From Pseudolabrys sp. (lineage in GTDB: Bacteria > Pseudomonadota > Alphaproteobacteria > Rhizobiales > Xanthobacteraceae): a DNA stretch of 43,114 bases. The stretch lies in contig JAQSCR010000221.1 of the NCBI GenBank assembly GCA_029945495.1, positions 1 through 43,114 on the forward strand. The letters are read 5' to 3'. Both the position numbers and the translations under genes were made by a program. How positions within the stretch are numbered: the stretch's first letter is position 1; every line of letters starts with the position of its first letter. Below, piece by piece: positions 1 to 43,114 of this stretch. The notes under the pieces are model-generated. The model had not been told where the DNA came from. It saw only the letters and a program-made list of their open reading frames with translations, and searched no databases.

Positions 1-2
1 GC

Positions 3-92
3 TGGCGGCTTGAGCTGGCCGCTGGTCGCCTGGGTGGTTTGAAAGCGACTATCGTCCCTGACGAAGCACAATCACGATCTGCTCCGCGCTGA
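3..92 (+). CDS. C-terminal end of a probable sensor histidine kinase (partial, window edge)
   Basis: Frame 3 reads WRLELAAGRLGGLKATIVPDEAQSRSAPR* (TGA 90-92), resembling the last strands of a HATPase_c domain; only 29 aa visible. Confidence 0.4.
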   Translation, partial: WRLELAAGRLGGLKATIVPDEAQSRSAPR

Positions 93-338
93 ACCTCTTC
101 GTCGGCATAAGCGACGCCCGCATTGCAGATAATCAGAGCTTTTCAACGCCGAAAAGGCGATGGCACGAGCCCAACTCTTGAACCACTAACATGTATGTTA
201 TTGATATTGCTTGCGCTGTCAGAAAACAGACCCGATCTCGCGCGACTACAAACGCATGATCAATCTGCGACTGATCTGTAGGCCGGCGCGGATTGGCAAA
301 GTCTGCAAGTATGAACAGAACCGCCACTTTGTACGTGC

Positions 339-560
339 TTGCGTCGAGATCAGGTCAAGGCCGACGATGCCATTCCGACGCCCTCGCCTGCGCCGCTGCT
401 CGATCCGCACGGCCGCCGCGAAGCTGAGGAACGCCTGGGCGGCGCTGAAGCCAGCCGCTTACGCAGCAAGGCTGTGTTCGAGCGCGCGCAGGCTCAGGCA
501 GTGCAAGCCAAGAACGATCTCGATCGAGCCCGGACCTTGACTGAGCGCGGCGCCCAGGTC
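339..560 (+). pseudogene. Internal fragment of a HlyD/RND periplasmic adaptor subunit
   Basis: PSPAPLLDPHGRREAEERLGGAEASRLRSKAVFERAQAQAVQAKNDLDRARTLTERGA resembles the coiled-coil hairpin of membrane fusion proteins; N- and C-terminal domains absent. Confidence 0.55.
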
Positions 561-738
561 GAGTATTATGTCACAATGACAGTGTTTGCCGAGGCTCGCC
601 ATCGAGCGAGTTAACAGACGCCGTTTCATCGCCGTCACACTAGGCTCGATGCAGGGCACGGTCTATCGCGCAGAGAAAATTCTCGCTTGCGGTGATCCGG
701 TTTCCGAGAAGCAGGTCAAGGTCAGTCAGATCCGGCCG

Positions 739-1485
739 TTACGGCATCGAAAGCCGTCGGCTGCGGAGACCAAGCATTTGTCCGCAAACATCTTCCATGT
801 TCGCTACATGAAAGCCTTCGGCAAGATCGGGCGCGTTCTCGACAAGGCATTCCTTCAGCGCTCCAGTGTAGTTGACTTTGCCATCGCGGCTGACCGTCAG
901 GCCGTTCTTGCGCTCGAAGGCCGCGTTCCACTCGACTGCCTCCTCCCGCCCAAGATGCTTCGGCAGGGATTGCGCGATTTTACCCTTCGACAGCGTTACC
1001 GGGTATCCGCCGGGAAGCCCGGCTGGGCCCGGGACATGCCCGGACCATTCCAGGTTTGCAGACATCGCCAGAAGCATCGGCACGCCGCTCGCCCCTGAGA
1101 TATCGATCACGGGCTCCGGCGTAAGCTGAACCGCCGCAAACCGCTCAAAGACGTCATCGATCTCGACGTCGTCGATCCAGACTCGGGGAGGAACGCCGCC
1201 ACGCTCTGCGGCAGGACGTCTCCAGGCGCCGAGGTTCTGGTAGTGAGCGAGCAGCTTGATCGCGGCGCCAGCCGGCGCGACGCCAGATCCGGCCATGACA
1301 TTGGAGAGGATGGCAACATTGCCCATGCCGCAGGCCACCTCATGGCCCATTGCCGTGATCAAGCCATTCACAACATCGGGAAAGCTGCAATTGACGAGGA
1401 CGATCGGCTCACCACTTTTGGAGATTGCGGCCGCCACGCGCGAACTGATGAGTGCCTAGAAAACGGCTGTGGCACTAAGCCCTCC
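739..1485 (-). pseudogene. 5'-truncated hypothetical gene (possible dehydrogenase-like C-terminal half) with an in-frame stop
   Basis: 232-aa ORF (VNCSFPDVVN, GMGNVAIL, PGPAGLPGGYPV); the same frame continues upstream as GGLSATAVF*ALISSRV with TAG at 1456-1458 and has no proper start. Confidence 0.55.
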
Positions 1486-1556
1486 CTTCGCGAAAAGACG
1501 CGGAACACGGCCTTTGGCGCGCGTGTTGTCATGACATTCATCCGAGCGCTCTTCTC

Positions 1557-3080
<1,524 letters not shown>

Positions 3081-3114
3081 GTCGGTTTCCAGTCTGCTAT
3101 TTCAGATTAAGGTT

Positions 3115-4398
3115 TCAAAAACGGGCGTCGGCGAGATGCGAAACTTGAGCACCGACCTCGTAGTACGCCTCCTTGACGGCGCGCAACGGGGCCGCGGCGG
3201 GTTCGGTCACGGGCAACGGCAAATCTTTTTCGCCAATGCGCCCCAGCGTCAACGCGGCAAGACAGTGGCCGAACACCGTACCGGGCGCGATGCCACGTCC
3301 GTTATAGCCGCTGAAAGAAACGACATTGCGGCCGAGCCGATGGAAGCGCGGCAGATTATCGACCGTCATGCCGATCTTGCCGTACCACTCGGTCTCGAAG
3401 GCAACGTCCTTCAGTTGAGGAAACAGTTTCGTCATTGCGCGCCGGCCCCAGCCGCGATGAATCGGCACGCCGGACCCGCGCAGCGCACCGACGCTGCCAA
3501 AGATGAAACGCCCGGCGTCATCGAATCGGAATGAACTCAACACTTCCTTGGTGTCCCAGGCGCCTTGCCGCTCCGGCAGAATGGAACGGCGCAGGCTGTC
3601 GCTCAGCGGCTTGGTCGCCATGTTGAAATAGGGCAGATGGATCAATTCGGTACGCAAAGCCGGCCAGACCGAGCTGGTATAGGCATTGGTGGCAACGATG
3701 ACTGACGGTGCCTGCGCAACACCGCGCGGCGTGCTCAAGCGCCACGTCGAACCATCATCGTCAGCCGCGACCACCGGGCTCGATGTGCAGATCGTCACCC
3801 CCGCCGCAACGGCGGCATGGGCGAGCCCGCGCACATAGGCCAACGGCTGAATGGTGCCTGCCCGCTCGTCGAGCAGCGAACCGGCATAAGCCGTCGTACC
3901 GATCTTGCGCGCGGTCTCATTGGCATCGAAGAGGCGCACCGGCGCGCCGCGCGCCTGCCACTGCCGCGCCCTTTCTTTCAATTCCGTCAGACCGCCAGCC
4001 CCGACCGCGCAGTGCAATGTGCCGTTCGGCACGGCTCCGCAGGCAATACCGTGGTGCTTGATGAGATCGAAGACAGCACGCGGCGCATTGCCGAGGAGAT
4101 CAAGCAGCCGCGCGCCATAAGTGGCGCCCAGTATCGCCGGCAGTTCGTCGGGCATCACCCACATGCCGGCATTGACCAGACCGACATTGCGGCCGGAACC
4201 GCCAAAACCGATCTCGACAGCTTCCAGCACGGCGACCTTGGCGCCGCCCTCGGCGAGATGCAGCGCCGCAGACAAACCGGTGAAGCCAGCGCCGATGACC
4301 ACTACATCGACATTGGTCTCACCGTCGAGCGCGTGCGACGCCGGCGGCGGCGGAGCAGTCTGCTCCCAAAGGCCATGGCTGCGAGGGTCGTCTTTCAT
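3115..4398 (-). CDS. amaA: FAD-dependent oxidoreductase, L-pipecolate oxidase
   Basis: SHGLWEQTAP N-terminus, GAGFTG FAD motif, GGSGRNVGLVNAG, GYNGRGIAPGT; lies between hglS and amaB. Confidence 0.85.
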   Translation of the reverse strand: MKDDPRSHGLWEQTAPPPPASHALDGETNVDVVVIGAGFTGLSAALHLAEGGAKVAVLEAVEIGFGGSGRNVGLVNAGMWVMPDELPAILGATYGARLLDLLGNAPRAVFDLIKHHGIACGAVPNGTLHCAVGAGGLTELKERARQWQARGAPVRLFDANETARKIGTTAYAGSLLDERAGTIQPLAYVRGLAHAAVAAGVTICTSSPVVAADDDGSTWRLSTPRGVAQAPSVIVATNAYTSSVWPALRTELIHLPYFNMATKPLSDSLRRSILPERQGAWDTKEVLSSFRFDDAGRFIFGSVGALRGSGVPIHRGWGRRAMTKLFPQLKDVAFETEWYGKIGMTVDNLPRFHRLGRNVVSFSGYNGRGIAPGTVFGHCLAALTLGRIGEKDLPLPVTEPAAAPLRAVKEAYYEVGAQVSHLADARF

Positions 4399-4474
4399 CG
4401 GCGAAGCGCTTTCAAAGAAGCTGGCTTATCGTGCCAGATCGGCCTTTCCCGTGCCATGGGCGACTGCGCATGGC

Positions 4475-5883
4475 TCACGGCAGTGCCGGCGCGACAGCCG
4501 TGGCAGCGCTCCGACGCAGCGCGGCCCGCACGGCGGCGATCGAGGCCAATTGCGCTTGCTCGTAAACGTGAAATTCATCCAGAACCGGCACGCCAAGCGC
4601 TTCAACGAAAGCTTGCTTGGCAGCATTGGTGTCGTAAAGGCGCTGCTCCTCGCCGCCCAGATTGGATTGGAAAATGCCAGCCGCGCTGACCGGCAAGAAA
4701 TCCTCGTAAACCATCGGATAGGCGCTGACGACGCCGAGCGTCACCATTTCCTCGATCGGCAATGCGTCCACCCCGGCAGGAATGTCCCGGTCCTTCGGGT
4801 CCTTGAGGGCGTATTTGAAATAACCAAGACCGGCAAGGCGCAGTGTGTCGTAATTTTCAGGAAAGGTTGCGAACGCGGCGGCAAGGCGCTCGTTATAGCC
4901 CTGCGAGCCTTCGTTGGTTTCACCTTGGCCGTCGACGCCATCCCGCCGCGCCGATGCCAACAGCTCATCATAGAGTGCGCGACCTTTGCGGCTCAGCGCC
5001 AGGCCGCGCTGCTCGATCTCGCCGAAGCGGGCGGTGTGCGTGCCGGCTACCGTCGCGTCGCCGTTCCGAAACAGGATCGACTCTTCGAGCGCCTTGAACT
5101 CGTTTGCCTAAGCAGAATCGGGCATGCCCGTCGTGGCGGGCCTTCGATGACCGCCTTGGCGGCAATACCGCGCGCCGGCATGCGGGCCTGCACTGCATCG
5201 ATATCCAATGTGCGCGGCGTCAGATGGTTGATGTGCGGCCCCTTGAAGGCGACGACATCCGCGATCAGGCGATGCGCCTCGCTCAGCCGACGATAGGTCT
5301 CGGCGTCGATGGTCGCTTCGCTGTGCCATTGAAAGATGCGCACTGCCTCGGCTACGAAGCGCGCCGCCTCATTCTCATCAAGCCCACCTTCGCGCTCGAA
5401 GCGGGCGATGAGATCTACGATCTCATCCGAGAAGATACGGCGGCGGGCGAGAATGGCCTCGATCTCGCGGCGCAAAGCTCGGTCGTCGATCAGATCGAGG
5501 CGCAGGAGGGACGTGAAGACACGAAATGGGTTATTGGCGAGCGCGGTTTCGCCGACCGGTCGGAGCGCCGTCGAGTGCACCGGCACGCCGGCGGCCGACA
5601 GATCGTAGTAGCCAACCGGTACCATACCCATGACGGCGAACAGCCGACGGATGAAAGAGAGCTCTTCTGGCGTGCCGAGTCGGATCGCGCCGTGGCGCTC
5701 GACATTGATGCGATCGAGATCGTCGCTTGCAGAGAGCTGGGCATGGAGCTTGGCGTTGGCGCCCAAGGTTTCGCCGTTCACTTCGGCCACCAGGTCCAGG
5801 AGCGCACCGTACTGGGGCACCTCCGACTTATACATTCTCGACATGGCTTGGGAAAACGCGGCTCGGATATCGTCCGGTCGCAT
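4475..5883 (-). pseudogene. hglS: 2-oxoadipate dioxygenase/decarboxylase (hydroxyglutarate synthase, YdcJ/DUF1338), frameshifted
   Basis: ERHGAIRLG, HINHLTPRTLDID and LLRQTS lie in the 5047-5937 frame; KALEESILF, HTARFGEIEQRG and YEDFLPVSAAGIFQSNLG lie in the 4475-4960 frame; one base is missing near 5097-5099. Start could be 5883 or 5937. Confidence 0.88.
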
Positions 5884-6012
5884 ACAGGTCTTCAAAGGCG
5901 CACGATTTTTTACATATATGTTTGATTTTATTGGCATATTTTGTCGTTCGACGGGCGCTGCGGTATATCACTTTTGTCCGTTCTGGCCCTGGATGCAAAC
6001 GACGTTCTTGCC

Positions 6013-6038
6013 TAACATCATGATCAAATGGAATGTTA
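6013..6038. promoter_or_regulatory. Probable LysR binding site between hglS and the LysR gene
   Basis: TAACATcATGatcaaatggaATGTTA: outer TAACAT/ATGTTA dyad with a T-N11-A core (T6021, A6033) in a divergent intergenic region. Confidence 0.5.
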
Positions 6039-6083
6039 TCGCGTCGGGACGACCGGCGCTGGGCCTTTCCCGGAGTCTGACAC

Positions 6084-6983
6084 ATGGCGATTCCTCGCCG
6101 CTTTCTCCCCTCGATGTCGCTGCTCTATGCCTTCGAAGGCGCCGCCCGCGCCGAGAGCTTCACTGCCGCTGCGGCGGAGCTGAATCTGACGCAAAGCGCC
6201 GTCAGCCGCCAGATCCGTGCGCTGGAAGACATGCTCGGCTGCACCTTGTTCCTGCGTGAACGCCAGACTGTGAAACTGACCGCGGCCGGCGAGGCCTATG
6301 CCGGCGAAATCCGCGAAGCGTTGCAGCATATCGCAACGGCGACGCTCGGGCTGCGCGCCAATCCCAGTGGCGGGAGTCTCAATCTGGCGATCCTGCCCAC
6401 CTTCGGCACGCGCTGGTTGGCGCCGCGGCTACCCAGTTTTCTTGCCGAAAACCCAGGGATTACCATCAATCTCACAACGAGGTTGGCCCCGTTCGATTTT
6501 CAGTTCGACCAGGTCGATGCCGCCATTCACTTTGGCAGCGCCGACTGGTCGGGCGCCGAGCTTGAACTCTTGATGGGTGAGATGGTCGTGCCGGCCTGCA
6601 GTCCGGAACTGCGCGAACGGCTTCAGATCAGAAAGCCCGAGGACCTGCAGAAGGCCCCGCTTCTGCATCTCGTGTCTCGTCCCGACGCCTGGGAGCGCTG
6701 GTTTCAGGCGATGGGGATCGAGGCGGACGATGTTCACGGCATGCTGATCGACCAATTCGCCACCGCGGCGCAAGCGGCGATGGCCGGCTTGGGCGTGGCA
6801 CTGTTGCCGACATTTCTTATCGAGGCGGAACTGGCGCGTGGCGATCTGGTCGAACCGGTCGAAGGTGCGATGAGCAGCTCAGGGCACTATTATCTCGCGT
6901 GGCCACCCAAACGCGCGTCCTATCCGCCGCTGCAGGCATTCCGCGCGTGGCTGAAGAAACTTCTCGCAACGCCAGTGACCTGA
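6084..6983 (+). CDS. LysR-family regulator (GcvA-like)
   Basis: FEGAARAESFTAAAAELNLTQSAVSRQIRALE HTH; LPTFGTRWLAPRL; divergent from the lysine operon. Confidence 0.93.
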   Translation: MAIPRRFLPSMSLLYAFEGAARAESFTAAAAELNLTQSAVSRQIRALEDMLGCTLFLRERQTVKLTAAGEAYAGEIREALQHIATATLGLRANPSGGSLNLAILPTFGTRWLAPRLPSFLAENPGITINLTTRLAPFDFQFDQVDAAIHFGSADWSGAELELLMGEMVVPACSPELRERLQIRKPEDLQKAPLLHLVSRPDAWERWFQAMGIEADDVHGMLIDQFATAAQAAMAGLGVALLPTFLIEAELARGDLVEPVEGAMSSSGHYYLAWPPKRASYPPLQAFRAWLKKLLATPVT

Positions 6984-7124
6984 CCGTCATCCGCAGCCTG
7001 TGGTTTTGTCGCGATCACCAGAATATCTAGGTTCATCGAAATCAGCGACGCATCTCCACCGACGGCCGCAGCGTTGACGGAGAAGGTCTGTTCGGTCGCA
7101 AATCGTTGCAGATAGTCCGGGCCC

Positions 7125-7200
7125 CCAACGCATTTGCGCGCTTGGTAAACGAGAAGCTGGACACCGGAGACGTGAACGTCCGGAGGTCTTACAGACGCCT
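7125..7200 (+). pseudogene. Possible remnant of the C-terminus of a large serine recombinase
   Basis: NAFARLVNEKLDTGDVNVRRSY resembles, from memory, C-termini of rhizobial island recombinases; very short. Confidence 0.3.
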
Positions 7201-7392
7201 GCGGCTTGTGCAACGGCCTTCGGCGCCTGCCCGCTCGCAACTTGCCGGACAATCCGCTCTCGACCTGACGGCGTTAGACGGGCATTCTTGAGGAGTTCAT
7301 CCAGTCCTCCTCCCGAGAAATCTAAAGTCTCGAAACCTTCGGCTTCCCAAGTCCGGACCGGATGGATAACGTATTGAAAGCTCGCAGCTAGT

Positions 7393-7460
7393 CAATGTCT
7401 GCTGTTGGCGCAATTTACGTGCCCGCGACGGTTTGTCCGCGATTGACCCAAAGCGAGACA
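7393..7460. repeat. Degenerate copy of the dispersed hairpin repeat (TGTCCGCT-N-AGCGGACA type)
   Basis: aatgtctgctgttggcgc and tgtccgcgattgacccaaagcgagaca; similar to copies near 19780, 21960 and 27460. Confidence 0.45.
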
Positions 7461-7715
7461 CAGCCTTCCGGCGAAATTGCGCCGGCTCGTGGCCGCCGCC
7501 ATCTGTCGGATCTGCCGCGTTGCGGCCTATCACATACTGGCCCTGTCCGCCCAGAGAGCGAGAACACACTCTTATCCTATGGGCTATTAGTATAGGCACC
7601 GGACTTCGCATGGGTTCCTGCGTGCGCGAGAACGAACTGAACATGGGGCGGCGCTGCGGGATTTGCTTTAGTGTGATACGGACGCAAGGCAAAAATCTCC
7701 GCACTGGACCCGCGC

Positions 7716-9719
7716 ATGGCTTCGCTCGTCAACAGTCTGATCTGCGCCGGCGCCGCGATCGTCATCTATGCCTGTATCGGCCTGCCGCTGGCGTTACGCG
7801 TCGCGTCACGCCCGCTGGCGCTGATGCTGGCGCCCGCTTTGGGTTGGGCGATACACAGCGTCGTGGCGCTGCCGCTGTTTTTCGCCGTCGGCCTGTCGCG
7901 CCCGACTGCGGTCTCCGTGTTCGTCGTTCCGCTTCTCGGGGCTATCGCCGCTCTCTACAAGGATCGCGCTTGGCAAGGCGAGGCCGTGTTCGCTCGCATC
8001 CCAGCACTGGCGCTCGCCGGTGCGGCGCTGCTGGCGCTCGTCGTCATGGCTGCGGTACTACCAAAAATATCGTCCGATGGAGTAGCGCTCGCCGGGCCGA
8101 TCTTCGACCACTCCAAGATTGCGATGATCGATGAGATGGCGCGACTCGGTGTGCCGCCCGGCAATCCGTTTTTCGGCGGCGAGGGCAGCCCGGCGCGGCT
8201 TTCGTACTATTATCTCTGGCACTTCAGTGCCGCCGAATTCTCACTGCTGCTCAATATTAGCGGTTGGGAAGCCGACGCCGGGCTTTCCTGGTTCACCGGT
8301 TTTGCCTCGCTCGGCGTGCTGATCGGGCTTTCCGTGCGGGTGAGCGGCCGCGCCGTCGCGGCGTTGTGGGTCATCGCCTTTGCCGCAGGCGGATCGCTGC
8401 GGCCCTTGTTCTATGGGCTGTTCGGCGTCGACCGCACCGAGGAAATTGCCGGTTATCAGTCTGGCTTCGGCGGCTGGCTGTTTCAAACCTCGTGGGCGCC
8501 GCAGCACTCCGCCTCGGCCACGGTTGCGCTGCTCGCGCTCTATCTTCTTGTCGAGGTCTGCAAACGGCCGGGCAGGTCGACCGTGCTGCTGTTGGCGCTC
8601 ACCATGGCGGCCGGCTTTGAAAGCTCGACTTGGGTCGGCGGCGTCGCGTTTCCGCTGGCCGCCGCGCCGGTTGCGTTGGTCATGTTGGCGCGCGCTGCAC
8701 CGCGGCAGCGAATGGGCATCGTCATTGGCCTCGCCATTGCCGCGTTGCTGGCGCTGCTGTTGATATCTCCGTTCCTCTACGATCAATGGCAGATGACGGC
8801 GTTGCGCGGTGACGGCCCGCCGATCAAGCTGGAGCCGAACGGAATTCTCGGCGAATATGTGTCGGCTATTGTTGGCGGAAAATTCGGCGCCTGGGCCGCC
8901 AGCCTCGCGAATGGCGCAGCCTACTGGCTCATTTATCTTCCCGTCGAGTTTCCGGCGTTTTATCTCACCGGATTGGTTACGCTCTATGTTGTGTTAAAAG
9001 ACCGAGCGCTATCGCCCGAGCGCCGCGCCTTGGCGGTTGCATTCGCGCTGGCGATTGCCGCGAGCCTTACGGCGTCATGGCTGCTGGTCAGCACCTTGGG
9101 CGACAACAACGATCTCGGCTGGCGCGCCATACTGCCGGGCATGATGCTGCTGATGGTCTTCGCCGCCGCCGGACTGTCGCGTCTGACATTCCAGCGGCAC
9201 GCAATAGCGCTCGTCGCCGGCGGTGCGCTCGTGTTACTCGCCATTCCCGACGGCGCCCGTTTCGCCGGCGGCAATATTGCCGGCACGCCGGGCGTCTCCG
9301 CCAAGGCCTTCGCCGCGACGCCAGAACTGTGGCAGGCGGTGCGGCGCGTCACACCTGACGCCGACCGCGTCGCCAACAATCCGCTCGCCATGGAGCATGT
9401 CACGCCGTGGAGCGTGAACATCGGCTGGGCGCTGATGGGCAATCGCCGCTCCTGCTACGCCAACGCCGCGCTGGTCGGGCCGTTCTCGGCGCTGCCGAAA
9501 GCGCGCCAGGATGAGATCGAAGTGCAATTCGTCCGCACCTTCGCCGGTCAGGCCAAGGCTGGCGATATCGAGCAACTGGCGACGCAATTCAAATGCGCCA
9601 CCGCGGTAGTCACGCCCGAGGATGGCGCGTGGACCAACGATCCGTTTGCCAGCAGCACGGTTTATCGTCTGGCGGAAGGCAACGCCAACTGGCGGATTTA
9701 CCGCGTCGTCGGCCGTTAA
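7716..9719 (+). CDS. Large polytopic membrane protein with YYY motif (DUF2298-like, putative GT-C-fold glycosyltransferase)
   Basis: 667 aa with many hydrophobic segments; first large loop FDHSKIAMIDEMARLGVPPGNPFFGG...LSYYYLWHF; soluble C-terminal domain. Confidence 0.65.
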   Translation: MASLVNSLICAGAAIVIYACIGLPLALRVASRPLALMLAPALGWAIHSVVALPLFFAVGLSRPTAVSVFVVPLLGAIAALYKDRAWQGEAVFARIPALALAGAALLALVVMAAVLPKISSDGVALAGPIFDHSKIAMIDEMARLGVPPGNPFFGGEGSPARLSYYYLWHFSAAEFSLLLNISGWEADAGLSWFTGFASLGVLIGLSVRVSGRAVAALWVIAFAAGGSLRPLFYGLFGVDRTEEIAGYQSGFGGWLFQTSWAPQHSASATVALLALYLLVEVCKRPGRSTVLLLALTMAAGFESSTWVGGVAFPLAAAPVALVMLARAAPRQRMGIVIGLAIAALLALLLISPFLYDQWQMTALRGDGPPIKLEPNGILGEYVSAIVGGKFGAWAASLANGAAYWLIYLPVEFPAFYLTGLVTLYVVLKDRALSPERRALAVAFALAIAASLTASWLLVSTLGDNNDLGWRAILPGMMLLMVFAAAGLSRLTFQRHAIALVAGGALVLLAIPDGARFAGGNIAGTPGVSAKAFAATPELWQAVRRVTPDADRVANNPLAMEHVTPWSVNIGWALMGNRRSCYANAALVGPFSALPKARQDEIEVQFVRTFAGQAKAGDIEQLATQFKCATAVVTPEDGAWTNDPFASSTVYRLAEGNANWRIYRVVGR

Positions 9720-10507
9720 AGCCCGGCGAACCAGTTGAAGCCCTGCTTCGACCAATAGGTCGGCACGAAGCTGTTGGTCACCTCCATCGCGGTGATCCAC
9801 TTCGCGTTCTTGAAGCCGAGTTTGGTTGAGGTGCGCAATCGCAGCGGAAAGCCGAACGGATCGGTGATCGGTTCGCGCGCGTATTTGGTCGCCAGAATGG
9901 TCTGCGGGTGCAGCGCCGTCGCCATGTCGAGCGTCTCGGTGTAGCCGTCGGCGCATTTGAACGCGATATATTTGGCGCGCGTGTCGGCGCCGATACGCTT
10001 GAGAAATTCGGCAAGGCTGACGCCCGACCACTGGCCGATATAGTCCCAGCCTTCGACGCAGATGTGGCGAACGATGATTTCCTGCTCCGGCAGTTTGTAG
10101 ATCTGCTCGGCGGTCCACGGCGTCTTATTGTCGATCAGTCCGGCCAGCTCCAGCTTCCACGCTTTGCCGTCGACAGGTTTGACGTCCTCGATTTCGTAAT
10201 ACGCATTGAAGCGTGGCGGTTTGACCACCTGATCGACGCTGTAGGTCGGCGCCAGCTTGTTGGGATTGAACAGTAGCGCCTGCACGCTGTCGTTCAGTGA
10301 CGACACCGCCCGCAGAACCGACTGGACCGTATCGGTATCGCTGACCGAGCAGCCGGTCAGCATGGTGAGCGCGCCGAGCGAGACCGTGCCACGCAACAGA
10401 TTGCGGCGGTTGATCTCGGCGACCAGCTTGCGGCCTTCGTCGAGCGGACTCTGGTCGCTGCCGTTCTGCGGCCGGACGATCGAGCGCGAGGGCGATTTGA
10501 TAGCCAT
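9716..10507 (-). CDS. Molybdopterin-dependent oxidoreductase, sulfite oxidase family (MsrP/YedY-like), Tat-exported lipoprotein
   Basis: NRRNLL twin-arginine motif then LTGC lipobox; HICVEGW Mo-ligating Cys; ALHPQTILA, GFPLRL, KLGFKNAKWI. Confidence 0.9.
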   Translation of the reverse strand: MAIKSPSRSIVRPQNGSDQSPLDEGRKLVAEINRRNLLRGTVSLGALTMLTGCSVSDTDTVQSVLRAVSSLNDSVQALLFNPNKLAPTYSVDQVVKPPRFNAYYEIEDVKPVDGKAWKLELAGLIDNKTPWTAEQIYKLPEQEIIVRHICVEGWDYIGQWSGVSLAEFLKRIGADTRAKYIAFKCADGYTETLDMATALHPQTILATKYAREPITDPFGFPLRLRTSTKLGFKNAKWITAMEVTNSFVPTYWSKQGFNWFAGL

Positions 10508-10519
10508 GGTGTCAGTCCG

Positions 10520-11203
10520 TCATTGCGCGGCAACGGGGTGAGCGTCTGGCGCATCGGGCACGTCGGGTCCGCCGGTGACCATGGCACCGATGGTCTTCGG
10601 TACCAGCAGCGCCAGCGCGACGGGAATAACCAAGAAGCCGACGATTGCCGTCATGCCGATGAAATGCGCCAGCCGTCCGCCCTGGAAGCCGTAAAACAGC
10701 GACAGCAATTCCTGGAATTGCACCGGCTTCCAGATCGCCAGGCCGGACAGCACCTGTACGGCGATGATCAGCATGATGCCGACATAGAGCGTCTTCTGCA
10801 CTGCGTTGTAGTGCGTGATGTCGTCATGCGCGAGCTTGAAGCTTAGTGCGTCGCGCACATCGGCGATGATTTCGCGCGGACTTATCGGCAGCAATTTGCG
10901 CCGGAAGCGGCCGGTGAAAAAGCCGTAGATGAGGTAACACAGGCCGTTGATAGCCAGCAGCCACATGGCGAAGAAATGGATTTGCAGGCCGTGCTGCGCC
11001 CAGTGGCCGAACGTCATCCAGTCCGGGAAATGCAGCCAGCCGAAAAGCACCTCGTCGTTATAGATCTTCCAGCCGCTGCCGATCAGCATGATCATGGCGA
11101 CAGCATTGATCCAGTGCATCGTTCGCACCGCAGCCGGATGCAGTTTGCGATGACGGCGAGTTGATTTGACCGTGAGTGTGTCCGTCATGATGGTCTGGCT
11201 CAT
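10520..11203 (-). CDS. Cytochrome b/b6-domain membrane subunit (HyaC/PhsC type), partner of the molybdoenzyme
   Basis: VRTMHWINA, SGWKIYN, QIHFF, HYNAVQK, LSGLAIWKPVQF, RLAHF; start set at ATG 11203; expected fourth His is Pro (codon 10622-10624). Confidence 0.88.
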   Translation of the reverse strand: MSQTIMTDTLTVKSTRRHRKLHPAAVRTMHWINAVAMIMLIGSGWKIYNDEVLFGWLHFPDWMTFGHWAQHGLQIHFFAMWLLAINGLCYLIYGFFTGRFRRKLLPISPREIIADVRDALSFKLAHDDITHYNAVQKTLYVGIMLIIAVQVLSGLAIWKPVQFQELLSLFYGFQGGRLAHFIGMTAIVGFLVIPVALALLVPKTIGAMVTGGPDVPDAPDAHPVAAQ

Positions 11204-11351
11204 TGAGGGCGCTTCGACGGGGATAAGACGTAAACCGCTTTTGACGCGCAACACACGAGTTCGTGTAGCTCACGCGAGCAAACGTACACGACATTGAGAG
11301 ATCAATGGCATTGAGAGATTTTAGGCAATGAGAGACCGGGAGGGGAATTCG

Positions 11352-11861
11352 ATGCCGCTGCTTCGCCGCGCTTTCCTTTGCTCGGTGTTGCTTGGCCTAT
11401 GCCTGCCGGCTATCGCCCTGGCGGCCGAGCCACTGGTGCGGCTCGCCTCCGGCCCGCCGATCGTCAAATCGGATGCCGGCGCGGTAGCCGAGAAGGAATT
11501 GACCCCCGAACAGAAAATGCAAAAGCGGTTTCCGCACCCGGCGCGGGTCGGCGATCTGATCGGTTTGCCGGTGCTCGATGATGACGATTCCACCATCGGC
11601 TATGTCCGTCAGGTGGTGCGCTCGTCGGACGGAAAGATATCCCTGATCGTTCCCTACAGTGCCTGGCTCGGCTGGGCGCACACAGAATGGGGCAAGCGGC
11701 CGGTGGCCGTTCCAATTGAAACTGTCGTCATTTTGGCGCGCCAGCTGGACGCCGTTGACATGCCGCGCAGCGAGTTTGACGAGGCGCCGACCTGGACGCC
11801 GTCCGAAGGCCAGGTCGTCGGTGCGGACGAAAAGACGCTGATCGGTCTGGGGCGGCGATAG
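11352..11861 (+). CDS. Exported PRC-barrel domain protein
   Basis: Signal peptide ending ALA; RFPHPARVGDLIGLPVLDDDDSTIGYVRQVVR and RPVAVPIE; GGAGG ribosome-binding site upstream. Confidence 0.75.
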   Translation: MPLLRRAFLCSVLLGLCLPAIALAAEPLVRLASGPPIVKSDAGAVAEKELTPEQKMQKRFPHPARVGDLIGLPVLDDDDSTIGYVRQVVRSSDGKISLIVPYSAWLGWAHTEWGKRPVAVPIETVVILARQLDAVDMPRSEFDEAPTWTPSEGQVVGADEKTLIGLGRR

Positions 11862-11946
11862 CGCGGTATCAGATCTTCCTGCCGGCGGCGGAAAATGTAC
11901 GTCACGTCGCGGAACGCTCCGAACTCAACGAGGTTGACAGGTTAGG

Positions 11947-13101
11947 ATGGACGACCAGACCAAAATCAGGCGCAGTACGCGTACCCTGGTCGCTCAGGCG
12001 AGCGGATCGCATGATCCTGTGACCAAGGCCATCGTCCAGCCCATCCATATGTCCGCCACGTATCTCCGCGACGCCGATAACGGCTATCGCGCCGGCTACG
12101 TCTATGGCCGCTCCGACAATGTCTCGGTGCAACAGGCCGAAGGCCTGATCGCCGCGCTCGAAGACGCCGACGCGGCGCTGCTGTTCGGCTCCGGCATGGC
12201 GGCGGCGACCACGGTGCTGCTGGCGCTCGACAAACCGACCCACATCGTCGCGTCGCAGGTCATGTATTGGGGCTTCCGCTCATGGCTGCGCGGCATCGGC
12301 CGCTACGGCCACAGCGTCAGCTTCGTCGATACCTCGGACCTCGATGCCGTGCGCGCCGCCGTGCGGCCGGGCGAAACCGGCCTGTTCTGGATCGAAACGC
12401 CGAGCAACCCGCTCTGGACCATCACGGATATCGCTGCGGTCGCCGATATCGCCCATGCCGCCGGCGCCATCCTGTGCGTCGATTCGACTGTGGCGACGCC
12501 TATTTTTACCAAGCCGCTGTCGCTCGGCGCCGATATCGTCATGCATTCGGCCACCAAATATCTCAACGGTCATTCCGACGTGGTCGCCGGCGTTCTCGCC
12601 ACCGTGGGCGGTTGTCCGCTATGGGAGCGCATTCGCGACATGCGCGGGCAATTCGGCAGCGCGCTCAGCCCATTCGATTCGTGGCTGCTGATGCGCGGTA
12701 TGCGCACCCTCGACGTACGCGTGCGCGCCCAGGCCGCCACCGCCGCTAAGTTGGCGTCGCAACTGGTCGGTCATCCGGCGCTCGCTGCGGTGCTTTATCC
12801 CGGTCTTGAGAGCCACGTCGGCCACAAGGTGGCGCGGCGTCAGATGGTCGGCGGCTTCGGCGGCATGTTTTCGATTCGTCTCAAGAAGGGCGAGAAGGCG
12901 GCGATCGCGGTCGCGGCATGCGTCGAATTGTGGAATCGCGCCACCTCCATGGGCGGCGTCGAAAGCCTGATCGAGCATCGTTCCTCGATCGAAGGCGAGG
13001 GTTCGCCCTGTCCCGGCGATCTGCTGCGGCTTTCGGTCGGGTTGGAAGATGCCGACGAGCTGTATTACGATCTCACCCGCGCGCTGTCGGTCGCCGCCTG
13101 A
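11947..13101 (+). CDS. PLP-dependent Cys/Met metabolism enzyme (cystathionine gamma-synthase/lyase family)
   Basis: PIHMSATY, YVYGR, FGSGMAA, WIETPSNP, VDST, HSATKYLNGHSD (PLP lysine), SMGGVESLI, LLRLSVGLED. Confidence 0.92.
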   Translation: MDDQTKIRRSTRTLVAQASGSHDPVTKAIVQPIHMSATYLRDADNGYRAGYVYGRSDNVSVQQAEGLIAALEDADAALLFGSGMAAATTVLLALDKPTHIVASQVMYWGFRSWLRGIGRYGHSVSFVDTSDLDAVRAAVRPGETGLFWIETPSNPLWTITDIAAVADIAHAAGAILCVDSTVATPIFTKPLSLGADIVMHSATKYLNGHSDVVAGVLATVGGCPLWERIRDMRGQFGSALSPFDSWLLMRGMRTLDVRVRAQAATAAKLASQLVGHPALAAVLYPGLESHVGHKVARRQMVGGFGGMFSIRLKKGEKAAIAVAACVELWNRATSMGGVESLIEHRSSIEGEGSPCPGDLLRLSVGLEDADELYYDLTRALSVAA

Positions 13102-13113
13102 CGGAAAATCATC

Positions 13114-13833
13114 ATGAAACCAGTCGCCGTCGCAATCGTTTGCAAAACCCCGGCCCCGGGCAAGTCGAAGACACGGCTGTCGCCGCCGCTGCGGCCGGAG
13201 GAATGCGCCGCGATCTCGTCCTGCTTCATTCGCGATCTGTCGCAGACCATTCATGAACTGGCCGCCGATGGCGATGCCGCGGCGTGCGCGCTTTACACCC
13301 CGTTCGGGTCGGAGCCGGCGCTGCGCCGTCTGCTGCCGGACGGCTTTCATCTGACCTTGCAGGGCGACGGCGATCTCGGCGCCCGCCTTCTCAAGGGCAC
13401 GGCCGATTTCATCGACGCCGGCTATGCCGGCGCCATTCTGGTCAATTCCGATTCGCCGACGCTGCCGAAGGCGATCCTGCGCGCGGCGGTCGACGCCGTG
13501 CGCGCCGGCGACAATGTCGTTCTGAGCCCGGCGCTCGATGGCGGCTATACCTTGATCGGCCTGTCGCAGCCGCATGCCCGGCTGTTCGACGACATGCCGT
13601 GGAGCACGCCGGAGGTTTATGAACTCACCGTAAAGCGCGCGGCCGAGATCGGTCTCGCAGTCGCCAACGTGCCGAGTTGGTATGACGTCGACGACGCCGC
13701 GTCTTTCGTCATGCTGGAGGATGAGTCGAACGGCACGCGGCCTGCCTTCGCCGATCCGCGCCTCACCGGCGCGCCGGCGCCGGCCACGTTCCGGTTCTTG
13801 CGCGAACGTCGAAACGCCTTGCTGCGGGCCTGA
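13114..13833 (+). CDS. DUF2064 / TIGR04282-family transferase (CofC-like GT-A fold)
   Basis: CKTPAPGKSKTRL, QGDGDLGARL, NSDSPTLP, LSPALDGGYTLIG, LFDDMPWST, WYDVDD. Confidence 0.88.
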   Translation: MKPVAVAIVCKTPAPGKSKTRLSPPLRPEECAAISSCFIRDLSQTIHELAADGDAAACALYTPFGSEPALRRLLPDGFHLTLQGDGDLGARLLKGTADFIDAGYAGAILVNSDSPTLPKAILRAAVDAVRAGDNVVLSPALDGGYTLIGLSQPHARLFDDMPWSTPEVYELTVKRAAEIGLAVANVPSWYDVDDAASFVMLEDESNGTRPAFADPRLTGAPAPATFRFLRERRNALLRA

Positions 13834-13836
13834 GCC

Positions 13837-14589
13837 GTGCAATTTGCCTCCAGCAACCGTTTTGTCAGCGTCGTCATTCCCTGCCTTAATGAGGAAGAGC
13901 CAATCGCCGACGTCGTGCGCGAGGTGTTGGCGCAACAGGTCGACGAAGTCATCGTCGTCGATAACGGCTCGACCGACCGCACCGCCGAATTTGCTGCCAA
14001 GGCCGGAGCCCGCGTTGTTACTGAGCCGCGCCCCGGTTACGGCCGCGCCTGCGCCGCGGGCGCCAACGCGGTCGATCCGCGCAGCGAGATTATCTGCTTT
14101 CTCGACGGCGACGGCAGCGACGTGCCTGGCTTCATGGCCGATGTGGTCGAGCCGGTCGCCGCCGGCCACTCCGATTTCGTCATGGGCTCGCGCCTGCGCG
14201 GCAAACGCGAGGCCGGCAGCATGACGCCGCAGCAGCTATTGGCTGGTTGGATCGCCGGGCTTCTGCTGCGTGCGACATATGGCGTGCGCTTCACCGACAT
14301 GTCGCCGTTCCGCGCGCTGCGTGTCGAACGGCTGCGGGCGCTCGGCATGCGCGAACAGACCTATGGCTGGAATTTGGAAATGCAGATGCGCGCCGCGGCG
14401 GCGCAATATCATATTCTCGAGATCCCGGTCGATCACCGCTGCCGCCAGGGCGGCGTGTCGAAAGTATCCGGCAATCTCACAGCCGGCATGAAAGCGGCGT
14501 GGAAGATCGTCACCACCTTCCTGCGGCTTGCCGTCTCTTTGCGGCGCGAGCCGCCGCTGCAATTCCGTCTGCGCGACAATAAGGCCTGA
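13837..14589 (+). CDS. GT2 glycosyltransferase (polyprenol-phosphate glycosyltransferase-like)
   Basis: SVVIPCLNEE, IVVDNGSTD, GYGRAC, FLDGDGSD, GSR, FTDMSPFRA, YGWNLEM, SKVSG. Confidence 0.92.
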   Translation: MQFASSNRFVSVVIPCLNEEEPIADVVREVLAQQVDEVIVVDNGSTDRTAEFAAKAGARVVTEPRPGYGRACAAGANAVDPRSEIICFLDGDGSDVPGFMADVVEPVAAGHSDFVMGSRLRGKREAGSMTPQQLLAGWIAGLLLRATYGVRFTDMSPFRALRVERLRALGMREQTYGWNLEMQMRAAAAQYHILEIPVDHRCRQGGVSKVSGNLTAGMKAAWKIVTTFLRLAVSLRREPPLQFRLRDNKA

Positions 14590-14591
14590 CC

Positions 14592-15620
14592 ATGCGCGTC
14601 CTGCTTACCGGCGGCGCCGGCTTCATCGGCCGCCACGTTCTGCATGAGTTGCTGGCGCGCGGCCACGACGTGCGCGTGCTCGATTCACTGCGGCCGGACG
14701 TCCATGCCAACGGCAAAACCGCGCCGCTCGAAGGCGCCGAATTGATTGTCGGCGATGTGCGCGATGCGGCGACGATTGACGCCGCGCTAAAAAGCGTCGA
14801 AGCGGTGCTGCACCTCGCTGCCAAAGTCGGCCTAGGCGTCGCCATCTCCGACATGCCTGATTACGCCTCGTCGAACGATGTCGGCACCGCCGAACTGCTG
14901 GCCGGCATGGCGCGTGGTGGTCTGAAACGCTTGACCCTGGCGGGCTCGATGGTCGCTTATGGCGAGGGCATCGGTCGCTGCGCCGAACACGGCGCGGTGC
15001 GTCCCGGGCCGCGCATTGAGAGTGAATTGAAACAGGGCAATTTCGAGCCGCCTTGTCCGCGCTGCGGGCGGCCGCTCGACACTGCATTGGTCGATGAGGA
15101 AGTGCCGGTCGATCCGCGCAACGCCTATGCGACCAGTAAAGTGGCGCAGGAATTCTATGCCGCTAACTGGGCGCGCGTCACCGGCGGCTCTGCCGGCATC
15201 TTGCGCTATCATAACGTCTATGGCCCCGGCATGCCGCGCGACACGCCTTACGCCGGGGTTGCCGCGATCTTTACCGCCGCGCTCAAGCGCGGCGACGCGC
15301 CGAAGGTGTTCGAGGATGGCCGCATGCGCCGCGATTTCGTCCATGTGCGTGATATTGCCACCGCCACCGTCGCTGTCTGCGAGGGACATCGCGACGGGGT
15401 GCGCGCCTTCAATGTCGGCTCCGGCACGCCGCGCACGGTTGGCGATATGGCGCTGGCTCTGGCGCAGGCGCTCAATGGCCCGCTGCCGGTCGTCACGGGC
15501 GGCTATCGCCTCGGCGACGTGCGCCACATCACCGCGGATTCATCGCGCCTGCGCCGCGAATTCGGCTGGAAACCGCAGGTCGAATTTCGAGACGGCATGG
15601 CCGAACTGGCGAAACTATAG
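14592..15620 (+). CDS. NAD-dependent epimerase/dehydratase with a Cys-rich insertion
   Basis: TGGAGFIG, HLAA, YATSK catalytic motif, LRYHNVYGP, RDFVHVRD; insertion CAEH...CPRC. Confidence 0.92.
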   Translation: MRVLLTGGAGFIGRHVLHELLARGHDVRVLDSLRPDVHANGKTAPLEGAELIVGDVRDAATIDAALKSVEAVLHLAAKVGLGVAISDMPDYASSNDVGTAELLAGMARGGLKRLTLAGSMVAYGEGIGRCAEHGAVRPGPRIESELKQGNFEPPCPRCGRPLDTALVDEEVPVDPRNAYATSKVAQEFYAANWARVTGGSAGILRYHNVYGPGMPRDTPYAGVAAIFTAALKRGDAPKVFEDGRMRRDFVHVRDIATATVAVCEGHRDGVRAFNVGSGTPRTVGDMALALAQALNGPLPVVTGGYRLGDVRHITADSSRLRREFGWKPQVEFRDGMAELAKL

Positions 15621-15659
15621 ACGCTGTTGGTTTGCGATCGATCGTGAATATTCTCGGAC

Positions 15660-15859
15660 GTCTCAGAGGATATCGACGTCAGCCCGCGGAAGCGGTGCGC
15701 GCCGAGGCACTTGCGTTGGCGCCTGAGAACTTCGAGCCGAAGCGGTTCCCGGTCAGCCTTGTTTATGTCGCTCAGGGACCATTGCCGCTTAAACTGCGCG
15801 GTTTTATTGACTTTTCTGCCCCGTGCCTGAAGGCGGTGCTGGCGAGTAGCAACGGATAG
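15660..15859 (+). pseudogene. C-terminal remnant of a LysR regulator
   Basis: LALAPENFEPKRFPVSLVYVAQGPLPLKLRGFIDFSAPCLKA matches the end of LysR substrate-binding domains; no HTH. Confidence 0.6.
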
Positions 15860-15865
15860 ACAGCG

Positions 15866-16252
15866 TCACACCAAGAGCCGCCGGCTCTCCTGGGTTCGGC
15901 CATCATAGCCCCACGAATTAGCCGGTACTTCGGTGACGACGACATAAGTCGCTGGGTTGAGATCCGGTCCAAAAACGTTTTTGAGTAAGGTCATGGTGCG
16001 CTCGACGAAGAGCGCCTTTTGCTCTGGCTTGTTGGTGCCGGCCGTGACCGTCGCGTCGACATGAACCGCGACTGGGGTAGCGATGCCGCCAATCGTCCAG
16101 CGCGCGGATTCGGGCTGTTCGACCAGGACACTGGTCAATTCGGCGACCTTGCCCAACACCGATTCCATCAGACCGGTGACCTCGGTATTGAGCCGTGAAA
16201 TCTGGCCGGCCGTAAGCATCGGCCCCAAGGCAGTTATGCGGATGAAGGGCAT
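15866..16252 (-). CDS. Tautomerase-superfamily protein (double beta-alpha-beta)
   Basis: MPFIRI start exposes the catalytic Pro1; VLGKVAELTSV, GTNKPEQKA, TYVVVTEVPANSWGYDGRTQ; AAGGA ribosome-binding site. Confidence 0.88.
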   Translation of the reverse strand: MPFIRITALGPMLTAGQISRLNTEVTGLMESVLGKVAELTSVLVEQPESARWTIGGIATPVAVHVDATVTAGTNKPEQKALFVERTMTLLKNVFGPDLNPATYVVVTEVPANSWGYDGRTQESRRLLV

Positions 16253-16283
16253 TTTCTGTTCCTTATGCTCAGGGTGCCGCTCG

Positions 16284-16310
16284 AAAGCCCCCGGCAACGA
16301 GGCCGGGGGC
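16284..16310 (-). terminator. Hairpin (probable terminator or RNA-stabilising stem) after the small secreted protein gene
   Basis: Perfect 9-bp stem GCCCCCGGC (16287-16295) / GCCGGGGGC (16302-16310), followed by only TTT on the minus strand. Confidence 0.5.
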
Positions 16311-16336
16311 AATTGTCGTCATCGGCGAGGGCGAAT

Positions 16337-16609
16337 CTAGTAATGTGCACTGAGCGTGCTGCGATCGAAAACCATCATCAGCTTGCCATCGTGCATGAAG
16401 AAAACCGTACCGCGCGGAACCTTCTTGGCGCGCGCCATCATCTCTTTGGTCGGCGTCTTCAGATCGATGATCATCGGATTGCCAGCCATATCGACGACAT
16501 AGCCCTGCCCCGCCTTGATCACCCATCCGGTGGCGTCGGAAGCGTGAGCCGCTGCGCCGAGCGCCAAAGTGAGGCCCGCGGCGATCATGGTCTTTGTGAA
16601 GATCGACAT
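16337..16609 (-). CDS. Small secreted methionine-rich hypothetical protein
   Basis: 90 aa; signal peptide ending AHA; 7 Met in the mature part; AAGGA ribosome-binding site; hairpin downstream. Confidence 0.75.
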   Translation of the reverse strand: MSIFTKTMIAAGLTLALGAAAHASDATGWVIKAGQGYVVDMAGNPMIIDLKTPTKEMMARAKKVPRGTVFFMHDGKLMMVFDRSTLSAHY

Positions 16610-16712
16610 TGTCTTGTTCCTTCTGGGTTCAAATGGTTTCCGCGAAACATTTTCGCGATGTCATCGTCTGGATGACGCCGGGACCCTAGGACTGCACGCC
16701 GCATTTCGGCCA

Positions 16713-16749
16713 ATGCCGAGGTGCTATGAATATGATGCTCCGCAGCTAT
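16713..16749. promoter_or_regulatory. Tandem LysR/OxyR-type box
   Basis: ATGCcgaggtgCTAT-N7-ATGCtccgcagCTAT, two AT-N11-AT units 22 bp apart, between divergent genes. Confidence 0.55.
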
Positions 16750-16817
16750 CGGCGGTCATGTTATGAATTGTGCGCCTGCCAAAAGCGTCTCCGGTGGGTC
16801 CAGCGCGCGAGGCTACT

Positions 16818-17525
16818 GTGAGCGATCAGGGAAATTTACCGCGGACGCCGGCAGAGGTTCTTGCGCTCGCATCCAGCCTGCCGGGTGGGCTCGGCCAAAA
16901 GCTTACGGCCTATCTCGGCCATAGTAGGCGGTTGCGGCCCGAGATGGTCGCCGCGATCGATCGTCTCATTTTTCATCTCAATGCGCTCTATGGCGAGCAG
17001 ATCGGCCCGGCGGTTGGCGACGAGATGCCCGCTTTTTTACTGCCAAATCAGATGGGCGAATTGGTGTCGTTGGACGGTTTTCTGGAATCCGGTCCGCTCG
17101 TCATCAGTATAAACCGCGGGCACTGGTGCCCCTATTGCAAGTTGGATCTTCGCGCGCTGGCGGAGATCGAGCCGGAAATTCGCGGGTTCGGCGCGCAACT
17201 GGTTTCGATCATGCCGGAAAGGGCGCAATTCACGAAGCAGGCTATTGCCGACAATCGATTTCCATTTCCGATTCTGAGCGACGTCGACTTGAGCTACACA
17301 CTCTCGCTCGGCCTGATCTATTGGGTCGGCGCGGAGGTCAAGGAACTCTATAAAAGCATCGGACTCGATCTGGAAAAATTTCAAGGCAACCGCAACTATT
17401 TCCTGCCAATGGCGGCAAAATTCATTGTCGGCCGGGACGGCATCGTCAAGGCGCGGGTGGTCGATGTCGACTTTCGTCTGCGCATGGAGCCGAAAGCCAT
17501 CCTCGAGGCGCTGGCGCGGTTGTAA
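16818..17525 (+). CDS. Peroxiredoxin-like (AhpC/TSA) protein
   Basis: GPAVGDEMPAFLLPN, RGHWCPYC, FPILSD, LPMAAKFIVGRDG, RMEP; GTG start after GAGG. Confidence 0.88.
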   Translation: MSDQGNLPRTPAEVLALASSLPGGLGQKLTAYLGHSRRLRPEMVAAIDRLIFHLNALYGEQIGPAVGDEMPAFLLPNQMGELVSLDGFLESGPLVISINRGHWCPYCKLDLRALAEIEPEIRGFGAQLVSIMPERAQFTKQAIADNRFPFPILSDVDLSYTLSLGLIYWVGAEVKELYKSIGLDLEKFQGNRNYFLPMAAKFIVGRDGIVKARVVDVDFRLRMEPKAILEALARL

Positions 17526-17533
17526 CGACGCAA

Positions 17534-18445
17534 TCAGGCATTCGCGGCCGGTCTCGCGATCGGCATCAGCGTCGACCAGTCGGCGGCACGCAACAGATTC
17601 ATGAGACCCGTCGCCGCCGCCGATCGGGCTCGGCCGGCGACCGCATAAAGCGAAACCGGCCGGCGCAGCGCGATGCCGTCTATGCCGATGCCCCGGACAT
17701 TGCCGCCATTACGGGCAGTCTCGGGCATAATGGCGGCGCCAACATTCGCCTCAAGCACGCTGAGCATGTCCTGATCCGACAAGATATGATCGCCGGCGTT
17801 CTGTTCGATGCCGGCCGCGCTTAGTAAGCTGCCGAGATCGTCAGCTTGCTCGCAATAGGACCTAGATATCAGCCGCAGGCCGCCGATATCAGCCAATCCG
17901 ACGCGATTGCGCATCGCCAGCGGATGCGACTTGTGGACCACAAGTTCGTAGCCTTCTTCGAACAGCCGCCAGGTATCGAGGCGTTCCCATGCCTCACCGA
18001 GCGGCCCGGCGACGGCTAATTCGGAATCGCCATTCTTCAGGCGTTCGGCGATGTTAGCGCCATTGCCGCGAAAGAATTGCAGCTCGATCCCGGGGAAAGC
18101 CTTGGCCAATTCGGTCAGCACGGGGACGAGCAACGCGAGGTTGACGGTATGCGACAGCGCCAGTCGCAGCGGCGCTGTCGTGCCCTTCTTGTAGGACGAT
18201 GCCAATGTCTTGGCCGCGACGGCACTGTCATAGCATTGCGTCAGCAGCGGCAACATCAGGCGCCCAAGGTCGGTCAGATGGCTGAGAGCCCGCTCCCGCC
18301 GGAATAGTTCGCCGCCGAGCTCGTCTTCGAGGTTTTTGATCGCGCGGCTTAAGGCCGGTTGGGTGACGTTGCAGTCGTTGGCAGCCTGGGTGAAATTGAG
18401 TTGCTTCGCCACCGCGATGAAATAGCGAATTTGCTGCATTTCCAT
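17534..18445 (-). CDS. LysR-family regulator, OxyR-like
   Basis: MEMQQIRYFIAVAKQLNFTQAANDCNVTQPALSRAI HTH; Cys25 and Cys198 (RSYCE) at positions matching OxyR Cys25 and Cys199. Confidence 0.9.
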   Translation of the reverse strand: MEMQQIRYFIAVAKQLNFTQAANDCNVTQPALSRAIKNLEDELGGELFRRERALSHLTDLGRLMLPLLTQCYDSAVAAKTLASSYKKGTTAPLRLALSHTVNLALLVPVLTELAKAFPGIELQFFRGNGANIAERLKNGDSELAVAGPLGEAWERLDTWRLFEEGYELVVHKSHPLAMRNRVGLADIGGLRLISRSYCEQADDLGSLLSAAGIEQNAGDHILSDQDMLSVLEANVGAAIMPETARNGGNVRGIGIDGIALRRPVSLYAVAGRARSAAATGLMNLLRAADWSTLMPIARPAANA

Positions 18446-18515
18446 CGATCAGTTCCCGGCTTGGCCCGAATAGCGGGATTGTGCACAGCCTGGGCCCCGG
18501 CGCAATCAACCGGCG

Positions 18516-18552
18516 ATGCATAGGGCTTATGGACTTGATGCCTACACAGCAT
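18516..18552. promoter_or_regulatory. Tandem LysR/OxyR-type box
   Basis: ATGCatagggctTAT-N7-ATGCctacacaGCAT, same 22-bp spacing as 16713-16749, upstream of the LysR gene. Confidence 0.55.
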
Positions 18553-18665
18553 TGGTTTTGCGGGCGCTCGGGGCGTTTTTATAGGGGGATCGCGCGATCT
18601 TGCCACGGAGGGCTGGAAGCCCCCCGAAGGCTGGATCGGCTCAAGCGGATAACAATGGTGTATCC

Positions 18666-19379
18666 ATGCCCCAGCCAATTCTTGCCTCGGTCAACTCCGC
18701 CCCGGATCGCCCTCTTTCCGCTCAATGGGTGCACGATATCCGAAATGCTCTTGCCGTTACGGGGCTGCATCTTGAAGCTCTTGAGCGCCTATCGGGTCCG
18801 AAAGGCCAAAAGGCCGCCAGTGCCGCCCATGCCGTGATGACCCGGGTTGCCGGCATGTGTAGCGCCTCTTTGGCCGAGGCCACGCGAATGGACCATGTGG
18901 CGCCGCGTCGGGGCTTCGATCTCATGCAGACGATCAATGAGATCGTCACAATCCTGGCGCCGATTGTGCCCGAGGGATTTGAAATACGCATCCCGCAGGA
19001 CGGCAGTTGCATGGTGCTGGCCAACCCGGGCGACATTTACCGTATCATGTTCAACTTGGTGCAGAACGCCATCGCGGTGGCGCGCAGCGGTGCCCGCATG
19101 AGCCATGTCGGCATCGGCTTGGCGCGAAATGGATCGACGGTTGCCATAAGGATATTCGACGACGGCCCCGGCCTCCCGGAAGCGATCCGCTCGAATATCT
19201 TCCGGCTTCATAACGCGTCCACTGCCGGCGGCAGCGGCCTGGGCATCGCGATTGCGCGCGAACTTGCAGAGCGCAACGGCGGCACATTGCGGCTCTCCGC
19301 CGCTGCGAAAGGTGCTAGCTACATTCTAGAGCTGGCCCATTTACGTGTCGTCGCCCGCGAAGGAAGTCGCGGATCATGA
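18666..19379 (+). CDS. Cytoplasmic histidine kinase lacking a sensor domain
   Basis: H-box VHDIRNAL, N-box FNLVQNA, G1 DDGPGLP, G2 GSGLGIAIAREL; about 20 aa precede the H-box. Confidence 0.85.
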   Translation: MPQPILASVNSAPDRPLSAQWVHDIRNALAVTGLHLEALERLSGPKGQKAASAAHAVMTRVAGMCSASLAEATRMDHVAPRRGFDLMQTINEIVTILAPIVPEGFEIRIPQDGSCMVLANPGDIYRIMFNLVQNAIAVARSGARMSHVGIGLARNGSTVAIRIFDDGPGLPEAIRSNIFRLHNASTAGGSGLGIAIARELAERNGGTLRLSAAAKGASYILELAHLRVVAREGSRGS

Positions 19380-19479
19380 CCTCGCAACACGCATGCGGAG
19401 GATCATCCGCAACTCACACGGCTCGTGTGTATCCTTACGAAAAACATTCCGCCATGGTCCCGACAGCGGCGCCCTATCG

Positions 19480-19737
19480 GAACTGACATCAAGCTTATCG
19501 GATGCGGTGCGCGAGCAACCGGACTTCAAGCCGGATGTGGAGGACATGCCAGTGATGAACGTGCTTCACCGCGACGGTGGGGCGATCCGTCATCTCTGGA
19601 GTTCGGAAATCCTTTACGTGCCGGCCGAGCCCGGCCAAGAATACCGCCACAACGACGCCAACGATACGCTCTGGAATATGATCGACCTCACTCCCGAGGG
19701 GCGCGGAGACTTTCACCCAAAGCTAACCTACGTCTAG
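19480..19737 (+). pseudogene. C-terminal fragment of a DUF899 (thioredoxin-like) protein
   Basis: MPVMNVLHRDGGAIRHLWSSEILY...RHND...LWNMIDLTPEGRGDFHPKLTY; N-terminal half missing. Confidence 0.7.
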
Positions 19738-19764
19738 CCGGAACTGTGAAAGCAATTGCGTGTG

Positions 19765-19822
19765 CGTAATTTCCGCATATGCACTTAGCGGACAATCGCG
19801 GCACTGCGATAATTTGGCGGCT
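19765..19822. repeat. Left half of the dispersed hairpin repeat interrupted by the IS110 element
   Basis: gcacttagcggacaatcgcggcactgcgataatttggcggCT joins to atcggagtaaagctgacat (21264 onward); the joined sequence resembles the uninterrupted copy at about 21987-22016. Confidence 0.65.
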
Positions 19823-19849
19823 TCTCTAATCGGCCGGTTGGGGTCAAGC

Positions 19850-20045
19850 GCTTTCAGACTATCCACCACTGCAGTGTCGATGTCGCCCGCGGGCTCGTGC
19901 TTCTCTTCGGAATCGGCACCAAGGCCCTTCCATTATGGGATTCGAAGACGAGGCAGAACAACCTATTGGGCGGCCTTACCGTCAGAGTGACGGTGGGTCC
20001 AAGCGACCAAACGAACTCACCTCATCCATCGTCCCGCGAGGGACA
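19850..20045 (-). ncRNA. Predicted bridge RNA / seekRNA of the IS1111-type element (ends approximate)
   Basis: Two stem/internal-loop modules; loop segments match target (20002-20011, 19963-19969) and donor junction (19900-19906, 19879-19882). Confidence 0.75.
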
Positions 20046-20105
20046 TCATTCCACCGCTCGGTGGAGCTCAAGTTTTCTCCTATCGCATTTGATCCTGCAC
20101 GGCTC

Positions 20106-21140
20106 TCATGCCGCTGCTGCTTCTTCCCGGGTCCAGCGGAACTCGGTGCCGTCAACCCATATGCGGTGCATGATTACGGCCAGCCGACGCGCCAGTGCCA
20201 CGATCGCCTTCTTCACTCCGCGACGCCTGGCGATCTGCATCGCCCAGGCCTTGAGCCAGGACCACTTGTTGGTGCGGGTCAACATGACTTGGGCTGCTCC
20301 GTAGAGCATGGCCCGCATCATCTCGTCTCCGCAGCGTGATATTCTGCCGCTCCAATCACTCTCACCCGATTGATGCTTGGAGCACGTCAGTCCCAACACA
20401 GCCCCGACCGCCTTGGAGTTGTGAAAGCGGGTGGGCACGTCGATGGTGGCACGATAGGTCAGCGCCACCACTGGGCCGACGCCGGGGACCGTCATCAGGC
20501 GCCGGCACACCTCATCGTCCCGCACGATGGCCAGCAGGCGGCGGTGCAGGATGCCAATCTGCTCGCGAAGCACTCGCCGGACAACCAGCATCGGTTCGAC
20601 CAGAACGGCCAAGTCGGGCAAGTTCTCGACAAGCTCTTTGATGCGTGCCTCGAACTTTACCGTCCCGACCATTCCAACCTTGAGGCCGAAGTTACGCAAA
20701 GTGCCGCGCAGGTCGTTGTCTATAGCGATGGCCTTGGACAGCAGCAGTTTGCGATGGGTCAGCAACATTCGCAGCTTCTGGCTACGTAAGGTCTTCACAT
20801 GCACCGGGCGATAAAGACCCGCCCGCATCATCTGCGCCATGCCACGGGCATCGTTGCGATCCGTCTTGTTGATCTGGGCCTTCAGTACCGCCCTCATATG
20901 CCGCGTCTCGACACAGATCACCGGCAAGCCGGCTTCGGCCAGAGCGCTGAACAGCCACTGCGATAATGGGCCAGCTTCCAGTCCGATCCGTTTGAAGTGG
21001 TATGTGGGGTTCGCCAGCACCTGCAGCAGAGCTTCAGGTTCGCTTGCCACCTTTACTTCTCGTGCGATCTTGCCTGTGTCATCCACAATGCAGACGCTGG
21101 TCTCCTTGACCGATACGTCCAAACCAGCAAAATGGTCCAT
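20106..21140 (-). CDS. IS110-family transposase/recombinase
   Basis: GLDVS, GLEAG, KTDRNDA (DEDD); LMTVPGVGP; HQSGE catalytic Ser motif; GRISRCGD; AIVALARRLA. Confidence 0.96.
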   Translation of the reverse strand: MDHFAGLDVSVKETSVCIVDDTGKIAREVKVASEPEALLQVLANPTYHFKRIGLEAGPLSQWLFSALAEAGLPVICVETRHMRAVLKAQINKTDRNDARGMAQMMRAGLYRPVHVKTLRSQKLRMLLTHRKLLLSKAIAIDNDLRGTLRNFGLKVGMVGTVKFEARIKELVENLPDLAVLVEPMLVVRRVLREQIGILHRRLLAIVRDDEVCRRLMTVPGVGPVVALTYRATIDVPTRFHNSKAVGAVLGLTCSKHQSGESDWSGRISRCGDEMMRAMLYGAAQVMLTRTNKWSWLKAWAMQIARRRGVKKAIVALARRLAVIMHRIWVDGTEFRWTREEAAAA

Positions 21141-21261
21141 GCTGCGCTTCTCCTTCTGATGCTTGAGGCCGTGTCAACAACGGACCTCGTTTCCACCATC
21201 AGCCTGAAGCGCAGCACCCTAAATCTTCAGCTATCCACAAGCTGCCGGCCGATTACCCCAT

Positions 21262-21330
21262 CTATCGGAGTAAAGCTGACATCGGTCTCCTTGGGCGCGG
21301 AAAAGGTCGCTCGTGGTTGAACCAAAAGCG
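21262..21330. repeat. Right half of the dispersed hairpin repeat interrupted by the IS110 element
   Basis: CTatcggagtaaagctgacatcgg followed by gtggttgaaccaaaagcg, compare gattgacccaaagcg near 7441. Confidence 0.55.
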
Positions 21331-21432
21331 CCGATCCGATGGCTGGCGAAAAGTGGCAGCGGTAATTGATCCTGGTCAATGCTCAGGCGGAAACTTCGCG
21401 GCATTTAAAGAAAGAATACAGAGGAGAATGCC

Positions 21433-21654
21433 ATGCTCCCAGCAAAGCAGTTCAGGGAGGCTCTCGCGACCATCGGGAGCTTCATAGCACCGCGGCGGTC
21501 GTCGCGCTTTAACTGCGGCGATTGTGAACGGAATGCGCAATGCGGTTCGCTGCCTCATGACGATTGCGAATATAGATTCATGCAGCTAGCCCGCGACGGC
21601 GATAGTCTGCCGCCGCGACCGGAATATTTTCATGAGGCGATCTGGCCGCGCTGA
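21433..21654 (+). CDS. Small four-cysteine hypothetical protein
   Basis: GAGGAG ribosome-binding site; 73 aa with CGDCERNAQCGSLPHDDC (Cx2Cx5Cx7C). Confidence 0.65.
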   Translation: MLPAKQFREALATIGSFIAPRRSSRFNCGDCERNAQCGSLPHDDCEYRFMQLARDGDSLPPRPEYFHEAIWPR

Positions 21655-21732
21655 GGGCATTTGCTAGGCCATGGCATGATTTTTTTCCCGGCGGTTACGG
21701 CCTCGGTGAAGGATTTGCCAATGTTCGCTTAT

Positions 21733-21959
21733 GGCCGATATTGTTGCAAAAGTCCCAAACGGCGAGGTGACAAATTTTCCGCCGAGGGACAAAACAAGCT
21801 GAGATCGCCAATTGATATGGCCTCACACTCGTTACCGAAGTCGGTTATGAGTTTATCGCCATGCGATGAGGTCCCTCATATCTTCACTTGAACGCCGCGT
21901 CTAAAACCCGGAATTCTTGCGAGCAAAGATGAAAAATGACTTTTGCAACAATATCGGCC
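21733..21959. mobile_element. MITE with perfect terminal inverted repeats
   Basis: GGCCGATATTGTTGCAAAAGTC (21733-21754) is the exact reverse complement of 21938-21959; the outer GGCC may be the duplicated target; no transposase inside. Confidence 0.85.
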
Positions 21960-22020
21960 CATAGCTACTATTCGCGGCAACGCAGGAATTCGGTTGCTAT
22001 CGGCGCGAAGCGGACTCGCG
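21956..22020. repeat. Copy of the dispersed hairpin repeat, split at its 5' end by the MITE
   Basis: ggcccatagctactattcgcggcaacgcaggaattcggttgCTatcggcgcgaagcggact aligns with the rebuilt IS110 empty site; joins to aatgttcgcttat (21720-21732). Confidence 0.65.
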
Positions 22021-22054
22021 AAAGTCTACAACATTGAGCGGCTCGGTAGCAAGA

Positions 22055-22292
22055 CGCACTCGGCAGCCTGGACCGTGTGAAGGACGTCGTGAAGGTTTTG
22101 GGAATGGTCAACGCGACTCCCAATTTTGCCCAGCATCCCCAGGTGATAAATGGCTGCTCCGATCTTTTCATAGAAATATTTGGAGAACGCGGACGTCACG
22201 CCAGGTCGGGCGTTGGTATGGGCTCATTGCCGAATGGCATTCCGGTTGAAATCGAGGTTATCGTGGCGGTGTTTCCGTCGAATTCGAAATGA
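22055..22292 (+). pseudogene. C-terminal fragment of a RidA/YjgF-family protein
   Basis: ALGSLDRVKDVVKVLGMVNATPNFAQHPQVINGCSDLFIEIFGERGRHARSGVGMGSLPNGIPVEIE; 5' half missing. Confidence 0.8.
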
Positions 22293-22635
22293 ACAGCGGC
22301 TAATAATCCAGTCGGTGCCATTCGAAGAGCAGGCTCTTCTATTCGACACTAGGCGCCGCATGCTCGCTAGGAGGTACATTGCGACACTCCCAGTCAACTA
22401 TCAGTTTTTTTCATTTTGTCAGTTTTTGATCTTGGCCGTCGGGGTGAAAGCAGGCTTGGGGTAAGGCTCTTTTAAGTCTGCTTTTGATGCCCATCTCGCG
22501 TGAAAATAAAATCAACGTCGGCTTTCGGAGGGGCATCGCGCTATAGCGTTCTAGGTCGACTTGTGAAGTTTTATAGAAAAGTTCACGAGTAGGATAGGCT
22601 GCTAGGGACATTACTCCGAACCCGACAGAACTTCA

Positions 22636-22850
22636 TCACGCGCGCAAGCTCGCGAAATCCTTCAAGGCGCTCAATGCGGCTTGCCGCATGAAAGCCTGGT
22701 CCGACGCAACGATAAAGGCCGAAACGCCCAGCGCCTTCAAACCTGAGGCTTCGGACGGCGAGGCCGTCATGATGCAAACCGGCTTGCCGGCGCGGCGGGC
22801 GGCGGCGATCACTTGTTCGGTGGCGTTGCGCACGGGCGCGGCATCCTGGC
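22636..22850 (-). pseudogene. C-terminal fragment of an HpcH/HpaI aldolase-family protein
   Basis: DAAPVRNATEQVIAAARRAGKPVCIM...LKALGVSAFIVASDQAFMRQAA; begins right after the dehalogenase stop with no start codon. Confidence 0.65.
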
Positions 22851-22853
22851 GAA

Positions 22854-25800
22854 TTACATATCAATTTCAACGACCCCACCGGCTTCGGCCGCACGCGATT
22901 GACATAGGATTATTGAAGTTTCCCGTTGGCGCTTTGACAATACGAAGTCGCGGTGGTCGACCGTTCCGGATATCAAATTGCACTTACAGACACCGCAAAT
23001 CCCATCCGAGCATTTTACGTCAATGTGAATGCCGTTTTCACTGAGCGCGTCCGTCGCGCTTTTGTCCGCAGGAACCAGAATTTCCTTGCCCGATCGCGCC
23101 AGCTTCAACGTGAACTCATGGTTCACATAGTCCGGCAGCTCGGGCACCGAGAAATATTCCAGATGGCGAGCCTCCTCGGGGAATCCTTGGCGTGTCGCCG
23201 CTTCAATGACACCATTCATGTAACGATCGGGGCCGCAGGTGTAGACGTGCCAGCCGCCCTGATAATTCTCCATAATCTTGGCCAGATCGGCCCGGCTGCC
23301 GTCTGCGGTAAAATGCAGGCGAACGCGGTCGTGCCACGGTGCGGCGGCGAGGTCCGCCAGATATCCGGCGTCGTCGCGAGATTTGCACGAGTAGTGCAAT
23401 TCGAAATCGGCGCCGATGGCGTGCAGCCTATGGGCGAAGGCGACCATCGGGGTAACGCCGATTCCGCCGCCCATCAAGAATGTTTTCGTCGCCGATTCCT
23501 CGAGCGGAAAATGGTTGATCGGCTTTGAAATAAAGACGCGCCGTCCCTCTGAAAAAATACGGTGCATCAATTTCGAACCGCCGCGCCCGGCATCCTCGCG
23601 CAGCACACCGATCTGATATTTACTGCGGTCCGCCGGGTCGCCGGACATCGAATATTGCCGCATGTATTCTGGCGCGATGACGATGTCGAGATGAGCGCCA
23701 GCAGTCCATTCCGGCAACGGCGCACCGTCGAGCGTCGTGAATTCATACTTGGTGACGTCGGATGTCATCGCTTCGGCCTTTTTGACCATGACGCGAATGA
23801 CCGGCGCATCCCCCGGCACCGTGTAGCGATGCACATGGCTGGCATCGCCGCGGGCCAGTCGAGCCTTGTATTCGTCGGCAGATATCATGGCCTGATAGGC
23901 CTCGATGCCCTTCTCGCGGTCCATTTGGAACGGATAGGGCCAGGGAGGCGGCGCCAGCGGCGCCGGATACACAGCCAAGGTCTGGTCTTCGTATTTCAGA
24001 TTGAGGTTTTTCGACAGCGGTCGCCGATTAACCGGATTTCGGGTCGGTTTGTAGGCGCCGTCGTCCTGCAATTCGATGTCCCACCACCACTTCTTGACAT
24101 CGTTGAGTCCGCCATTGCCGGCCATGTCGTCGAGTTTAGCGAGCAGAGGAGCCGCCTTAGGAATGTTCATTGCAGCCCAGCGGAACGGCGCCTCCGCAAA
24201 CAGGCCCTCAAGATTCCACGGACAGGTCTTCATGCAGCGACCGCACATCGCGCCACCGGGCGTCGTAATGCGGTAGGTTGCACATTTTTGGCTGTCCGAC
24301 TTCCAAATTTCATAGCCGTTGAACATCCGCTTCGGGCCAGCAGTGATCGCGCCCGACGGACATTCCCTCGCGCACTTGTTGCAACTTTCGCAAAAGCTCT
24401 GCAGACCGAAGTCAATCGGCTTATCATGTGCCACCGGCATGTCCGTCGTGACGACGCCAGACTTGAGACGCGGCCCGAGATAGGGATTGAGGATGACCTC
24501 TCCGATCCGCGAGACTTCGCCCAGACCAGCGAGCAACAGCAACGGCGGCTGCAACACTTCGCCATCCATTACGGTATGAGCCTTGGCTTTATAGCCGAGA
24601 TTGCGGATCTGTTTGGCAATGACGCCTCCCAGCAGAGAGAATCGCAGATACGCGCGCATTGATTGCGCAACGGCGATCCAGTCGTCGCCGCTGGAGCCCG
24701 CCATTGTTTCAAAGCCCTGGTCGATGATCATGCTGATGGCCTGATCATGCGGCGGCTCGATCGGGTCGCCGGCCGCGTCATGCGAATACCAGGTCCACTT
24801 CGGGCACCGCGAGACGCCGACCGCGTCGACTCCCAAGAAATAGGTTGCGGCTTTGATGTGATTAGCCGCCGCTTCGGGCGTCATGACAGCACGTTCGGGC
24901 TTCGATCCACCATCCTGGATCAGGACGAATGCGCCCAGCACGCGGCGCTGGGCGAATGACGGAGCAGCCTTGCGTGCGTAGTGCCCGCCCTTGGCGCCGG
25001 CCTGATTGGCCTTGCCCATGTCGCCGAACTGCGCGCGGGCAAACATATCGGTACGCTTTGGAACGCGGGCGACGTTCGCCTTGTCGATAAACGTTGTCGG
25101 CTCATCTTTGCGTTTCAATATCTCGAAAGGATGCGCCCCGTCCACGTAGCGCCGGCCAGAATATGGATCCTGATTCATCGCATTCTTGGCGAATCCCATC
25201 CCGACCCACCAGGCTGGGCCTTTGGTCTTGAACCAGGGCTGCTCGGCAAGCGGCGCCAACGGCCTGTCGATAGCCATATCAAATGTGGTGGTGACCACGG
25301 CGACACCGAAGCGGGCGCCGACGTAGGGGTTGACTAACCGGCCGTCCTCGACGGTCGCGAGTCCGGCGGCGACGGTCAGCTTGTTCAAGTCAACATCTGA
25401 CGAAGAGCCCGAGTGCGCTTTGGCGTCGTGTCCGAGCAGCCGAATATAGTTCGCAATGACCACCGCAGTTTCGGTCGCTCTCAAGCAGGCGCGGTGAGCC
25501 TGCGCGTCCTCGATCCAATCGGCGCCGGGCTCGTCGGGATTCGGATCGCGGTAATACTCATAAAGGAAGACGATGGCGTGGGTATGCCCGTCAATCGTAG
25601 ATGGCGGAGCCTCCATTGATTCCTTTAGATCGGCCATGATCATGTCGATGCCTGAGGCCAATGTCTTGGTCTGGCGCGTGCGCAGATAGCGTGCCAATCG
25701 ATCGATATCGGGATTACGGTAGGGCTCGCTCAGGATCGCTCTGTCCGGCAGCCGGCAAACCCCCGCCATCGCGGCATCCGAGAAATAGCCAAATGCCTTC

Positions 25801-26066
25801 AGGTGATCGGCACGTTCCTGCGGATCTTCCGGGCATTCGGCGCGGGCTTTGTTCACCAAGCCGTCGCGGATCGCATCCATCATGGCCTGATGTTCGGCCA
25901 TCGCGTTCACGATACTCTCCGGCTTGTCAGGTCGCCGAAAGTCGAGCTGCCGATATGCCGGAACTTTCGCGAGGTCCGGCATGACGCCGTTGCGCAGAAG
26001 CCTTTCCTGCGGATACCCGCCCATATGAACGGGTCGGTTATTATCGGAGAAAAATCGGATGCCCAT
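22854..26066 (-). CDS. rdhA: Self-sufficient catabolic reductive dehalogenase (BhbA type): cobalamin/2x[4Fe-4S] domain fused to flavin/NAD(P)H reductase and [2Fe-2S] ferredoxin
   Basis: LLLAGLGEVSRIGEVILNPYLGPRLK, FCESCNKCARECP, CATYR...CGRCMKTCPWN; RQYSM, GRGGS, GGIGVTP, YTCGP; CSDGICGVC...LC; duplicated N-terminal Rdh-like domain; no Tat signal; start set at MGIRFFS. Confidence 0.93.
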   Translation of the reverse strand: MGIRFFSDNNRPVHMGGYPQERLLRNGVMPDLAKVPAYRQLDFRRPDKPESIVNAMAEHQAMMDAIRDGLVNKARAECPEDPQERADHLKAFGYFSDAAMAGVCRLPDRAILSEPYRNPDIDRLARYLRTRQTKTLASGIDMIMADLKESMEAPPSTIDGHTHAIVFLYEYYRDPNPDEPGADWIEDAQAHRACLRATETAVVIANYIRLLGHDAKAHSGSSSDVDLNKLTVAAGLATVEDGRLVNPYVGARFGVAVVTTTFDMAIDRPLAPLAEQPWFKTKGPAWWVGMGFAKNAMNQDPYSGRRYVDGAHPFEILKRKDEPTTFIDKANVARVPKRTDMFARAQFGDMGKANQAGAKGGHYARKAAPSFAQRRVLGAFVLIQDGGSKPERAVMTPEAAANHIKAATYFLGVDAVGVSRCPKWTWYSHDAAGDPIEPPHDQAISMIIDQGFETMAGSSGDDWIAVAQSMRAYLRFSLLGGVIAKQIRNLGYKAKAHTVMDGEVLQPPLLLLAGLGEVSRIGEVILNPYLGPRLKSGVVTTDMPVAHDKPIDFGLQSFCESCNKCARECPSGAITAGPKRMFNGYEIWKSDSQKCATYRITTPGGAMCGRCMKTCPWNLEGLFAEAPFRWAAMNIPKAAPLLAKLDDMAGNGGLNDVKKWWWDIELQDDGAYKPTRNPVNRRPLSKNLNLKYEDQTLAVYPAPLAPPPWPYPFQMDREKGIEAYQAMISADEYKARLARGDASHVHRYTVPGDAPVIRVMVKKAEAMTSDVTKYEFTTLDGAPLPEWTAGAHLDIVIAPEYMRQYSMSGDPADRSKYQIGVLREDAGRGGSKLMHRIFSEGRRVFISKPINHFPLEESATKTFLMGGGIGVTPMVAFAHRLHAIGADFELHYSCKSRDDAGYLADLAAAPWHDRVRLHFTADGSRADLAKIMENYQGGWHVYTCGPDRYMNGVIEAATRQGFPEEARHLEYFSVPELPDYVNHEFTLKLARSGKEILVPADKSATDALSENGIHIDVKCSDGICGVCKCNLISGTVDHRDFVLSKRQRETSIILCQSRAAEAGGVVEIDM

Positions 26067-26244
26067 GAGTGCAGCCCACCTATTCAAGAAGCGGCGCCGG
26101 CCTTTTCGGCCCGTTGATCGCGGCCCGCCGAGGGCGCTCCTTGATTTCCTTCCAGCAAGGCACTCCAGCCGAAACTAAGGCGGGTGTCTTTTCATATGTG
26201 ACAACGCACCATGAATTGCTTCCAAGTGCAATATAATTAGACCA

Positions 26245-26265
26245 TTGGTCTGCTACGCGGACCAA
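26245..26265. promoter_or_regulatory. Probable IclR-family operator
   Basis: TTGGTCtGCtacGCgGACCAA near-perfect palindrome between divergent rdhA and IclR genes, next to an AT-rich TATAAT/TATATT stretch. Confidence 0.6.
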
Positions 26266-26309
26266 ACCGTGATACGCTGCTAGTCAACGAAACAGCAGCA
26301 GAGGACATC

Positions 26310-27134
26310 GTGGAACCTGGAACGAAGGCGGCACCGCCCACACGCCAACCGCAAACAATCCACTCGTTCGCGCGAGGGCTTTCTGTCCTCGTAGCGCTCA
26401 ATGAAAATTCGCCGATCACGCTGGCGCATCTGGTGGAGATTACCGGACTGCCGAAAGCAACGACGATGAGAATCGTCCACACCTTGCGTGCGGAAGGTTA
26501 TGTAGAGTTGGTCCAGAACGGCTACCGGCCGCTGCCGCGCGTCCGGCTTTTATCCAGCGCACTCGATCGCGAAAGTGCTCCGACCCAGTTCGTTCAACGG
26601 CTACTCAACGACTTTGCGCAGATCGTTAAATGGCCCGCCGAGTTTCTATTGCGGGACGGCGCATCGATGGCAATCGAGGTTACTAATCGTAACGTCGCTC
26701 CGATCGGGCTAAAGAAATTCGAATACACCCGGTTTCCACTGCTCAATTCGGCGGCTGGAATCGCACTATTAGCGTGGGCGAAACCACACGAGCGCGAACA
26801 AATCATTCGCACCGTGTCAACCCAGTTAAAGCTTGGAAGTACGGAAGAAACCATGCGTTCGGCCCGTACGGAAATGGAGGGCGCGCGCAAGCGTCGTTAC
26901 GCTCAGCATGACTATGAGGCCCCTATCGAAGGCACCCGCGCTATATCCGTTCCGGCTCTTTGGAAGGACACGTCAATTGGTGCCGTATCGTTGATATTCA
27001 TCCGCGACGCGGTAACACCAGAACAGCTCAAGACATTTCTGCTGCCTCAACTTTGGCTAATAGCGACCGAGATCGGACAACATTTTTCAATACTTGGCGG
27101 ATTAGTCAACGAGATAAAGCAACAACACCCGTGA
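26310..27134 (+). CDS. IclR-family regulator (MhpR-like)
   Basis: IHSFARGLSVLVALN...TGLPKATTMRIVHTLRAEGYV HTH; VKWP, FPLLNSAAG, RAISVP. Confidence 0.9.
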   Translation: MEPGTKAAPPTRQPQTIHSFARGLSVLVALNENSPITLAHLVEITGLPKATTMRIVHTLRAEGYVELVQNGYRPLPRVRLLSSALDRESAPTQFVQRLLNDFAQIVKWPAEFLLRDGASMAIEVTNRNVAPIGLKKFEYTRFPLLNSAAGIALLAWAKPHEREQIIRTVSTQLKLGSTEETMRSARTEMEGARKRRYAQHDYEAPIEGTRAISVPALWKDTSIGAVSLIFIRDAVTPEQLKTFLLPQLWLIATEIGQHFSILGGLVNEIKQQHP

Positions 27135-27268
27135 TGCTTCCGGAACTCTGAAGTCTAATGTTGGTGCGCGAGGCACAACTGAGGCGGCCTTCATATAGAA
27201 GCCCCGGCACACCGGGGATCGAAACTCCCGTGGCCGGGGTTCTGAACGCCGCTCAGCCCTCCGATCAA

Positions 27269-27449
27269 ATGTGGAAAGATATATCAAACGCACCTATCGA
27301 CTGTGATCTTGAACTCGCCTTCATCGATAGAGACGGCGCACATGCTCTGACGTTCCCATCGCATGGCAGACGGATGGGTCAACTCCAAAACCAAAGTTCG
27401 GATTGACGAGCATCCTTCACACTGGCGGAAATGGAGACAAACGTCATAG
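27269..27449 (+). pseudogene. Frameshifted small hypothetical protein (MWxxIxxAP...HWRxW type)
   Basis: MWKDISNAPIDCDLELAFIDRDGAHALTFP, then after a shift near 27360 MADGWVNSKTKVRIDEHPSHWRKWRQTS*. Confidence 0.55.
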
Positions 27450-27459
27450 CGCGTAGCTA

Positions 27460-27590
27460 TTGTCGCTTATTGGTCATTTGCGACCGCGCAATTCCGCACC
27501 TAGATTGGCCAATGTCCGTTGCTGGTCCGATAGGGACCTAGATTTTATAGCGCAGCGAATGACGCGACGTGCCAAAAGCGGGCAAACGCT
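27460..27590. repeat. Degenerate copy of the dispersed hairpin repeat
   Basis: tgtcgcttattggtcatttgcgac, aatgtccgttgctggtccgatagggac, tgacgcgacgtgccaaaagcgggca. Confidence 0.45.
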
Positions 27591-27822
27591 CCGAGCTAAA
27601 TTCTCGCGCTTTATCGAAAGCTGCACCGCATTTGTCGCAAGACCTAGGATTGTCGGCGCGTCAAAGTTTCGCCCATATTTTCTGAAAATAAACCCACTAA
27701 AGCAGAATTTGACATTGTAATTATAGCCGCTAGGCCAATGTCATTTGAGTTTTCTGTTGCCACTTTTGAGCTATCGCCGGGGGCGGCGCGTTCCCATCTT
27801 TCGCATCTTTATGGAGACAAGC

Positions 27823-28175
27823 ATGCCCCAAACATTCAAGTGTTTATCCCTGCCATTGTTGACACTTACATTGATGGTCGCGCTGGTGGCTACAGCCGAC
27901 GCTGCCGGCACCACGCTAAAGGTCACGCTCTGGGGCGAAATGACCGGGGCCATGCCGACGGACTTGGGAATGGGCATGACCAAGACAAAAGGGGCCACGC
28001 GCGAGACCAATTCGCACATGGGCATTACAATCTATCAACATACGATTAAGGCCGGCCCGGTTACGTTCGAGGTAAAAAATAATTCTGAGAAAACTATTCA
28101 CGAAATGCTGGTGCTTCCAATCAAGGATACCGCCACTCCGCTGCCCTATACCAAGAACGAGAACCGTCTCGACGA
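27823..28175 (+). pseudogene. Cupredoxin-family periplasmic protein truncated by a mobile element
   Basis: Signal peptide, Met-rich linker, IKAGPVTFEVKN...IHEMLV...LPY...ENRLD; frame runs into the element at 28176; the Cys/His/Met ligand loop is absent. Confidence 0.75.
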
Positions 28176-28326
28176 TGTGAATCGGCACCGCGTTTGACCC
28201 CCGATCGGCGCCGAAGCTTGACCCCTCTATTTCCTCATTAGCGCCATCAGATCATTGTTGAAATTAGCCGTCTGGCGGGGTCACGGTTGGACGCCGAAAG
28301 GGGTCAAACTTCGACGCCTGTTCACA
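28176..28326. mobile_element. 151-bp non-autonomous element with IS21-family-like ends
   Basis: TGTGAA...TTCACA termini; TTGACCCC at 28194 and 28218, inverted GGGGTCA(A) at 28277 and 28300; no target duplication seen. Confidence 0.75.
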
Positions 28327-28690
28327 GTCCGCCTTGTGGTCATATTCACGGGTTCAATCGGGAAGATGCTGGAGGCCACTCCAGTGTTGGATGAAACGTT
28401 CCTCCAGATCGGCGACGAGCCTCACCCAGCCCCATCGCCGCACGCACGCCAGTCCAGAGGCGTACCTTCATAACGGGGCCTTCGTCGGGGGATTTCTTGG
28501 CGCCAAACCTCAGGGCGCCGGGCATCAAATATATACTAGGCCAACGAGACATCAGAATTTACAGATCGCGACAGGGTATCCAACCGCATGTTTATGAGTT
28601 CACGGCAGCTAGTTCGGAGGGTGCTTTTTAGGCCACGCACTACCTCAGACAAGATAGACCATATTCGAGTGTTTTGATGAGTTTCAGCGA

Positions 28691-28760
28691 ATACCAACAA
28701 GACCAACGAAGACCAACGCGTACCAGCGAGACCAGCGGCAGACCAACAGAATACCAAAGA
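28691..28760. repeat. Seven imperfect tandem (G/T)ACCA(A/G)C units with about 10-bp period
   Basis: ACCA starts at 28693, 28702, 28712, 28722, 28731, 28742 and 28753 (the last unit is ACCAAA). Confidence 0.8.
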
Positions 28761-29006
28761 TAATTATTGTCACACCCCACGCACTGAAGCTGCAGTCGGC
28801 ATGCCCCCGGCGAACCAAGTCGGGGATCCATGGTTGCTATGGCATCATTACCGTTTTCAAGAGCGGTTCCTAGATTGCGAATGATTGACCCTCGTCAGCC
28901 GGTGCCCGCGTTGGCGGGCATGCCGTTAGGTGTTGCAAACGCAAGTGGTTAGCTTATTTAGACAGCTCGTGCCTCAATTAGAAGATACTCAGCCCAGTGG
29001 TGATTA

Positions 29007-29405
29007 ATGCCGAAAGGTCAAAAAACGCTTGGCCGCAAGATGCCAAACCCAATTGATATTGAAGTGGGCAAGCGCATTCGCGTTTATCGGCAGCAGGCGG
29101 GGCTGTCTCAGACCCAACTCGGCGACGCTCTCAAGCTGACCTTTCAACAGGTTCAAAAATATGAGAAGGGCGTAAACCGCGTTGCGCCAAGCCGGCTTGA
29201 AGTTATTGCGCGCGCATGTGGCGTCCCGGTGTCGGTATTTATGCCGAGCCTGGACGGGCAGAAAGACAAAGGTGGTCCGCTGCCGTTCGCCGAACTCCAA
29301 ATCCACGGCGCACAGGATTTGCTAGCCGCGTACGGTAAGATCAAGAACAGCAAGGTACGTGCTGCGCTTGTGGCTCTCGCTGACGAGATGGTCGGGCACG
29401 TTTGA
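29007..29405 (+). CDS. XRE-family HTH regulator
   Basis: PNPIDIEVGKRIR...GLSQTQLGDALKLTFQQVQKYEKGVNRV; LLAAYGKI. Confidence 0.9.
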   Translation: MPKGQKTLGRKMPNPIDIEVGKRIRVYRQQAGLSQTQLGDALKLTFQQVQKYEKGVNRVAPSRLEVIARACGVPVSVFMPSLDGQKDKGGPLPFAELQIHGAQDLLAAYGKIKNSKVRAALVALADEMVGHV

Positions 29406-29902
29406 GGTTTAGCGCACCGTTCGCGTATAGTAGCGGCGAGCTTTTCATCTATTTGCGTCGTCGAAACTGCGCCTGAGCCGCGCGGCGCGCCTCATGAATG
29501 CCCGGATGTCATTCGGCCGCTCCACGGTGGAAGGCACCTTGTCGACTGGTTGGAGACGGCTTCGGCCGGGTTGGTTGGCGGAGAAGGGATGTCCATCGCG
29601 TTTGCGTTTGGCGACCGATAAGGACTTGCGCGTGGCTTGGCTTCTATCGGCCAAGTCGATCGGCTCGATCCGATCTGATGCCGATATTTCCGAGCGGCGC
29701 ATTTACCGCGAAACCATTCCATGCAATTGCTCGATCGAAATTGAGTGACCATCGGCACGCTGCACGGCGCGGGCCGTCAGTATGCTGACCGAGCTCGACC
29801 GTGTTGATATCCGGCGCACTGCTGTTCTTCCATATGAGCGCCGACGCGGTAATCGAATGTCCAGATTTGATTTACGACAGGCACACGATAACGGATTGAT
29901 GT

Positions 29903-30712
29903 TCAGATAGGCGAGTTAGAGCTGAAGTTGGGTCTGCGCTTCTCACGAAGAGCCGAGATTCCCTCCCTAACATCGGGCCCCGAAAAGCCCATGAACTCCA
30001 TCCCCAACGAGGCATCAAAAATCGGCCCGGCAGCTCTCAGCCAGTTGTTGAGTGCGTATTTAGTGCCGCGTACTGCACCAGGCGATAGCTTGATGAGCTT
30101 CTGGCAAATGCCCATTGCTGTCTCGACGACTTTATCGTCGTCAACGCAGACGCTCGCAAGGCCGATGCGTTCCGCTTCCTCACCAGTCACGGTCTCGCAC
30201 AGCAGCAAGTAATATTTTGCTTTGGCCATGCCGCAGAGCAAGGGCCATATGATGGCGGCATGGTCGCCGGCGGCTACGCCGAGACGGGTATGACCGTCGA
30301 TGATTTTGGCGGTGCGGCCGACCACGACGATGTCGGAAACCATCGCTGCCGACAGGCCGGCGCCAACCGCGGGCCCCTGGATCGCGGCGACGATGGGCTT
30401 GGAGCAGTTGATTATATTGTACACGAGGTCGCGGGCTTCGCGCCAAGCGGTCATCCGCGCTTCGAAGTCAGTACTCATCTCTTCCAGCAGGCTTATATCG
30501 CCGCCGGCGGAATAGGTGCCACCATCGCCGCGCAACAATACGCAGGAAGTTTCGGGATCGGCGTCGATGTCGCGCCAGACGTCGGCAATCTCGCGATGGC
30601 CGTCGCGGTTAAGCGAATTCAGCTTGCCAGGATTGCTGATGATGACTTCGAGAATAGACGGCGCCGGACGATTGAACTTCAGCACTTTGTAGGCGTCGTA
30701 ATCCACTCGCAT
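29903..30712 (-). CDS. Crotonase-superfamily enzyme
   Basis: YSAGGD, KPIVAAIQGPAVGAG, DGHTRLGVAAGDH, GMAKAKYYLL, EGISALREKRRPNF. Confidence 0.92.
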   Translation of the reverse strand: MRVDYDAYKVLKFNRPAPSILEVIISNPGKLNSLNRDGHREIADVWRDIDADPETSCVLLRGDGGTYSAGGDISLLEEMSTDFEARMTAWREARDLVYNIINCSKPIVAAIQGPAVGAGLSAAMVSDIVVVGRTAKIIDGHTRLGVAAGDHAAIIWPLLCGMAKAKYYLLLCETVTGEEAERIGLASVCVDDDKVVETAMGICQKLIKLSPGAVRGTKYALNNWLRAAGPIFDASLGMEFMGFSGPDVREGISALREKRRPNFSSNSPI

Positions 30713-30765
30713 CGTCGGCTCCCGTTGTTCTCAGGAAAATTCTGGCAGCATAGCGCGTTGCGCTT

Positions 30766-32157
30766 CTAGGCGTCTTCGAGTTCGCGGCTGGCGACGGCGA
30801 TGGCAATCAGAGCCCCGACTGCGCGCGCCGGCGAGTCGAAGGTCGGAAAACCCTTCTCGCGGAACATTGCCAGTGCTTCTGGCGTCTGCTCGACGCTGCC
30901 GGTCCAGCACACGATCAGCGGCTTTTCCGTCAAATGCGCGGATTCGATCAGGTGGCGGGCGAAATCGAGATTTCGGGCAAAGGTCAGCACCACGATGACG
31001 GCGTCAATCGAATCATCGGCGACCGCGAGGTCGAGAATCTGGCGTAAATCGTTGGGTCGGCTGATGATGGCGCCGGTCAGATCGACCGGATTGCTGGCCG
31101 AACCGAAAAACGGCAAGTGCTTGGCGATCTTCTGCTGCAATCCGGGGTCGAACGGCAAGACCTGGAACTTGGCCATTTCGCAGAGCTCAGCGGTCTCCAC
31201 GCCGAGTCCGCCGGCGAGCGAGATCACGGCAATCCGGTCGCCTTGCAACGTTTTGCCCAGCGACAGCGCGGTCGCGGAGTCGACCGCATTCATGGTGTCA
31301 ATCGCCCGCACGATTCCCAGCTCGTCGAACACGCCTTCGACCACGCGATCGTCGCCGGCCAGGGCGCCGGTGTGCGACAGGGCCGCGCGCTGGCCGACGC
31401 TGCTGCGCCCGACCTTGTTTATGACTATGCGCTTTTTCCCGCGCATGGCGCGAGCCGCGGCAACGAAACGTTTCGCATCGCGGATCTGCTCGACATACAT
31501 CAGGACGACATCGCAGCTATCGTCATTGCCAAGCCATTCCAGTACGTCGCTCGCGGAAATGTCCGATTCGTTACCGGTGGTGATGACCGAATGGATGCCG
31601 CCGCCGTTGCGCGACAGGCGGTTGGCCATCATTCCGGAGATGGCGCCGGACTGCGATACAATCGCAATGCCGCCCGGCTTGAGGCCGATGAACATCGGAC
31701 TGAAGCTCAGCAGCAGATCGTTGCTGGGGAATACGATGCCCTCGCAGTTCGGGCCGAGCAGGCGCAGGCGCGATGTTGCCAGGAAAGTTTTCAGCGCCTT
31801 TTCATATTCGGCCCCGGCGCCGCCCGATTCTGCAAAGCCTGACGTAACGCCGATCACCGCGTGGGCGCCGTTGGCTTCGCATTGCTCCAGCACTCCCAGC
31901 ATCTGCGCCGCCGGCACGAAGCTGACCGCGACATCGACCGGGCCGCCGGCCTCGCTCAGGTCGCGGGCGACCGGAAGCCCGAGGATCTCGCCGCCGCGTG
32001 GGTTGATCGGGATGATTCGGCCGGAATACTTGCTTTCTTTCAATAGCTTGACAGCGAGATGACCGAGCTTGGTCGGGTCTTCCGAGGCCCCGAACAGCGC
32101 AATCGAACGGGGATTGGCGACGAGGCTCAACACTTCCTGAGTATCCCGGCGGGCCAT
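30766..32157 (-). CDS. ADP-forming acyl-CoA ligase alpha subunit (CoA-binding and ligase domains)
   Basis: NPRSIALFGAS, SGFAE, RLLGPNC, VSQSG, TGNESD, SHTGALAG phospho-His, NPVDLTG; no ATP-grasp domain; GAGG site before ATG 32157. Confidence 0.88.
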   Translation of the reverse strand: MARRDTQEVLSLVANPRSIALFGASEDPTKLGHLAVKLLKESKYSGRIIPINPRGGEILGLPVARDLSEAGGPVDVAVSFVPAAQMLGVLEQCEANGAHAVIGVTSGFAESGGAGAEYEKALKTFLATSRLRLLGPNCEGIVFPSNDLLLSFSPMFIGLKPGGIAIVSQSGAISGMMANRLSRNGGGIHSVITTGNESDISASDVLEWLGNDDSCDVVLMYVEQIRDAKRFVAAARAMRGKKRIVINKVGRSSVGQRAALSHTGALAGDDRVVEGVFDELGIVRAIDTMNAVDSATALSLGKTLQGDRIAVISLAGGLGVETAELCEMAKFQVLPFDPGLQQKIAKHLPFFGSASNPVDLTGAIISRPNDLRQILDLAVADDSIDAVIVVLTFARNLDFARHLIESAHLTEKPLIVCWTGSVEQTPEALAMFREKGFPTFDSPARAVGALIAIAVASRELEDA

Positions 32158-32175
32158 TGGCAACCTCATTAATTG

Positions 32176-32191
32176 TCGACTATTCGGTCGA
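32176..32191. promoter_or_regulatory. Probable TetR operator, degenerate copy
   Basis: tCGACtattCGGTCGa versus CCGACCG-N2-CGGTCGG; just upstream of the alpha-ligase start. Confidence 0.5.
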
Positions 32192-32283
32192 TTACGATTA
32201 GCTATTAGAACAGAAAGCGGGCCCAATTCGCAGCCATTTGCGGGCAACTGATGGAAAGTTCGCCGAAGTGGCAGAAAATACGA

Positions 32284-32299
32284 CCGACCGTCCAGTCGG
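32284..32299. promoter_or_regulatory. Probable TetR operator
   Basis: CCGACCGtcCaGTCGG, one mismatch from the palindrome; upstream of tetR. Confidence 0.65.
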
Positions 32300-32353
32300 G
32301 ATAACATCCAAGGTCAGATCACACAAGATGACACAAAAGACGAGCGCTAGAAT

Positions 32354-32947
32354 ATGAAACGACCCCACAACGGCAGTGAGGGAGTGCAGCGGTTTCGCAT
32401 TTTGGAGAGCTCAGCCCGTCTGTTCGCCCACCAGGGTTTTGAAGGCACGTCGCTCAACGAGATCGCCGAGGAAGTCAGCCTGTCCAAGGCCACGATCTAT
32501 CATTATTTCGCCAGCAAGGAGGAGATCTACAGTGAGATTATCCTCGATACGCTAGAGCGGCTGCTGTCCTTCGTTAAGGAATCGGTCGACCGTAACGGTA
32601 CGGCTTCACGGCGCCTGGTGGCCGCCATGGAGGCCCACGGTCAGTTCTTCGAGGATAATTTTTGGGCCTTTACAGCAATGCTAATTGGCTTTGGCGGCAT
32701 TCGCGAACTCAACCGCCGCGCCCGCGCGGTGGCCTTACGCGACAGCTATGAGGAGCTTCTCCGCGACGTCGTCAAAGCCGGCATCGAGGCCGGCGAATTC
32801 CGAAAAGCCGATCCGGTCATAGCGGCGCGGGCAATTCTGTCGATGCTCAACTGGATGGCGCGCTGGTACAAGCCCGGCGGACCGAAAAGGGCGCGCGAGT
32901 TCGCGCAGGAATACGCAAGCCTCATCATGCAAGGGCTGTGCGTGTAG
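32354..32947 (+). CDS. TetR-family regulator (KstR2/PaaR-like)
   Basis: ILESSARLFAHQGFEGTSLNEIAEEVSLSKATIYHYFASKEEI; ILSMLNWMARWYKPGG C-terminus. Confidence 0.94.
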   Translation: MKRPHNGSEGVQRFRILESSARLFAHQGFEGTSLNEIAEEVSLSKATIYHYFASKEEIYSEIILDTLERLLSFVKESVDRNGTASRRLVAAMEAHGQFFEDNFWAFTAMLIGFGGIRELNRRARAVALRDSYEELLRDVVKAGIEAGEFRKADPVIAARAILSMLNWMARWYKPGGPKRAREFAQEYASLIMQGLCV

Positions 32948-33033
32948 CGGGCCGCGCCAGGGCATTAAAAGACAATTCCAGAACTTCTCCCGCCGGTTTG
33001 CTCTTGATCGGGCAGCCGACCTCTGTTTAGCTA

Positions 33034-33049
33034 CCGACCGGACGGTCGG
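33034..33049. promoter_or_regulatory. Probable TetR operator, perfect palindrome
   Basis: CCGACCGgaCGGTCGG upstream of the TAXI operon. Confidence 0.7.
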
Positions 33050-33082
33050 GAACAGGGCCGCCGCCATTTGGGAGAAATGCCT

Positions 33083-34045
33083 ATGACCAGGACCAAGAAA
33101 CTTGCTGCGCGAGCTTTTGCCTTCGGCGCCTTTTTGGCGCTCGCGGTGGCGCCAGCGTCGGCGCAAAAATCCTCGATTACGCTCGGTTCGACCAATTCTA
33201 CGTCCAGCCATTATGCCGTCGCCGTGGCGATGTCGAAGGCGATCAAGGCCGGTATGCCGAGCGCAAACGTATCGGTGATCGAAACCGGCGCCAGCGTCGA
33301 CAACACCCGGCGCCTGACGCGCAATGAAATTGACCTCGGTCTGATTGCGGTCGACACCGGCATTCAGGCCATCAACGGCACGGGGCCGTTCAAGGACAAA
33401 GCGGTTACCGATCTGGTCTCGGTCTATGCCTATGACGTGTCGGTACTGAATATCGCGGTGCGCGCCGACTCCGGCGTGACCAATGTTTCCGAACTCCAAG
33501 GCAAGAAGTTCAATGCCGGCATCCGCGGCAGCGGCGCCGAGGTGCTGACCCGCGAATCCTTCTCGATCCTCGGCATCGAGCCGGTTTGGACCCCCGGCAC
33601 GGTGCAGGACGCATCCGAAGGCATCCAAAACCGCCAGATTGTCGGCTACGCCAAATACGGACCCGGCACCGGCATCGACGCAACGCTCCGCGAACTGCTG
33701 ACCTCCACGGAAATGCGCCTGATCGGTTTCGATAAGGCCCAGCAGGAGAAGGTACTCGCCAAGGTCAAGGGCGTCGGTTTTACGACGGTCAGTGAAAACA
33801 TCATCCCCGGCCAAAAGGCGGTTGACGTACCGGTGGTGCCGATTGTCTACGCGACGCGTCTTGCGGTGATGGACGATCAGACGGCCTACAACGTGGCCAA
33901 GTCGATCTACGAGAACCGCCAGACGCTTATCGACACCTGGCCGCATCTGAAGAATTTCAACTTCAAGCAGCAGGCGCTGCTCGCCGACAAGCTCGGCTTC
34001 CCGCTGCACCCTGGCGCCAAGCGTTTCTGGGAATCGCTGCCTTAG
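33083..34045 (+). CDS. TAXI-family TRAP solute-binding protein
   Basis: Signal peptide, ETGASVDN, LQGKKFNAGIRGSG, PLHPGAKRFW; start 33083 or 33077. Confidence 0.92.
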   Translation: MTRTKKLAARAFAFGAFLALAVAPASAQKSSITLGSTNSTSSHYAVAVAMSKAIKAGMPSANVSVIETGASVDNTRRLTRNEIDLGLIAVDTGIQAINGTGPFKDKAVTDLVSVYAYDVSVLNIAVRADSGVTNVSELQGKKFNAGIRGSGAEVLTRESFSILGIEPVWTPGTVQDASEGIQNRQIVGYAKYGPGTGIDATLRELLTSTEMRLIGFDKAQQEKVLAKVKGVGFTTVSENIIPGQKAVDVPVVPIVYATRLAVMDDQTAYNVAKSIYENRQTLIDTWPHLKNFNFKQQALLADKLGFPLHPGAKRFWESLP

Positions 34046-34054
34046 TCGCCACGG

Positions 34055-36019
34055 ATGGAGTTGGCTACAATGTCCCACAGCGAAGAAGCGCCTGCCGCCA
34101 CAGGATGGCTGCCCGCGTCGATGAACATCGCGCTGGCTGCCTTCGCAGTCTTCCATATCTACACTGCGCTGCTGGGCTCCTTCGATCCACTGATCCAACG
34201 CGGCATCTTTATCGGGTGCGGCGTTGGGTTCATCTTCCTCCGTCAGTTGCAAGCGTCGAATCTCGTATGGTCATGGCGTCTGGGACTCAATGTCGCGGCC
34301 GGTCTGGCCGCGGTCTATGCCGGGCTGCATGTTGCCGCGAATGATACCCGGCTGATGGACATCATGAGCGACATGACGCCGCTCGATAATGCGCTTGCGG
34401 TCGTGATGATCGTTCTCGTGCTGGAGGCGGCGCGCCGTACCATTGGCGCCTCGCTGCCGATCATGGCGTCCCTGGCCCTGATTGTTTACCTGTTCGGCAA
34501 CAGTCTGATCTCGGGCGGTTGGCAGCCGCCGCGCACGTCGCTGGAAACGGCGCTTATGACGATGTACGGTTCGACAAACGGCATGTTCGGCTTCATGGCC
34601 GACATCGGCACCCGGGTCATCGCGATCTTTGTGGTTTTTGGCTCGCTTTTGATCGCGCTTGGCGCGGGCGATGTCTTCATGCGCGCGGCCGCGCTAATTG
34701 CCGGGCGTAGTTACGGCGGCCCGGCAAAGGTCGCCGTCGTCACATCGGCCCTGTTCGGCACCGTTTCCGGCTCTGCCGTCGCCAACGTCATGTCGGTGGG
34801 CTCGATTACCATTCCGATGATGATCCGCGCCGGTTACCGCAAAGATTTCGCGGCCGGCGTCGAAGCGAGCGCTTCGGCCGGCGGCCAGATTATGCCCCCT
34901 GTCATGGGCGCGGGCGCTTTCATCATGGCCGAACTGCTCAACATTCCTTACGCAACGATTGCGGTAGCGGCCGTCCTTCCCGCGATCCTGTATTTCGCCG
35001 CGATCTATTTCAGCGTCGACAATTTTGCGCGGGCGACGAATTTGCGGCCGATCGACCGCGAGCTTATGCCAAAATTTCGCGACGTCCTTCTCGACCGCAA
35101 CACCCTCGTCGCCTTCGGGCCGCTGCTAACGCTGGCCTACCTTCTTTTCCAGAATTATACGCCGACGCTCGCCGGCGCGATCGCGACTTTCGTGCTGGTC
35201 GGGCTCGCCGCGGCCACACGCACTTTCTATAGCCTGTGGGAAGGGCGCTCGATCGAGCTCGGCGCCGAAATGAAAACCTGGGCGCGGCAGGTCTGGAGAG
35301 GTCTGGTTGACGGCGGTTCCGGCCTGATCGTCATCGCCGCGTTGCTGGCTTGCGCCAGCATCCTGGTGACCGTCCTCAATGCGACCGGAATCGGGGTGAA
35401 GTTTTCGCAGCTCCTGCTGGGGCTGACCGGCGAGCACCTGTTCGTGGTGCTGATCATCTCGGCGGTCTTATGCGCGCTGCTCGGCATGGACGTGCCGACG
35501 ACCGCCTCATACATTCTCACCGCGTCGGTCGCGGCGCCGCTGCTGATCAAGCTGGGCCTTGCGCCGCTCACTGCGCATCTCTTCATCTTCTACTTCGCCA
35601 TTCTGTCGGCGTTGACGCCGCCGGTTTGCGCATCGGTCTATGCCGCGGCGACCCTGGTAAATGAAAATTTCTGGAAGGTCGCCGGCCAGGCGCTGCGCAT
35701 CGCCGGTGGGGTTTACTTCATACCGTTTCTCTTCATCTACCGGCCGGAACTTCTGATGGCCGGCTCGGTGACGGCGATCGTCTACAATTTTGCCGTTGCG
35801 CTGATGGCGATCGCGGCGATCAGCGGCGCATCCATCGGCTATTTCTTCGGGCCGCTGGCTTGGTACATGCGGCTCTATCTCTACATCGCGAGCTTCACGC
35901 TGTTCTACCCGAGTTGGACATCCGACGTGCTTGGCGTTTGCCTGGTCGGCGGTCTGGTGGCCGCGCGCCTCGTCAGATCTCAGCGTGTTGCGGTTCCTCT
36001 GAAAGTGAACGAGCCATAA
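34055..36019 (+). CDS. TRAP transporter fused 4TM/12TM permease
   Basis: LEAARRTIG, GGPAKVAVVTSALFGTVSGSAVANV, EASASAGGQIMPPVMGAGAFIMAE, LGMDVPTTASY, TPPVC. Confidence 0.94.
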   Translation: MELATMSHSEEAPAATGWLPASMNIALAAFAVFHIYTALLGSFDPLIQRGIFIGCGVGFIFLRQLQASNLVWSWRLGLNVAAGLAAVYAGLHVAANDTRLMDIMSDMTPLDNALAVVMIVLVLEAARRTIGASLPIMASLALIVYLFGNSLISGGWQPPRTSLETALMTMYGSTNGMFGFMADIGTRVIAIFVVFGSLLIALGAGDVFMRAAALIAGRSYGGPAKVAVVTSALFGTVSGSAVANVMSVGSITIPMMIRAGYRKDFAAGVEASASAGGQIMPPVMGAGAFIMAELLNIPYATIAVAAVLPAILYFAAIYFSVDNFARATNLRPIDRELMPKFRDVLLDRNTLVAFGPLLTLAYLLFQNYTPTLAGAIATFVLVGLAAATRTFYSLWEGRSIELGAEMKTWARQVWRGLVDGGSGLIVIAALLACASILVTVLNATGIGVKFSQLLLGLTGEHLFVVLIISAVLCALLGMDVPTTASYILTASVAAPLLIKLGLAPLTAHLFIFYFAILSALTPPVCASVYAAATLVNENFWKVAGQALRIAGGVYFIPFLFIYRPELLMAGSVTAIVYNFAVALMAIAAISGASIGYFFGPLAWYMRLYLYIASFTLFYPSWTSDVLGVCLVGGLVAARLVRSQRVAVPLKVNEP

Positions 36020-37395
36020 TGCCGAACACCCTTAAGAATACCTCCGTCCGGCTCGGTTGCGGCGCCGGATTCTGGGGCGATGCATTTGATCCGGCCCTGG
36101 AGCTCGCCGAGCGCGGCAACTTGGACTTTCTCTGCTTCGATTTTCTCGCAGAGTTGACGATGTCGTTGCTGCAACGGGTGCGGGCGAAAGATCCCGGCCA
36201 GGGTTACGTGCCCGACATGGTCAATTGGTTTGCCGACTTGGCTGCGCCGGCCAAAATGTCGGGCACGACGCTCGTCTGCAATGGCGGCGGCGTCAATCCG
36301 CGCGCCGGAGCCGAGGCATTGGCCAAAGCCTTGCAAGCCAAAGGCATCGCCGGGCGCAAGATTGGCGTCGTCGCCGGTGACGATGTCCTCGGGCGTCTCC
36401 AGGCGTTCCGGGACGCCGGCGTGAAACTCACGCATATGCGCACCGGCGAGGATGGCTTCGACCGGATAAAGTCGAAAGTGGTCAGCGCCAACGTCTATCT
36501 GGGCAGCGATGGCATCATCGAGGCACTGGAGGGCGGCTCGGAGATCGTCGTGACCGGCCGCGTCACCGACAGCGCCCTGTTCATCGGCCCGGCGATGTAT
36601 CGTCTGGGTTGGGGGTTCGACCAGCCGGACCGCATCGCCAGCGCCATCACCGTCGGCCACATTCTCGAATGCGCGGCCGGCTGCACCGGCGGCATGTCCT
36701 CGCGGTTCGACCAGATGCCGCGCATGGGCGAAGTTGGCTTCCCCATCGCCGAGATTTCCGGCGACGGCACCGCGACCATCTCCAAGCTGCCGGGCAGCGG
36801 CGGCCACGTCGATCAATTCACGGTCAAAGAGCATCTGGTCTATGAGATCGGCGACCCGCGCAGTTATTTCACGCCGGACGGCGTCGCGGATTTTACCACG
36901 CCGCATATCGAAGAGACCGGCGCCGACGTCGTGCGCGTCACCGGCATGCGCGGCAAAGCGCGGCCGGACAGCTTGAAGCTGCTGATCGGTTACAGCGACG
37001 GCTGGATCGGCGAGGGGCTGTTGATGTTCCCGTGGCCGAACGCCCATGCCCGCGCCCGCAAGGCCGAAGAGACGCTGCGCGAGCGCTTCAAGCGACTTGG
37101 TCTTTTATCATCGGCGATCAGCTTCAATTATATCGGGCTCAATATGTTGCATGGACCTGCGGCGCCGATGCCCGCTTCCGACAATCTCAACGAAGTCGGC
37201 CTGCGCGTCGCGGTCAAAACCGCATCGCGCGACGAGGCTGAAAAAGTTCGCCGCGCCTGCTCGCAGCTCTGGATCATGGGGCCGGGCGGCACCTCGTTCG
37301 GCGCGCCGATGAAGCCGCGGCCGACGATCGCGCTGTGGCCGACGCTGGTGCCGCGCGATCTGGTTTCTCATTCGGTGGAGTACATCACCTCATGA
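36019..37395 (+). CDS. Acyclic terpene utilization AtuA-family protein
   Basis: RLGCGAGFWGD, FDFLAELTM, NGGGVNP, SANVYLG, VVTGRVTD, GHILECA, VKEHLVYEIGDP; TAATG coupling to the permease. Confidence 0.9.
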   Translation: MPNTLKNTSVRLGCGAGFWGDAFDPALELAERGNLDFLCFDFLAELTMSLLQRVRAKDPGQGYVPDMVNWFADLAAPAKMSGTTLVCNGGGVNPRAGAEALAKALQAKGIAGRKIGVVAGDDVLGRLQAFRDAGVKLTHMRTGEDGFDRIKSKVVSANVYLGSDGIIEALEGGSEIVVTGRVTDSALFIGPAMYRLGWGFDQPDRIASAITVGHILECAAGCTGGMSSRFDQMPRMGEVGFPIAEISGDGTATISKLPGSGGHVDQFTVKEHLVYEIGDPRSYFTPDGVADFTTPHIEETGADVVRVTGMRGKARPDSLKLLIGYSDGWIGEGLLMFPWPNAHARARKAEETLRERFKRLGLLSSAISFNYIGLNMLHGPAAPMPASDNLNEVGLRVAVKTASRDEAEKVRRACSQLWIMGPGGTSFGAPMKPRPTIALWPTLVPRDLVSHSVEYITS

Positions 37396-37706
37396 CGCGT
37401 TCTCTGGTCGACATTGCCTATGTACGCGCCGGCGATAAAGGCGATTCCGTATCGGTTGGCGTGCTGGCCAAATCGCCGGAATATTATGCGCAGGTCATCG
37501 CCAGCGTGACGCCGAAGACGGTGGCCGCGCTGTACGGCGATTGGATCCAAGGCAAGATCGAAGTCTTCCCGATGCCAAATATCGATGGTTGCCTGGTGCT
37601 GATGCACGATGCGCTCGGCGGAAGCGCCACCAACACCTTACGGTTCGATCAGACGGCGAAATCGCTGGGGACAGCGATCCTTCGGTTGTCGGCAATCGCG
37701 CCATGA
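37392..37706 (+). CDS. Small AtuA-associated protein (AtuA C-terminal-like domain)
   Basis: LVDIAYVRAGDKGD...ALGGSATNTLRFDQTAKSLG; ATGA overlaps on both sides. Confidence 0.82.
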   Translation: MTRSLVDIAYVRAGDKGDSVSVGVLAKSPEYYAQVIASVTPKTVAALYGDWIQGKIEVFPMPNIDGCLVLMHDALGGSATNTLRFDQTAKSLGTAILRLSAIAP

Positions 37707-38869
37707 ACATTATGCCATTTGACGGCGTCAGCGCCGACACCGTAGCGCAGTTGCGAGACACGATCCGCCGCTTTGTTCTCGATAAACTCGTGCCGCTTGA
37801 AGGCAAAGTGGCGCGTGAGGAGAAGATTCCACCGGAAATCGTGCAGGCTATGCGCGATCTTGGCCTGTTTGGCATTTCGATCCCGGAGAAATACGGCGGT
37901 CTCGGCCTGTCAATGACCGCGGAGGTTCAGATCATTTTCGAGATGGGTTGGACCTCGCCGGTGTTCCGGTCGGTGTTCGGGACGAATGTCGGTATCGGTT
38001 CGCAGGGCATCCTGATGGACGGGACGCCGGAGCAGCGCGAGAAATATCTGCCACGTCTTGCCAGCGGCGAATTGATCGGCTCTTTCGCGCTCACCGAGCC
38101 GGAGGCCGGATCCGATGCCCGTGCCGTCGCCACCTTCGCCCGGCGCGACGGCAATAGCTATGTCATCAGCGGCACGAAGCGTTACATCACCAACGCGCCG
38201 TCGGCGGATCTCTTCACGTTGATCGCCAAGACCGGCGAGACCGCGGACGGGCCTGTCATATCCGCGTTCTTAGTCGAAGCCGACACGCCCGGTCTGCAAT
38301 GCGGCAAGCCCGAGCACAAAATGGGCCAGCAAGGCGCCGATGTGTGCGACGTCGTCTTCGACAATTGTCGTGTGCCGCTCGACAGCCTGCTGGGCGGCGT
38401 CGAAGGGCAAGGCTTTGAGACGGTCAATAAGGTCCTGACCCGTGGCCGGCTTCATATTGCCGCGCTTTGCATCGGCACTGCGGAACGGCTGATTCACGAG
38501 TCGGTCACCTATGCCGTTAGCCGTCGTCAGTTCGGTCAACGCATCGGCGACTTTCAGCTCGTGCAAGCGATGCTGGCCGACAGCCGCACCGAGGCGAATG
38601 CCGGACGCAGCATGGTTCTCGACGCGGCGCGTCGTTTCGATGGGAAGATCGCGACCATTGTCGACGGCTCAACCTGTAAGTTGTTCGCTTCGGAAATGGT
38701 CGGCCGTGTAGCCGATCGGGCCGTGCAGATTTTCGGCGGTGCCGGCTACATCGCCGAATACGGCATTGAACGCTTCTATCGCGATGTGCGCCTGTTCCGG
38801 CTTTACGAAGGCACGTCGGAAATCCAGCGTCTTATCATCGGACGGCAAATGATGCGGGACGCCAGTTGA
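37703..38869 (+). CDS. Acyl-CoA dehydrogenase
   Basis: IPEKYGGLG, FALTEPEAGSD, GTKRYITNA, RRQFGQ, QIFGGAGY, YRDVRLFRLYEGTSEIQR. Confidence 0.95.
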   Translation: MNIMPFDGVSADTVAQLRDTIRRFVLDKLVPLEGKVAREEKIPPEIVQAMRDLGLFGISIPEKYGGLGLSMTAEVQIIFEMGWTSPVFRSVFGTNVGIGSQGILMDGTPEQREKYLPRLASGELIGSFALTEPEAGSDARAVATFARRDGNSYVISGTKRYITNAPSADLFTLIAKTGETADGPVISAFLVEADTPGLQCGKPEHKMGQQGADVCDVVFDNCRVPLDSLLGGVEGQGFETVNKVLTRGRLHIAALCIGTAERLIHESVTYAVSRRQFGQRIGDFQLVQAMLADSRTEANAGRSMVLDAARRFDGKIATIVDGSTCKLFASEMVGRVADRAVQIFGGAGYIAEYGIERFYRDVRLFRLYEGTSEIQRLIIGRQMMRDAS

Positions 38870-40830
38870 TGCGCAATGCGTCGCACTCAGAGGTGGTTTG
38901 GCGGCCGACGCCGGAAGTCATGAAAAGCTGTCGGCTCGCCAAATTCATGGCGAGCGCCGGAATCGCGGACTACGCCGAACTGGTGAGCCGCGGCGATGCT
39001 GATCCCGCTTGGCTCTGGGATGCGGTCATTCGCGATCGCAAGCTGAAGTTCACCAAGCCTTATAGCCGCGTGCTGGACCTTTCTAAAGGGACGCCCTGGC
39101 CGCAGTGGTGCATTGGCGGCGAGACCAATGTTTGTCTTAACGCCATCGACCGGCATCTTGCCGGCGGCCTCGCCGACAATACTGCGATTATCTGGCTGGG
39201 CGAGGGTGGTGAGACCCGCTCGCTCACCTATCGCGCGCTGAGTCGGGAGGTAAATCGCCTGGCGGCGTCGCTGGCGGCGCTGGGCTTCGGCCGCGGCGAT
39301 CGCATCGGCATTCATATGGGTATGACGCCGGAGGCAATGGCCGCCTTTCTCGCTATCGCCCGGATCGGCGCCGTCGTGCTTCCGTTGTTTTCCGGCTTTG
39401 GCGCTTCGGCGATCGAAGCACGATTGAACGATGCCGGCGCCACGGGCGTGATCGCGTCGGACGGCACGTGGCGGCGCGGCCAGTGGTTCGCCATGAAGCC
39501 GACGCTCGATATGGCCGCCGCCAATATTCCCACCTTGCGCCATATCGTTATGTTCCGTCGCGGCGAGGCCGACGTGCCGATGACAACGGGGCGTGATCTG
39601 TGGTCGATTGATATCAATCCAACGGCCGACGACACGCTCGACCTGGTACCGGCCGAGCATCCACTGATGATAATCTACACCTCGGGTACGACCGGCCGGC
39701 CCAAGGGCACCGTGCATACGCACTGCGGATTTTCCGCCAAGATGGCGCTGGACATGGAGCTATGTCTTGATGTCGGCCCCGAAGATCGCCTGTTGTGGAT
39801 GACCGATATGGGCTGGCTGGTAGGGCCGATGCTCGCGGTCGGCGGTTTGCAGGCCGGGGCCACGCTGGTGCTCACGGAAGGCACGCCGGATTGGCCCAGC
39901 CCCGACCGCATCTGGAAGGTCATCGCCGACCAGCGCGTCACGGCGCTTGGACTTGCGCCCACTGTGGTCCGCGCGCTGATGCAACACGGTACCGAACCGG
40001 TGCTGCGCCACGACCTGTCGACGTTGACGAGAACCTTCTCCACGGGTGAGCCGTGGACGCCAGATGCATGGATGTGGTTCTTCGAACAGGTGTGCAAGCG
40101 CCGCGTTCCGATCCTGAATTATTCCGGTGGCACGGAAGTCGGCGGCGCTATTGTCACCGGCACTTTGCTGCACCCGCTGAAACCCTGTTCGTTCGGCGGC
40201 CCGGTGCCCGGCATGGGCGCTGATATTGTCGACGACACCGGCAAGCCGGTGGCGGACGGAGAAGTCGGCGAACTGGTGCTGCGCACGCCGTCGATTGGCA
40301 ATACCCGCGGTCTCTGGAATGATCCGGGGCGATATATCGATACGTACTGGAGCAAGATCGACGGCGTATGGGTGCACGGCGATTTCGCGATGAGGGATGC
40401 CGAGGGCTTCTGGTACATCTTCGGCCGCTCCGACGACACCATCAAGGTGGCGGGTAAGCGCATCGGCCCGACCGAGGTCGAAGCCCTGGTGCTGGCCACC
40501 GGTCTTGCGGCCGAGGCCGCGGCAATTGCCGTGCCGGATCCGATCAAGGGCGCGGCGGTGGTTTGCGTCTGCGTCGCGAAATCGCCGAATGCCACGGCCG
40601 ATTTGACCGATGTCTTGTCAGCGGCGGTGGTCGACGGTCTCGGCCCGGCATTCCGGCCCAAGGAAATTCTGATGGTCGCCGAGTTACCCAAGACCCGCAA
40701 TATGAAGGTGATGCGGCGCGTGGTGCGGGCGGCGTATCTGGGTGAGGCGCCGGGCGATCTATCGTCCATCGCCAATCCGGATTCGCTCGCGGGCATCGCG
40801 AACGCTCGCGAAGCGAGACAAAAACATTAG
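38869..40830 (+). CDS. AMP-forming acyl-CoA synthetase (acetyl-CoA synthetase-like)
   Basis: [49 protein letters not shown]. Confidence 0.92.
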
Positions 40831-40846
40831 GCAAGGGAGAAACGAC

Positions 40847-41305
40847 GTGAGCGGTCTGTATTTCGAGCAATTCGCGGTCGATCAGGTGATCGAACACGAA
40901 TTGCGTCGCACCGTTACCGAGGCGGACAATACGTTCTTCAGCGTCATGACGATGAATCCGCAACCGCTGCATTTGGATGCCGAGTTCTCGGCGAACACCG
41001 AGTTCGGCCAGCGTCTGGTCAACAGCCTGTTTACTCTCGGTTTGATGATTGGCCTGACAGTCGGCGAGACCACGCTTGGCACCACGATCGCTAATCTCGG
41101 CATGACCGATGTAACCTTTCCCAAGCCGGTGTTTCATGGCGACACGGTGCGTTCTGTCACCAAAGTCATATCCAAGCGCGAAAGCAAATCCCGGCCGGAT
41201 GCCGGCCTCGTCCAGTTCGAGCACACCGCCTTCAACCAGCGCGGCGAGATGGTCGCGCGCTGTCTGCGTATGGCATTGATGAAGCGCAAGGGAGTTGCCG
41301 CATGA
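40847..41305 (+). CDS. MaoC-family (R)-specific hydratase/dehydratase
   Basis: [33 protein letters not shown]; GTG start after GGAG. Confidence 0.92.
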
Positions 41306-42168
41306 GGTCGATGTTATTTGTCCCCGGAGACAGCGAGAAGAAGTTGGCCAAAGGCTGGGAGTCGAGCTCCGACGCGCTGATCCTCGATCTAGAGGATTCG
41401 GTCGCGGCCGATCGAAAGAAGGAAGCGCGCCAGATTTCCCGCGCATTTTTGGCCGCTAACAAAGCTGGACCGAAACGCTTTGTGCGCATCAATCCGTTGG
41501 TCACGCCATACGCGATCGACGATCTTGCGGCGGTGGTCGGCGGCGCGCCGGATGGCATCGTACTGCCGAAATGTGGCTCGGCCGCCGATATCGTTGCGGT
41601 CAATCATTATTTGTCGGCGCTGGAGTCTCGTGAAGGACTGCCTCCGGATCGGATCCAGATTTTGCCGATCGTCACCGAGACCGCCGGCGCAATGTTCACG
41701 CTGGGCAGCTACACCGGCCTCGGAACGCGGCTATGCGGCATGATGTGGGGTTGCGAAGACCTCGCGGCCGACGTCGGCGCCAGCGTCAACCGGTCGCCGA
41801 ACAATATGTATCTTGCGCCGTTCGATCTGGCGCGGTCGTTGTGCCTGTTCGCGGCTGCGGCGGCAGGCGTTCCGGCCATCGACACCGTCTTCACCGACTT
41901 CAAGGACATGGTTGGCCTTGAGCGCGAGTCGCTGAACGCCGAACGGATTGGCTTTACCACCAAGGCCGCCATTCACCCGGCCCAGGTCGAAGTCATCAAC
42001 CGTGCCTTCACGCCGGACGAGGCCGCCATTGCCTGGGCGAAGAAGGTGGTCGCCGCCTTCCAGTCGTCGGCGCAAGTCGGCGTTATTGGCATCGAGGGAA
42101 AAATGATCGACCGGCCGCATTTGCGAGCCGCCGAACGCGTCTTGGATCGCGCAGGGCTGGCACGATGA
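41302..42168 (+). CDS. CitE/malyl-CoA lyase-like CoA-ester lyase
   Basis: [44 protein letters not shown]. Confidence 0.92.
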
Positions 42169-42833
42169 ATGAAGTCGTCGATAGCAAACCACGCCAGCAA
42201 CTGCTGACCTGGCAACGCGCCGGCCGTCGCATCGTTCACGAAGCCGATACCAAAGCCCTGCTCGCCGCGGCCGGCATCGCAGTACCGAGCCAGGATCGCA
42301 AAAGCGGCCCCTTCGCGGTCAAACTCAACTCAGATCGCTTTCCGCATAAGACCGAGCACGGTCTGGTGAAGCTCAACGTCGCGGCGTCCGATCTGGACGC
42401 AACCATCGCCAAGCTGCAGGCGGCCGATCCGGCCGGACAGATTCTGGTCGAACAGATGATCGACGGCGGGGTCGCCGAATGGATCGTCGGCTGCAAGCAC
42501 GATCAGACGTTCGGCCCGATTGTACTCGCCGGTCCCGGCGGTATCCTGGTTGAGCTGCTGGATCAGGTGCAAATCCGGCTGGTGCCAACCCAGCCTGCCA
42601 TCGTCACGGCGATGCTGCGGAAGGGCCTCGGCGCCAAGGTACTGAGCGGCCTGCGCGGCAAGCCCGCCGCCGACGAGGCTGCGCTTTGTGAAATCATCGT
42701 GCGGCTGTCGCAATTCTTTGCCGAGCACGCCGACCTGATCGAAGAGATCGAGGTCAATCCAGTCATCGTCCGCAAGCGCGGTGACGGCGGGGTGGCAGCC
42801 GATGCGCTTCTCGTTCTCAAGCAACCGAACTAA
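42165..42833 (+). CDS. ATP-grasp (beta) subunit of an ADP-forming acyl-CoA ligase
   Basis: EADTKALLAAAGI, HKTEHGLVKLNV, LVEQM, DQTFGPIVLAGPGGILVE, EIEVNPV, ADAL. Confidence 0.88.
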   Translation: MNEVVDSKPRQQLLTWQRAGRRIVHEADTKALLAAAGIAVPSQDRKSGPFAVKLNSDRFPHKTEHGLVKLNVAASDLDATIAKLQAADPAGQILVEQMIDGGVAEWIVGCKHDQTFGPIVLAGPGGILVELLDQVQIRLVPTQPAIVTAMLRKGLGAKVLSGLRGKPAADEAALCEIIVRLSQFFAEHADLIEEIEVNPVIVRKRGDGGVAADALLVLKQPN

Positions 42834-42853
42834 CCCGCAAGCGAGGCGTCGCC

Positions 42854-43114
42854 GTGAAAACAGATTATGAATTCCTGCTCGTCGAGCCGCGCCCGTCGGG
42901 ACTTACCGTCTGTACCCTCAATCGTCCGCAGTCGCTGAATGCCTTCAATACCAAGATGGCGTTGGAAATCACCGACTTCTTCACCAAAGCCGGCACCGAG
43001 GATTCCGGCGTTCGCGCTATCGTGCTGACCGGCGCCGGCGATCGCGCCTTTTGCGTTGGCGCCGATCTGAAAGAGCGCAACAATATGAGCGAGGACGCGT
43101 GGTCGAAACAACAC
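42854..43114 (+). CDS. Enoyl-CoA hydratase/isomerase, 5' part (runs off window)
   Basis: GTG after GAGG; TLNRPQSLNAFN...RAIVLTGAGDRAFCVGADLKER; open to the window end, so absent from the ORF track. Confidence 0.9.
   Translation, partial: MKTDYEFLLVEPRPSGLTVCTLNRPQSLNAFNTKMALEITDFFTKAGTEDSGVRAIVLTGAGDRAFCVGADLKERNNMSEDAWSKQH

Follow-up and report, generated by a model that had tools for sequence, protein, structure and literature searches.

The window analysed here is a stretch of 43,114 nucleotides from an assembly of Pseudolabrys sp. (contig JAQSCR010000221.1 of GCA_029945495.1; the genome is called G000 below). It carries an insertion sequence with a transposase gene, a non-coding region behind that gene and an interrupted repeat copy whose parts lie at the two junctions (Table 1). 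The boundaries of the element were read from the core junctions at both ends (TTTGGCGG-CT and CT-ATCGG), and close homologues have the same ends with an AG core. Moreover, read coverage of relatives drops at both element ends. A full copy is present only once in G000.

The recombinase matched the NF033542 model with 250 bits (cut-off 140) and possesses the DEDD RuvC-like domain and the Tnp domain with a catalytic serine that characterize the IS110 family, its catalytic residues being assigned by motif position and by alignment to the IS621 and ISCro4 chains. As is also usual for this family, a 2-bp CT/AG core with no longer target duplication was found in 72 of 72 close loci. The sub-terminal inverted repeats, 11 bp long and perfect, fall within the 7-17 bp of the IS1111 group, and the RNA region lies in the long right end (286 nt, the left end being 121 nt), as in that group. 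At the circle junction, the spacing between the repeats amounts to 6 + 2-bp core + 4 = 12 bp. This 6/4 layout excludes the IS1111 family sensu Siddiquee 2024 (extensions of 7 or 6 bp on the left and 3 bp on the right), and the element was therefore placed in the broader IS1111 group only. Judged from its sequence, it is an intact IS110-family element of the IS1111 group as broadly understood by ISfinder and Durrant 2024. In the rebuilt circle junction, GAAGAT follows the predicted -35 box by 17 nt and is a weak -10 candidate, and a promoter/terminator scan of the linear element returned a single match, on the wrong strand and at chance level.

Table 1. Features of the element, its predicted RNA and the repeat copies in the window (cells paired and two-sided changes refer to the RNA alignment)
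Feature	Position	Strand	Remarks
Whole insertion sequence	19821-21263	minus	1,443 bp, the 2-bp core (CT on plus, AG on minus) being counted twice
IS110-family DEDD recombinase, 344 aa	20106-21140	minus	PF01548 + PF02371; D8, E55, D94, D97 and S258 present
Sub-terminal inverted repeat, right end	19827-19837		11 bp; perfect complement of 21245-21255
Sub-terminal inverted repeat, left end	21245-21255		Partner 19827-19837
Predicted -35 box TTGACC	19842-19847	minus	Same arrangement in the 12 clusters printed
5' hairpin of predicted RNA	20050-20065	minus	96% of cells paired; 3/6 pairs with two-sided change
Long-range helix, 5' strand	20033-20044	minus	Pairs with 19893-19882; 96.5% paired; 4/11 pairs with two-sided change
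Long-range helix, 3' strand	19882-19893	minus	Partner 20044-20033; GCCC/GGGC 'hairpin' of the initial annotation
Target-loop base stem, 5' strand	20020-20026	minus	Partner 19953-19947; 98.5% paired; 4/7 pairs with two-sided change
Target-loop base stem, 3' strand	19947-19953	minus	Partner 20020-20026
Left target guide UUGGUCG-CU (7 nt + core)	20002-20010	minus	82-96% flank match per position
Target-loop distal hairpin	19972-20000	minus	9/11 pairs with two-sided change
Right target guide CCAAU + core complement AG + handshake GU	19961-19969	minus	Flank covariation
Donor-loop base stem UUCG (4 bp)	19943-19946	minus	Partner CGAG 19897-19894; RNAalifold columns 143-146 with 195-198
Left donor guide AUCCCAU	19935-19941	minus	Corresponds to the element's left end, one position being a wobble; unpaired in RNAalifold consensus
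Donor-loop distal hairpin	19907-19932	minus	99% paired; relatives have element B inserted at AA 19929-19928, a site unoccupied in the window
Right donor guide AGAGA + core AG + putative handshake CA	19898-19906	minus	Own right end in 33/34 clusters
Left arm of interrupted repeat copy, with core	19813-19822	plus	Junction and two-arm model
Core, loop and right arm of interrupted repeat copy	21262-21282	plus	Two-arm model
Free, weaker repeat copy	21990-22017	plus	8.0 + 6.9 bits

With regard to known elements, the only supplementary row matched by two N-terminal peptide words of the transposase was that of the ISfinder cluster ISAzs32/ISMex9/ISMno22/ISMpo4; the transposase is about 70% identical to it over the RuvC segment in a by-eye count, the row standing for the cluster representative and not necessarily for ISAzs32. 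According to a figure legend, ISAzs32 belongs to six elements for which guides were predicted, its bridge RNA having been drawn in 2024 (PMC11208160). The target of this cluster differs from that of the window element. Traces of siblings were also observed. In G000, a lone 74-bp right end of a sibling element (contig C596, 761-834; locus L094), 93% identical, has a different flank with a repeat arm and a TT core, and an 81% identical transposase fragment (contig C538, 6136-6594; L095) is interrupted by other mobile DNA. In one relative, the RNA region is found once more ahead of the element (upstream, L059:1010-1263), suggesting an insertion beside a sibling. In five of 80 loci (L009, L012, L016, L026 and L046), the right end and RNA gene are wholly or partly tandem-duplicated; some of the joints look garbled and may reflect assembly error.

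Relatives were sampled at two depths. The close set comprises the best 80 of 563 stretches (88-92% identity) from alphaproteobacterial genome assemblies; five had no right end in reach, three had long right ends and one a mis-called end, leaving 71 loci that were scored together with the window (72 in total, with 42 distinct guide pairs as the units of target covariation). Rhizobial plasmids also carry close relatives, and viral contigs contributed three partial loci. Because the element ends are invariant among close relatives, 120 further loci, most of them of 40-89% identity, were collected for the donor-guide test. Ends were called by repeat geometry alone in 56 of 121 loci (window included), nine of which were dropped as mis-registered, so that 47 elements in 34 clusters spanning 42-100% protein identity were retained.

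An initial annotation of this region had proposed an IS1111-type bridge/seek RNA 3' of the transposase, and the placement is supported, the RNA region lying between the recombinase stop codon and the right end. The segments it quoted are all present, namely GATGAGG (20026-20020), CCTCGTC (19953-19947), a hairpin (19994-19978), TTTGGTCGCT (20011-20002) and CCAATAG (19969-19963) for the target loop, and AGAGAAG (19906-19900) and CATC (19882-19879) for the donor loop. Its two target guides, for which covariation with the flanks across homologues had been suggested as a check, were confirmed by it: the left guide matched its own flank at 6.52 of 8 positions compared with 4.91 after permutation, and the right guide at 4.25 of 5 compared with 2.51, with none of 10,000 permutations as high in either case (72 loci). 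The left guide had been given as 10 nt; it is a real guide, but its first base (position -8) matches in 35% of loci only, and its length is hence 9 nt. The dinucleotide after the right guide and AG is AU in 71 of 72 close loci and GU in the window.

Pairing was counted over 73 loci once the duplicated right ends of five of them had been corrected: of 876 guide positions, 781 were Watson-Crick pairs, 16 wobbles and 79 mismatches, and guide and site differ by one deviation or less in 50 loci. The tolerance of mismatches proposed initially is supported. The window's own site deviates at three of 12 positions, which is worse than in 62 of the 73 loci and places it among the 11 worst, and of the three mismatches initially described there, one is in fact a G-U wobble.

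The target repeat, ATGTCCGCT-N9-12-AGCGGACAT, is palindromic, degenerate and low in copy number, and it also occurs in other Alphaproteobacteria. The empty sites of relatives have the consensus ATGTCCG-CT-TTTGG (68 unique sites), and an inverted arm downstream, outside the reach of the guides, was found in 30 of 68 empty sites compared with 5.9% of 5,000 random CT sites. A two-arm model built without the window detected 50 sites in G000 compared with 16 in a shuffled genome (17 and 1, respectively, at a strict setting). The window's empty site scored 12.1 + 13.5 bits in this model and would rank seventh in G000, and the free copy near 21990 mentioned in the initial annotation is present there. 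The exact palindrome occurs in eight of 151 genomes of the order (reversed control 0), and G000 is without it. Neither the guide 14-mer nor a simple hairpin count is enriched genome-wide in G000. The repeat is degenerate, as had been claimed, but to call it a host repeat was an overstatement, because it has a few dozen degenerate copies and is shared by other genomes of the order, and because the 14-mer spelled by the guides is as rare in G000 as its permuted versions or rarer. Literature searches yielded no description of this palindrome in the text covered. In excerpts of PMC3733652, REP-type families are described as short palindromes that have a GTAG or CGTC tag and many extragenic copies; the target repeat is palindromic and has a few dozen degenerate copies, and its string GTCCG does not appear in the text of that paper.

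Several observations concern the surroundings of the repeat. A second palindrome copy lies just left of the insertion site (19771-19795), forming a two-unit cluster. Inverted repeats of 38 nt, 183 nt apart and 82% complementary (21717-21975), are likely to represent a miniature element in another palindrome copy. The repeat cluster is flanked by pieces of DUF899 and RidA/YjgF (19345-19737 and 22077-22292) that match the C-terminal parts of the profiles only and are likely gene remnants.

Unconstrained RNAalifold on 29 sequences produced a consensus in which a long-range helix, with a 5' hairpin ahead of it, encloses both the target loop and the donor loop, and in which all four guides are unpaired. 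In the structure named in Table 1, 94.6% of cells are paired and 22 of 42 pairs show two-sided changes, compared with 9.6 in shuffled alignments, and slid controls are 35-45% paired; because the structure was derived from the very sequences scored, these pairing statistics lean in its favour. Both target-loop stems of the initial annotation are beyond chance according to the RNAalifold consensus and the two-sided pair changes. Contigs of relatives in four RNA runs and four other runs (eight of 24 listed) span the whole element, the strand and RNA ends not being readable from contigs, and no circle joint was listed among the relatives' contigs from those eight runs.

In the donor loop, AGAGAAG is indeed a donor guide and is identical to the right end of the element itself; it had been taken for the first guide, however, and is the second (3') one. 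The five terminal bases of the right end, together with the core, have an exact match in the RNA region of 46 of 47 elements (33 of 34 clusters), and end types of other clusters were found there six times out of 272. Nine right-end types require at least 12 changes on the transposase tree, and AAAGAAG arose three times separately; therefore, the identity of guide and end cannot be a single inherited match. Upstream of this guide (31-41 nt 5' of it), a site resembling the left end was detected, with a score of 5.93 compared with 5.22 after permutation (0 of 3,000 as high). This left donor guide, AUCCCAU in the window and overlooked in the initial annotation, precedes the second guide by 34-37 nt in 28 of 34 clusters. 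It is a poor fit (score 4-5 of 7) in nine of 34, and it does not reach the core (AA is found there in the window). An interim idea of a circularly permuted donor loop was abandoned after the upstream guide had been found.

Both loops show the same order, i.e., a guide identical to the CT strand, a hairpin, a guide complementary to the CT strand, AG and a putative handshake. A donor loop whose two guides both covary with the element ends, in the order of the target loop, is thus established at the level of sequence comparison. The core changes jointly in DNA and both loops (22 AG and six AC clusters of 28). The target-loop handshake tracks the first bases of the left end, an AT end going with AU/GU in 25 clusters and a CA end with CA/CG in three; all 28 clusters in which the guide was located fit, the variation coming from one clade (the three CA-end clusters). 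The donor-side handshake is mostly C whatever its target is, with 20 of 33 matching.

Based on these results, the stretch very probably encodes a bridge RNA and forms part of the right end of the intact IS110 element of the IS1111 group. The four guides covary with the landing site and the element ends, and the RNA would join the excised circle and the palindromic repeat at their shared CT core, as in IS621. By analogy with IS621 and ISEc11, the element would be excised to a circle, on which a junction promoter would drive transcription through the transposase into the right end; the recombinase would bind the predicted RNA, and strand exchange would be aided by the AU/GU handshake. The RNA would bring the circle and the degenerate repeat together for recombination at the core.

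As in IS621 and ISCro4, there are two loops with two guides each around a hairpin, a left target guide of 9 nt that includes the CT core as its end, a putative AU handshake, a DEDD + serine recombinase and a repeat as the natural target (PMC11208160, PMC11208158 and PMC13626964, each in excerpt). For the IS621 bridge RNA, excerpts of PMC11208158 give a 9-nt left target guide, an A81/U82 handshake and a distance of 34 nt between the starts of the left and right donor guides, which are 35 nt apart in the window element. Unlike IS621 and ISCro4, the window element has its RNA in the right end, 11-bp sub-terminal repeats, one long-range helix closing both loops and a left donor guide that stops before the core, and the proteins are distantly alike (E 2e-10). 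We take the 7-2-5 recombination site to be inverted relative to the transposase gene when compared with the IS621 ends; this would account for the 'reversed' order of guides that IS1111 seekRNAs are reported to show on the gene's strand.

Features shared with ISEc11, ISPa11, ISKpn4 and ISPst6 in excerpts of PMC11187229 include a downstream non-coding region, sub-terminal repeats and a transposase of 330-350 aa; as with the IS1111 seekRNAs described there, the target loop read on the gene's strand has its top-strand match 5' of the bottom-strand match, and ISPa11 targets a REP. The circle junction of the window element differs from theirs, with 12 bp between the repeats instead of 7+3, and donor guides are present here while none are described for these four elements in those excerpts.

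The donor loop is also an insertion site. In five of 80 close loci (L006, L019, L025, L029 and L038, from three genomes), the donor hairpin holds the end of a second IS110-family element, referred to as element B, which is 1.6-1.7 kb long, has an AA core and encodes a 393-aa transposase barely alignable with that of the window (E 0.05). A total of 110 element B loci were collected (L201-L313 among them), with a left end in 89 and sufficient flank in 84. Element B sits at the exact donor-hairpin spot in 43 of these 84, of which 30 belong to the 80 metagenome loci. The 43 have 39 distinct flanks, in a sample that favours nested relatives, the query being a nested copy and nine loci having been reached via the first element. 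Beyond element B, the RNA gene resumes in 30 of 31 loci. Where the element B guides spell the hairpin site, 31 of 35 loci sit in the hairpin, and seven loci with other guides are all elsewhere; among the 42 loci with unparsed guides, 12 are in the hairpin and 30 outside. Element B was not found in G000, and the corresponding site of the window is intact and unoccupied.

Variants of element B with other guides (L238, L245, L246, L268, L276, L289 and others) lie at a few recurrent conserved flanks resembling the non-coding parts of mobile elements. These flanks may resemble pieces of group II introns; a search of 15 such loci against Rfam gave no match. IS4321 and IS5075 reportedly insert into the inverted repeats of Tn21. 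The site of element B is of another kind than those of ISEc21 and IS4321/IS5075, being the donor loop of another element's guide-RNA gene. ISEc21, which lands in IS3 transposase genes, has in common with element B that it is site-specific within other mobile elements (PMC11187229, in excerpt). No published case of nesting in a bridge-RNA donor loop was found in the text of the literature searched.

Other readings of the RNA region were considered. The initial annotation had built the donor loop from AGAGAAG, a GCCC/GGGC hairpin and CAUC, and had concluded that the two loops engage opposite strands. Its letters are present, CATC complements the junction in the window copy, and GACATC is kept in 70 of 73 close relatives, among which the ends are also invariant, yet this layout is hardly credible any longer. 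CAUC does not covary with the left end (4.40 compared with 4.32, 641 of 3,000 permutations as high; a second downstream test gave 806 of 3,000) and CATC is kept in eight of 34 divergent clusters, while the supposed hairpin is 64% paired, with one pair kept in five of 29 rows, its bases forming one strand of the better supported long-range helix. The guide that covaries sits upstream, at the IS621 spacing; the conclusion about opposite strands arose from mistaking the second donor guide for the first, and it fails now that AUCCCAU gives both loops the IS621 order. That the segments merely resemble guides by chance can practically be dismissed: folding of the single sequence is modestly better than that of shuffles (z -1.9 to -2.1), the donor part alone is no better than shuffles and Rfam contains no match for the predicted RNA, but the covariation of target and donor guides refutes such a coincidence.

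A short processed target-loop RNA might act alone as a seekRNA, the ends being recognised mainly by the protein via the sub-terminal repeats and the donor loop being auxiliary. Short seekRNAs are the most abundant ones, and an 82-nt seekRNA with the target matches is enough for movement of ISEc11 (PMC11187229, in excerpt), by analogy with which the IS1111 donor loop may be dispensable; the perfect inverted repeats, the imperfect left donor guide and the occurrence of elements with a donor loop split by element B in several copies in one genome point in the same direction. This model is nevertheless considered unlikely, as a guide that tracks nine end types through so many changes must be selected for end pairing, and the donor hairpin is almost always paired. 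Doubtful, though a little less so, is the possibility that the repeat itself is not what the guides are directed to, and that intergenic repeats simply tolerate insertion or their hairpin opens the DNA. In G000, 140 sites differ from the guide 14-mer at three positions or fewer, while permuted guides have about 174 such sites on average, nine of the 50 repeat-like sites come that close, and 38 of 68 homologous sites have no good second arm. Against this, the consensus guide of the clade spells the left arm of the repeat and the start of its loop, and the window guide ties for the best of 38 guides on the repeat copies of its own genome, a comparison that is partly circular because the model was derived from homologous targets.

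Since the mechanism has been described before and a bridge RNA has been predicted for a close ISfinder relative, the finding as initially posed is an ordinary one. The corrected map of four guides bears on the use of a donor loop by IS1111-group elements, which is not described in the seekRNA work, and the donor loop as a recurrent insertion site of an IS110-family element with a matching guide represents a concrete conflict between RNA-guided elements. We lean slightly towards a joint reading, in which a distant IS110-family element, its guide spelling the donor hairpin, is programmed to land in the donor loop, so that one RNA-guided recombinase would parasitise, and would be expected to cripple, the guide gene of another; in which IS1111-type RNAs have retained a full donor loop of the IS621 kind, which would bring the models of seekRNA and bridge RNA together; and in which 38 natural target guides are tuned to an uncatalogued alphaproteobacterial palindrome.

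Elsewhere in the window, an open reading frame of 1,077 aa (22854-26087) shows motifs that, by eye, resemble a reductive dehalogenase fused to a reductase.
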